In this document: piece after piece, positions 1 through 42,600 of the stretch
Layout of the letters: every line of letters starts with the position of its first letter
Numbering within the stretch: position 1 is the stretch's first letter
NCBI GenBank assembly: GCA_031398365.1
Contig: JANNND010000007.1
Span: forward strand, 1 to 42,600
Length of the DNA: 42,600 nucleotides
Direction: 5' to 3'
Origin: Blastocatellia bacterium
Lineage (GTDB): Bacteria > Acidobacteriota > Blastocatellia > RBC074
Made by a program: the position numbers and the translations under genes
The notes under the pieces: generated by a model
Seen by the model: the letters and a program-made list of their open reading frames with translations, nothing else
Told to the model about the DNA's origin: nothing
The model's database searches: none

Positions 1-2
1 TC

Positions 3-88
3 TGTCGCCCCTGCCGGGGCTTGCGGCTACTTCGTCGCTGTTCCCCGGATTGCATCCGGGGCTAATCTCTCGTCGTCCCTCCAGGACT
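3..88. repeat. REP/BIME-like palindromic element with three short GC hairpins
   Basis: GCCCC-TGCC-GGGGC (7-20), CCCCGGA-TTGCA-TCCGGGG (43-61) and a degenerate second GTCGTCCCTCCAGGACT unit (72-88). Confidence 0.6.
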
Positions 89-151
89 CTCTGCGGAAAT
101 TGTTTTTCTTAAAAACTATAATAACCGAGCGCGCGGTACTGTTCCCGTAAG

Positions 152-193
152 TAAAAACGCGTGATGAGCAACCCTCACAATTACTCATCACGC
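152..193 (-). terminator. Intrinsic terminator ending the putative minus-strand ncRNA copy A
   Basis: GCGTGATGAG (159-168) / CTCATCACGC (184-193) perfect 10-bp stem; on the minus strand it is followed by GTTTTT. Confidence 0.6.
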
Positions 194-525
194 ATCCAGC
201 AACACCGGACGTAAACGCCCAGTAAACGTCCGGTCTCACCAGCAAGCGATTAAAATTCCCAATGGCTAAGGACGCTGCCTTCCTGCTTTGACTCGGAGGT
301 TCATTGGTCAAGAGCAGGAGAGTCGCCGCCTCCCAAAGACAAACCGAACGCTGCTGTTGCCGGCAGTGTTGGCGCGCTCTAGCTGCCTTGCGGGTTCCGC
401 ATGCGCTCTCCTCCACTACAACTTTCCCTGGTGAGACCGATGCCATTGGCTGCCGGATGGGTTAAAATAGTGTGTAACTCAACCACGTCAATGGGGCAAT
501 CAGGGTTGTTGTAGCTGCTCTCACT
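152..525 (-). ncRNA. Putative structured ncRNA, copy A (unknown family)
   Basis: Dense long-range complementarity: 416-430 with 501-514, GGTCTCACCAG 232-242 with CTGGTGAGACC 428-438, ACCGGACGT/ACGTCCGGT hairpin 204-234. Has a terminator and is homologous to the element at 6780-6925. No credible protein ORF. Confidence 0.55.
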
Positions 526-693
526 TACTGAAGCGGATTCGTCGGAAAAAAACTGGAGAACAATTTGCGAGGTTTTTCGTGCAAGCCGATTATCTGCGCC
601 CGTTCTGTATTTTGTCTGAGGCGCGTATCTTTTTCGCCGCCGTTGGCAATAATACATGGCGTCTTCCGCCCTCAATCCAGAAAGCAGGTTTTT

Positions 694-3600
694 ATGATCG
701 CTCGTCTTTTGTTTTCCCTCGCCGCTCTGCTCGCTCCGTTTACGCAATCCCCTGACTACGCCAGGCTCAAAGCTGAAGCGGAAAAATTCTATGCCGAAAA
801 ATCCTTCAGCCGCGCGCACGAACTGTATTTGCAGGCGGATCGCAAACAAGTCGCGCCAGACGAATTACGCTGGATTGAGTTTCGTTTAGGCGACACGCTC
901 TGGCGCGCGCAAGCCGCGACGACCACGAACGATGACACGAAGTTCGACTCCGCCCAGCAACAACTGGAATCCCTCATCAAAGAAGGCATTGGCGAAACGA
1001 AAGACCGCGACCGCATCTGGGCCGAAGCGCATGAATCACTGGGCGATTTATTCTGGACGCGACAGAACAGTCGCAATTATGGGCAAGCGTGGCCACATTA
1101 TCAGCAGGCATTGGAGTATTGGGCAGGAACCAAAGACATCGAAACTGCGCGGCAACGGTACGTGAACATCGTCTGGACAATGGCTGATCCACCGAACCGC
1201 GAGCAGTATTATTACTACGGTTATTACGGCAATCATATCTCGCTCGACATCCTCAGTAACGTTCTCAAGATTGCGAACAACGACAATGACAAAGCGCGCG
1301 CACATTACCTGCTGGCGATGACGATTCGTCAACAATACGGTAATGCGGAGCAGATGCAACGTGTGCCGGAAGAATTTGAAGCGGCGCTCAAAACCGGCAA
1401 AGCAAGCGAGTGGTACGACGATGCGCTCTATCACTACGCTGAATGGATGCAGAATCAGGGACGGACGATCATCACGCCTGATGGCGGTTGGCGACACGAA
1501 CAGGATTTTGTCAAAGCTCTGGAATTGTTTCGTCGCCTGACCAGCGAATTCAGCAAAGGGGAAACGCGCTACTTCGATCAGGCCAAATCGTATACGGAAT
1601 CCATCACGAAACCCACGCTCAGCGTGAACACCTCCAATGTGTTTTTGCCGGATTCAGAGATGCAGCTTCACCTGCAATGGCGCAACGTCAAGCAAGTGAG
1701 TTTCGCGCTCTACAAAGTGGATTTGACGCGCGATGTCAGCCTCAGCAGCCGCCGCGACAACTGGCTCCAAAGCATCACGCTTAATGAACGGGTCAAAGCC
1801 TGGACGAAACAAACCGACGACAAAGGCGATTACAAACCCGGCAACGAAGCCGTGCGCATAGACAGTAAATTGCCCGTTGGCGCATACGTTATCGAAGCCC
1901 AAGCGGGTAGCGAAAAGGCGCGCGATTTGTTGCTTGTGACCGACACCACGCTCGTCGTCAAATCCGCAGGCAAACAAACACTCGTGTATTTCTGCAACGC
2001 GATTGACGGCTCGCCGATTGCGAATGCAGCCGTCAAATTGTGGCAGCAGGATTACGAAAACAATCAAACGGTCTGGCATCCATACACGCAACAAACCAAT
2101 CAGGACGGCATTGCCATGATTGATTTGCGCAAGAATCAAAACTCCGCACAACTCTTCGTTGCCGCTTCGCTCAACAATCGCCAGGCGTTCAGTCAAGGCT
2201 ACAGCTACGACAACAACCGTAACCACGACCGCTGGAAGATTTATGCGTTCACGGATCGCCCCGCCTATCGCCCGAAAGAAACCGTGAACTGGAAATTCGT
2301 CGCGCGCAAATATCTGAACGATGCTTATTCGACGCCCGCAAATCAAACGATTGAATACGAAATCACCGACCCGAAAGGCACGAAAGTCAAAGAAGGCAAA
2401 GCCACGCTGAACACCTTCGGCAGCGCGTGGGGAACGCTCGAAATCGCAGAGAATCAACCGCTCGGTCAGTATCAAATTCAGTTCTACGATGCCGGTCGTC
2501 AGAATGGCATCGGCTCGGCTGGGCTTTTCCGCATCGAAGAGTACAAGTTGCCCGAATTCAAAGTCGCGGTTTCGACGCCGGAAGAAAACGGGCAGAAGAA
2601 AGCCTTTAAGCTCGGCGAAAAAGTCGAGGTGCAGGTGCAGGCGGATTATTACTTCGGCGGCGCGGTGAGCAATGCCGACATTGAATTGGTCGTGCATCAA
2701 AACCCCTTCCATCACCACTATCGCCCGACGCGCGATTACGATTGGTATTACGAAGATCAAAGCCGCAATTACTATGGCGGGCGCAACGGGCAAGTCATTA
2801 AGCGCGAGAAAATCAAAACCGATGCAAACGGCAAAGCGACGTTCAGCTTCGACACGCCGCGCAATGCCGGACAGGATTTTGAATACGCCATCGAAGCCCG
2901 CGTGACTGATTCATCGCGCCGCGAAATCACGGGTTCGGGAACCGTGCGCGTGACGCGGCAACGTTACTACGTGTATCCGCAAGCCAAGCACAATCTCTAT
3001 CGCCCGAACGACAAAGTTGCCGCTGACATCAAAGCACTCGACGCCAATAACCAGCCCGTGCAAGCCGAAGGTACGATCAAAGTCACGCGCGATTTCTGGT
3101 ACGAAATCTGGCTTGACGCGAACGGACGTGAAGTCAAAGGCGATGAATCGCGACGCTTGCAAAATCAGGCCGCGGCGATGCGGCAAGCGTTTCCGCCCGC
3201 GAATTGGAAATTGAAATTTCGCGGCTATCAGCACGACGACATCGCTACGCAAACCGTCAAAACCAATGACAAAGGCGAAGCCGAATTCAGCTTCACGCCC
3301 GCGCGCGAGGGCTACTATCGCATCGCGTGGAGCAGTGCGGACAAAGGCACGGCGATTATTCGCGGAGAGACTGCTGTATGGGTCACAACGAACGCGACGA
3401 CGGAACTTGGTTATCGGCACGGGGGCCTCGAAATTATCGTAGACAAAGACACCGCGCGCGCCGGGCAAAAAACGCCCGTGATGATTACGACGCCCGTCAG
3501 CAACCGCTACGTGCTGTTTTCGGTCGAAGGCGAAAGTCTAATGAGTTATCAATTGCTGCATCTGGACGGCACGGCGAAGCTGCTCGAACTGCCGATTGAA

Positions 3601-6600
3601 ACCAAGCACGAACCGAACGTATTTTTGAGCGCGGCGATGGTCAACGAACGGCAGTTGTTCACGGACACAAAACAACTCATCGTCCCGCCCGATCAGCATT
3701 TCCTCAACGTCGAAGTCACGGCGAATCAAGCACAATATCAACCGCGCGAAGACGGCACGTTGACGGTGACGACGAAAGACCGCGACGGCAAACCTGTTGC
3801 AGCAGAAGTTTCGCTCGGCTTGGTAGACGAATCTGTCTTTTACATTCAGCAGGATTTGGCTGGCGATCCGCGCAAGTTTTTCTATGGCAACAAGCGCAGG
3901 CAATACGTGCAAACCCAAAGCTCGTTTCAGCAAAAGCAGTATTTGAAATTGGTGGAAGGCAAGAATAATGAATTGCTGGATGACCGCATTGGCGAAGCGA
4001 AAGAACAACAAGGATACCTAAGACGCGAAGCTTACAAGAACGAGTTCCGCGTTGATGGTGCTGCGGATCGAATTGCGCCGATGAGCGGGGTAATGACGCA
4101 AACAGAAAGCCTCAGCATGAGTGGCGGCGTTGCGGGAGGCAGAGCGCGTGATGCTTCTAATGACCTCCCTATAAATGGTCGCCAATTCAATCAAGTATCT
4201 GAGCTAAAGCAAGTGGCAGCATTTCACGAGCTTGATGTCGCAGCCGTTTATAACGCAAGCCGTCCGTCCAACGTGGTCGTCCGCAATGATTTTCGCTCAA
4301 CCATTTTCTGGCAGCCCGATGTCGTCACGGGCAAAGATGGCAAGGCGACCGTGAAAGTAAAATACCCCGATTCAACCACAAGCTGGAAAGCGACCGCGCG
4401 TGCGGCTTCGGCGCAGAATCAATTCGGCATTGGTGACTGCACAACGCGCACGAAGATGCCGCTGCTCGTGCGGTTACAAGCGCCGCGCTTCTTTGTCGTT
4501 GGCGATCAAGTCATGGTTTCCGCCGTCATCAACAACAACACCGACAAAGCAATGACGGTTGCGCCTTCGATCAATGCGGACGGCGTAGTCGTGAGCGGTT
4601 TGGTGATTGATGGCAAACCAGTCAAAGGCGAACAAGCCCCTGTTAATATTGCTCCAAACAGCGAGAAGCGGGTGGATTGGCTGGTGTCGGTACGAACAGC
4701 AGGCAATGCCAAATTGAAAGTCACCGTACGCAGCGACAAGTTTGGGGATGCGATGGAACGCAGCTTTATCGTCCACGAACACGGCGTCGAAAAGTTCCTT
4801 GCCAAGTCGGGCAAGCTGCGTGGTGATGAAGTCACGATCAAACTCGACTTACCAAAAGAGCGCAAAGCCGAAGCGACGAACCTGACCGTGCAAGTTACGC
4901 CAAGTCTGGCTGTCACGATGCTGGATGCGTTGCCGTACCTGATTGATTATCCATACGGCTGTGTCGAGCAAACGATGAGTCGCTTTTTGCCTGCCGCGAT
5001 CACGGCGAAAACGCTCAAAGACTTGAAGCTTGACCCCGAAGAAGCGATGAGCAAAGTCTTCGGCGGCATCGAACGGCAATTCGTTGGCAAGACGCAGCCA
5101 CAAGGCGCGCGCAGCCTGCATCAAGTGGATGAACTGGTCGAAAAAGGCTTGGCGCGCCTCTACGATATGCAGCACGCGGACGGCGGCTGGGGCTGGTGGA
5201 AGGAAGGCGAGAGCGATCATTTTATGACTGCATATGTCGTGTGGGGAATGTCGCTAGGACAAGCGGCGGATGTGCGTTGCAAAGACGATGTTCTCGCACG
5301 CGCGAGAAACTACTTGGACTCTGCACTTGTGGAGGAAGAAAGCAACTTTGATCAGCAGGCGTGGATGCTACATGCATTAGCGGTAAAACACACTCCCAAG
5401 CCGGGTCCCCCACCAAGAACAATAAAATTCAGCGAATCTCAATTCAAGGCCTTCAATAATCTCTGGAAGAACCGCGAGAAACTAAATGCTTATTCCCGCG
5501 CACTACTTGCTTTGAGCGCACATCATTTCGACCGTACAGAGGAGGCAAAAATCCTCGTGCAGAATTTGGAAAACGGCGTGAAACGCGACCTTGCGCCGGA
5601 CACTTCGATTCTTATCAAAGGCGAACAAAAATCCGATGCGTCCACAATGGGTACGGCGCATTGGGGCGAAGACGGTTTGTCCTATCGTTGGTCAGAGGGC
5701 GGCGTAGAGGCTACGGCGTGGGGGCTGCGCGCGTTGTTAGCGATTGATCCAACCAACAAATTGATCGAACCCGTTACCAACTGGCTCATCAAAAATCGGC
5801 GCGGCGCACAGTGGAGTAACACGCGCGACACGGCGATGGTCCTACTGACGATGAACGAATACTTGCGCACGAGCGGCGAACTGAACACCGAGTTGGAATA
5901 CGAAGTACAAGTCAACGGACAAGCGATTGCGACCAAGAAGTTGACGCCCGCCGAAGTCTTCAGCGCGCCGAGCCAATTTGCAATCAATCGTGAATTCCTG
6001 AAAGACGGCGCAAACGAAATCCGCATCGCGCGCAAGAGCGGCCAAGGCGCGCTCTACTTTGCGGCAAACGCGCAATTCTTCAGCCGCGAAGAAGGTATCA
6101 AAGCAGCAAGCAGTGAAATCTTCGTGAAGCGCGAATACTACAAACTGGTCGGGCGTCCGACGTTGCTGAAAGGCTATGTGTACGACAAGGTGAAATTGAC
6201 CGAAGGCGAGACGGTGAAGAGCGGCGAGCGCATCGAAACCGTGCTGACGATTGAAGCCAAAAACAATTATGAGTATTTGCTCTTCGAGGATTTGAAGCCC
6301 GCTGGCTTTGAAGCCGTGCAATTGCAAAGTGGTCAACCGTTGTATGCGCAACAACTGAAAGAAAGCGATCTCGCCAATTCCGCAATCCGCAATCAGTACG
6401 TTTATCAGGAACTGCGCGACCGCAAAGTTGCTTTGTTTCTGAATCGCTTGCCCGAAGGTGTGTGGCAAATTCGCTATGAGATGCGCGCCGAAACGCCGGG
6501 AACGTTTCACGCGCTGCCGGTGCTGGGACACGCGATGTATGTGCCGGAAATTCGGTGCAATGGCGAAGAGTTGAGGGTAATTGTGCAGGATCAGCAATAA
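694..6600 (+). CDS. Alpha-2-macroglobulin family protein (bacterial A2M) with N-terminal TPR-like extension and intact thioester motif
   Basis: MG2-type FTDRPAYRP, A2M-type VRNDFRSTIFWQP and LQAPRFF, thioester YPYGCVEQT (Cys codon 4960), C-terminal AMYVPE. ATG 694 gives a signal peptide (MIARLLFSLAALLAP); the ORF track's TTG 565 start is unlikely. Confidence 0.95.
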   Translation: MIARLLFSLAALLAPFTQSPDYARLKAEAEKFYAEKSFSRAHELYLQADRKQVAPDELRWIEFRLGDTLWRAQAATTTNDDTKFDSAQQQLESLIKEGIGETKDRDRIWAEAHESLGDLFWTRQNSRNYGQAWPHYQQALEYWAGTKDIETARQRYVNIVWTMADPPNREQYYYYGYYGNHISLDILSNVLKIANNDNDKARAHYLLAMTIRQQYGNAEQMQRVPEEFEAALKTGKASEWYDDALYHYAEWMQNQGRTIITPDGGWRHEQDFVKALELFRRLTSEFSKGETRYFDQAKSYTESITKPTLSVNTSNVFLPDSEMQLHLQWRNVKQVSFALYKVDLTRDVSLSSRRDNWLQSITLNERVKAWTKQTDDKGDYKPGNEAVRIDSKLPVGAYVIEAQAGSEKARDLLLVTDTTLVVKSAGKQTLVYFCNAIDGSPIANAAVKLWQQDYENNQTVWHPYTQQTNQDGIAMIDLRKNQNSAQLFVAASLNNRQAFSQGYSYDNNRNHDRWKIYAFTDRPAYRPKETVNWKFVARKYLNDAYSTPANQTIEYEITDPKGTKVKEGKATLNTFGSAWGTLEIAENQPLGQYQIQFYDAGRQNGIGSAGLFRIEEYKLPEFKVAVSTPEENGQKKAFKLGEKVEVQVQADYYFGGAVSNADIELVVHQNPFHHHYRPTRDYDWYYEDQSRNYYGGRNGQVIKREKIKTDANGKATFSFDTPRNAGQDFEYAIEARVTDSSRREITGSGTVRVTRQRYYVYPQAKHNLYRPNDKVAADIKALDANNQPVQAEGTIKVTRDFWYEIWLDANGREVKGDESRRLQNQAAAMRQAFPPANWKLKFRGYQHDDIATQTVKTNDKGEAEFSFTPAREGYYRIAWSSADKGTAIIRGETAVWVTTNATTELGYRHGGLEIIVDKDTARAGQKTPVMITTPVSNRYVLFSVEGESLMSYQLLHLDGTAKLLELPIETKHEPNVFLSAAMVNERQLFTDTKQLIVPPDQHFLNVEVTANQAQYQPREDGTLTVTTKDRDGKPVAAEVSLGLVDESVFYIQQDLAGDPRKFFYGNKRRQYVQTQSSFQQKQYLKLVEGKNNELLDDRIGEAKEQQGYLRREAYKNEFRVDGAADRIAPMSGVMTQTESLSMSGGVAGGRARDASNDLPINGRQFNQVSELKQVAAFHELDVAAVYNASRPSNVVVRNDFRSTIFWQPDVVTGKDGKATVKVKYPDSTTSWKATARAASAQNQFGIGDCTTRTKMPLLVRLQAPRFFVVGDQVMVSAVINNNTDKAMTVAPSINADGVVVSGLVIDGKPVKGEQAPVNIAPNSEKRVDWLVSVRTAGNAKLKVTVRSDKFGDAMERSFIVHEHGVEKFLAKSGKLRGDEVTIKLDLPKERKAEATNLTVQVTPSLAVTMLDALPYLIDYPYGCVEQTMSRFLPAAITAKTLKDLKLDPEEAMSKVFGGIERQFVGKTQPQGARSLHQVDELVEKGLARLYDMQHADGGWGWWKEGESDHFMTAYVVWGMSLGQAADVRCKDDVLARARNYLDSALVEEESNFDQQAWMLHALAVKHTPKPGPPPRTIKFSESQFKAFNNLWKNREKLNAYSRALLALSAHHFDRTEEAKILVQNLENGVKRDLAPDTSILIKGEQKSDASTMGTAHWGEDGLSYRWSEGGVEATAWGLRALLAIDPTNKLIEPVTNWLIKNRRGAQWSNTRDTAMVLLTMNEYLRTSGELNTELEYEVQVNGQAIATKKLTPAEVFSAPSQFAINREFLKDGANEIRIARKSGQGALYFAANAQFFSREEGIKAASSEIFVKREYYKLVGRPTLLKGYVYDKVKLTEGETVKSGERIETVLTIEAKNNYEYLLFEDLKPAGFEAVQLQSGQPLYAQQLKESDLANSAIRNQYVYQELRDRKVALFLNRLPEGVWQIRYEMRAETPGTFHALPVLGHAMYVPEIRCNGEELRVIVQDQQ

Positions 6601-6629
6601 CTGAAACCCGCAAATTTGAAACCTCCTGA

Positions 6630-6892
6630 CGCCTGCCACGGTGCTGGCACATTGGTAAAAATGGATAATAGAGGCGATGGAAAGTCAGCGAGAGTGGGAG
6701 GACGCTCGCAAGTCGGGGCCAACGAAATACGTGAGTGGTTCCGGTAGTCTCAGCATAACATTGAGCCTACGACGCGTGGCATCCCCCCGCATCAGACATT
6801 TCCCCATTTGAACTACAGCGCTGCCGGCGGGTTCAGACCCGAAGTCTGAGCGTTGCTCAATGGGGTATTCGGGGCGTCTGATTACTCTCACT
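6630..6892 (-). ncRNA. Putative structured ncRNA, copy B (homologue of copy A); 3' end uncertain
   Basis: ATCAGACATTTCCCC 6791-6805 pairs with GGGGCGTCTGAT 6871-6882; TCAGAC-CCGAA-GTCTGA hairpin; shares conserved blocks with 416-558. Confidence 0.5.
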
Positions 6893-6950
6893 AGCTACAG
6901 CGGAGTTATCAGAAAAAAACTGGAGTGCGGGATAAAAATTTTTGAAAATA

Positions 6951-7016
6951 TCTTCACGTAGTAGCGAATTCATTCACTGTTGGGCGCGAGCAAATAAATT
7001 TGCTACTACGTGAAGA
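6951..7016. repeat. GTAG-type REP-like inverted repeat
   Basis: Perfect 15-bp arms TCTTCACGTAGTAGC (6951-6965) / GCTACTACGTGAAGA (7002-7016) with an imperfect inner GAATTCATT/AATAAATTT extension. Confidence 0.7.
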
Positions 7017-7020
7017 GCAT

Positions 7021-7050
7021 TTGCCAAAGCCAAATCCCACCGCGTATGCT
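7021..7050 (+). promoter_or_regulatory. Putative sigma70 promoter for the lactate permease
   Basis: TTGCCA-N18-TATGCT about 45 nt before ATG 7095; GGAG ribosome-binding site at 7083. Confidence 0.4.
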
Positions 7051-7094
7051 GCGCAGCGAAGCAGTATCACACCTTTTCACACGGAGAAAATTCA

Positions 7095-8714
7095 ATGCCC
7101 TGGACTCAAGTCTATTCGCCTGTCGCTGGCAATTTATTACTTTCTGCGCTTGTCGCTGCGATCCCGGTCGTCGTGTTGCTGGGCCTGCTCGCATTCTTTC
7201 ACGTGCGCGCGCACATTGCGGCCATCGTGGGCTTAATCGTGTCGTTATTGATCGCGATTGTGGTCTATCAGATGCCTGTGACATTGGCCTTGGCAGCGGC
7301 GGGAAATGGCGCGGCCTATGGTTTATTTCCGATTGGCTGGATCGTGTTGTGCGCGATTTTTATTTATGACATTACGGTGGAAACGGGGCAGTTTGAAATC
7401 ATTCGCGCGACGATTGCCAACCTGGCCAGCGATGATCGCATTCAAGCGTTAATCATCGCATTTAGCTTTGGCGCATTTATCGAAGGCGCAGCGGGATTCG
7501 GAACCCCGGTCGCGATTTCGGCGGCGATGCTGATTGGCCTCGGCTTCAAACCATTGCTGGCATCCGGCATTGCGTTGATTGGCAACACCGCGCCCGTTGC
7601 CTTTGGTGCTTTAGGAACACCTGTCATTGCGTTGGCGCGCGTAACGGGGCTGCCGCTGGAACAACTGAGCGCGATGATTGGGCGGCAACTGCCGTTCTTT
7701 TCCGTGATCGTGCCGTTCTGGTTGATTTGGGCAATGTCCGGCTGGCGCAAAATGGTGGAAGTTTGGCCCGCATGTCTGACCTGCGGATTGAGCTTTGCTG
7801 TGGTGCAGTTTCTGGTCAGCAATTATCACGGCCCCTGGGTCGTAGACATCGCGGCTTCGATAGCATCCATCGCGGCGATGCTGGTATTGCTCAAGTTTTG
7901 GCAACCACGCGAAATCATGCGGCAACACCAGAACGAAGTCGCCGATGCCAAGCCTTCGACCCGCGCCGCGCTGATTGCGTGGATGCCGTGGATTATCTTG
8001 TCCGTCGTCGTGTTCGTGTGGGGCTTGCCACAAGTCAAAGCGTGGCTGAACAATGTCGGCCTCATCAACTTCACCGTGCCGTACTTGCACAATCAAGTGC
8101 AACGCGTCCCGCCCGTCGTCATGCAGCCCAAAGCGGAAGAAGCGATCTTTGCGCTGAACTGGTTGTCGGCAACGGGAACCGGATTGTTGATTTCCGGCCT
8201 GATTTCGGGCTTGTTATTGGGCTTGAGCCCGATGAAATTGCTGCGGATGTTTGGCAATACATTGTGGCGCGTGCGGTATTCGCTGGTGACGATTGCAGCG
8301 ATGTTGGCACTGGGCTTTTCGACGCGCTATGCCGGATTGGACGCGACGATGGGCTTGGCGTTTGCGAGTACGGGCAGCCTGTTTCCGTTCTTCTCGGCGC
8401 TGCTTGGCTGGCTCGGCGTCGCGCTCACGGGCAGCGACACGTCGTCCAATGTCCTCTTTGGTAACTTACAGCAAATCACCGCGCAACAAGTCGGCATCTC
8501 GCCCGTATTGGCGGCAGCGGCGAACTCTTCGGGCGGTGTAATGGGCAAAATGATTGACGCCCAATCCATCGTTGTCGCAGGCGTGGCAACAGGGCAGGAA
8601 GGCAACGAAGGCGAAATTTTGCGCTATGTGTTCTTTCATAGTTTGGCACTGGCGATTTTGGTCGGCGTGTTGATTTACCTGCAAGCGTATGTGTTTCCGG
8701 GTATGGTGCCTTAA
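7095..8714 (+). CDS. lctP: L-lactate permease (LctP/LldP family)
   Basis: Polytopic membrane protein with [33 protein letters not shown] and GKMIDAQS motifs. Confidence 0.93.
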
Positions 8715-8815
8715 AGGCTTGATTGCTTATCATCGCTTCTGAACAATTTTCGCGGTATGATTTGTGGCAGGCGTGAGTTCTCACGACCTGCTTTTTTTAT
8801 GTGTAAGGTGTCTTC

Positions 8816-10426
8816 ATGAATTTATCCTTTCTGTTCCAAAATGCGCCCGATCCCGAAGAAATGCGGCGGTTACTGCTGCCGATTTATCGCAATGGGCGCG
8901 AGAATTTGAGCTACTTAACTTCGCTGGATGGCTCCGACATCGCGGTCATTACTTTGTATTTCACGCTGCTGGGATTGATGGCGATTTTGGGGTTGTATCG
9001 GTTGCGGATGGTCTATCATTTTTGGCGCTACAAAGACATTAAGCCACACCCCAAACGACAATTTGCTGAGGCTGAATTGCCGCGCATCACGGTGCAGCTT
9101 CCTCTTTTTAATGAACTTTATGTCGTCGAACGCTTGCTGGAAGCGGTGACGAAACTGGATTACCCAAGACATTTGCTGGAAATTCAGGTCTGTGATGACT
9201 CGACGGACGAAACCATCAACATCGCAGAAGCAGCGGTGGCCAAATATAAAGCCGAAGGCCACGACATTCACTACCTTCATCGCACGGATCGTACAGGGTT
9301 CAAGGCGGGCGCGCTGGAAAACGCGATGAAGCAGGCGAGCGGGGAATTGCTGGCGATCTTCGATGCGGACTTTTTGCCGAAGCCGGATTGCCTGCGCAAG
9401 ATGGTAGATTATTTCAGCAATGAACAAGTCGGCATGGTGCAGATGCGGTGGAGCCACATCAATGCGGATTATTCGCTGCTGACGCGGATTCAGGAAATCA
9501 TGCTGGACGGGCATTTTGTCGTCGAGCAGACCTCGCGCAATCGCACTGGCGCATTCTTCAACTTCAACGGTACGGCAGGCATGTGGCGCAAACAGGCAAT
9601 TGAATGGTCAGGCGGTTGGCAACACGACACGTTGACAGAAGACACGGATTTAAGCTTTCGCGCACAGTTGATGGGCTGGCGCTATGTGTATTTGCTGGAC
9701 GATGATGTTCCGGCGGAATTACCTGTGGAAATCAATGCTTTCAAGGCTCAGCAACGCCGTTGGGCAAAGGGGCTGGTGCAGGTCGGGCTGAAATTGATCC
9801 CGCGCATTTGGAAGCATCCGACCTTGTCCAAAGCGCAGAAAATCGAATTGGTCTTTCGGCTGAATGGCAATCTGGCCGCACCGCTGATGATTCTGCTGAG
9901 CCTGCTGCATATTCCGGTGCTGATCGCGCGCTTCAATCAAGGGCTGTTTCACATGCTGCTGCTGGATGCGCCGCTGATGATTCTTTCGACGCTATCCGTC
10001 GCGGCGTTTTACGGCTCGGCAATTTTGTATTTGCACCCGGACAAAAAGCGCCGCTTATGGTTGTTGCCGATTGTGATGGGGATGGGAATTGGTTTGGTCT
10101 TCTCGAATACGCGCGCCGTGTTGGAAGCGCTTTTCCGCATCAAGTCGAGCTTCGTCCGCACGCCGAAATATGCAGTCAAGCAATCGCAGGACAATTGGCT
10201 GAAGCAGGCAAGCAAATATCAGCGCAAACATGGGTGGTTACCCTATATTGAATTGTCCTTTGCGCTGTATTTCGTGGCCGCAATTGCCTACGCCATTCGC
10301 AGCGAAATCTATGGCACGATCCCGTTTCTGATGATCTTTTTGGTCGGCTACGGGTATATGGGATTGATGTCATTGTTTCAGGGAACCGCGCGCACGGTGC
10401 TACAACGATGGCGGGAAAAAGCTTAG
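8816..10426 (+). CDS. GT2 cellulose-synthase-like processive glycosyltransferase
   Basis: QLPLFNE, DDSTD, FKAGAL, FDADF, LTEDTD and QQRRWAKG (D,D,D,QxxRW) motifs; C-terminal TM helices and FVRTPK. Confidence 0.92.
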   Translation: MNLSFLFQNAPDPEEMRRLLLPIYRNGRENLSYLTSLDGSDIAVITLYFTLLGLMAILGLYRLRMVYHFWRYKDIKPHPKRQFAEAELPRITVQLPLFNELYVVERLLEAVTKLDYPRHLLEIQVCDDSTDETINIAEAAVAKYKAEGHDIHYLHRTDRTGFKAGALENAMKQASGELLAIFDADFLPKPDCLRKMVDYFSNEQVGMVQMRWSHINADYSLLTRIQEIMLDGHFVVEQTSRNRTGAFFNFNGTAGMWRKQAIEWSGGWQHDTLTEDTDLSFRAQLMGWRYVYLLDDDVPAELPVEINAFKAQQRRWAKGLVQVGLKLIPRIWKHPTLSKAQKIELVFRLNGNLAAPLMILLSLLHIPVLIARFNQGLFHMLLLDAPLMILSTLSVAAFYGSAILYLHPDKKRRLWLLPIVMGMGIGLVFSNTRAVLEALFRIKSSFVRTPKYAVKQSQDNWLKQASKYQRKHGWLPYIELSFALYFVAAIAYAIRSEIYGTIPFLMIFLVGYGYMGLMSLFQGTARTVLQRWREKA

Positions 10427-10497
10427 TCTGTAGGGTCTGTAGAGTCTTGAAAGTCGAGACTCTACAGACCCTACAGACTTTACAGACTTTATGGACT
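10426..10497. repeat. Hairpin built of 9-bp tandem units (CTACAGAC-type); possible terminator
   Basis: GTCTGTAGGGTCTGTAGAGTCT is the exact reverse complement of AGACTCTACAGACCCTACAGAC, followed by further TTTACAGAC units. Confidence 0.75.
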
Positions 10498-10624
10498 CGC
10501 TTTGACTTTCACATTGAGAAATCAAAACTGAAAATGCTACACTCTGCTGCGTCTTCGCATGCCCCGCCGCTAATTTTGCCCATCCTGGCACTCTATCAAC
10601 CAAAATGACCCGAATTTTGTGTGT

Positions 10625-11368
10625 ATGAAAAAGACTGATCCCATTGATGTCGAAAGCGTGATTCTTGATGCGGAATTGCTGATTAAGTATCACTTGCCGG
10701 AGCGGGGAATCGTGGCGCTGGAAATGGCGTTGGATCGTCATCCCACCAACACTCAATTACGCGAAAAGCTGCTGGATTTATATATTTCGCAAAAGAAATT
10801 GGATCAAGCCGCAAGCCAATGTATCGCGTTATCCGGTTTATACGTGCGCGCCGGAAACTTTGAAGAAGCTAACCGCTGTCTGATGCAGGCGCGTAGTTTA
10901 AATCCGCAGGCTTCTGTTTCTTCCAAATTGCAGGAATTACGTCGCCTGCAACAAGAGCAGCAGCGCCTGAATACGCCGCCTGTGCAAATCATCGCGGCTC
11001 CGGCTGCCGCGCTACCCTCTGGGCCACCCGCCACGTTAGCGGGTAATTTGGCGGAGGTAAGCATTTTTGATGTTGTCCAAATCATCGAAAATAATCACCT
11101 GACAGGAATCCTGGCAATTACCAAAGACCCCATCAACGGCAAGGTGTATTTCACCGAAGGCGAAATCGTGAATGCGACCGTTAATGAAGCGGCTGGAGTC
11201 GAAGCTTTCAAGACATTGATGCAAGCGGCCAATGGCAGTTACTTCACTTTTAATAAATCTCCCGTACCGTTTGCGCGTGAGATTAACGCCTCCAATAATA
11301 CCTCGCTGATCCTGGATTTGCTGCGCGAGTATGACGAAGAGCAGCACGCCGAAGTAATGTCGGCTTAG
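10625..11368 (+). CDS. N-terminal TPR + DUF4388 domain protein
   Basis: LAGNLAEVSIFDVVQII...GKVYFTEGEIVNA...LILDLLREYDE matches DUF4388; helical TPR-like N-terminus; ATG 10625. Confidence 0.8.
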   Translation: MKKTDPIDVESVILDAELLIKYHLPERGIVALEMALDRHPTNTQLREKLLDLYISQKKLDQAASQCIALSGLYVRAGNFEEANRCLMQARSLNPQASVSSKLQELRRLQQEQQRLNTPPVQIIAAPAAALPSGPPATLAGNLAEVSIFDVVQIIENNHLTGILAITKDPINGKVYFTEGEIVNATVNEAAGVEAFKTLMQAANGSYFTFNKSPVPFAREINASNNTSLILDLLREYDEEQHAEVMSA

Positions 11369-11582
11369 GTGAAGTTGCGAAGAAATAGTTAAGTTTTTGG
11401 CAAGCCGAAAAATTGTTTAGCCCACACAACTGGCTGACTTTCCTGCCTGTCTTAGTCTTCCTGCACAGCCTTCATTCAACCAACGCCGCCCGTCTTTGCT
11501 AACTTTCTTCAACTTTTTGCCCACGGTAACGTTATTCTGGTGGCCGTGTTATGCTGGCAGCAACTTAGCGAAAGGCGATTTT

Positions 11583-12059
11583 ATGTATTGTCCAACTTGT
11601 GGCGTGAATCAACCGAATGAAAAGAAATTTTGCCCGGCGTGCGGGACGAATCTTGCGGTTGTGGCCGCCGCGCTGTCGGGGCAATTGACCAATGCTCCAC
11701 TGACAAATTCTTTCGCCGCAGCGCAAGCGAACTATCGCCAGCAACTCGCCACCGCCATCAATCGCGGAGCGCCCGGCGCTGCACTTTTATTGGCCGCCTT
11801 GTTTCTGCTTATCGTCTTTCCTTGGGGGATTTCCGGGTGGATTGCGTTTGGCTTGATTATCGGTGGCGTGACCGCCTTAGGCCGAGGCCTTGGCCAATAT
11901 TATCTGGCGCGCGGTGAACTGCAAGCGGCCCAGTTGGAAGCCCAGACCAGTTTTCAACCTACACCTACACCCATAGCTCTTAACGCCTCAACCGGTGCGC
12001 CCACCAATCCCATCTCGCCGCCCAGCGTGACTGAACAGACCACGCGCCGTTTGGGCTAA
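11583..12059 (+). CDS. Zinc-ribbon membrane protein
   Basis: MYCPTCG...FCPACGTNL, two TM helices, C-terminal SVTEQTT; start set at ATG 11583 after AAAGG. Confidence 0.8.
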   Translation: MYCPTCGVNQPNEKKFCPACGTNLAVVAAALSGQLTNAPLTNSFAAAQANYRQQLATAINRGAPGAALLLAALFLLIVFPWGISGWIAFGLIIGGVTALGRGLGQYYLARGELQAAQLEAQTSFQPTPTPIALNASTGAPTNPISPPSVTEQTTRRLG

Positions 12060-12060
12060 C

Positions 12061-12558
12061 TTACTCGCGTTTTCTTCTTCTTTCCGCTTCAATATAAATC
12101 GCTGGATCAAAGGAACGCGTCGTGTGTTCACTGATGCTCGCTACAGGCTCCGGCTGCCGCAACAATGGAGAAGCCACTGGCCGCGCGGGTGTCGGCTGTT
12201 GTGATAAGACTGGCGGCGCGACTTTAGACTGCTGAATATTTTGCTGGAGCGTGCTGACAAGTCGAGACAATTGCCAAATCAATCCGCCCGCAACCCCGCT
12301 AATAAAAAGCAAGCCCATCACAAAGGGGACAATCAAATGATCGCCGCGCAAACCATCGCTGGCAAATTCGCTGAAGGCTGTGAAGCAGGCGATCAGCCCG
12401 ACAATACTCATCATCGCAATCGCCCAAAACATCCCGGCAAAGCGAATCCTGGGAATGTGCACCTCAACCGTGTTGGCGGGTGAAGTCATATTCATCCCGC
12501 AACGTTTGCAATAATTGATTTTTTGCGCATATTCCGCACTACAATTTGGACAAAACAT
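12061..12558 (-). CDS. Zinc-ribbon membrane protein
   Basis: MFCPNCS...YCKRCG, two TM helices, C-terminal SISEHTT. Confidence 0.8.
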   Translation of the reverse strand: MFCPNCSAEYAQKINYCKRCGMNMTSPANTVEVHIPRIRFAGMFWAIAMMSIVGLIACFTAFSEFASDGLRGDHLIVPFVMGLLFISGVAGGLIWQLSRLVSTLQQNIQQSKVAPPVLSQQPTPARPVASPLLRQPEPVASISEHTTRSFDPAIYIEAERRRKRE

Positions 12559-12618
12559 AAGTGCCTTCGAGTTGTATTCGTTACCTGAGAAGATATCGTT
12601 AAGGTATCCCCACTATTT

Positions 12619-12644
12619 TACGGCTTCAGGTGTTAACAGGTTCA
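12619..12644 (-). promoter_or_regulatory. Putative ECF sigma promoter
   Basis: Minus strand TGAACC-N16-CGTA (SigW/SigE-like AAC...CGT) about 60 nt upstream of the 12558 start. Confidence 0.5.
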
Positions 12645-12730
12645 TTTGCTTCGTAATTTATGTTGTCTATGCCTTAAGACGGCACGCTAGCAATGCTTAA
12701 ACAGCGAACCAAAATACAACTTTGAATCCA

Positions 12731-12764
12731 AAATTCTGAATCACCGTTCATAATTCTGAATTAT
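12731..12764. promoter_or_regulatory. Candidate enhancer/operator: tandem AATTCTGAAT with 20-bp period
   Basis: AATTCTGAAT at 12732 and 12752; the second lies in a 7-1-7 palindrome ATAATTC-T-GAATTAT (12750-12764). Confidence 0.4.
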
Positions 12765-12845
12765 TGCGCTAGGTGGCTTTTTGGCATTTATCTGGAATTC
12801 AAGGAAACCAAAGGCTTTATACCTGATCGCAAGAGGCTGTATCAA

Positions 12846-12862
12846 TTGGCCTATAATTTGCT
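12846..12862 (+). promoter_or_regulatory. Sigma54 (-24/-12) promoter
   Basis: TTGGCCTATAATTTGCT: GG-N10-GC with TTGC at -12, about 175 nt upstream of the receptor ATG. Confidence 0.6.
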
Positions 12863-13037
12863 GCCGAGTGATTGGTTCGGATGGCTTGATAAACTGCATA
12901 GTTTAGCCAGCGTCAAAACCACCCTTCATCTAATTAGCAGTAACAGCTTCTGATATTCGCTCAATACTGATACGTGGTGTAGATTTACGTCTCGGTAGAT
13001 CAAGCCGCCTATCCCCACATTCCTTTGGAGGATTCTC

Positions 13038-16000
13038 ATGAAACAACCCATATTCGCAAGCATGATTAAGAATGCTTTTGCCTTGCTCTTTTGTGTGGCA
13101 ATGCTCGGCGCTGTAGCGGTCGCGCAAGAAAACACTGGGAGCATACAAGGCTTAGTGAAAGATTCGTCTGGTGCGGTCGTACCAGGCGCGAAAGTTAGTT
13201 TATCGGGACCTGCTTTGGTTAGGTCTCTGGATGCGACTACCGATAGTCAAGGCGGCTACATTTTCCCGAAGGTGCCTGCGGGGACGTACACCGTTACTGT
13301 CGCGCAAAGCAATTTCAAGACCGTCAAGAATGAAGAAATCAAAGTAGTACTGGGTTTTGCTAGCAATATTGATGTCGTTTTGACGGCTGGCAACATTTCC
13401 GAGGCCGTGACAATCACGGCGGCTGGCGACACTATTGACGTGACTTCCAGTAAAGCCGCCACCAACATCACGCAAGAGTTCGTGGACAAAACACCGCGGG
13501 GCCGCCAGTTCCACTCGTTGCTGGTTGTCGCTCCCGGTGTGCGTGCGGAACCTAAATCCGGCAGCTTCGGCGTCGGTGGTTTCCAGATCAATGGCGCGAG
13601 CGGTTCGGAAAACACCTTTATCGTTGACGGCGTAGACGTTTCTGACGTACGTCGCGGCGCGCTGAGAAGCAATGATTCGCTTCCCTTTGAGTTTGTCAAA
13701 GAAGTCCAGGTTAAGACCGCTGGTTTCGAAGCGGAATATACCGGAACGATGGGCGGCGTGGTCAATGTTGTGAGCCGCAGCGGTTCCAACGAGTTTCACG
13801 GAGACGTTTGGACACAGATGAATGGCGCAGCCTTGAACTCGCGACCGCGTGGTTTATGGCGACGCACCACGGCGGATGTGACCAAGAATGAATTCTTCCG
13901 CGCCAAAGAAGATGAATATCGCACTTTCTTTCCCGGCTTTACGCTGGGCGGGCCAATCATCAAAGAGCGCCTCAACTTCTTCACTGGTTACACGGTTGAC
14001 CTCAACCGCACCGAGCGCACCACTGCCTTTGCGGCTGGCACGCGCACGACGACACAGCGCATCGTTAGTCATCGTGGTGTAGCCCGTGTTGATTATGCCC
14101 CGACGCAAAAATTGCAAATCAACACTTCGTACTTCTGGAATCCGGTCAAGCAGGTTGGCGCACTCATCGGCAATGATCCGAGCGTTACGGCACCGACCAC
14201 TGATTTTTCAACCCGTGGTGGATTTGTTCCGGCGTCCAATTACACGGCATCGGCAGTCTATACGGTCACCCCCAGATTGATCCTGGAAGCTCGTTACGGT
14301 TATAAGTACCTCAACGACAAAAATCTTAATTATGGTCTTCCAGCCGTGCCCTTTTATACTTGGGATGCATCAACGGCACTTAATACTGACCCGACAAAGC
14401 CACCCTCAATTGTCGAGACAGGTAAACTTACCCAGGCTCAGTATAATGCGATTCCAGTGGCTTTTCGGCAAGGAAGCGGCTACACGAACACCGCTTCTAC
14501 TTTAGGTGTGGTCAAAGACATCACGACTCGCCACAATGTCTATCTAAATGCCATCCATCTCACCAATTGGTTTGGTCAGCGTCATAGCTTCAAAGGCGGC
14601 TACGCCTTGAACCGCCTGAACAATGACGTTTTAAGTAATTATACCCAGGGAGCCTTCCGCATTTTTTGGGGCGAATCATTTAACCGCCCTCCGCTGATCC
14701 AGAATGTGAAGGGCACTTATGGTCACTACATCTGGCGTGATGGCGTGCGCCTCAACGCACAGGTCAGCAGTCGCAACCAGGGCTACTATGTGCAGGATTC
14801 CTGGCAGGTGCTGAAAAATCTTACGATCAATGCGGGCATCCGCCTTGAAAACGAATTCCTGCCGCCTTACACCAAGGAAGGTGTTGGTGGAGCGAAAGTT
14901 GCGAATCCGATCAGTTTCGGCTGGGGTGACAAGGTTGCTCCCCTCATCGGCGGTGCGTGGGATGTGCGTGGCGATGGCAAATGGAAAATCAGCGCCAGCT
15001 ACGGTCAATACTTCGATTTGATGAAATATGAATTGGCGCGCGGTTCGTTTGGCGGTGATTACTGGCACGACCACGTTTACCTTTTGAACGATCCTGACAT
15101 TTCCAAGCTCACGTTGGCGAATACCGCCGCTTTGGCGATGGGGACACCGAAGGTGATAGATATTAATCACCGCACGGTGCAGATCAATGCTCAGGGTCAA
15201 CTCGACGGCATTGATACCGACATCAAACCGATGTCATCACGTCAATACTCACTGGCGCTTGATCACGAAATCAAACCGGGCATGGTCTTCAATGTGCGTT
15301 ACACCCGCAGCCGCTTGGTGCGCGGCATCGAAGACATCGGCGTGCTCGACGCAGCTGGAAGCGAAGTTTACACAATCGGCAATCCCGGCTTCGGGTCAAC
15401 GGATGCCACGAAGGTCACCACCCCGAGTGGTGTGCCTCTGACGCCGAAAGCGGTACGTAACTTCGACGGTGTCGAGTTCCGCCTGGATGGTCGTTTTAGC
15501 GAAGGCCTCTTGCGGCGCTTCAACTACAACGTGTCCTACACCTACAGCCGCCTCTATGGTAACTGGGGCGGGTTGGCCAACTCAGACGAGAATGGTCGTT
15601 CTGACCCGAACGTAAGCCGCGCATTTGACCTTTCGCCTGCCAACTTTGACTCGAAGGGACAGAACGTTTTCGGTTTGCTGGCGACGGATCGCCCGCACAC
15701 TGCAAAATTCTTCATCAACTACTCCCAACCATGGAGTTCTGGTGAAACGCTGTTCTCAATCAACCAGCTTGCGTACAGCGGCACCCCACTCTCGTCAACG
15801 GTAGGATTCAACGTCCCGGTCTTCTTTAATGGCCGTGGCGATTTGGGTCGTACCCCAGCGTTTTTGCAAACTGATCTCTTAATTTCGCACACGATCAACT
15901 TGGGCGAGCGTGTCAAGATGAAGTTTGACGCTAACTTCACCAACCTGCTCAACCAGGCATCAGTGACGAACACCGATCAGAGTTTCAATCGTAATGGTAA

Positions 16001-16166
16001 CATTAATATTTCTGATGCGGCTTTCTTCAAGGGTGGTTGGGACGTCAACACATTGGTCAACCCGGTTAACAGCACGTTAGCTCCGGCGAAGAACATCAAC
16101 TATGGTTTCGCTAATGGTTATCAAGGCATTCGTGACGTTCGTCTCGGAGTGCGGTTGACGTTCTAA
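13038..16166 (+). CDS. TonB-dependent receptor (Oar-like, N-terminal carboxypeptidase-regulatory-like domain)
   Basis: Signal peptide, GSIQGLVKDSSGAVVPGAKV, plug motif FEAEYTGTMGGVVNVVSRSGSNEFHG, beta-barrel ending in RLTF; GGAGG RBS. Confidence 0.92.
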   Translation: MKQPIFASMIKNAFALLFCVAMLGAVAVAQENTGSIQGLVKDSSGAVVPGAKVSLSGPALVRSLDATTDSQGGYIFPKVPAGTYTVTVAQSNFKTVKNEEIKVVLGFASNIDVVLTAGNISEAVTITAAGDTIDVTSSKAATNITQEFVDKTPRGRQFHSLLVVAPGVRAEPKSGSFGVGGFQINGASGSENTFIVDGVDVSDVRRGALRSNDSLPFEFVKEVQVKTAGFEAEYTGTMGGVVNVVSRSGSNEFHGDVWTQMNGAALNSRPRGLWRRTTADVTKNEFFRAKEDEYRTFFPGFTLGGPIIKERLNFFTGYTVDLNRTERTTAFAAGTRTTTQRIVSHRGVARVDYAPTQKLQINTSYFWNPVKQVGALIGNDPSVTAPTTDFSTRGGFVPASNYTASAVYTVTPRLILEARYGYKYLNDKNLNYGLPAVPFYTWDASTALNTDPTKPPSIVETGKLTQAQYNAIPVAFRQGSGYTNTASTLGVVKDITTRHNVYLNAIHLTNWFGQRHSFKGGYALNRLNNDVLSNYTQGAFRIFWGESFNRPPLIQNVKGTYGHYIWRDGVRLNAQVSSRNQGYYVQDSWQVLKNLTINAGIRLENEFLPPYTKEGVGGAKVANPISFGWGDKVAPLIGGAWDVRGDGKWKISASYGQYFDLMKYELARGSFGGDYWHDHVYLLNDPDISKLTLANTAALAMGTPKVIDINHRTVQINAQGQLDGIDTDIKPMSSRQYSLALDHEIKPGMVFNVRYTRSRLVRGIEDIGVLDAAGSEVYTIGNPGFGSTDATKVTTPSGVPLTPKAVRNFDGVEFRLDGRFSEGLLRRFNYNVSYTYSRLYGNWGGLANSDENGRSDPNVSRAFDLSPANFDSKGQNVFGLLATDRPHTAKFFINYSQPWSSGETLFSINQLAYSGTPLSSTVGFNVPVFFNGRGDLGRTPAFLQTDLLISHTINLGERVKMKFDANFTNLLNQASVTNTDQSFNRNGNINISDAAFFKGGWDVNTLVNPVNSTLAPAKNINYGFANGYQGIRDVRLGVRLTF

Positions 16167-16203
16167 AGTTTTGTCCTATCAAGGACCGAGCGAAAACTAA
16201 TGA

Positions 16204-16240
16204 GGGCTGCTCGTTCAATCTGGACAAGCAGCCCAATTTT
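16204..16240. terminator. Terminator hairpin between convergent genes
   Basis: GGGCTGCT...AGCAGCCC stem followed by AATTTT. Confidence 0.6.
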
Positions 16241-16326
16241 CGTTTTCAATCATGCTTTCTTAATTGAACATAATCAATGAGAGCCTGACATTAAGGCGAC
16301 GCCGCATTACTTTCTCAAGCTTCGAA

Positions 16327-17310
16327 TCATGGCGACTGCTTTTGTTTGCTGAGTTCCTTCAAGCTCTGAATCCACTCCCTGACCTTTTCCGGGTTCTTCA
16401 CTACTTTTGATTCTTTTAAGTAACGCTCCAACTCGGCAATCGCGGCGTCATAACGTCGTTGTTTTTCATAAACGCTCGCCAGATAAAAATGCGCTTCCGC
16501 GACTCCTGCCCCACCTAATTTCAAGGCCCTTTGGAAGGCCTCTTCGGACTCCTTTAATTGCTGTCGGCTGCCATAAGCAACTCCCAGCATCAAGTGTGTA
16601 TTGACGTTGTTGGGATCAAAGTTGGCTGACTGGGTCAGGTTCTCAATAGCCTCTGCAAACTGATTTAGCTTCAAATACGCGACGCCGAGCGAATAGAGGC
16701 TTTTGCCGGCACGATTGTTAACAATCAAGGCTTGTCTGAGAATAGGAAGCGCCGTTTCATACTGCCCGGTTTTTACATATTCCGTCCCTAGCATCTCCAG
16801 CGCATCGAAGTAAGTAGGGAAAATCTCAATGGCCTTTTTTAGTGCTGCCAGCCCAGCTTCGGTTTTACGCTCGTGCAGGAATTTTACGCCGCGTTCATAT
16901 TCCAATCGCGCAGGTGACGGAACCTCCTGTGCATAGACCGTCGCCCCTCGTTTGGGCGGTTCCTTGACGGGTTTGAGTTTCAGCACAAAATCTAATGGAT
17001 ACTGTTCTGTCCCGCCTGGACGCATACGCAACGCTTGTAGCTCAATCCACCCAGAGCCTTGCTCCTGATATGGAGTCCCGGTTGTTTCGATATTAAATTG
17101 ATACCGACCGGGGCTTAATCCTCGGACAAAAAACTGACCGCTCGAATCTACAAAGATGGTGCGGATGGGTTGGAAGTTTTCATCCAGCACTGCAACACGT
17201 ACCCCTGGGACTGAACGACCCGTTGTGTCGCGCACGGAGCCGACTATCGTGAATTTTTGGGAGAAGGGCAGATTGAGGAATAACAACAGCAACAAGGTTG
17301 GCTTGAGCAT
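16327..17310 (-). CDS. Exported carboxypeptidase-regulatory-like + TPR repeat protein
   Basis: Signal peptide, IVGSVRDTTGRSVPGVRV beta domain, multiple TPRs (ALEMLG, LYSLG, HLMLG, HFYLA). Confidence 0.85.
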   Translation of the reverse strand: MLKPTLLLLLFLNLPFSQKFTIVGSVRDTTGRSVPGVRVAVLDENFQPIRTIFVDSSGQFFVRGLSPGRYQFNIETTGTPYQEQGSGWIELQALRMRPGGTEQYPLDFVLKLKPVKEPPKRGATVYAQEVPSPARLEYERGVKFLHERKTEAGLAALKKAIEIFPTYFDALEMLGTEYVKTGQYETALPILRQALIVNNRAGKSLYSLGVAYLKLNQFAEAIENLTQSANFDPNNVNTHLMLGVAYGSRQQLKESEEAFQRALKLGGAGVAEAHFYLASVYEKQRRYDAAIAELERYLKESKVVKNPEKVREWIQSLKELSKQKQSP

Positions 17311-17335
17311 AAAATTTTTCCTTCAGGCGACGCTC

Positions 17336-19252
17336 TCAAGGTTTTTTGTCAGAGGGCTTCACGATTAAGTCGTCGGCACTGGTTTGGAATTTTTGATATT
17401 TGCTGAACTCAAACACCACTTCCCAATTCAAGCCATCGAATAAATCAAAGTTACCATCCGCATTCAGGCGAATCAACGTGGGGAACCAGATGCCATTGGG
17501 TTGGCGTTCTTGTTGATAAATGAGTGATGCCTCGCTGCGCGGCGCGGTGGATTGAATCAGATCGAAAACGGCTTTCGACGCTGGCCAGCCTTCCATTTTG
17601 ATGACGACTTTGTCTTCTGCATCAATCCAGATGGTTCCGACAATCTTTGCCAGATAGGTGTGTTTGGATGCGAGATTCATCCCTGCGCGCGGGCGAAAAC
17701 TCAAAACGGTCGTAGGCCGGTTGTTGATTGTTTCCGTGCGAGGAGAAAAGAATTCGCAAGCTTTCAAAACTGTTGTGACATCAATCGAAACGTAAGAAGG
17801 CTGGCCTTGAGAGATGCCGGTAATGCCCGCGGCGATGTAGCCTTCCGCTCCGGGTTGCGTCACGGGTTTTGGGTTGCGCTCCGCTTCTTCAAGTTCCTTG
17901 ACTGCGCGCTTGCGCTCATCCGCAACGTTTTTAGCAGCCAGACCGTTTGTGCTAAGCCGGATTAAAATATGCTCGCCGCGAATAGGATAGGCTTCAAATA
18001 CCTGTTGCTCACTGCTGACCGACTTTCCATGTGGATTCAGCGTGCGTTTGGTTTTTGTCAGTTGGTAGGTGTAATCAAAGAGCTTGCGGTGCATTGCCCC
18101 GCCGCGCTTTTCGCTTTGTTGTAGCAACTCAATGTATTCCGCAGTCAGCGGCGGAACAGCGACGAATATCGGCGGTTTCGGTTCAAACACTGTCGGCGTG
18201 GCATCAGTAGTGTTCGATGGTGTGGTAGGTTCTACCACATAAATGGAAGTTTGAGATTGAGCTGGCAAGGTCGCAACAGAAGCTTTTAATATCTCTTTTT
18301 GTTTGAGGTTTTCGATCATCGCCCTGATCTGTGCTGGGTCTTTCAGGTTTTTGGCGTCTTTGAGATATGCTTCTAATTCCTGTCGTGCATCGCCATATTT
18401 CGCTAGTTTATTGTACAAACCCGCCAAGTAGAAATGCGCCTCGGCGGCAGCGAGGCCACCCAATTGCAGGGCCTTTTTCAAGGCCGCTTCTGACTTATCT
18501 AATGTACCTCCTGTGCCGTATGCCAGCCCCAGCATCATTTGGGTATTGGAGTTGTTCGGCCCTAATTGAGATGATTTCTCCAGCCATTCGACCGCTTCTG
18601 GCAACAGATTGAGCTTGAGATGCGCAACGCCCAGTCCATACATGCAGCGCGGGCTTCGCTTGTTGACCTGCACTGCTCGGGTAAGCAACGGGATAGCGTC
18701 GTCGTAGCGCCCTATCTTGACATACTCAATTCCCAGCGCTTCCAATGCGTCATAATAATCGGGAAATAGCTCAACCGCTTTCTTGAAGGCCGTGATGGCT
18801 AGGTCAGATTTACCATTCTTTAATTCTTTAGCAGCCTTCTCATATTCTTTGAGCGCGGGCATTGGAACACCCTGAGCAAAAACTGGCGTTGTGGCACCGG
18901 GCGGGCTTGTGCCTTTTTTGAAGTTGAGCGTGAAATCTATCGGGTAAACTTCGGACGCCCCACCGATCTTTCTTAGCGAAGACAATTCAATCCAACCAGA
19001 CTGTTGTTCTTCGTAGGGTGTACCCGTCGTTTCAATACGGATAATATATCTGCCTGTGCGGACGCGTTTGGTAAACCGGCCTGACGAATCCACAAAAGCC
19101 GTGTAAATCGGCTGATAATTTTCGTCTTGGATGGAGATGCGAACATTGGAGACCGCTTGACCCTTGCCATCACGAACCGTACCGAGAATCTCGAAGGAAG
19201 TGTAAGTCTGGCCTTGAAAGACGAAGACCAAAAGTATGCTAAGCAGTGTCAT
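17336..19252 (-). CDS. Exported carboxypeptidase-regulatory-like + TPR protein with C-terminal MucB/RseB/LolA-like beta domain
   Basis: N-terminal half is a paralogue of 16327-17310; C-terminal LSFRPR...GTIWIDAEDKVVIKMEG...GIWFP...FSKYQKF. Confidence 0.75.
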   Translation of the reverse strand: MTLLSILLVFVFQGQTYTSFEILGTVRDGKGQAVSNVRISIQDENYQPIYTAFVDSSGRFTKRVRTGRYIIRIETTGTPYEEQQSGWIELSSLRKIGGASEVYPIDFTLNFKKGTSPPGATTPVFAQGVPMPALKEYEKAAKELKNGKSDLAITAFKKAVELFPDYYDALEALGIEYVKIGRYDDAIPLLTRAVQVNKRSPRCMYGLGVAHLKLNLLPEAVEWLEKSSQLGPNNSNTQMMLGLAYGTGGTLDKSEAALKKALQLGGLAAAEAHFYLAGLYNKLAKYGDARQELEAYLKDAKNLKDPAQIRAMIENLKQKEILKASVATLPAQSQTSIYVVEPTTPSNTTDATPTVFEPKPPIFVAVPPLTAEYIELLQQSEKRGGAMHRKLFDYTYQLTKTKRTLNPHGKSVSSEQQVFEAYPIRGEHILIRLSTNGLAAKNVADERKRAVKELEEAERNPKPVTQPGAEGYIAAGITGISQGQPSYVSIDVTTVLKACEFFSPRTETINNRPTTVLSFRPRAGMNLASKHTYLAKIVGTIWIDAEDKVVIKMEGWPASKAVFDLIQSTAPRSEASLIYQQERQPNGIWFPTLIRLNADGNFDLFDGLNWEVVFEFSKYQKFQTSADDLIVKPSDKKP

Positions 19253-19452
19253 ACAGTCCTTTACAGCATTGCCAAGATGAGTGCTTCAAGCAGTAATTCG
19301 GCGATGACTTGACGTTAAGAAAGCAAATGCAAAAAGAGTTGATAACTAAAATTTCTGGATGCAAAACATAAATCTCTCTATGTTATTATCGCCCTTGCGG
19401 TAAAGCCGTGAGACACGTAGCTTCAGTCAGAAATTACAGGTGTAAAAGTAAC

Positions 19453-20307
19453 ATGAGATTAGATCGTTGTACCAGCTTAGCGCTAACTGTAACCTTGTTA
19501 AGTCAGGCCTTTGCACAACGGCCAAAGAATATTGTTTACCGTGTTGAGCCGAAGTTATCTATTAGGAAAGCTGCAAGCCCAGAGAACACAACGCTGAAAG
19601 AGAACATGGCTTGGACATTTGGTGGTAAGTTGCAACGCGGATGGCAGCTCTATGAACCGCTGATTACGCAGTTTGTTCGGTTTGAAGGGAATGCAAATAG
19701 TGAAGAGTTTGCAACTGCGCTGTCGCGTTGGCAGCAATCCGTGGATCTTACTGCGACAGGAATTCTTAATCAGGAAACCTGGATGAAAATGGTGGAGCTT
19801 TGGCAAGCACGACGCCGCAAAGACAGTACAATCCCACCACCTGAGAAATTGGTGACGGTTTCCGCTGCTGAGTTTTACGATCCTGAACGTCCTGCCGAAT
19901 TACGCCAGGTTGAACGCGAAACGTATGTTGCCTATCAAAGAATGTTGAGAGCGGCGGCTAAGGATTTGAATCTGGCCTTGGATGCTGAAGGCAAGTTGGC
20001 TGCGTCAGAATCATATTTAAAAATCATTTCGGCGTTCCGGTCGCCTGAATACCAACAGCGACTGCGCGCACAGTCGCCCAATGCCGGGCGCGCCGGGCTG
20101 GCTATCAATAGTCCACACTTTACCGGGCGCACACTGGATTTATATGTAGGCGGCGAACCTGTCAGTACGAAAGATGCGAATCGCGCTTTGCAAACGAATA
20201 CGAAGGTGTATCGGTGGCTGGTGAAAAACGCCAGCAAATTTGGCTTTATCCCCTATTTTTATGAACCCTGGCATTGGGAGTACAACCCATCCTCTGCCCA
20301 ACAATAA
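19453..20307 (+). CDS. M15B (VanY-like) D-Ala-D-Ala carboxypeptidase with peptidoglycan-binding-like N-terminal domain
   Basis: SAFRSPEYQ, SPHFTGRTLD and EPWHWEY zinc motifs; ALSRWQ...TGILNQETW PG-binding pattern; start uncertain (19408 or 19453). Confidence 0.85.
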   Translation: MRLDRCTSLALTVTLLSQAFAQRPKNIVYRVEPKLSIRKAASPENTTLKENMAWTFGGKLQRGWQLYEPLITQFVRFEGNANSEEFATALSRWQQSVDLTATGILNQETWMKMVELWQARRRKDSTIPPPEKLVTVSAAEFYDPERPAELRQVERETYVAYQRMLRAAAKDLNLALDAEGKLAASESYLKIISAFRSPEYQQRLRAQSPNAGRAGLAINSPHFTGRTLDLYVGGEPVSTKDANRALQTNTKVYRWLVKNASKFGFIPYFYEPWHWEYNPSSAQQ

Positions 20308-20319
20308 ATCCAATCTGAC

Positions 20320-21099
20320 ATGAAATTTTTGACCTCACTGAAAGCAGGCTGCCGCTTGGGCGCATTGCTGATGATTCCGACCTTGCTGGCTTTTTCCGGG
20401 GCTTTGGCGCAGGAGTCAATTACGCGGGCGCGCAAAGTTTTACCGGAGCGCAAAACCGCTGCGCCCAAAGCCAAACCTAAACCCAAAGTAAAACCTAAGC
20501 CCCTCACCGCCCGTGAAAGCGCAGAGGCGAAAGAACGATTGCAGGGGCTTGGTTATTGGCTGCGAGGAGATGCTGAGTCGTTTCGTCAGGCGCTGATCGC
20601 CTTTCAGAAAGTCGAAGGGTTAAAGCCGACGGGGAGGCTGACCTGGACAGACTTAGATCAATTGCGCGTGGCGAATCCGCCTGTGCCAAAAGAAGCCAAG
20701 ACGTTGGAAGAGGGCAAGATTCGGGTCGAAGTGGATTTGCGACGGCAGGTGCTTTTCGTCATTGAGGGCGAAAATAAAGTGATAAAAGTTCTCTCTGTCT
20801 CTTCGGGCAACGGGAAGGAATTTTCATCTGAAGGGTTTCTGCGTGATGCGGTCACGCCGCCTGGCCGATTCAATGTTACAAATAAAATTAAGGGCTGGCG
20901 TAAAAGCGCGCTCGGCCTGCTGTATTATCCGAACTACTTTCTTTCCGGTTTGGCCATTCACGGCAGCAAATTTGTCCCCGCCTATCCCGACTCCCACGGT
21001 TGCATTCGAATTCCGATGTATGCGGCGGAAGAGTTTTATCAGATGGCGACGATGGGGACAGAAATCCTGGTTCACGGGCAACCGGAAGTGAAGAAGTGA
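20320..21099 (+). CDS. L,D-transpeptidase (YkuD family) with PG-binding domain
   Basis: ALIAFQK...PTGRL, VSSG, TPPG, AIHG...SHGCIR catalytic motif. Confidence 0.9.
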   Translation: MKFLTSLKAGCRLGALLMIPTLLAFSGALAQESITRARKVLPERKTAAPKAKPKPKVKPKPLTARESAEAKERLQGLGYWLRGDAESFRQALIAFQKVEGLKPTGRLTWTDLDQLRVANPPVPKEAKTLEEGKIRVEVDLRRQVLFVIEGENKVIKVLSVSSGNGKEFSSEGFLRDAVTPPGRFNVTNKIKGWRKSALGLLYYPNYFLSGLAIHGSKFVPAYPDSHGCIRIPMYAAEEFYQMATMGTEILVHGQPEVKK

Positions 21100-21103
21100 G
21101 CGC

Positions 21104-22888
21104 TTAGTTGGAGGTGGAGGCGGGCGCGTAATGAGCTAACAATTTAGTCGTTTCTTCGTGGACGTAATGATTTACCTCCGACGGAGTTTTCAGCGTTAGC
21201 ACGTGCGCAGCAAGCGCGCGGGCGGCATCCAAATCAACGGCGCGGATTACTCGTTTAATCAGGGGAATCGCGCTCGGCGTCATACTCAGATCGTAAAGTC
21301 CCAAGCCTAATAACACGAGCGCCTGTGCCGGATTCGAAGCCATTTCACCACATACGGTAATGGGAATCTGCGCGTTCTGGGCGGTATCCACCAACATTTT
21401 GATGGCGCGCAGGACGCCGGGATGGAGCGAATCGAAAAGGTAGTTCACATATTCATTCGCGCGGTCTACGGCCAGCAAATACTGCGTCAAATCATTTGTG
21501 CCAAGGCTAAAGAAGGCGGCTTCGTGCGCGAAATGTTCGGCCAGGAAAACCGCGCTGGGAACTTCAATCATCACGCCGATTTCCAAGTCACTGTTATGCG
21601 GAATGTTTTGGTCCTGGAGTTTCCGGGCCTCTTCGAGAATCGTTTGTTTGGCGTGGCGCAACTCATCCAGATTGGAAATCATCGGCAGGACAATTTTGAG
21701 ATGACCGTGCACGGCAGCCCGCAAAATTGCGCGCAGTTGGGTGCGAAAAACCTCTTCGACTTTGAATGACAAGCGGATGGCGCGCAGCCCCAGAGCCGGA
21801 TTTCGTTCGGGTTTGAAGCCGCTCAGGTGAAGCTTGTCACCACCTAAATCAAAGGTGCGAATGACCGCGCCTGGCGCGCCGCTGGTTTCTGCCAGCAGCT
21901 TATACACTTCGAACTGTTCTTCTTCGCTCGGCAAACCAGACTCCGCTTTGGCGTACAAAAATTCCGAGCGGAATAGCCCGATGCCAGCGGCATTAAAGCG
22001 CTGCACCGCACTAATTTCATCTGTCAGTTCGATGTTCGCGCGCAACGCTATTAGCTGACCATCGCGGGTAATGGCCGGCAGGCTGCGTTCTTCCAAATCA
22101 TAGACCGCTTGTTGTTGTTCGCGGGATCGTTGCTCCAAATAAAATCGCAACGTGTCAGGCGCAGGCCGCACAATCACCTGCCCGGCGTTGCCGTCAATGA
22201 TGATCGTTTCGCCCGAACGAATATGCGATGTGATGTGGCGCAATCCTGCGACCGCAGGAATGTTCAGGCTGCGCGCGATGATCGCTGTGTGCGAAGTCCA
22301 ACCGCCAATATTCGTCGCAAAGCCGTGAATTTTTTCGGTGTTCAGTTCCGCCGCAATTGAAGGGAGCAATTCATCGGCGATCAGGATTGCGTCTTCGGAA
22401 AAATTCTCGAAGAGGCGGGGTTGTGTGCCGGAAAGAATGGTAATAATGCGGTTGGAAACGTCTTCCAGATCGGTGCTGCGCGCCCGCATATATTCGTCGG
22501 TGATTTCGGCATAAATCTCCAACAGCCGATTGGAAACGACGCGTACAGCCCATTCTGCATTGGCGCGATTGGCGCGAATAAATTGTTCGATTTGGCGACC
22601 AATGGTTTGATCTTGGAGTAATAAAACGTGGGCTTCCAGAATGTAAGCTTGCTCTTCGCCGAGCGCTTCGCGTAACCGCTGATAGACCGCGGCCAGTTGT
22701 TCCTGCGCAATCTCTACGGCCTGGCGAAAGCGCTTAACTTCATTTTCGACATCCGCCTCACGCAACCGTACACGAATGATGCGACCGCGCGGATCGTCGA
22801 CAAGAAAGGCTGTGCCAATGGCGACACCAGGACAGATGCCAATGCCGCCCAGCCGTTCTTCTGTTGAAGTTTTTAGTTGCGCCGACAT
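21104..22888 (-). CDS. ptsI: PTS enzyme I (PEP-protein phosphotransferase)
   Basis: TSHTAI phospho-His, GIGLFRSEF, RTFDLGGDK, NPALGLRAIR, GTNDLTQY, CGEMA; no GAF domain. Confidence 0.95.
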   Translation of the reverse strand: MSAQLKTSTEERLGGIGICPGVAIGTAFLVDDPRGRIIRVRLREADVENEVKRFRQAVEIAQEQLAAVYQRLREALGEEQAYILEAHVLLLQDQTIGRQIEQFIRANRANAEWAVRVVSNRLLEIYAEITDEYMRARSTDLEDVSNRIITILSGTQPRLFENFSEDAILIADELLPSIAAELNTEKIHGFATNIGGWTSHTAIIARSLNIPAVAGLRHITSHIRSGETIIIDGNAGQVIVRPAPDTLRFYLEQRSREQQQAVYDLEERSLPAITRDGQLIALRANIELTDEISAVQRFNAAGIGLFRSEFLYAKAESGLPSEEEQFEVYKLLAETSGAPGAVIRTFDLGGDKLHLSGFKPERNPALGLRAIRLSFKVEEVFRTQLRAILRAAVHGHLKIVLPMISNLDELRHAKQTILEEARKLQDQNIPHNSDLEIGVMIEVPSAVFLAEHFAHEAAFFSLGTNDLTQYLLAVDRANEYVNYLFDSLHPGVLRAIKMLVDTAQNAQIPITVCGEMASNPAQALVLLGLGLYDLSMTPSAIPLIKRVIRAVDLDAARALAAHVLTLKTPSEVNHYVHEETTKLLAHYAPASTSN

Positions 22889-22895
22889 GGGTAGG

Positions 22896-22968
22896 TTGCG
22901 GATTTGGGATTACGGGTTGATGTAACCAACACTAGCGATTACCTCAATCCACAATCTGCGCGCCGCAA
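22896..22968. repeat. Degenerate heptamer (AATCCGC-type) inverted repeat
   Basis: TTGCGGATTTGGGATTACGGGTTG ... CAATCCACAATCTGCGCGCCGCAA. Confidence 0.5.
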
Positions 22969-23247
22969 TTATTCCTGTTCTCCAAATTTCTCTTCAATCA
23001 GCCGGCTTAATGCTTCTATCGCAGCCTGTTCATCCTCGCCTTCCGTCGTCATCTTGATTTCAGTATGTTGCGTCGCCGCCAGCAATAATACACCCAAAAT
23101 GTGCTTGGCGTCTGCTGTTCTGGTGGGTACATCACAACGGGCAAGCTGCACCGAACTGCGAAAACTGCTGGCCAGGCGCACCAACTTTGCTGCTGCCCGC
23201 GCGTGCAGACCAAGACGGTTCGGGATGACAATACGACGGCTTTGCAT
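22969..23247 (-). CDS. ptsH: HPr-family phosphocarrier
   Basis: NRLGLHARAA (His15), EGEDEQAA...KFGE; the Ser46-equivalent position reads DAKHIL. Confidence 0.93.
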   Translation of the reverse strand: MQSRRIVIPNRLGLHARAAAKLVRLASSFRSSVQLARCDVPTRTADAKHILGVLLLAATQHTEIKMTTEGEDEQAAIEALSRLIEEKFGEQE

Positions 23248-23321
23248 AGAGACCTGGTCTAGCGAGCTACATCGGGTTTGTAGCGTTCATAAAGTCAACG
23301 AAGCTACAGACCCATAGACTT

Positions 23322-23729
23322 TTATTTCGGGGCCAGCACTTCGCTCGCCAAATAAATATTCTTCTGGCCTTGATCGCGCACGCGTTGGGCAATGACGGTC
23401 AGAGTTTCGTCGGGTTGCTGATCGGCTAATCGAATGACCATGGGTAAATTGACTCCCGTGACGACTTCAATTGGAGCGTTGCCCAGAAATGTGCAAGCCA
23501 GATTCGTTGGGGTGCCGCCGAACATATCGGTCAACACCAAAACGCCTGCTCCGACTTCCACGCGGCCAATAGCACGGCTGATTTCTTCGCGGGCAATATC
23601 AACATCATCGTGCCAGCCAATAGAAACGGCAGTGATGTGCTGAATATCGCCCACAATGGTTTCGGCTGCGCTCAACAATTCATTGGCGAGGCTGCCGTGC
23701 GTGACGATGACTCCTCCGATTAAGGGCAT
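23322..23729 (-). CDS. PTS EIIA mannose/fructose-type component
   Basis: VIVTHGSLA, LTDMFGGTPTN, VTGVNLPM; start moved to ATG 23729. Confidence 0.92.
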   Translation of the reverse strand: MPLIGGVIVTHGSLANELLSAAETIVGDIQHITAVSIGWHDDVDIAREEISRAIGRVEVGAGVLVLTDMFGGTPTNLACTFLGNAPIEVVTGVNLPMVIRLADQQPDETLTVIAQRVRDQGQKNIYLASEVLAPK

Positions 23730-23740
23730 AAGTTTTAGGG

Positions 23741-23800
23741 AATTGATAGGTGATAATTGAAAATTGATAACTACCAATTGTCAATTGTCAATTATCAATT
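23741..23800. repeat. Heptamer (AATTGAT/ATCAATT-type) inverted repeat
   Basis: AATTGATAG...AATTGAAAATTGATA facing CAATTGTCAATTGTCAATTATCAATT. Confidence 0.65.
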
Positions 23801-24659
23801 ACTTTTTCACATCGCGGTGCATCACGTGGGCGTGATGACCTTGACGATTCAAATGTTTGCCTAATTCGTTCGCGGTATACACCGAACGATGTTTGCCGCC
23901 TGTGCAACCAATCGCTATGGTCACATAGCTTTTGCCTTCGCGCCGGTACAGCGGCAGTAAATAATCCAACAAGGAAGTGAATCGTGCAACTGTATCTGCC
24001 ACTTCCTGATTCGTTTCCAAAAATGTAATCACGGGTTGATCGTTGCCTGTGAATTCCTTCAGCTCTGGGACAAAAAATGGATTCGGTAAAAAACGCACGT
24101 CCAGCATGATGTCCGCATCAATGGGGACGCCGTGTTTGTAGCCGAAACTCATCACCGTGATCTCGGTCGTGGCTTCGGTATTGTCCGACGCAAAGCGCTT
24201 TTTGAGAAAGGCGCGTAAGGTGTGAACCGTGTGGTCGGACGTATCAATCACAATGTCCGCCAAGGCGCGAATGGGCGCTAAATGCGTGCGCTCCTCCTGA
24301 ATCGCTTGCAGTACCGTGCCTTCGCCAATCGGATGCGGACGACGCGTTTCGCTGTAACGACGTTGCAACGCGGAATCGCTGGCTTCCAGGAAAATTACTG
24401 TCGTTTCAATATCGGTGCGCCCCCGCAGCTTGGCATAAACCTGCGGAAAGCGCTTCAGAAACTCGCCTTCGCGAATGTTGACGCCGAGCGCCGCGTGCGT
24501 GATGCCGGATTCCTTGCGATCAAAAAGTTGAATGAAACTTGGAATCAACTGCACGGGTAAATTGTCTACGCAAAAGTAACCCATGTCTTCGTAAACGTTC
24601 ATCGCCGCCGACATGCCTGCGCCGCTGAGTCCTGTGATAATGACGAGTTGAGGAAGCAT
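23799..24659 (-). CDS. rapZ: RNase adapter RapZ/YvcJ family P-loop protein
   Basis: FCVDNLP, RRYSETRRPHP, SFGYKHG, DVRFLPNP, IGCTGGKHRSV; start moved to ATG 24659. Confidence 0.93.
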   Translation of the reverse strand: MLPQLVIITGLSGAGMSAAMNVYEDMGYFCVDNLPVQLIPSFIQLFDRKESGITHAALGVNIREGEFLKRFPQVYAKLRGRTDIETTVIFLEASDSALQRRYSETRRPHPIGEGTVLQAIQEERTHLAPIRALADIVIDTSDHTVHTLRAFLKKRFASDNTEATTEITVMSFGYKHGVPIDADIMLDVRFLPNPFFVPELKEFTGNDQPVITFLETNQEVADTVARFTSLLDYLLPLYRREGKSYVTIAIGCTGGKHRSVYTANELGKHLNRQGHHAHVMHRDVKK

Positions 24660-24669
24660 AAAAATACAG

Positions 24670-24788
24670 GAAATCAAAAGGCAAAGGGCAAAAGTGAAAA
24701 GGGCGGAACTTATTTATTTATGGAAGTAAGAAATTTACTTCACTTCTTACTTTTGCCTTTTGATATTTGCCTTTTGCCTTTTGATTTC
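24670..24788. repeat. Heptamer (AAAAGGC-type) long inverted repeat
   Basis: Perfect 16-bp arms GAAATCAAAAGGCAAA / TTTGCCTTTTGATTTC with more degenerate units inside and a central GAAGTAA/TTACTTC hairpin. Confidence 0.75.
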
Positions 24789-24789
24789 A

Positions 24790-25323
24790 TCAAGGTTCAA
24801 TCAAACCAAAATTTCCGTCCTTGCGTTTGTACATTACACCGATGCGTTCGGTTTCGGCGTCGCGAAAAACCAGAAATTGTTCGGTGTCACTGGCGACCTG
24901 AAGCATGGCTTCTTCAGGAGTCATCGGCTTGACCGAATAGCGCCGCGAGCGAATGATGCGCGGTGCTGGCGCGGTGGGGATCGCTTCGGGAACCGGACTT
25001 GGTGCCACTAAACTCGTAGCGACTGCGTGATGTTTGCGATCAATGATTTTGCCTTTGAGCTTTTGCACCTGATGCTGCAATTTCTTGACAGCCTGGGCAA
25101 TGGAACCATACATATCGCTGGTATCGGCATTGCTGGTAAATTCGTGGTCTTTCCAGTGGACAACGATTTCGGCAACATGCCGATGATGTTTTTCGACGCT
25201 CAGGATTACGTGTGTTTTTGTGGAGCCATTCAAGATCGGGTCCAGCTTCGTGAATTGTTCCTGGGTGTGTTTCCTAATGGCGGGAGAGATGGTGAAGTTG
25301 CGGCCAGTAAATTCAATTTTCAT
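24790..25323 (-). CDS. hpf: Long ribosome hibernation-promoting factor (HPF/RaiA)
   Basis: [16 protein letters not shown]-terminal KPMTPEEA...FLVF...[13 protein letters not shown]. Confidence 0.93.
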
Positions 25324-25459
25324 CGCGCCTCCTTGCGGTGGTTGGGTCTAATGATTGTCAATTTGTGGGGGCGAATATTGTGCTACGGGGAAGGGGGTCT
25401 GTCGAGTCATTAAAGTGCATTGAGTCCGCGTTTTCAACGTACGCTATAGACGCTCTGGA

Positions 25460-27082
25460 TTAGATGACTTGCTTACGTTCGCGTGAACCGGGGATACGCA
25501 ATTGATCGCGGTATTTGGCGACCGTGCGGCGCGAAAGTTTTTGTCCTTCCTGCGCGAGAATCTTGGCAATCTCATCGTCGGTGAGAGGGTTTTTTGCGTC
25601 TTCAGCTTCAATCATTTTTTTGATTTTGAGTTTAATAATGCGGGTCGAAACTTCCTCGCCGTCTTCGTTTGTCATGCCTTCTGTGAAGAAGCGGCGCAAC
25701 TCAATCACGCCTTGCGGGGTGTGCGCATATTTGCCGTTGACAACGCGCGACACAGTCGAAAGATGCATGCCAATGTCTTCGGAAATATCCTTGAGCATCA
25801 TCGGTTTGATGTATTCGACGCCGCGATCCAGAAAGTCGCGCTGGCGATAGACGATTTGCTCACAGACCCGATAAATGGTTTGTTTGCGATGCTCAATATT
25901 TTTCAGCAAATCCACGGCGGAGCGAAAACGGTCTTTGATGTAATCGCGCGTTTCCTTCGAGGTATCTTTATTTTCCATCATCCGCCGATATTGCGAATTG
26001 ATGCGAAGCTGCGGCAGTCCGTCATCATTGAAGCGAATGAGGTAATCGTCATCCATTTTTTCAATGTAGACTTCCGGCTCGACATACTGCGCATTGCTCG
26101 GCGCGAACTTGCGGCCTGGATGCGGTTCGAGCTGTTTGATCAGTTTGAGTTCGTTGACAATGTCTTCAATCGGGATGTTCAGTTCGCGCGACAATTCGGG
26201 CAGCTTGTGATTTTGCAATTTGTAAAAATGCTGTAGTACCAAGGCGACCGCCAACCGATCTCCATAACCCAGCAGGCGCAATTGCAGCGCCAGGCACTCT
26301 TGCAAATTACAAGCTCCGACGCCGGGCGGGTCAAACTGGGCGATCACGTCGAAGGCCTGATTCACAGTTTCCATTGACCAGCCACCGAGTTCGGCAATCT
26401 CTTCGCGCGTGCCTTCCAGATACCCATCATTATTCAGATTGCCGATGATGGCCTCGGCGGCGGCGCGCACGTCCGGCGTGGTTTGCGTCATCCGCAATTG
26501 CCAATCCAAGTATTCGCCCAAAGTTTGTTCCGAGGACAGGAATTGCTCAAAGGTGGGGCCTTCTTTGGTTTCGGTTTCACGCGTGCGATAGCCGGGATCA
26601 AGATACTCTTCAAACGTTTGCCCGAAATCAATTTCCTCAAATGAATCGCGCTCGCCTACTTCTCTTTCGCCCGTATCATTGGTGCTGGCAGTGGTCGTCG
26701 CGGATGCCGCACCTTCGGCGTAATTATCAAAGCTGTTGTCGTTGCTAAATTCACGGGTTTCGTTGCCGCCGAAATCACTGGCTTCGCCCGCGCCATTCAC
26801 ATAATTTGTGGTTTCGCTGCCCGCGCTATAATCATTGGTTCCGTTGAGCGCGCTGGCAGGAGAGTCTTCGGCAAAATCCGTGCCGCCCAGACTGGGCGCT
26901 ACGGAAATTTCTTCGGGCGAGAGTTCTTCGAGAATGGGGTTTTCCTGTAATTGCTGCGTGACTAAATCACCCAATTCCATCTTCGTCATTTGCAGCATTT
27001 CAATGCGTTGCCGGAGCTGCGGGGTAAGTACCAGCCCAAGGTTTTGACGAAGTGATTGTGAGAGTCCCTGCTTGAATGACAT
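25460..27082 (-). CDS. rpoN: RNA polymerase sigma-54 factor
   Basis: LTPQLRQ region [23 protein letters not shown] RpoN box. Confidence 0.97.
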
Positions 27083-27094
27083 AAAAACGCAAAG

Positions 27095-27925
27095 CTACAT
27101 TCTGAATTTTTCACCCAGATAAACTCGTCTGACCTCTGGGTCGGTCGTTAGTGCGTGTGGCGTTCCGGTGCGGAAAATTTGTCCTTCGTTGATGATGTAA
27201 GCGCGATTCGTAATCTCTAATGCTTCCCGCACATTATGATCTGTTATCAAAACACCAATGCCGCGATCACGCAAGCCCTTAATAATTTGTTGGATGTCAT
27301 CAATCGCCTTGGGATCAATACCAGCAAAGGGTTCATCAAGCAAGATGAATTTAGGCTCAATGGTCAGGCAGCGCGCAATTTCTGTGCGCCGTCGCTCTCC
27401 GCCCGAAAGTGCATATCCTTTATTACGTCGCACATGGCCAAGATGGAAATCTTCCAACAACTGTTCCAGCTTCGCGCGCCGTTCCGCGCGGGAAAGCTTG
27501 AGCGTTTCCAAAATGGCAAGGATGTTTTCCTCAACCGTCAGTTTGCGAAAAACCGATGCCTCCTGCGGTAAATAACTAATGCCATTGCGCGCCCGTTTAT
27601 GGATCGGAAGCCGGGTAATATCCTGCCCGCCCAGCAAAATCTGCCCGGCATCGGGTCGCTCCAAACCGAGCACCATATAAAAAGTCGTAGTTTTTCCCGC
27701 GCCGTTTGGGCCTAATAAGCCGACAATTTCCCCCGGTTGCACAACAATGGAAATATTGTCCACAACACAGCGACCGCGATAAGATTTTTTGAGATTTTCA
27801 GCCCGTAATGAATGCGCTAAGTTGAGATTATTGGTCGGCGGGACTGCCTCCGATTCTAAGCGGGGCGGGGTTTGAATTTTGCTCGTAATTTCGCTCTCAA
27901 TGAGCTGCTCTTGTGAATCGGTCAC
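27095..27925 (-). CDS. lptB: LPS export ABC transporter ATPase
   Basis: [50 protein letters not shown]. Confidence 0.96.
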
Positions 27926-27935
27926 GCTTCCAATT

Positions 27936-30176
27936 TTAACCTCGCTTTTTGATGCGGTGCGTCGTTTTTACACGCTTTGTACCGCCCTCATCAGTGGCCG
28001 TGATCTTAGCATCGCGTAAATGCAAAGTCAATTTTGCCCCTTTTGATGTGGCATCGTTTTCACGGTCTTCAATCGTGGCTAAATTGCCCGTCAATATTGC
28101 TTCATCTGTCGCCGCCGTGTACTCCAATTGATTGCCTTTTCCCACGCGCAAGGGCTGTGTCAGCACCACTTCACGCTGGGCCACGAAGCGCGTCATTTTG
28201 TACTCTTCATCCAAGGTCACGTCCGCTGTTGCCGCATCAATTTGATCCGTTCCCTGCCGCATCTTAACCTTGTTCGTATAGCGCAAAAGCTTGTCATTAT
28301 CGAAGTAATGAATCTGGTCTGCCGCGCCAAAAACCGGCACCACTGCTTTCTTACCTTATTCAACTTCGCGCTCGAAATTATAGAGCGCAGATTGGGCATT
28401 GCCTGTCGCAATCATGGTGCGCTCGCCATTGTCGAGTTCCAGCATATCGCCCCGCACAAAATTGTCATCCTGCCACGCGCGCGCATTGCCTTCGTACTTG
28501 GCCGCGTTTTCCCGATGCCGAAACGTCGCCCGGTCTGATGAAACGAATACTGGTGCTTTACTTTTTCTGAATGGAGCCGCGCCATTCGTCGTCTCTCGGC
28601 TGTAATACGTCGTGCGCACGCGTGTTCGTGCAAGGCTTTCGCCGGTGTCAATGTTCGCATCAATTTCCTGCGCATCGGTGCGTGCAACGTTGTCCCACAA
28701 CTGCGGCTTGCCCCGCATCAGCACAGTGCGCGAAGCGGCAAGGTAATTGGCTTTGGCGGCGGTCGCATGTCGTTCGCCCTCATCCAGTTTAGCGTTGCCG
28801 TCCACGATGACTTCGGTGACTTCCTGCGTCCCTGCTTCCAGTAACGCCGTCAATTTGTTGCCCGTTAGTGTGCGCTTGACGCGCTTCTTGTCAGGTTGCA
28901 TCGGCACAAATTCCGCGACCGCATTGGTTTCGGCCAGGAAGGTTTTCAGGTCATTGCCAGTGTCAAAAAAATCTGCCGTAAACTTGGGCGCACGCAATTT
29001 TTTGACTTCGGCCTGCGGCGATGAAACCAACGGCGTGACGGTCAACGTTGCATTGCCATTGGCCTCTGCTTTGGCCAGATATTTTCCGCCGGGATGATAC
29101 GTGACATTGGCGCCATCGGCTTCGATCACGCGTTCAGCATTCTTTTCGGTTTTTTCAGCGGGCGTAATTTTCATTACGGTACGCCCGGTGGTCACTACCG
29201 TAGTCAACTCACTTACCTTCTCTTGCGGCTTGTAATTCGCTTCCAGGCGTTCGGCTATGATTTCACGCGGCGCATCTTTTTCCAGCGAGCGCGCGACGGC
29301 CTTGCCTGTCGCCACGGCCTTGAGCAGGCGTTGCTGATCGTCAAAGTAAAAGTCCATATCTTTCGCCGCGATTTCCTGCTGCTTGCCCTTTTCCTGCGAC
29401 TTCAAATAGCTATTGCCACGCGCTTCCACGCGTTCGATCTTGTCCGTGTTTTTAATGTAAAAACCTGTGATCAGGTCTGCCTTGCCGAATTGCTCGCCTT
29501 GCGTAATCTGTGCATTGCCTGTGAGTTTGACGATGCCGTCGAGTTGTAGGTAATCCGCCCGGTCGCCTTTGAGATCAAGCGGCGAGCCTTTGGGGTCTTT
29601 GGACGCGATAATGACGTGCGCGTCTTTCAATAAAGCGAGCTTCTTTTCCTTGACCTGAAGCGTTGCGCCAAGGCTGGAGCCGCTCAACTCGGCGCGCTTA
29701 AAATTCACCGCAACTTCGCTCGCCGCAAGTTGCGTTTTTAGATCGTATTTCAGCACTTCTGTTGTTACTTCCAAACCTTCAGCATTGGTCGCCACGACGT
29801 GTCCGCTGAATAGGGCGAGGTCTTTGTCTTGCTGTAGCTCACCTTTGTCCGACTTGATCCGTCCGTTCTCTTTGCCAGCGTCGTCATAGCCAGTGACTTC
29901 CAGTTTTTCCATTTCGTGTCGTCCACTTACATAACTTATGTCTTTAGCCGCAACGACCTTGAATTTCGGCTTGCCATTGACGCTGCTAATGTATTCGTAC
30001 CCTTCTGTAATCGCCAGAATTTCATCGCCCAAGCGCGATGGTCCGCGCTCCACCGGTGGAATCTCTTGGCGTTTGTTGCGGTATTTAATAAAGGCGAGCA
30101 CCAAAATGCCAATGATCCCCACCAGCAGTGCCAAGGATAATAACCGACCGAAAGAATGCAATTTGTCTCTCCACAT
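27936..30176 (-). CDS. LptC/LptA (multi-OstA domain) LPS export protein, split by an in-frame TAA at 28356-28358
   Basis: N-terminal TM anchor, repeated beta-jellyroll segments, position upstream of lptB; ORFs 28356-30209 and 27936-28343 are in the same frame ([11 protein letters not shown]). Confidence 0.8.
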
Positions 30177-30235
30177 AAAATGGATTGTAGGGGGTGCGAT
30201 AGGCAACATTCAAACAGTGCGCACCGATTGCCGAC

Positions 30236-30264
30236 TTGACCAATGCGCCGCAGATGCGTAAGAT
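30236..30264 (+). promoter_or_regulatory. Sigma70 promoter of tRNA-His with GC-rich discriminator
   Basis: TTGACC-N17-TAAGAT followed by GCGTCGCG. Confidence 0.65.
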
Positions 30265-30291
30265 GCGTCGCGTTATTGATCTTTCCTATGT

Positions 30292-30369
30292 GGCGGGTAT
30301 AGCTCAGTTGGTTAGAGCGCCAGATTGTGGCTTTGGAGGTCGTGGGTTCGAGACCCACTACTCGCCCCA
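30292..30369 (+). tRNA. tRNA-His (GUG)
   Basis: G-1, acceptor GCGGGTA/TACTCGC, D-arm AGCTCAGTTGGTTAGAGC, anticodon loop TTGTGGC, T-loop GGTTCGAGACC, C73, encoded CCA. Confidence 0.97.
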
Positions 30370-30406
30370 TTCCTCCTCAAATTCTTAATCTGAATTTAAC
30401 TTCTCT

Positions 30407-30522
30407 TCAATCCAATCTCTTCCTGAAACTCGCGTCGTGCTGCGATCATAAACGCGCAATGTTCATCGGCGCTCGTACTCAATTCCTCTGCGCCTTGTCA
30501 TAAATCCTGATGATTTACAGTT
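30407..30522 (-). pseudogene. Decayed duplicate of the 3' end of the HD-domain gene
   Basis: Aligns without gaps to 31349-31464; translates TVNHQDL*QGAEELSTSADEHCAFMIAARREFQEEIGL versus TVNRQDLWQGAEELGLSFDEHCAFVIAALREIQEEIGL. Confidence 0.85.
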
Positions 30523-30573
30523 ACGCTTGCGAGATGTCTTGTTTGTGTTAGGCTTGGCAGCGGAGTTGAAGTT

Positions 30574-30831
30574 ATGACCACCGTCCAAATAGATTTGCCA
30601 GCCGAATTGCTGCAAGCTGCCAATGTGCAGATGAACTCGTTTGCTGTTGCGAAACTGCTGGCGTTGGAACTGTTCCGCGAAGGCGTGGTGTCGTTGGGAC
30701 GTGCGGCAGAATTATGCAATGCGCCACTGGCTGAGTTTATGGAGTTTGCTGCCGCACGAGAAGTGCCGTTGCATTATACGTCGGATGACCTTACGCAAGA
30801 TCGTCAACTGATTGAAAGTTTATCGTTGTGA
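30574..30831 (+). CDS. UPF0175 family putative antitoxin
   Basis: ALELFREGVVSLGRAAELC...EFM...YTSDDL; GGAG RBS; 4-nt GTGA overlap with the PIN gene. Confidence 0.85.
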   Translation: MTTVQIDLPAELLQAANVQMNSFAVAKLLALELFREGVVSLGRAAELCNAPLAEFMEFAAAREVPLHYTSDDLTQDRQLIESLSL

Positions 30832-31325
30832 TCGTCGTTTCTAACGCTTCGCCATTGATTAGTCTCTCGAAGTTGGGACAATTCGATTTGCTCACTCGCC
30901 TTTTTACCGAAATCATTATTGCACCGGAAGTCTGGGATGAAGTTGTAGTCAAAGGCGCAGGGCTGCCCGGCGCAACTGAAGTGCAGCAAGCTTCGTGGAT
31001 TCGTGTTGAGCCAGTAAACAATGCTGCGCAACTGGCAACTTGGCAAGCGCAACATAATCTTGGTTTGGGCGAGCTTGCCACGATTTTACTGGCAAAAGAG
31101 TTGATCGCAGATTTGGTGTTGATTGATGAGCGACGTGCCAGGTTGCTGGCACAGGCAGAAGGCGTTTCGCCCTTTGGGGCAATTGAGATGCTGGAACTTG
31201 GTTATCGGAAAGGTGAGATCGCGGACTTGCGGCAAGCGTATCAATCGTTGCTCGCCGTCGGAGCCAGAGTGGATCGGCGCGTTCTCAATCAGAGCTTGGC
31301 TGCGGTTTCCTTACCTCTGTTGTGA
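30828..31325 (+). CDS. DUF3368 PIN-domain putative toxin
   Basis: VVSNASPLI, EVWDEV, LGLGELATILLA, VLIDERRAR. Confidence 0.88.
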   Translation: MIVVSNASPLISLSKLGQFDLLTRLFTEIIIAPEVWDEVVVKGAGLPGATEVQQASWIRVEPVNNAAQLATWQAQHNLGLGELATILLAKELIADLVLIDERRARLLAQAEGVSPFGAIEMLELGYRKGEIADLRQAYQSLLAVGARVDRRVLNQSLAAVSLPLL

Positions 31326-31331
31326 GCTTAC

Positions 31332-31898
31332 TCAACCCTCACTTTGTCTCAATCCAATCTCTTCCTGAATCTCCCGCAATGCCGCAATCACGAACGCGCA
31401 ATGTTCATCGAAGCTCAATCCCAACTCTTCCGCGCCCTGCCATAAATCCTGACGATTCACTGTGCGCGCAAACGCTTTGTCTTTGATCTTTTTTTTGACC
31501 GACAACACTTTCAGCGTATCCAAACTCTTGTCCGCTCGCACGAGCGCGCAGGCCGTCAAAAAGCCACACAATTCATCCGTCGCAAACAGCGTATGTTCCA
31601 GCAGGCTTTCGCGTTTCACTCCCGTGTAATCAGCGTGCGAGAGAATCGCGCGAATGACCTCTTCGCTGTAGCCTTTGGCGCGCAATGTTGCGGAGGCGAG
31701 TTGCGGGTGGCGCTGGTCGGGATAGCGTTCGTAATCGAAGTCGTGCAACAGGCCGACAAGGCCCCATTGGGCTTCATCCCTTCCATACTTTTTCATGGCA
31801 TATTCGACGGCGCGGGCGTGTTTGCGCAGGCTTTCGCTGCGCGTCCATTCGCATAATAATTCCCACGCTTCCTGCCGGGTTGGTAATGGTGTTGCCAG
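31332..31898 (-). CDS. HD (HDIG) domain metal-dependent phosphohydrolase, probable CTG start
   Basis: GLLHDFDYE, ILSHA, DELCGF, KDKAFAR; the in-frame conserved N-terminus PTRQEAWELLCEWTRSESLRKH lies upstream of ATG 31796. Confidence 0.85.
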   Translation of the reverse strand: MATPLPTRQEAWELLCEWTRSESLRKHARAVEYAMKKYGRDEAQWGLVGLLHDFDYERYPDQRHPQLASATLRAKGYSEEVIRAILSHADYTGVKRESLLEHTLFATDELCGFLTACALVRADKSLDTLKVLSVKKKIKDKAFARTVNRQDLWQGAEELGLSFDEHCAFVIAALREIQEEIGLRQSEG

Positions 31899-31979
31899 GC
31901 AAAATTCTTCTCACTGGAAGCCACAAAATTGCGGTTTGCGGCGCAATTGTTTCGGAAGTTTCACCGAATTTTCTCAATC

Positions 31980-32014
31980 TTTACACCACTCTTACAAGTT
32001 TACAAACTCTTTAC
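31980..32014. promoter_or_regulatory. Two pairs of 11-bp-period (T/C)TTACA direct repeats, candidate OmpR/CpxR-type response-regulator boxes
   Basis: TTTAC 31980, CTTAC 31991, TTTAC 31999, TTTAC 32010. Confidence 0.4.
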
Positions 32015-32151
32015 ATCTTAAGGGTTTCTTTTCTGAAACTCCTCTGAAAAGATAGTCGTCTATACCAACGTAGTAGTTGGCATTACATCAGAAACCCACA
32101 GTCAATCAAAACAAAAGACAAGAGGGTTCAGCAGAGACTAGAGAATTGATT

Positions 32152-35127
32152 ATGAAAAATCCTATGCGCAAATTTCTTATTATTTTAAGCCTCGCAGTTT
32201 GGGCTTGTAGCTTACAAATTTTAGCCCAAACCCCACCAGCGACGGGCAGCAACTTGCGCGGGCAAGTAGTGGATGATGTAGACGCGGTGATTCCCGGCGC
32301 AAAAGTTACGCTGGTGTTGCCGGGCGGCAAATCACGCGTGGTCACCAGTGGTGCTGACGGGACATTCAGCATCCCCGGTGTGGCTCCGGGCGTGTACAAC
32401 TTCTTTGTCCAAATGAAAGATTTCAAGCCGTTTGTGATTAGCGATTTGAAGCTGCCGAAAGATGATGCTTTGAAAGTCATCATGTCGGTGGGCGATGTGG
32501 AAATTGCGACGGATGTGATTGGCGAGGCGGCTGGCGTTTCGGTCGAACCCGATCAGAATTTGACGGCGACTGTGCTGGATGAAAATTTCATCAAAGACCT
32601 GCCCAATAATGAAGATGATCTGCGCGATGTATTGCAGGCCTTAGCTGGGCCGGGCGCAGGCGCAGGCAGCGGCGGACAAAGCGGAGCCGAAATCATGGTC
32701 AATGGTTTTCGCGGCGGCAGACTGCCACCCAAAGAAGCCATCATGAAGATCACGATCAATCAGAATCCCTACTCAGCGGAATTCTCGCAGCCAGGGTTTG
32801 GTCGCATCGAGATTATGACCAAACCGGGCAACGACAACTGGCGCGGTTCTATTAACACCAGCTTCCGCAATTCCGCGCTGGATGCGCGCAATGCCTTTGC
32901 GTTGACGAAGCCGGATATGAACCAACAGCAGTTTGGTTTCAACCTGAGTGGGCCACTCATCAAAAAGAAAATGTCGTTCTTCGCCAATCTGGATCGCACG
33001 GGCTTTAGTGGTGGCAGCAATACTAACGCGATTCTCCCCTCCGGCCCGTTTGTGGCCAATGTGCTGGCCCCCAACGATAATCTGAGATTCAATATTCGGG
33101 TTGACTATTTAATTAACCAGAAGAACACCTTGGGCGTGAGCTACAACCGTTCGCAGCGCAATAGTGAGAATCAGGAATTTGCCGTGAACTTCGGTGGCGG
33201 CTTCGGCTTTGGACGGCCTGGCGGCGGTGGTGGCGGCGGTTTTGGTGGTGGCGGCGCGGGCGGAAGCGTGAACTTCACATTGCCGGAACGCGGCACTGAT
33301 TCCAAGAGTGCAGGCAATGATTTGCAGATTATTGGTACTAGCATCCTGTCCTCGCGCTTAATTAACGAAGCACGATTACGGATGGGCTATGACACGCGCA
33401 ATACTGCCGCTCGGACACAGGGAGTCGCGATCAATGTGCTGGATGCGTTCAGTGGCGGCGGCTCTCCCAATAGCATCAGCAATACGCGTCAGTTCGATTA
33501 CGAGATTCAGGATTACCTGACGTACTCCTTAAAGAAGCACACGCTCAAAGGTGGGTTTCAGACGCAATACGTTAAGCAATACAGCTACAGCCTGAGCAAC
33601 TTCAACGGCACGTATACTTTTCCCAGCTTGGATTACTACAACTGCATTGTCGCAGGAAGAAACGATTGTACGGTCAGCGGACGTGGTATTTATCAATTCA
33701 CTACCAATACTGGCGCGCCCGTCATTCGCTACGGTCAACATGAGTCTTCCTGGTTTGTAAATGATGACTATCGTCTAAGTCAGGCCTTAACCGTGTCCTT
33801 CGGACTACGGCATGAGTTCCAAACGAACCTGCCCGATAAAAATAATTTCGCTCCTCGTTTGGGCATTGCGTGGTCCCCCTTCAAGGATCGCAAGACGACG
33901 TTCCGCGCGGGTGCTGGCATCTTCTATCAACGCCTGAACGATAGTCAGTATGGACAAACGCTGCGTTTTGATGGCTCCACGCAAATCAGTTACGTGATTC
34001 AGAATCCGACCTTCAATCCCAATTATAAACCGGGTGATCCGTTGCCGGGCGTGTCCAGCACGAATGTGCAAAATACCAACGTCACGGTGCTGGACCCAAA
34101 TATGAAGGCGCCGTATTCGTACAACTACAACGGCAGCATCGAGCGGCAGTTGCCCCTGGGCTTAGTGGCTTCGGTTAACCTGCTCTACTCCAAGAGTCAT
34201 CACGTGTTCCGTACCCGCAATACCAATGCGCCACGGCTTGCATTGTTGACTTCTCCAACGGGTAATATTAATGCCACTCGACCGGATCCGCTCAAGGGCA
34301 ACATCACGCAAATTGAGGCTTCGGCGCAATCAGATTTCAAGGCAATGTTTGTTCGCCTAGATCGTCGCATGGGACGCCGCTTCTCTTTCTTTGCCAACTA
34401 TTCATTGACGGATATTCAGAGCGATGCCGGAGTCCCCGCGAACAACTATGATCTGCGTGGTGAATGGGCCCCGATTTCCAATCGGCATAGCTTCTTCGTG
34501 ATGGGACGTATTTCGTTGCCGAAAGGCATTGGACTCAGTCCGATCTTCTCGCTTCGCAGCGGCTCGCCCTACAACATTACGATTGGGCAGGATGCCAACC
34601 GGGATACGAGCTTTAATGATCGCCCAGCCGGAATTAATCGGAATGCGGATTTACCCGTAAGTGCTTATTCACAGGTGACAGGTTGTCGTTCAGTCGGTGC
34701 TGGCGGGACTTGTTTACAGACCTTTGCGGATTACCTGACGCTGAATTTCCCCAACGGTGTCCGCGCGATTGGGCCAAAGAATGTCAGCATGAATTTGAAT
34801 GTGAGCAAAACCTTTGGCTTCGGCAAACGTGACAGCAACCCGAATGCGGCAGGCGGCGGAATGGGTGGTGGAATGGGCGGCGGCGGTGGACGCGGCGGTG
34901 GCGGTGGGCGTGGTGGTGGAATGGGCGGCCCAATGGGCGGCATGATGGGCGGTGGCGGCGCAGAAGGCGCGCGCTATTCGCTGCAAGTGCAAGCGCAGGT
35001 CACCAACATCCTGAACAAAGTCAACTTTGGTCAATATGGCGGCACCTTGACTTCGCCTTACTTTGGCATCGCGAACAGTTCTGCTCCTGGTCGGCAAATT
35101 GAGTTGAGTGCCAGATTTAGTTTCTAG
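32152..35127 (+). CDS. TonB-dependent receptor-like protein (carboxypeptidase-regulatory-like N-terminus) with two Gly-rich inserts
   Basis: Signal peptide, LRGQVVD...IPGAKV, NPYSAEF...GRIEIMTKPG, NNFAPRLGIAWSP, C-terminal RFSF; start set at ATG 32152. Confidence 0.88.
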   Translation: MKNPMRKFLIILSLAVWACSLQILAQTPPATGSNLRGQVVDDVDAVIPGAKVTLVLPGGKSRVVTSGADGTFSIPGVAPGVYNFFVQMKDFKPFVISDLKLPKDDALKVIMSVGDVEIATDVIGEAAGVSVEPDQNLTATVLDENFIKDLPNNEDDLRDVLQALAGPGAGAGSGGQSGAEIMVNGFRGGRLPPKEAIMKITINQNPYSAEFSQPGFGRIEIMTKPGNDNWRGSINTSFRNSALDARNAFALTKPDMNQQQFGFNLSGPLIKKKMSFFANLDRTGFSGGSNTNAILPSGPFVANVLAPNDNLRFNIRVDYLINQKNTLGVSYNRSQRNSENQEFAVNFGGGFGFGRPGGGGGGGFGGGGAGGSVNFTLPERGTDSKSAGNDLQIIGTSILSSRLINEARLRMGYDTRNTAARTQGVAINVLDAFSGGGSPNSISNTRQFDYEIQDYLTYSLKKHTLKGGFQTQYVKQYSYSLSNFNGTYTFPSLDYYNCIVAGRNDCTVSGRGIYQFTTNTGAPVIRYGQHESSWFVNDDYRLSQALTVSFGLRHEFQTNLPDKNNFAPRLGIAWSPFKDRKTTFRAGAGIFYQRLNDSQYGQTLRFDGSTQISYVIQNPTFNPNYKPGDPLPGVSSTNVQNTNVTVLDPNMKAPYSYNYNGSIERQLPLGLVASVNLLYSKSHHVFRTRNTNAPRLALLTSPTGNINATRPDPLKGNITQIEASAQSDFKAMFVRLDRRMGRRFSFFANYSLTDIQSDAGVPANNYDLRGEWAPISNRHSFFVMGRISLPKGIGLSPIFSLRSGSPYNITIGQDANRDTSFNDRPAGINRNADLPVSAYSQVTGCRSVGAGGTCLQTFADYLTLNFPNGVRAIGPKNVSMNLNVSKTFGFGKRDSNPNAAGGGMGGGMGGGGGRGGGGGRGGGMGGPMGGMMGGGGAEGARYSLQVQAQVTNILNKVNFGQYGGTLTSPYFGIANSSAPGRQIELSARFSF

Positions 35128-35193
35128 TTTTCTCTGGGGTTCATGCCCCTAATACTTGATTTTTCTCTAGTCCGAAATAACCTGGGTTACTAC

Positions 35194-35237
35194 GCCTCAC
35201 GCAATGACAAATCGTCAAAGCGTGAGGCTCTTTTTTT
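35194..35237 (+). terminator. Intrinsic terminator
   Basis: GCCTCACGC...GCGTGAGGC stem then TCTTTTTTT. Confidence 0.8.
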
Positions 35238-35242
35238 GGGCC

Positions 35243-35271
35243 TTGCCAGCCTCCGTCGCAACTCATACAAT
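35243..35271 (+). promoter_or_regulatory. Sigma70 promoter for the monooxygenase-fdhD operon
   Basis: TTGCCA-N17-TACAAT. Confidence 0.6.
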
Positions 35272-35339
35272 GACAGCGCTTACCGCATGCAAATCCATAG
35301 TTGGAAGCTTGAATCAACAAAACACCTGGGGAAAAAGTC

Positions 35340-37559
35340 ATGAGTCGTTTGGTCAAACGTGGGCTGGTTATCGTTGGAATTTTATGCGCCGCTGCTATTG
35401 CTTTCGTGCCTCTCAAACAAGGATTTGTGAGTGCGGCGACGCCAACCTTTAGCAAAGAGGTTGCGCGCATTCTGCAAAATAAATGCCAATCCTGTCACCA
35501 TCCCGGCGACATCGCGCCCTTTTCGTTGCAGACCTACAACGATATCAAACGCGTGAGCGGTGCCATCAAAGACGCAGTGGTGGCGAAACGCATGCCGCCC
35601 TGGAAACCGCTGTCCGGCTGCGGCAACTTCAAAGATGTGCGGCAGTTGACCGAGGCTGAAATTGCCACGATTTCCCAGTGGGTGGATGGTGGCGCGCCTG
35701 AAGGCGACCCGGCAGATTTACCGACTCCCCTGAAGTTTTCCGATGGCTGGGCGCTGGGCGAACCGGACTTGATTATTCAACCTGACGAAGAATACACACC
35801 GCCCAAAGACAAAGACATGTATCGCTGCTTCACCGTGCCGACCAGTCTGCGCGGAGATCGTTCGATTCAGGCAATTGACGTGCGCGCCGGTAATCGCAAA
35901 CTGGTGCATCACGTCATCGCCTACACCGATCCCGACAATGCGTCGAAGGCGCTGGATGATAATGACCCCGGCCCTGGCTACACGTCCTTTGGCGGCCCGG
36001 GATTTACGAATTACGGAATGCTCGGTGGTTGGGCACCGGGCGCGCGCCCGTTCTTTAACCCCGATGGTATTGGCGCGAAGTTAGCGAAGAATGCGCGCGT
36101 CGTCTTTCAAGTGCATTACCATCCGTGCCAGACTTCAACCTGTGGACAAGGCAGCCCGAAAGAAGAATCTGACCGCACGCAGATTGGGATTTATTTTGCC
36201 AAAGCACCCGTGACGAAAACACTGCAATATTTGCCGCTGGTCAATACCTCGTTTGCGATTCCGGCGGGCAATGACAATTATCGTGTGACGGCTTCGTTTA
36301 CAACGCCACTCGGCGCGAAGATCATCAATATGACCCCGCACATGCATTTGCTCGGCAAAAATATCAAAGTCGAATTGACGACTCCCGGCAAAACCACGCC
36401 CGATTGTCTGGTCAACATTGACCAGTGGGATTTCCGCTGGCAAGGCACGTACACGTATCAAGACCCGGTCACGCTTCCGGCGGGCGGGCGGTTGAATTTG
36501 ACGACCTTCTTTGATAACTCCGCCGCGAATCCCAACAATCCCAACAGCCCGCCGAAGATCGTGCGCTGGGGCGAAGAAACGACCGATGAAATGGCGCTCG
36601 CGTTCATCGGCTTCACACTGGATGCGGAAACGCTGTCAGTCTCCACGCCGCGTCTGGATGAAGTGAGTGTGGATCAGAGCGGCAATCTGGTCACCCGCGG
36701 CGCAAATTTGTTGCCCGGCGCAGACATCGAAATCAACGGCAAGCGGCTACGCGATACCAGCGAAAAAAGCGCGAGCGAGCTCACTTCAACCGAGATGTGG
36801 AAAGTGTATGCCGCGCCCGGCAGCGCCGTGAACGTCGCGATCATCAATCCTGACGGCGCTCGTACCGCGAACTTAAGTTTCACTCGACCCGGCACACCCC
36901 TGGCCTCAAAAGCCGTAAATGCCGCCAGCTACAATCCTGATGCCCCGGTTACGCCAGAGAGCATTGTGTCGCTGTTCGGCGCGAATATGGCCACGACAAC
37001 CGAAGGTGCCAAAGGCCCGACCTTACCCACAACGTTGGCCGGTTCGTCTGTGCGCGTGAATGGTGTGTTGACTCCGCTGTTTTTTGTCTCGAAAGAGCAA
37101 ATCAACTTCCTGTTGCCGTCCGCTACGCAACCCGGCACTGCGATTGTCGAAGTAACTTCGGCAGATGGTGCGATCACGCGTTGCGATTTGCCGATCAGTT
37201 CGACTGCGCCAGCGATTTTCACCGAAAACCAACAGGGAACCGAAGCGCCCGCCGCCGATGCCACGCCGGACGGGAAAACAAACTATCGGGTCGGCAATCC
37301 TGATGGCTCCACGAACCCTGTGCTGGTGGGACACTTCCTGCAAATCTATGGCACGGGTTTTCGTGCTGCTTCGTTTGATACGGTCAAAGTCACGCTCGGC
37401 GGCAAAGATGTACCGGTGTTGTATGCCGGAAAACAACCGCAGTTTGTGGGCTTGGATCAATTGAATGTGCAAGTCCCACAGGGCTTGGTCGGCGTCGTGG
37501 ATTTGGTGTTCACCGCCGATGGGCGCGTCGCCAACAAAGTCAAAATCCGAGTGCAATAA
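35340..37559 (+). CDS. Exported cytochrome c + copper type II ascorbate-dependent monooxygenase + acidobacterial TIGR03437-like C-terminal domain
   Basis: CQSCH heme motif and MPPW; Cu ligands VHHV, HYH, HMH, DEM; C-terminal VNAASY...SIVSLFG...LFFVS.EQINF...GLDQLNV. Confidence 0.82.
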   Translation: MSRLVKRGLVIVGILCAAAIAFVPLKQGFVSAATPTFSKEVARILQNKCQSCHHPGDIAPFSLQTYNDIKRVSGAIKDAVVAKRMPPWKPLSGCGNFKDVRQLTEAEIATISQWVDGGAPEGDPADLPTPLKFSDGWALGEPDLIIQPDEEYTPPKDKDMYRCFTVPTSLRGDRSIQAIDVRAGNRKLVHHVIAYTDPDNASKALDDNDPGPGYTSFGGPGFTNYGMLGGWAPGARPFFNPDGIGAKLAKNARVVFQVHYHPCQTSTCGQGSPKEESDRTQIGIYFAKAPVTKTLQYLPLVNTSFAIPAGNDNYRVTASFTTPLGAKIINMTPHMHLLGKNIKVELTTPGKTTPDCLVNIDQWDFRWQGTYTYQDPVTLPAGGRLNLTTFFDNSAANPNNPNSPPKIVRWGEETTDEMALAFIGFTLDAETLSVSTPRLDEVSVDQSGNLVTRGANLLPGADIEINGKRLRDTSEKSASELTSTEMWKVYAAPGSAVNVAIINPDGARTANLSFTRPGTPLASKAVNAASYNPDAPVTPESIVSLFGANMATTTEGAKGPTLPTTLAGSSVRVNGVLTPLFFVSKEQINFLLPSATQPGTAIVEVTSADGAITRCDLPISSTAPAIFTENQQGTEAPAADATPDGKTNYRVGNPDGSTNPVLVGHFLQIYGTGFRAASFDTVKVTLGGKDVPVLYAGKQPQFVGLDQLNVQVPQGLVGVVDLVFTADGRVANKVKIRVQ

Positions 37560-38449
37560 TGTCATCCAGTATTGCCGAAGTTGCCGTGCATAAAATCAAT
37601 GGCGCGCATCCGTTCACGCTCGAACAGGATGCGCTCGCTGTTGAGGAACCGTTGGAAATACGGCTTGGCTACGAAGCAGAGGGGCAGCGCCTTACGCAAA
37701 GCATTTCGATTACGATGCGTACACCGGGTCACGATTTTGATTTGGCTGCCGGGTTTTTATTTACCGAAGGCATTGTGCAAAGTGCCGAGCAAATCCGCCA
37801 CATTCAGCATTGTGGCGGGATGAGCGGCGGACAGGGCAACGTCGTCAAAGTCGAATTGGCGTCCGGCGTCGCTATTGATTTGGGGCGGTTGCAGCGGCAT
37901 TTCTATACCAGTTCAAGTTGTGGGGTGTGCGGCAAAACTTCGATTGAAGCTTTGCAGGTGACAGGTTGCCAAGCGCTTCCAAGCAGCGAATTGCAGTTCG
38001 CCGCCCCCACGATTCACACTTTGCCTGAGAAACTCCGCGCGGCTCAATCCGTCTTTGACAGCACGGGCGGATTACACGCCGCAGCCTTATTTCACGCGGC
38101 TGGCGACCTTGTTGCCCTGCGCGAAGATGTAGGACGGCACAATGCCGTAGACAAGCTCATCGGTGCACAATTTCGTGCGGGCCACACGCCCTTATCTGAC
38201 TCCCTGCTGCTGGTCAGTGGGCGCGCGAGTTTCGAATTGGTACAAAAAGCTTTGGTCGGTGGCATCCCTATTTTGGCTGCTGTAGGCGCGCCGTCGAGTC
38301 TGGCGGTGGAACTGGCCCACAACTTTGGGATGACCCTGATTGGCTTTGTGCGAGACGAAAGATTTAATATTTACTGCGGCGCGGAACGCGTCATTGGTAC
38401 AGTACCCGGAAGCCGTAGCGACGGGATAAGCACTCACTATGAAACTTAG
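37559..38449 (+). CDS. fdhD: Formate dehydrogenase accessory sulfurtransferase
   Basis: VEEPLEI, MRTPG, SSCGVCG, TGGLHAAA, EDVGRHNAVDK, SGRASFELVQK, GAPSSLA. Confidence 0.96.
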   Translation: MSSSIAEVAVHKINGAHPFTLEQDALAVEEPLEIRLGYEAEGQRLTQSISITMRTPGHDFDLAAGFLFTEGIVQSAEQIRHIQHCGGMSGGQGNVVKVELASGVAIDLGRLQRHFYTSSSCGVCGKTSIEALQVTGCQALPSSELQFAAPTIHTLPEKLRAAQSVFDSTGGLHAAALFHAAGDLVALREDVGRHNAVDKLIGAQFRAGHTPLSDSLLLVSGRASFELVQKALVGGIPILAAVGAPSSLAVELAHNFGMTLIGFVRDERFNIYCGAERVIGTVPGSRSDGISTHYET

Positions 38450-38816
38450 AATCAAAGGCAACGTCGTTCGCTTACGCCTGACCCGCAGCGAAGTAAATAC
38501 TGTGGGCGAAGGCGGACGCGTCCAGGAAATTACCCTCTTTGGCCCACAAGCCCAATTCTGCTACGCGCTCGAAGCCGTAGACACCGCGCAACTCGACGCC
38601 GAATACACCAACAACACAATGACCGTGCGCGTCCCCCGGGCAATGGCGCACGATTGGGCGACAACGGAATTGGTCGGCCTCAGCACGGAACAGAAAATTG
38701 CCGAAAACGTCAGCCTGCAACTCATCATCGAAAAAGACTTCGCCTGCCTGAATCCGCGCGGCGAAGAAGACGCCGACACATTCGAGCATCCACAAACCGG
38801 GCAGGCGATGTGCTGA
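38439..38816 (+). CDS. Conserved hypothetical protein (DUF7009-like)
   Basis: MKLRIKGNVVRLRL...IEKDFACL...DTF pattern, commonly found beside fdhD/ydeP. Confidence 0.7.
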   Translation: MKLRIKGNVVRLRLTRSEVNTVGEGGRVQEITLFGPQAQFCYALEAVDTAQLDAEYTNNTMTVRVPRAMAHDWATTELVGLSTEQKIAENVSLQLIIEKDFACLNPRGEEDADTFEHPQTGQAMC

Positions 38817-38832
38817 ATCGTCAAGGAGTCAA

Positions 38833-40227
38833 ATGACGGAAGATATTCTAAAGAAAATCTACAATGCCTGTGATCCGTATGTACCCGCTTCGGCTGAGTA
38901 TTATTACGATTGTTCCGAAGCGCGCGGCGAAACGGCGCTCGGGCAACCTATCCAACGTCATTTAGCAATGGCGGATGATTACACCTGTTTTTTGCTTTCG
39001 GGTCACATCGGTTGCGGCAAATCATCAGAGTTGGCCAAATTATCCAGAATTTTGACCGCAGCGCGTCAGCCCCATGACTGCTACTTTCCTGTGCTGATTG
39101 ACGTCAGCGAATATCTTGATGATTATGATGTTTCCTTGGCGGACATTTTATTAGCCATCGTTACTGAATTAGCCGATGCCTTGCGCACCAGACTGGGTGT
39201 TGAATTGCGCGACAATTACTTCACTAAACGGCTCAATGAGATCAAAGGTCTTATCTCGAGCGATGTAGAGATGGAGCAAGGCGAAATCTCGTTAGGTTTT
39301 GCGAAAGCCAAAGTGCAACGCCTCAAGAAAGACCCGACTGCGCGCCAAAAAGTGCGTGCCTTGTTGGAGCCGAAGATGAGTACGATGTTGGAGGAGATCA
39401 ACTTGGTCTTTGATGAAGCTCGCTTGGCGATCAGAAAACATCGTTTGGGCGGTGCGCCGCCACCTTGCAGCGATTTGGTTATTATCCTCGACAACCTGGA
39501 AAAGATTCGCAAACTCGGCACCGAAGAAGAAGGGCTGAAATCACAGCGCGAATTGTTTCTGGAACGCTACACGCAACTGACCGGCATGCGCGCGCATTTC
39601 ATTTACACCGTGCCTCTGCGCTTGGTTCGCTCTGCCGACGGGCCGCAGTTACAACAACGCTACGGCGAAGTGTTTGTGTTGCCGATGATCAAAGTCATCG
39701 AACGTGCCACACGCCATCCCTATCAATCCGGCATCGAATCCATGCGTGCGATTTTGCAAAAGCGGCTGGGCGAAGTGAAATTGGAAGAAGCTTTCGCCCC
39801 AGAGGTCCTCAACTTTCTGCTCACCTACAGCGGTGGTCACGTGCGCAACCTGATGATCTTTGTGCAGAATGCTTGCACCTACACGGACACGATCCCGATT
39901 CCTTTGAGTGCCGTACAAGAAGCCATCAAGCGAAGTATCCGTTCGTACAGTACAGCGATTCCAGAATCACACTGGGCGAAGCTCGCGCAACTTGATCTTT
40001 CCTCCGATCAGCACATTCCGAATGGGGACGACGATTACTTGAAGATGCTCGAAAATCTCAGCATTATGGAATACGTCAACGGCAGCGATGAAGATCAACT
40101 TGCCGACGCCGAACCTTGGTATGCCGTGAATCCCATCGTCCGCGAATTGAAGAAATTCAAAGAAACCGTTGGGACAACAAGGCTGCCCGTCGAAGCAATA
40201 AGGCTCCCGCAAAATGAACGCGAATGA
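38833..40227 (+). CDS. P-loop NTPase (AAA+/KAP-like), uncharacterised
   Basis: Walker A GHIGCGKS, Walker B LVIILDNLEK, SGGHVRNL, C-terminal WYAVNPIV; AGGAG RBS. Confidence 0.85.
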   Translation: MTEDILKKIYNACDPYVPASAEYYYDCSEARGETALGQPIQRHLAMADDYTCFLLSGHIGCGKSSELAKLSRILTAARQPHDCYFPVLIDVSEYLDDYDVSLADILLAIVTELADALRTRLGVELRDNYFTKRLNEIKGLISSDVEMEQGEISLGFAKAKVQRLKKDPTARQKVRALLEPKMSTMLEEINLVFDEARLAIRKHRLGGAPPPCSDLVIILDNLEKIRKLGTEEEGLKSQRELFLERYTQLTGMRAHFIYTVPLRLVRSADGPQLQQRYGEVFVLPMIKVIERATRHPYQSGIESMRAILQKRLGEVKLEEAFAPEVLNFLLTYSGGHVRNLMIFVQNACTYTDTIPIPLSAVQEAIKRSIRSYSTAIPESHWAKLAQLDLSSDQHIPNGDDDYLKMLENLSIMEYVNGSDEDQLADAEPWYAVNPIVRELKKFKETVGTTRLPVEAIRLPQNERE

Positions 40228-41716
40228 GACAGCATTACTTGATCCGTTCGAGATCAGCACGCCAGATGAAGCGACCGAACTGTCCGCCTTAACGCGCGCA
40301 TTGGAGTTGGCAGAGAGCTTTCGATTGCTCTTCGTGAGCTGCAATCAAATTCCGCAACGTGAACGGCTGATGGCAGAAGTCCGCACCCGCCTGCCCCACC
40401 TAACGCTCCAAACCATCTTTTTCCGCGAACCAATTCAGCATTTGCTGGATGCAATTCAGGAACAGTTGACGACGCCTTTGCCGGATGCCGTATTCATTTC
40501 CGGCTTGGAATTTTCTTTGCCTATTGCCGCTGACGCACCCGCTGCTCCCTTGATCGCGAATCTTAATGCGTCGCGCAATTCCTTCGCGCAAACGCTACCT
40601 TGTCCGGTGGTGTTGTGGGTGCCTGAATATGTATTGACGGCGATTATGCAAGGTGCGCCGGATTTCTTTTCGATTCGGTCGGGTGTCTATTTTTTTGCTG
40701 CAAAGCCTAGTGAAATGACTGAACTTGCACGCTCTCTTTTAGGTAGAGGCTACAGTGAAGTTGCTAATCTTTCATTAGCTGAAAAGCACAACCGCATTGC
40801 TGCACTTGAACTTTTATTATCGGATTACAAATCGCTTCCTGAAAATCAGCGCGATTACAAAACCGAGATGAGATTGAATTTTCAATTAGGTGATTTGTTC
40901 TCACTTCTTCGCGCTTATGATAAAGCGATGACGCATTATCAAAGATCATTACAGTTATCTCAACGGCTGGGGTATCGTGCAGAGATGGCGAATTTACTCG
41001 TTCGCATTGGGATAACTCATCAGGATCGCGGCGAGTATGAGGTGGCTTTGGAACAATATAAACAGGCGTTGGCAACTTTTGAGGAATTGGGGAATCGCAC
41101 GGGCATATCAAATTCGCTACATAACATTGGGATAATTCATCAAGATCGCGGCGATTTCGATGCTGCCATGAAGAACTATCAACGGGCATTAGCGATTGCG
41201 GAGGAACTAAGCGATCATGCGGGCGTGGCGAGTTCGCTCTATCAGATAGGAAGGATTTATCAAGGGCGTGGTGAGTATGAAGCTGCGTTGGAATATTTTC
41301 AGCGGTCACTAGCGATTGAAAAGAAGCTGGATGACCGTGCTGGAGTCGCGAGTTCGCTACATCAGATTGGAACAATCTATCAACTCTGCGGTGAGTACGA
41401 ACAGGCTTGGCAGCAGTATCAGCATTCGTTGGAGATTGCTAAAACACTAGGTGATCGCTTAGGTGTGGCAAGCTCACTACACCAGATAGGAATACTTTTC
41501 ACTGAGACCGGGCGGTACTCAGAAGCCTTTCCGCTATTACTGAATGCGCTGAGAACACTCCTTGAATTGCAATCGCCGAGTGCAAGTAATGCTGGAAATA
41601 TGCTTAAAGAACTCCGCGCGAAATGGGGTAAAAAGGATTTCGATAATGCTTGGCGTGCCTCAACGAATGAAGAGGTTGCGAGATGGTTGTTGCGAGATGA
41701 AGGAGTGGAGATATGA
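40214..41716 (+). CDS. TPR-repeat protein with N-terminal inactive-NTPase-like domain
   Basis: LNASRNSF...PCPVVLWVP...APDFFSIRSG domain, then about six 40-aa TPRs (ASSLHQIG) visible as 120-bp DNA repeats near 41110, 41230, 41350 and 41470. Confidence 0.85.
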   Translation: MNANETALLDPFEISTPDEATELSALTRALELAESFRLLFVSCNQIPQRERLMAEVRTRLPHLTLQTIFFREPIQHLLDAIQEQLTTPLPDAVFISGLEFSLPIAADAPAAPLIANLNASRNSFAQTLPCPVVLWVPEYVLTAIMQGAPDFFSIRSGVYFFAAKPSEMTELARSLLGRGYSEVANLSLAEKHNRIAALELLLSDYKSLPENQRDYKTEMRLNFQLGDLFSLLRAYDKAMTHYQRSLQLSQRLGYRAEMANLLVRIGITHQDRGEYEVALEQYKQALATFEELGNRTGISNSLHNIGIIHQDRGDFDAAMKNYQRALAIAEELSDHAGVASSLYQIGRIYQGRGEYEAALEYFQRSLAIEKKLDDRAGVASSLHQIGTIYQLCGEYEQAWQQYQHSLEIAKTLGDRLGVASSLHQIGILFTETGRYSEAFPLLLNALRTLLELQSPSASNAGNMLKELRAKWGKKDFDNAWRASTNEEVARWLLRDEGVEI

Positions 41717-42600
41717 AAAGCGCCCCATTGTCAGAGCCAAATGCGCAACCGCCTGAAAAACTCACTGGCCTTGAGCTCAACCCGCCAAGCGAATCGGCGG
41801 GTGGCGTCCCTGCTGTCATCTCCTCCCTCAAACATGCCTTCACTGAAATGGGCGTAGTGCGCAGCCTTACGACGCTCAATCAAATGAATCAAAAAGGCGG
41901 CTTCGATTGCATGAGTTGTGCGTGGCCTGATCCTGACGGCGAGCGTTCGCACATTGCGGAATACTGCGAAAATGGGGCGAAAGCGGTGGCAGATGAAGCG
42001 ACGACAAAGAAAGTCACGCCGGAATTTTTTGCGCAGCACAGTGTTGCCGAACTCTCAAACCAATCGGATTTCTGGCTCAACAAACAAGGCCGCTTGACGC
42101 ATCCGATGCTGCTGAAAAAAGGCGCGACACATTACGAAGCGATGGCTTGGGACGATGCGTTTGCGTTGCTTGCGGCAGAACTCAACGCGCTCGCTTCGCC
42201 GCACGAAGCGCTGTTTTACACGTCGGGTCGCACCAGCAACGAAGCGGCGTTTTTGTATCAGTTGTTCGTTCGCATGTTTGGCACGAACAATTTGCCCGAT
42301 TGCTCGAATATGTGCCACGAATCCAGCGGCACGGCGCTCGGCGAAACGATTGGCATTGGCAAAGGCACAGTCACGCTGGAAGATTTTGAGAAGGCTGAAG
42401 CGATCATTGTGATTGGGCAAAACCCCGGCACGAATCATCCGCGCATGCTGACGGCGTTGCAGCAAGCCAAACGCAAGGGCGCGAAAATCATTTCGATCAA
42501 TCCGCTGCCCGAAGTCGGGCTGATGCGCTTCAAACATCCACAGGAACTTTCGGGAATTGTCGGGAAGGGAACTGCGCTCACCGATGTGTTTTTGCAGGTG
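41713..42600 (+). CDS. FdhF/YdeP family molybdopterin oxidoreductase, 5' part (runs off window)
   Basis: Translated by hand from ATG 41713: NQKGGFDCMSCAWPDP, CENGAKA, YTSGRTSNEAAF, NNLPDCSNMCHESSG, GQNPGTNHPRML. Confidence 0.92.
   Translation, partial: MKSAPLSEPNAQPPEKLTGLELNPPSESAGGVPAVISSLKHAFTEMGVVRSLTTLNQMNQKGGFDCMSCAWPDPDGERSHIAEYCENGAKAVADEATTKKVTPEFFAQHSVAELSNQSDFWLNKQGRLTHPMLLKKGATHYEAMAWDDAFALLAAELNALASPHEALFYTSGRTSNEAAFLYQLFVRMFGTNNLPDCSNMCHESSGTALGETIGIGKGTVTLEDFEKAEAIIVIGQNPGTNHPRMLTALQQAKRKGAKIISINPLPEVGLMRFKHPQELSGIVGKGTALTDVFLQV

What the first reader, a model, noticed from the sequence alone, without database searches (positions are those of the whole stretch)
406..6925. Two diverged copies of a structured non-coding element flank the alpha-2-macroglobulin gene: candidate new ncRNA family
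Seen: 416-558 (A) and 6791-6925 (B) are co-linear in the same orientation. Conserved blocks are TTTCCC, GCTGCCGG..GGGTT (449/6820), TCAATGGGG (488/6857), CTCTCACT (518/6885), AGCGGA (532/6899) and GAAAAAAACTGGAG (545/6912); the last 41 nt align without gaps. Between the blocks lie unrelated segments of similar length (20 vs 15 nt; 24 vs 23 nt). The closing stem differs in sequence but still pairs: CTACAAC-TTT-CCCTG / CAGGG-TT-GTTGTAG in A and ATCAGACA-TTT-CCCC / GGGG-CGTCTGAT in B. Inference: compensatory change points to selection on RNA structure. G-U pairs and the terminator at 152-193 favour minus-strand transcription. A constant scaffold with variable inserts resembles guide/bridge-type RNAs or paralogous sRNAs. 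I do not recognise the family, and no partner protein is evident in the window.
Basis: partly seen in the sequence, partly recalled or inferred. Interest (0 to 1): 0.85.

Follow-up and report, generated by a model that had tools for sequence, protein, structure and literature searches.

The report
Paired structured RNA genes flanking A2M
Two diverged copies of a folded, non-coding RNA gene of about 215 bases, each behind the same unusual promoter, sit on either side of a protease-inhibitor gene in one genus of soil-type Acidobacteria; the RNA matches no described family and its job is unknown.

Summary
The repeat is real and larger than reported. Copy A is about 579-146 and copy B about 6946-6688, both read on the minus strand.

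Each copy has two parts:
- A roughly 55-nt promoter-like motif.
- A roughly 215-nt RNA core (A 522-308, B 6889-6688). It folds as a three-way junction: closing helix P1 plus two long arms closed by P3 and P2.

On a sequence-only alignment of 18 copies, 94.4% of cells in these helices pair, against 83.1% in shuffles (0 of 500 reached it) and 40-50% in slid controls. Ten pairs change on both sides.

No Rfam family matches. Full-length copies (20) occur in 13 of 14 genomes of one genus and in none of 73 other genomes of the family.

The promoter motif also precedes protein genes in the same orientation, including a secreted M4 protease and a weakly sigma/anti-sigma-like operon. It has the -35 box and spacing of the genome's flagellin promoter, but it does not co-occur with FliA.

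G-U counts, RNAalifold energies and a conserved terminator after copy A favour the minus strand. The guide or bridge-RNA reading is not supported. Function is unknown and no expression data were found.

The parts
525..579 (-). Promoter-like motif of copy A. Read on the minus strand it has an A-rich upstream block, a -35-like CTCCAGTTTTTTT (558-546) and a -10-like TCCGCTT (537-531). The start of transcription is inferred at about 524-522.
   Evidence: Motif HMM hit 576-517, E 4.2e-11. R3 hit 514-577, 51.6 bits. It aligns almost without gaps with 31 other instances. The same motif stands 22-217 nt upstream of protein-gene starts in the same orientation.
308..522 (-). Core of RNA copy A, 215 nt, a three-way junction. 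P1 is 522-517 with 315-310. Arm I is 515-415, closed by P3 (515-509 with 421-415). Arm II is 411-317, closed by P2 (411-406 with 322-317).
   Evidence: R2 covariance-model hit 308-522, 167.5 bits. Helix coordinates come, with P2 read from the sequence.
194..307 (-). 3' extension of copy A, conserved within the genus. It includes the hairpin ACCGGACGU...ACGUCCGGU (234-204).
   Evidence: Conserved across 8 orthologues. Sequence motifs located. Fold.
146..193 (-). Intrinsic terminator of copy A on the minus strand: 10-bp stem (193-184 with 168-159), 15-nt loop, then GUUUUUAC.
   Evidence: Read from the sequence. The hairpin and U-run are kept in 9 of 12 A-type copies examined. The terminator scan did not flag it because its loop exceeds that tool's 8-nt limit.
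6892..6946 (-). Promoter-like motif of copy B: AAAAATTTTTAT block, -35-like CTCCAGTTTTTTT (6925-6913) and -10-like TCCGCTG (6904-6898).
   Evidence: Motif HMM hit 6943-6885, E 1.3e-13. R3 hit 6882-6944, 58 bits.
6688..6889 (-). Core of RNA copy B, 202 nt. P1 is 6889-6884 with 6695-6690. P3 is 6882-6876 with 6797-6791. P2 is 6787-6782 with 6702-6697. The 3' end is undetermined.
   Evidence: R2 hit 6688-6889, 149.4 bits. Helix coordinates. No canonical terminator follows in any of 6 B-type copies. Transcription would run antisense into the 3' end of the A2M gene.
694..6600 (+). Alpha-2-macroglobulin gene lying between the two RNA genes. It is context, not shown to be part of the system.
   Evidence: Pfam bMG10, MG2, A2M, A2M_BRD and TED_complement. 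In G004 the two RNA genes lie about 520 nt apart, with only a remnant of the A2M 3' end between them.

Best explanation
A and B are two paralogous, independently transcribed genes for a structured non-coding RNA, read on the minus strand.

Each gene starts at a promoter recognised by an alternative sigma factor. The motif, read on the minus strand, is an A/T-rich block, then (C/T)TC(C/A)AGTTTT, a fixed spacer, and CCGCTT. Transcription is inferred to begin at the conserved GAGAGC.

That 5' end pairs with GCUCU(C/U) about 200 nt downstream to form helix P1. P1 closes a three-way junction with two long arms. Copy A continues for about 160 nt to a hairpin and U-run terminator, giving roughly 375 nt in total. 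The 3' end of copy B is unknown.

The same promoter type drives a small regulon. In this genome it comprises a secreted M4 metalloprotease, a small protein followed by a secreted protein, and an operon of a weakly sigma-region-4-like protein with a weakly zf-HC2 anti-sigma-like membrane protein. The RNAs are therefore most likely the RNA output of that regulon, acting in trans. Because nearly all conserved sequence sits in helices, I favour action through a bound protein or a tertiary fold over a long single-stranded seed.

Shown here: the homology, the base-paired architecture with covariation, the restriction to one genus, and the shared motif with fixed orientation and distance to genes. 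Inferred: transcription itself, the start site, the 3' ends, the identity of the sigma factor and any trans-acting function.
For: Structure:
- On the MAFFT-only alignment A5 (18 copies), the 19 pairs of P1, P3 and P2 are 94.4% paired. Shuffles gave 83.1% (0 of 500 reached the observed value) and slid controls gave 39.5-50.0%.
- Ten pairs change on both sides, covering 56 cells against 19.5 in shuffles (0 of 500). The covariation score is 0.463, against 0.235 in shuffles and 0.063-0.085 in slid controls.
- RNAalifold on the model-guided alignment predicts 26 pairs, 15 of them with compensatory changes.
- 17 of 18 single-sequence minus-strand folds give P1, P3 and P2 together.

Strand:
- RNAalifold energy favours the minus strand in all three subfamilies: -113.6 vs -93.8, -116.1 vs -89.2 and -118.3 vs -113.1.
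- In P1, P2 and P3 there are 24 G-U cells read on the minus strand against 9 read on the plus strand. In helices predicted on both strands the counts are 35 and 21.
- A hairpin and U-run on the minus strand follow 9 of 12 A-type copies.
- The minus-strand fold of 140-530 has z = -4.5, and 0 of 100 shuffles fold as well.

Promoter:
- 32 distinct instances align almost without gaps.
- Outside A and B, 8 of 10 instances in other genera are followed in the same orientation by an ORF start 22-206 nt downstream. L087 counts by its MKKAAMKM start. The other two are followed by a terminator.
- Three further own-genome instances precede ORFs: C266, C300 and the weak C23.
- Orthologous genes keep the motif at the same distance. 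The M4 protease has it 139-140 nt upstream in G001 and G007 and at a like distance in G000. The 71-75-aa protein has it in G000, G001 and G009.
- The sigma-like gene has the motif upstream in G000, G006, G001 and G004.
- The own flagellin promoter CTCAAGTTTTTTTCGTATCCGTTCGATAAG shares the -35 box and the spacing.

Not a known family.

Distribution: 20 full-length copies in 13 of 14 genomes of genus g1.
Against: - There is no expression evidence of any kind, so the start site, the 3' ends and even transcription are inferred.
- Four of the six P1 pairs never vary. Its 5' strand is also conserved in front of protein genes, so it may be constrained as promoter or start region rather than as RNA.
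- Single-sequence folding does not separate the strands for the core of A: plus z -2.3, minus z -1.4.
- Copy B has no recognisable terminator in any of 6 copies.
- The strand counts come from related sequences and are not independent events.
- The proposed loop-loop contact between CCGGCAGC in arm I and ACUGCCGG in arm II shows no compensation. G010's A copy has CCACUAGC with an unchanged partner.
- No target or partner was found.
Confidence: 0.7

Rival explanations
1. The main role is local. Both RNA genes act in cis on the A2M gene. B is transcribed convergently into the A2M 3' end, acting by antisense or transcriptional interference. A fires divergently from the A2M promoter region. Together they would couple A2M output to the regulon that also makes a secreted M4 protease.
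For: - B's core ends about 90 nt from the A2M stop codon in G000. In G001, G004, G010 and G005 the A2M 3' end follows the core much more closely. No terminator lies between them in any of 6 copies.
- A's promoter lies about 115-170 nt from the A2M start codon.
- The order B, then A2M, then A is kept in G000, G001, G005, G010 and G011. In G006 the two copies lie on separate contigs.
- The regulon includes an M4 protease, and A2M is a protease inhibitor.
Against: - In G004 both RNA genes persist about 520 nt apart with most of A2M deleted.
- Five species (G002, G007, G008, G009, G012) have only the A copy.
- An interference role would not need a conserved 215-nt three-way junction with compensatory changes.
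Confidence: 0.12
2. The elements are plus-strand cis-regulatory leaders, riboswitch-like, of the downstream plus-strand genes: A2M for copy A and L-lactate permease for copy B.
For: - Both copies lie 136-170 nt upstream of plus-strand genes.
- The plus-strand fold of A's core is slightly more stable than the minus-strand fold: -84.6 vs -79.6 kcal/mol.
- The putative pairing of CCGGYAGU with GCUGCCGG has G-U pairs only when read on the plus strand.
Against: - The two downstream genes are unrelated.
- In G004 copy A is followed by the 3' remnant of A2M and copy B instead of a full A2M gene.
- RNAalifold energies and G-U counts favour the minus strand.
- The block nearest the genes is a motif that elsewhere faces away, towards minus-orientation genes.
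- The hairpin and U-run at 193-146 work only on the minus strand.
Confidence: 0.08
3. It is only a conserved DNA control region, made of promoters and regulator binding sites for the flanking genes, with no functional RNA.
For: Part of the conserved sequence is indeed a DNA-level promoter motif. The whole intergenic region 150-690 is conserved within the genus.
Against: DNA binding sites do not explain compensatory changes between positions 95-210 nt apart. There were 10 pairs with double changes, and the slid controls collapse to 40-50% paired.
Confidence: 0.04
4. It is a guide-type RNA (bridge RNA, omega RNA or similar) or the remnant of a mobile element, with programmable variable segments.
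For: CCGG-containing blocks recur.
Against: - There are only two copies per genome, at syntenic sites across the genus.
- No transposase-like neighbour was seen. The flanking genes are A2M, lactate permease and a GT2 glycosyltransferase.
- The variable segments at 464-487 and 6834-6856 are a hairpin stem with compensatory changes.
- The best genomic matches of the four variable segments are 13-14 nt, with E 0.07-0.6.
Confidence: 0.03

Closest known systems
Small RNAs made from alternative-sigma promoters. Examples are the sigma-28-dependent sRNAs of E. coli (PMC10578931; I saw only the search listing and the start of the abstract) and the sigma-E-dependent MicA/RybB (recalled).
   Same: The RNA genes share a specialised promoter with the protein genes of one regulon. 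There are paralogous copies, and copy A ends in an intrinsic terminator.
   Different: - The core is much larger (about 215 nt) and almost wholly base-paired, forming a three-way junction.
- No seed region or target was found.
- The sigma factor is unidentified.
- No sequence or Rfam relationship exists.
Sigma-28 (FliA) class promoters, consensus TAAAGTTT-N11-GCCGATAA (recalled), and this genome's own flagellin promoter.
   Same: The -35 box TC(A/C)AGTTTTTTTC and the distance to the CG of the -10 box are the same as in the own flagellin promoter. An A/T-rich block lies upstream in both.
   Different: - The -10 box is CCGCTT, not (G/T)CGATAA, in all 32 instances.
- The motif is present in 22 of 22 genomes of genus g12, none of which has a FliA match over the curated cut-off.
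- It is also present in five g1 genomes without such a match.
Large 'ornate' orphan bacterial RNAs of unknown function, such as raiA, ROOL, GOLLD and OLE (recalled as a class; all are in Rfam).
   Same: A multi-helix conserved fold supported by covariation, with no coding potential and no known function.
   Different: There was no Rfam hit at E <= 10 on the element. This RNA is smaller and was found in a single genus.

Membership tests
Any Rfam 15 family | Score at or above the family's gathering threshold, or at least a credible E-value, on either strand | tested here: not met
   At gathering thresholds the whole window gives only the tRNA at 30293-30366. Region 200-720 at E <= 10 gives 0 hits. 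Region 6600-7120 gives 4 weak hits. The best is MIR9408 at 25.2 bits against a threshold of 90. Three lie on the hairpin region 6938-7047. One, IRES_mnt at 9.1 bits against a threshold of 100, overlaps B's promoter and the first bases of its core (6851-6964).
FliA (sigma-28) regulon | Promoter with a TAAAGTTT-like -35 box and 11-12 nt spacing to the -10 box | tested here: met
   The -35 box and spacing are the same as in the own flagellin promoter. The consensus itself is recalled, not taken from a call.
FliA (sigma-28) regulon | -10 box GCCGATAA with a CGA core | tested here: not met
   The -10 box reads (C)CGCT(T) in 31 of 32 instances and TGCT in own C266. It never reads CGAT.
FliA (sigma-28) regulon | The motif occurs only where FliA is encoded | tested here: not met
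   The motif is in 64 of 87 genomes of the family. FliA scores over its cut-off in 20 of 87. In genus g12 the motif is in 22 of 22 genomes and FliA in 0 of 22. G002, G007, G008, G009 and G012 have the motif and the RNA but no FliA over the cut-off. The tallies include the unpublished genome G015.
Guide RNAs of mobile elements (bridge RNA, omega RNA) | Encoded next to the cognate recombinase or nuclease gene | tested here: not met
   The neighbours are A2M, L-lactate permease and a GT2 glycosyltransferase. In relatives the left neighbour is an unidentified plus-strand ORF that I did not scan. I did not scan the whole window for transposases.
Guide RNAs of mobile elements (bridge RNA, omega RNA) | Variable unpaired segments complementary to target or donor DNA | tested here: not met
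   464-487 and 6834-6856 are the P6 hairpin, which shows compensatory changes. 429-448 and 6805-6819 lie in the paired or internal-loop part of arm I in the folds. The best matches in the genome are 13-14 nt, E 0.07-0.6. Phage collections were not searched.
Riboswitch / cis-acting leader | Lies in the 5' UTR on the same strand as a functionally coherent set of downstream genes | tested here: not met
   Strand evidence favours the strand opposite to A2M and lctP. The two genes are unrelated. On the minus strand copy A ends in a terminator with no gene after it.
MITE / insertion-sequence end | Many copies, terminal inverted repeats, variable locations | tested here: not met
   There are two copies in the genome, at syntenic positions in 13 genomes. 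I saw no terminal inverted repeat flanking either copy among the 25 longest inverted repeats shown.
Terminator-ended trans-acting sRNA gene | Own promoter and own intrinsic terminator, with no ORF | tested here: inconclusive
   For copy A the feature is met by sequence. The indels among orthologues are not multiples of three. Copy B has the promoter motif but no terminator. Expression was not tested.

The most novel reading that the evidence does not exclude
The RNA is a new class of compact, highly structured functional RNA: a three-way junction whose two arms carry conserved, mutually complementary CCGG-containing blocks. It would work through its tertiary fold, by sequestering a protein, sensing a ligand or catalysing a reaction. 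It would be the RNA arm of a previously undescribed alternative-sigma regulon of Acidobacteriota. That regulon governs secreted hydrolases, and the RNA genes are wired next to the cell's own protease inhibitor, A2M.
Probability: 0.15. Interest if true: 0.7.

Novelty: new member of a known kind. Interest (0 to 1): 0.5.

Why it matters
Hardly any regulatory RNA has been described for Acidobacteriota, which are abundant in soils and hard to culture. Two literature searches found no paper on such an RNA in Blastocatellia or Acidobacteria.

This locus offers three things at once:
- A covariation-supported RNA fold with no described family.
- A promoter motif found in 64 of 87 genomes of the family. 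It defines a small regulon of secreted proteins and at least two unrelated RNA genes.
- A natural experiment in RNA gene duplication within one genus.

If the RNA does act on the secreted M4 protease or the A2M inhibitor, it would link riboregulation to extracellular proteolysis and self-protection.

It remains a narrow, lineage-specific RNA with no functional data, so the finding is solid but of moderate reach.

Tried and rejected
- Earlier findings of this scan: nothing by place, by sequence or by words.
- Metagenome scan with GAGAGYARYYAN{6,16}CCCCATTGN{25,55}CCGGCAGC: one stretch (L204). Model R2 does not match it (0 hits), so it is a chance match.
- BLAST in the own genome found no third copy.
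I dropped it.
- FliA as the sigma factor: rejected by the lack of co-occurrence.
- A strict regular expression for sigma-28-like promoters gave 13 hits, of which only A, the flagellin promoter and C23 are convincing.
- The C300 protein as cognate sigma factor is unresolved. It has only sub-threshold matches: Sigma70_r4_2 at 17.1 bits against a cut-off of 25.7, and its neighbour zf-HC2 at 21.1 against 22.2. It has no NCBIfam match. Its homologues in other genomes lie in frames of about 350-400 aa and belong to a family with many paralogues, so the presence/absence pattern is not clean.
- Target search: the variable segments have no match above chance. RNAduplex of A and B against five 5' regions gave z between -1.0 and +1.1.
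- Loop-loop (kissing) pairing between the arms: no compensatory support.
- Coding potential: the ORF 446-27 on the minus strand is not conserved, because indels among orthologues break the frame.
- mafft-qinsi was not available.
- The terminator scan does not flag 146-193 because of its loop-size limit.
Full report
**1. Observation**

A global alignment of 406-570 against 6781-6937 scores 89.5. In 300 dinucleotide shuffles the mean was 37.7, sd 5.7 and maximum 59.5. The repeat finder reports the ungapped 41-nt block 518-558 / 6885-6925 at 80% identity. The listed blocks are at the stated positions. BLAST of A against the whole 7.07-Mb assembly finds only A and B.

**2. Extent**

The homology continues to the left of both segments. 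Orthologues in related genomes show that the whole interval 150-690 is conserved non-coding sequence.

A sequence-only model of the full unit (R1) scores 150.7 bits on 310-560 and 141 bits on 6689-6929.

By the record titles of the nearest lactate-permease loci, the window belongs to Acidobacteriota, probably Blastocatellia. The closest titles are 'Acidobacteria bacterium' at 89% and 'Blastocatellia bacterium' at 77%. The genes around the copies are:
- an alpha-2-macroglobulin gene, 694-6600;
- an L-lactate permease gene, 7095-8714;
- a GT2 glycosyltransferase gene.

**3. Not a known family**

Rfam at gathering thresholds finds only a tRNA in the window. At E <= 10 there are no hits in 200-720. 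In 6600-7120 there are four weak hits. Three lie on an unrelated hairpin region at 6938-7047. The fourth is a 9.1-bit IRES match, against a threshold of 100, that overlaps B's promoter edge.

Two literature searches gave no paper on such an RNA in Blastocatellia or Acidobacteria. I saw listings and abstract starts only. Supplementary files were not consulted.

**4. Structure**

Written on the minus strand, each core is a three-way junction.
- P1 joins the first six bases, GAGAGC, to GCUCU(C/U) about 200 nt downstream.
- P2 closes arm II.

In copy A the coordinates are P1 522-517 with 315-310, P3 515-509 with 421-415, and P2 411-406 with 322-317. In copy B they are P1 6889-6884 with 6695-6690, P3 6882-6876 with 6797-6791, and P2 6787-6782 with 6702-6697.

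I counted these 19 pairs on alignment A5, which has 18 copies, was made by MAFFT alone and was not fitted to any structure:

| Measure | Observed | Shuffles | Slid controls |
|---|---|---|---|
| Cells paired | 94.4% | 83.1% (0 of 500 as high) | 39.5-50.0% |
| Pairs changed on both sides | 10 | 8.1 (44 of 500 as high) | 1-6 |
| Cells changed on both sides | 56 | 19.5 (0 of 500 as high) | 1-8 |
| Covariation score | 0.463 | 0.235 (0 of 500 as high) | 0.063-0.085 |

P3 has double changes at 6 of its 7 pairs. P1 has four invariant pairs and one pair that switches from C-G to U-A in three B copies.

RNAalifold on the model-guided alignment A6 independently returns P1, P3, P2 and a hairpin in arm I. 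That is 26 pairs, 15 of them with compensatory changes. Single-sequence folds give the same architecture in 17 of 18 copies; A_G007 lacks P3.

The inner parts of both arms differ between subfamilies, and I did not resolve them. A tempting contact between CCGGCAGC in arm I and ACUGCCGG in arm II has no compensatory support.

**5. The right-hand end is a promoter motif**

The last roughly 55 nt of each unit recur alone at other places in this genome and in other genera of the family.

Read on the window's minus strand the motif is: AAAAAWWTTTT, N8, (C/T)TC(C/A)AGTTTT, N8-9, A(Y)TCCGCTT, N7, GAGAGC. Thirty-two distinct instances align almost without gaps.

Outside A and B, 8 of 10 instances from other genera are followed in that orientation by an ORF start 22-206 nt downstream. 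Two of these starts have no clear ribosome-binding site. L087 is counted by its MKKAAMKM start. The remaining two instances (G108 and G096) are followed after about 200 nt by a hairpin and U-run with no plausible ORF. That is an unrelated RNA gene behind the same promoter.

The own genome has three further instances:
- C266, upstream of a secreted thermolysin-type M4 protease (Peptidase_M4, 105.5 bits).
- C300, upstream of a 150-aa protein with a sub-threshold Sigma70_r4_2 match. It is followed by a membrane protein with sub-threshold zf-HC2 / ChrR-type anti-sigma matches and by secreted proteins.
- C23, a weak instance upstream of a 71-aa protein and a secreted protein.

Orthologous genes in other species keep the motif at the same distance. 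The M4 protease has it 139-140 nt upstream in G001 and G007 and at a like distance in G000. The small protein has it in G000, G001 and G009. The C300-type gene has the motif upstream in G000, G006, G001 and G004.

This behaviour is what a promoter shows. The conserved GAGAGC then marks the start region of the transcripts. That P1 includes these bases, with one covarying pair and a G-U in two copies, argues that they are transcribed.

**6. Which sigma factor**

The genome has a FliA/WhiG sigma factor (256 bits, over the cut-off) and flagellin genes.

The flagellin promoter reads CTCAAGTTTTTTTCGTATCCGTTCGATAAG. It has the same -35 box and the same distance to the CG of the -10 box as the motif, but a canonical CGATAA where the motif has CGCTT. 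The sigma-28 consensus is recalled from memory.

The motif is found in 64 of 87 genomes of the family, whereas FliA scores over its cut-off in 20 of 87. Genus g12 has the motif in 22 of 22 genomes and FliA in none. Five species of the own genus have the motif and the RNA without FliA. These tallies include the unpublished genome G015.

So the promoter has sigma-28-like geometry but is most likely read by another sigma factor. The C300 protein is a candidate and nothing more.

**7. Strand**

Four lines of evidence favour the minus strand.
- The orientation of the promoter motif, as above.
- A hairpin at 193-159 followed by GUUUUU. It is conserved in 9 of 12 A-type copies and works only on the minus strand. 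The three copies of the most distant subfamily have a long perfect hairpin instead.
- RNAalifold energies favour the minus strand in all three subfamilies.
- G-U cells in P1, P2 and P3 number 24 when read on the minus strand and 9 when read on the plus strand. In helices predicted on both strands the counts are 35 and 21.

Single-sequence z-scores are mixed for the core of A. For 140-530 they are clear: z = -4.5 on the minus strand.

**8. Distribution and history**

The structured model R2 finds 20 full-length copies, at 113-175 bits, in 13 of 14 genomes of genus g1. The genome without a copy, G013, is 67% complete.

Among the 73 other genomes of the family the best hit is 21.3 bits. In an even sample of 151 genomes of the class, only g1 genomes match. 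Three others reach only 19-21.5 bits.

Seven species carry both A and B. Five more distant species carry only A, and G003 shows a truncated B-like hit at a contig end. Where both copies lie on one contig the order is B, then A2M, then A (G000, G001, G005, G010, G011). In G004 most of A2M is deleted and the two RNA genes lie about 520 nt apart. The RNA is therefore not dependent on A2M.

**9. What it most likely does**

I commit to two stand-alone RNA genes, expressed with a small regulon of secreted proteins from a specialised promoter and acting in trans. Because nearly all conserved sequence lies inside helices, I think a protein-binding or tertiary-fold mechanism more likely than seed pairing.

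A local, cis-acting effect on A2M is the main alternative. In that reading B runs antisense into the A2M 3' end, because no terminator lies between them in any of 6 copies.

None of this is shown. No RNA run was available (see Tried and rejected), no target stood out, and the 3' end of B is unknown.

**10. Verdict**

It is partly wrong on the boundaries, on the promoter being taken for scaffold, and on the guide-RNA analogy.

It is a new, genus-restricted member of a known kind, a bacterial structured small RNA under alternative-sigma control. The family-wide promoter motif is a useful by-product.

Noticed in passing
L089 (G108:C1718, about 1191-1470) and L090 (G096:C43, about 1350-1634): In another genus (g12) the same promoter motif is followed after about 200 nt by a strong hairpin and U-run, with no plausible ORF. 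This looks like a different RNA gene under the same promoter type. It does not match model R2.
   Followed up: partly
G000:C266:22570-22630 (-), C300:2119-2182 (-), C23:1083-1145 (+): These are the own-genome protein-gene members of the motif regulon. They are a secreted M4 (thermolysin-like) protease, an operon of a weakly sigma-region-4-like protein with a weakly zf-HC2 membrane protein and secreted proteins, and a 71-aa protein with a large secreted protein of no Pfam family.
   Followed up: partly
L103 (G000:C300) 1612-2061 (-): The 150-aa sigma-4-like protein matches only the C-terminal 130 residues or so of open frames of 350-400 aa in other genomes (for example G004, G010, G011, G090). 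It may be truncated or split in G000, G006 and G001.
   Followed up: no
window 6951-7016: An inverted repeat with 24-nt arms, 92% complementary, lies between B's promoter and the lactate-permease gene. It gave the only weak (spurious microRNA) Rfam hits. It is not conserved in the B orthologues I looked at.
   Followed up: partly
window 30407-30521 and 31349-31463: A direct repeat of about 115 nt, 80-82% identical, lies just after the tRNA at 30293-30366. The second copy lies inside the minus-strand ORF 31332-31796. It is probably the shared 3' end of two paralogous small genes.
   Followed up: partly
window 10425-10479: A near-perfect 26-nt palindrome (96%, 3-nt loop) lies directly after the glycosyltransferase ORF that ends at 10426. 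It is likely a terminator.
   Followed up: no
window 24670-24788: A cluster of overlapping inverted repeats (33-nt arms, 88%) built from GCAAAAG / CTTTTGC-like units.
   Followed up: no
G000:C409, upstream of the 533-aa flagellin frame (match 25688-26044, -): A canonical-looking sigma-28 promoter, CTCAAGTTTTTTTCGTATCCGTTCGATAAG, lies about 110 nt upstream of the flagellin start codon. The genome also encodes FliA (C515:3477-4139), so this acidobacterium is probably motile.
   Followed up: partly
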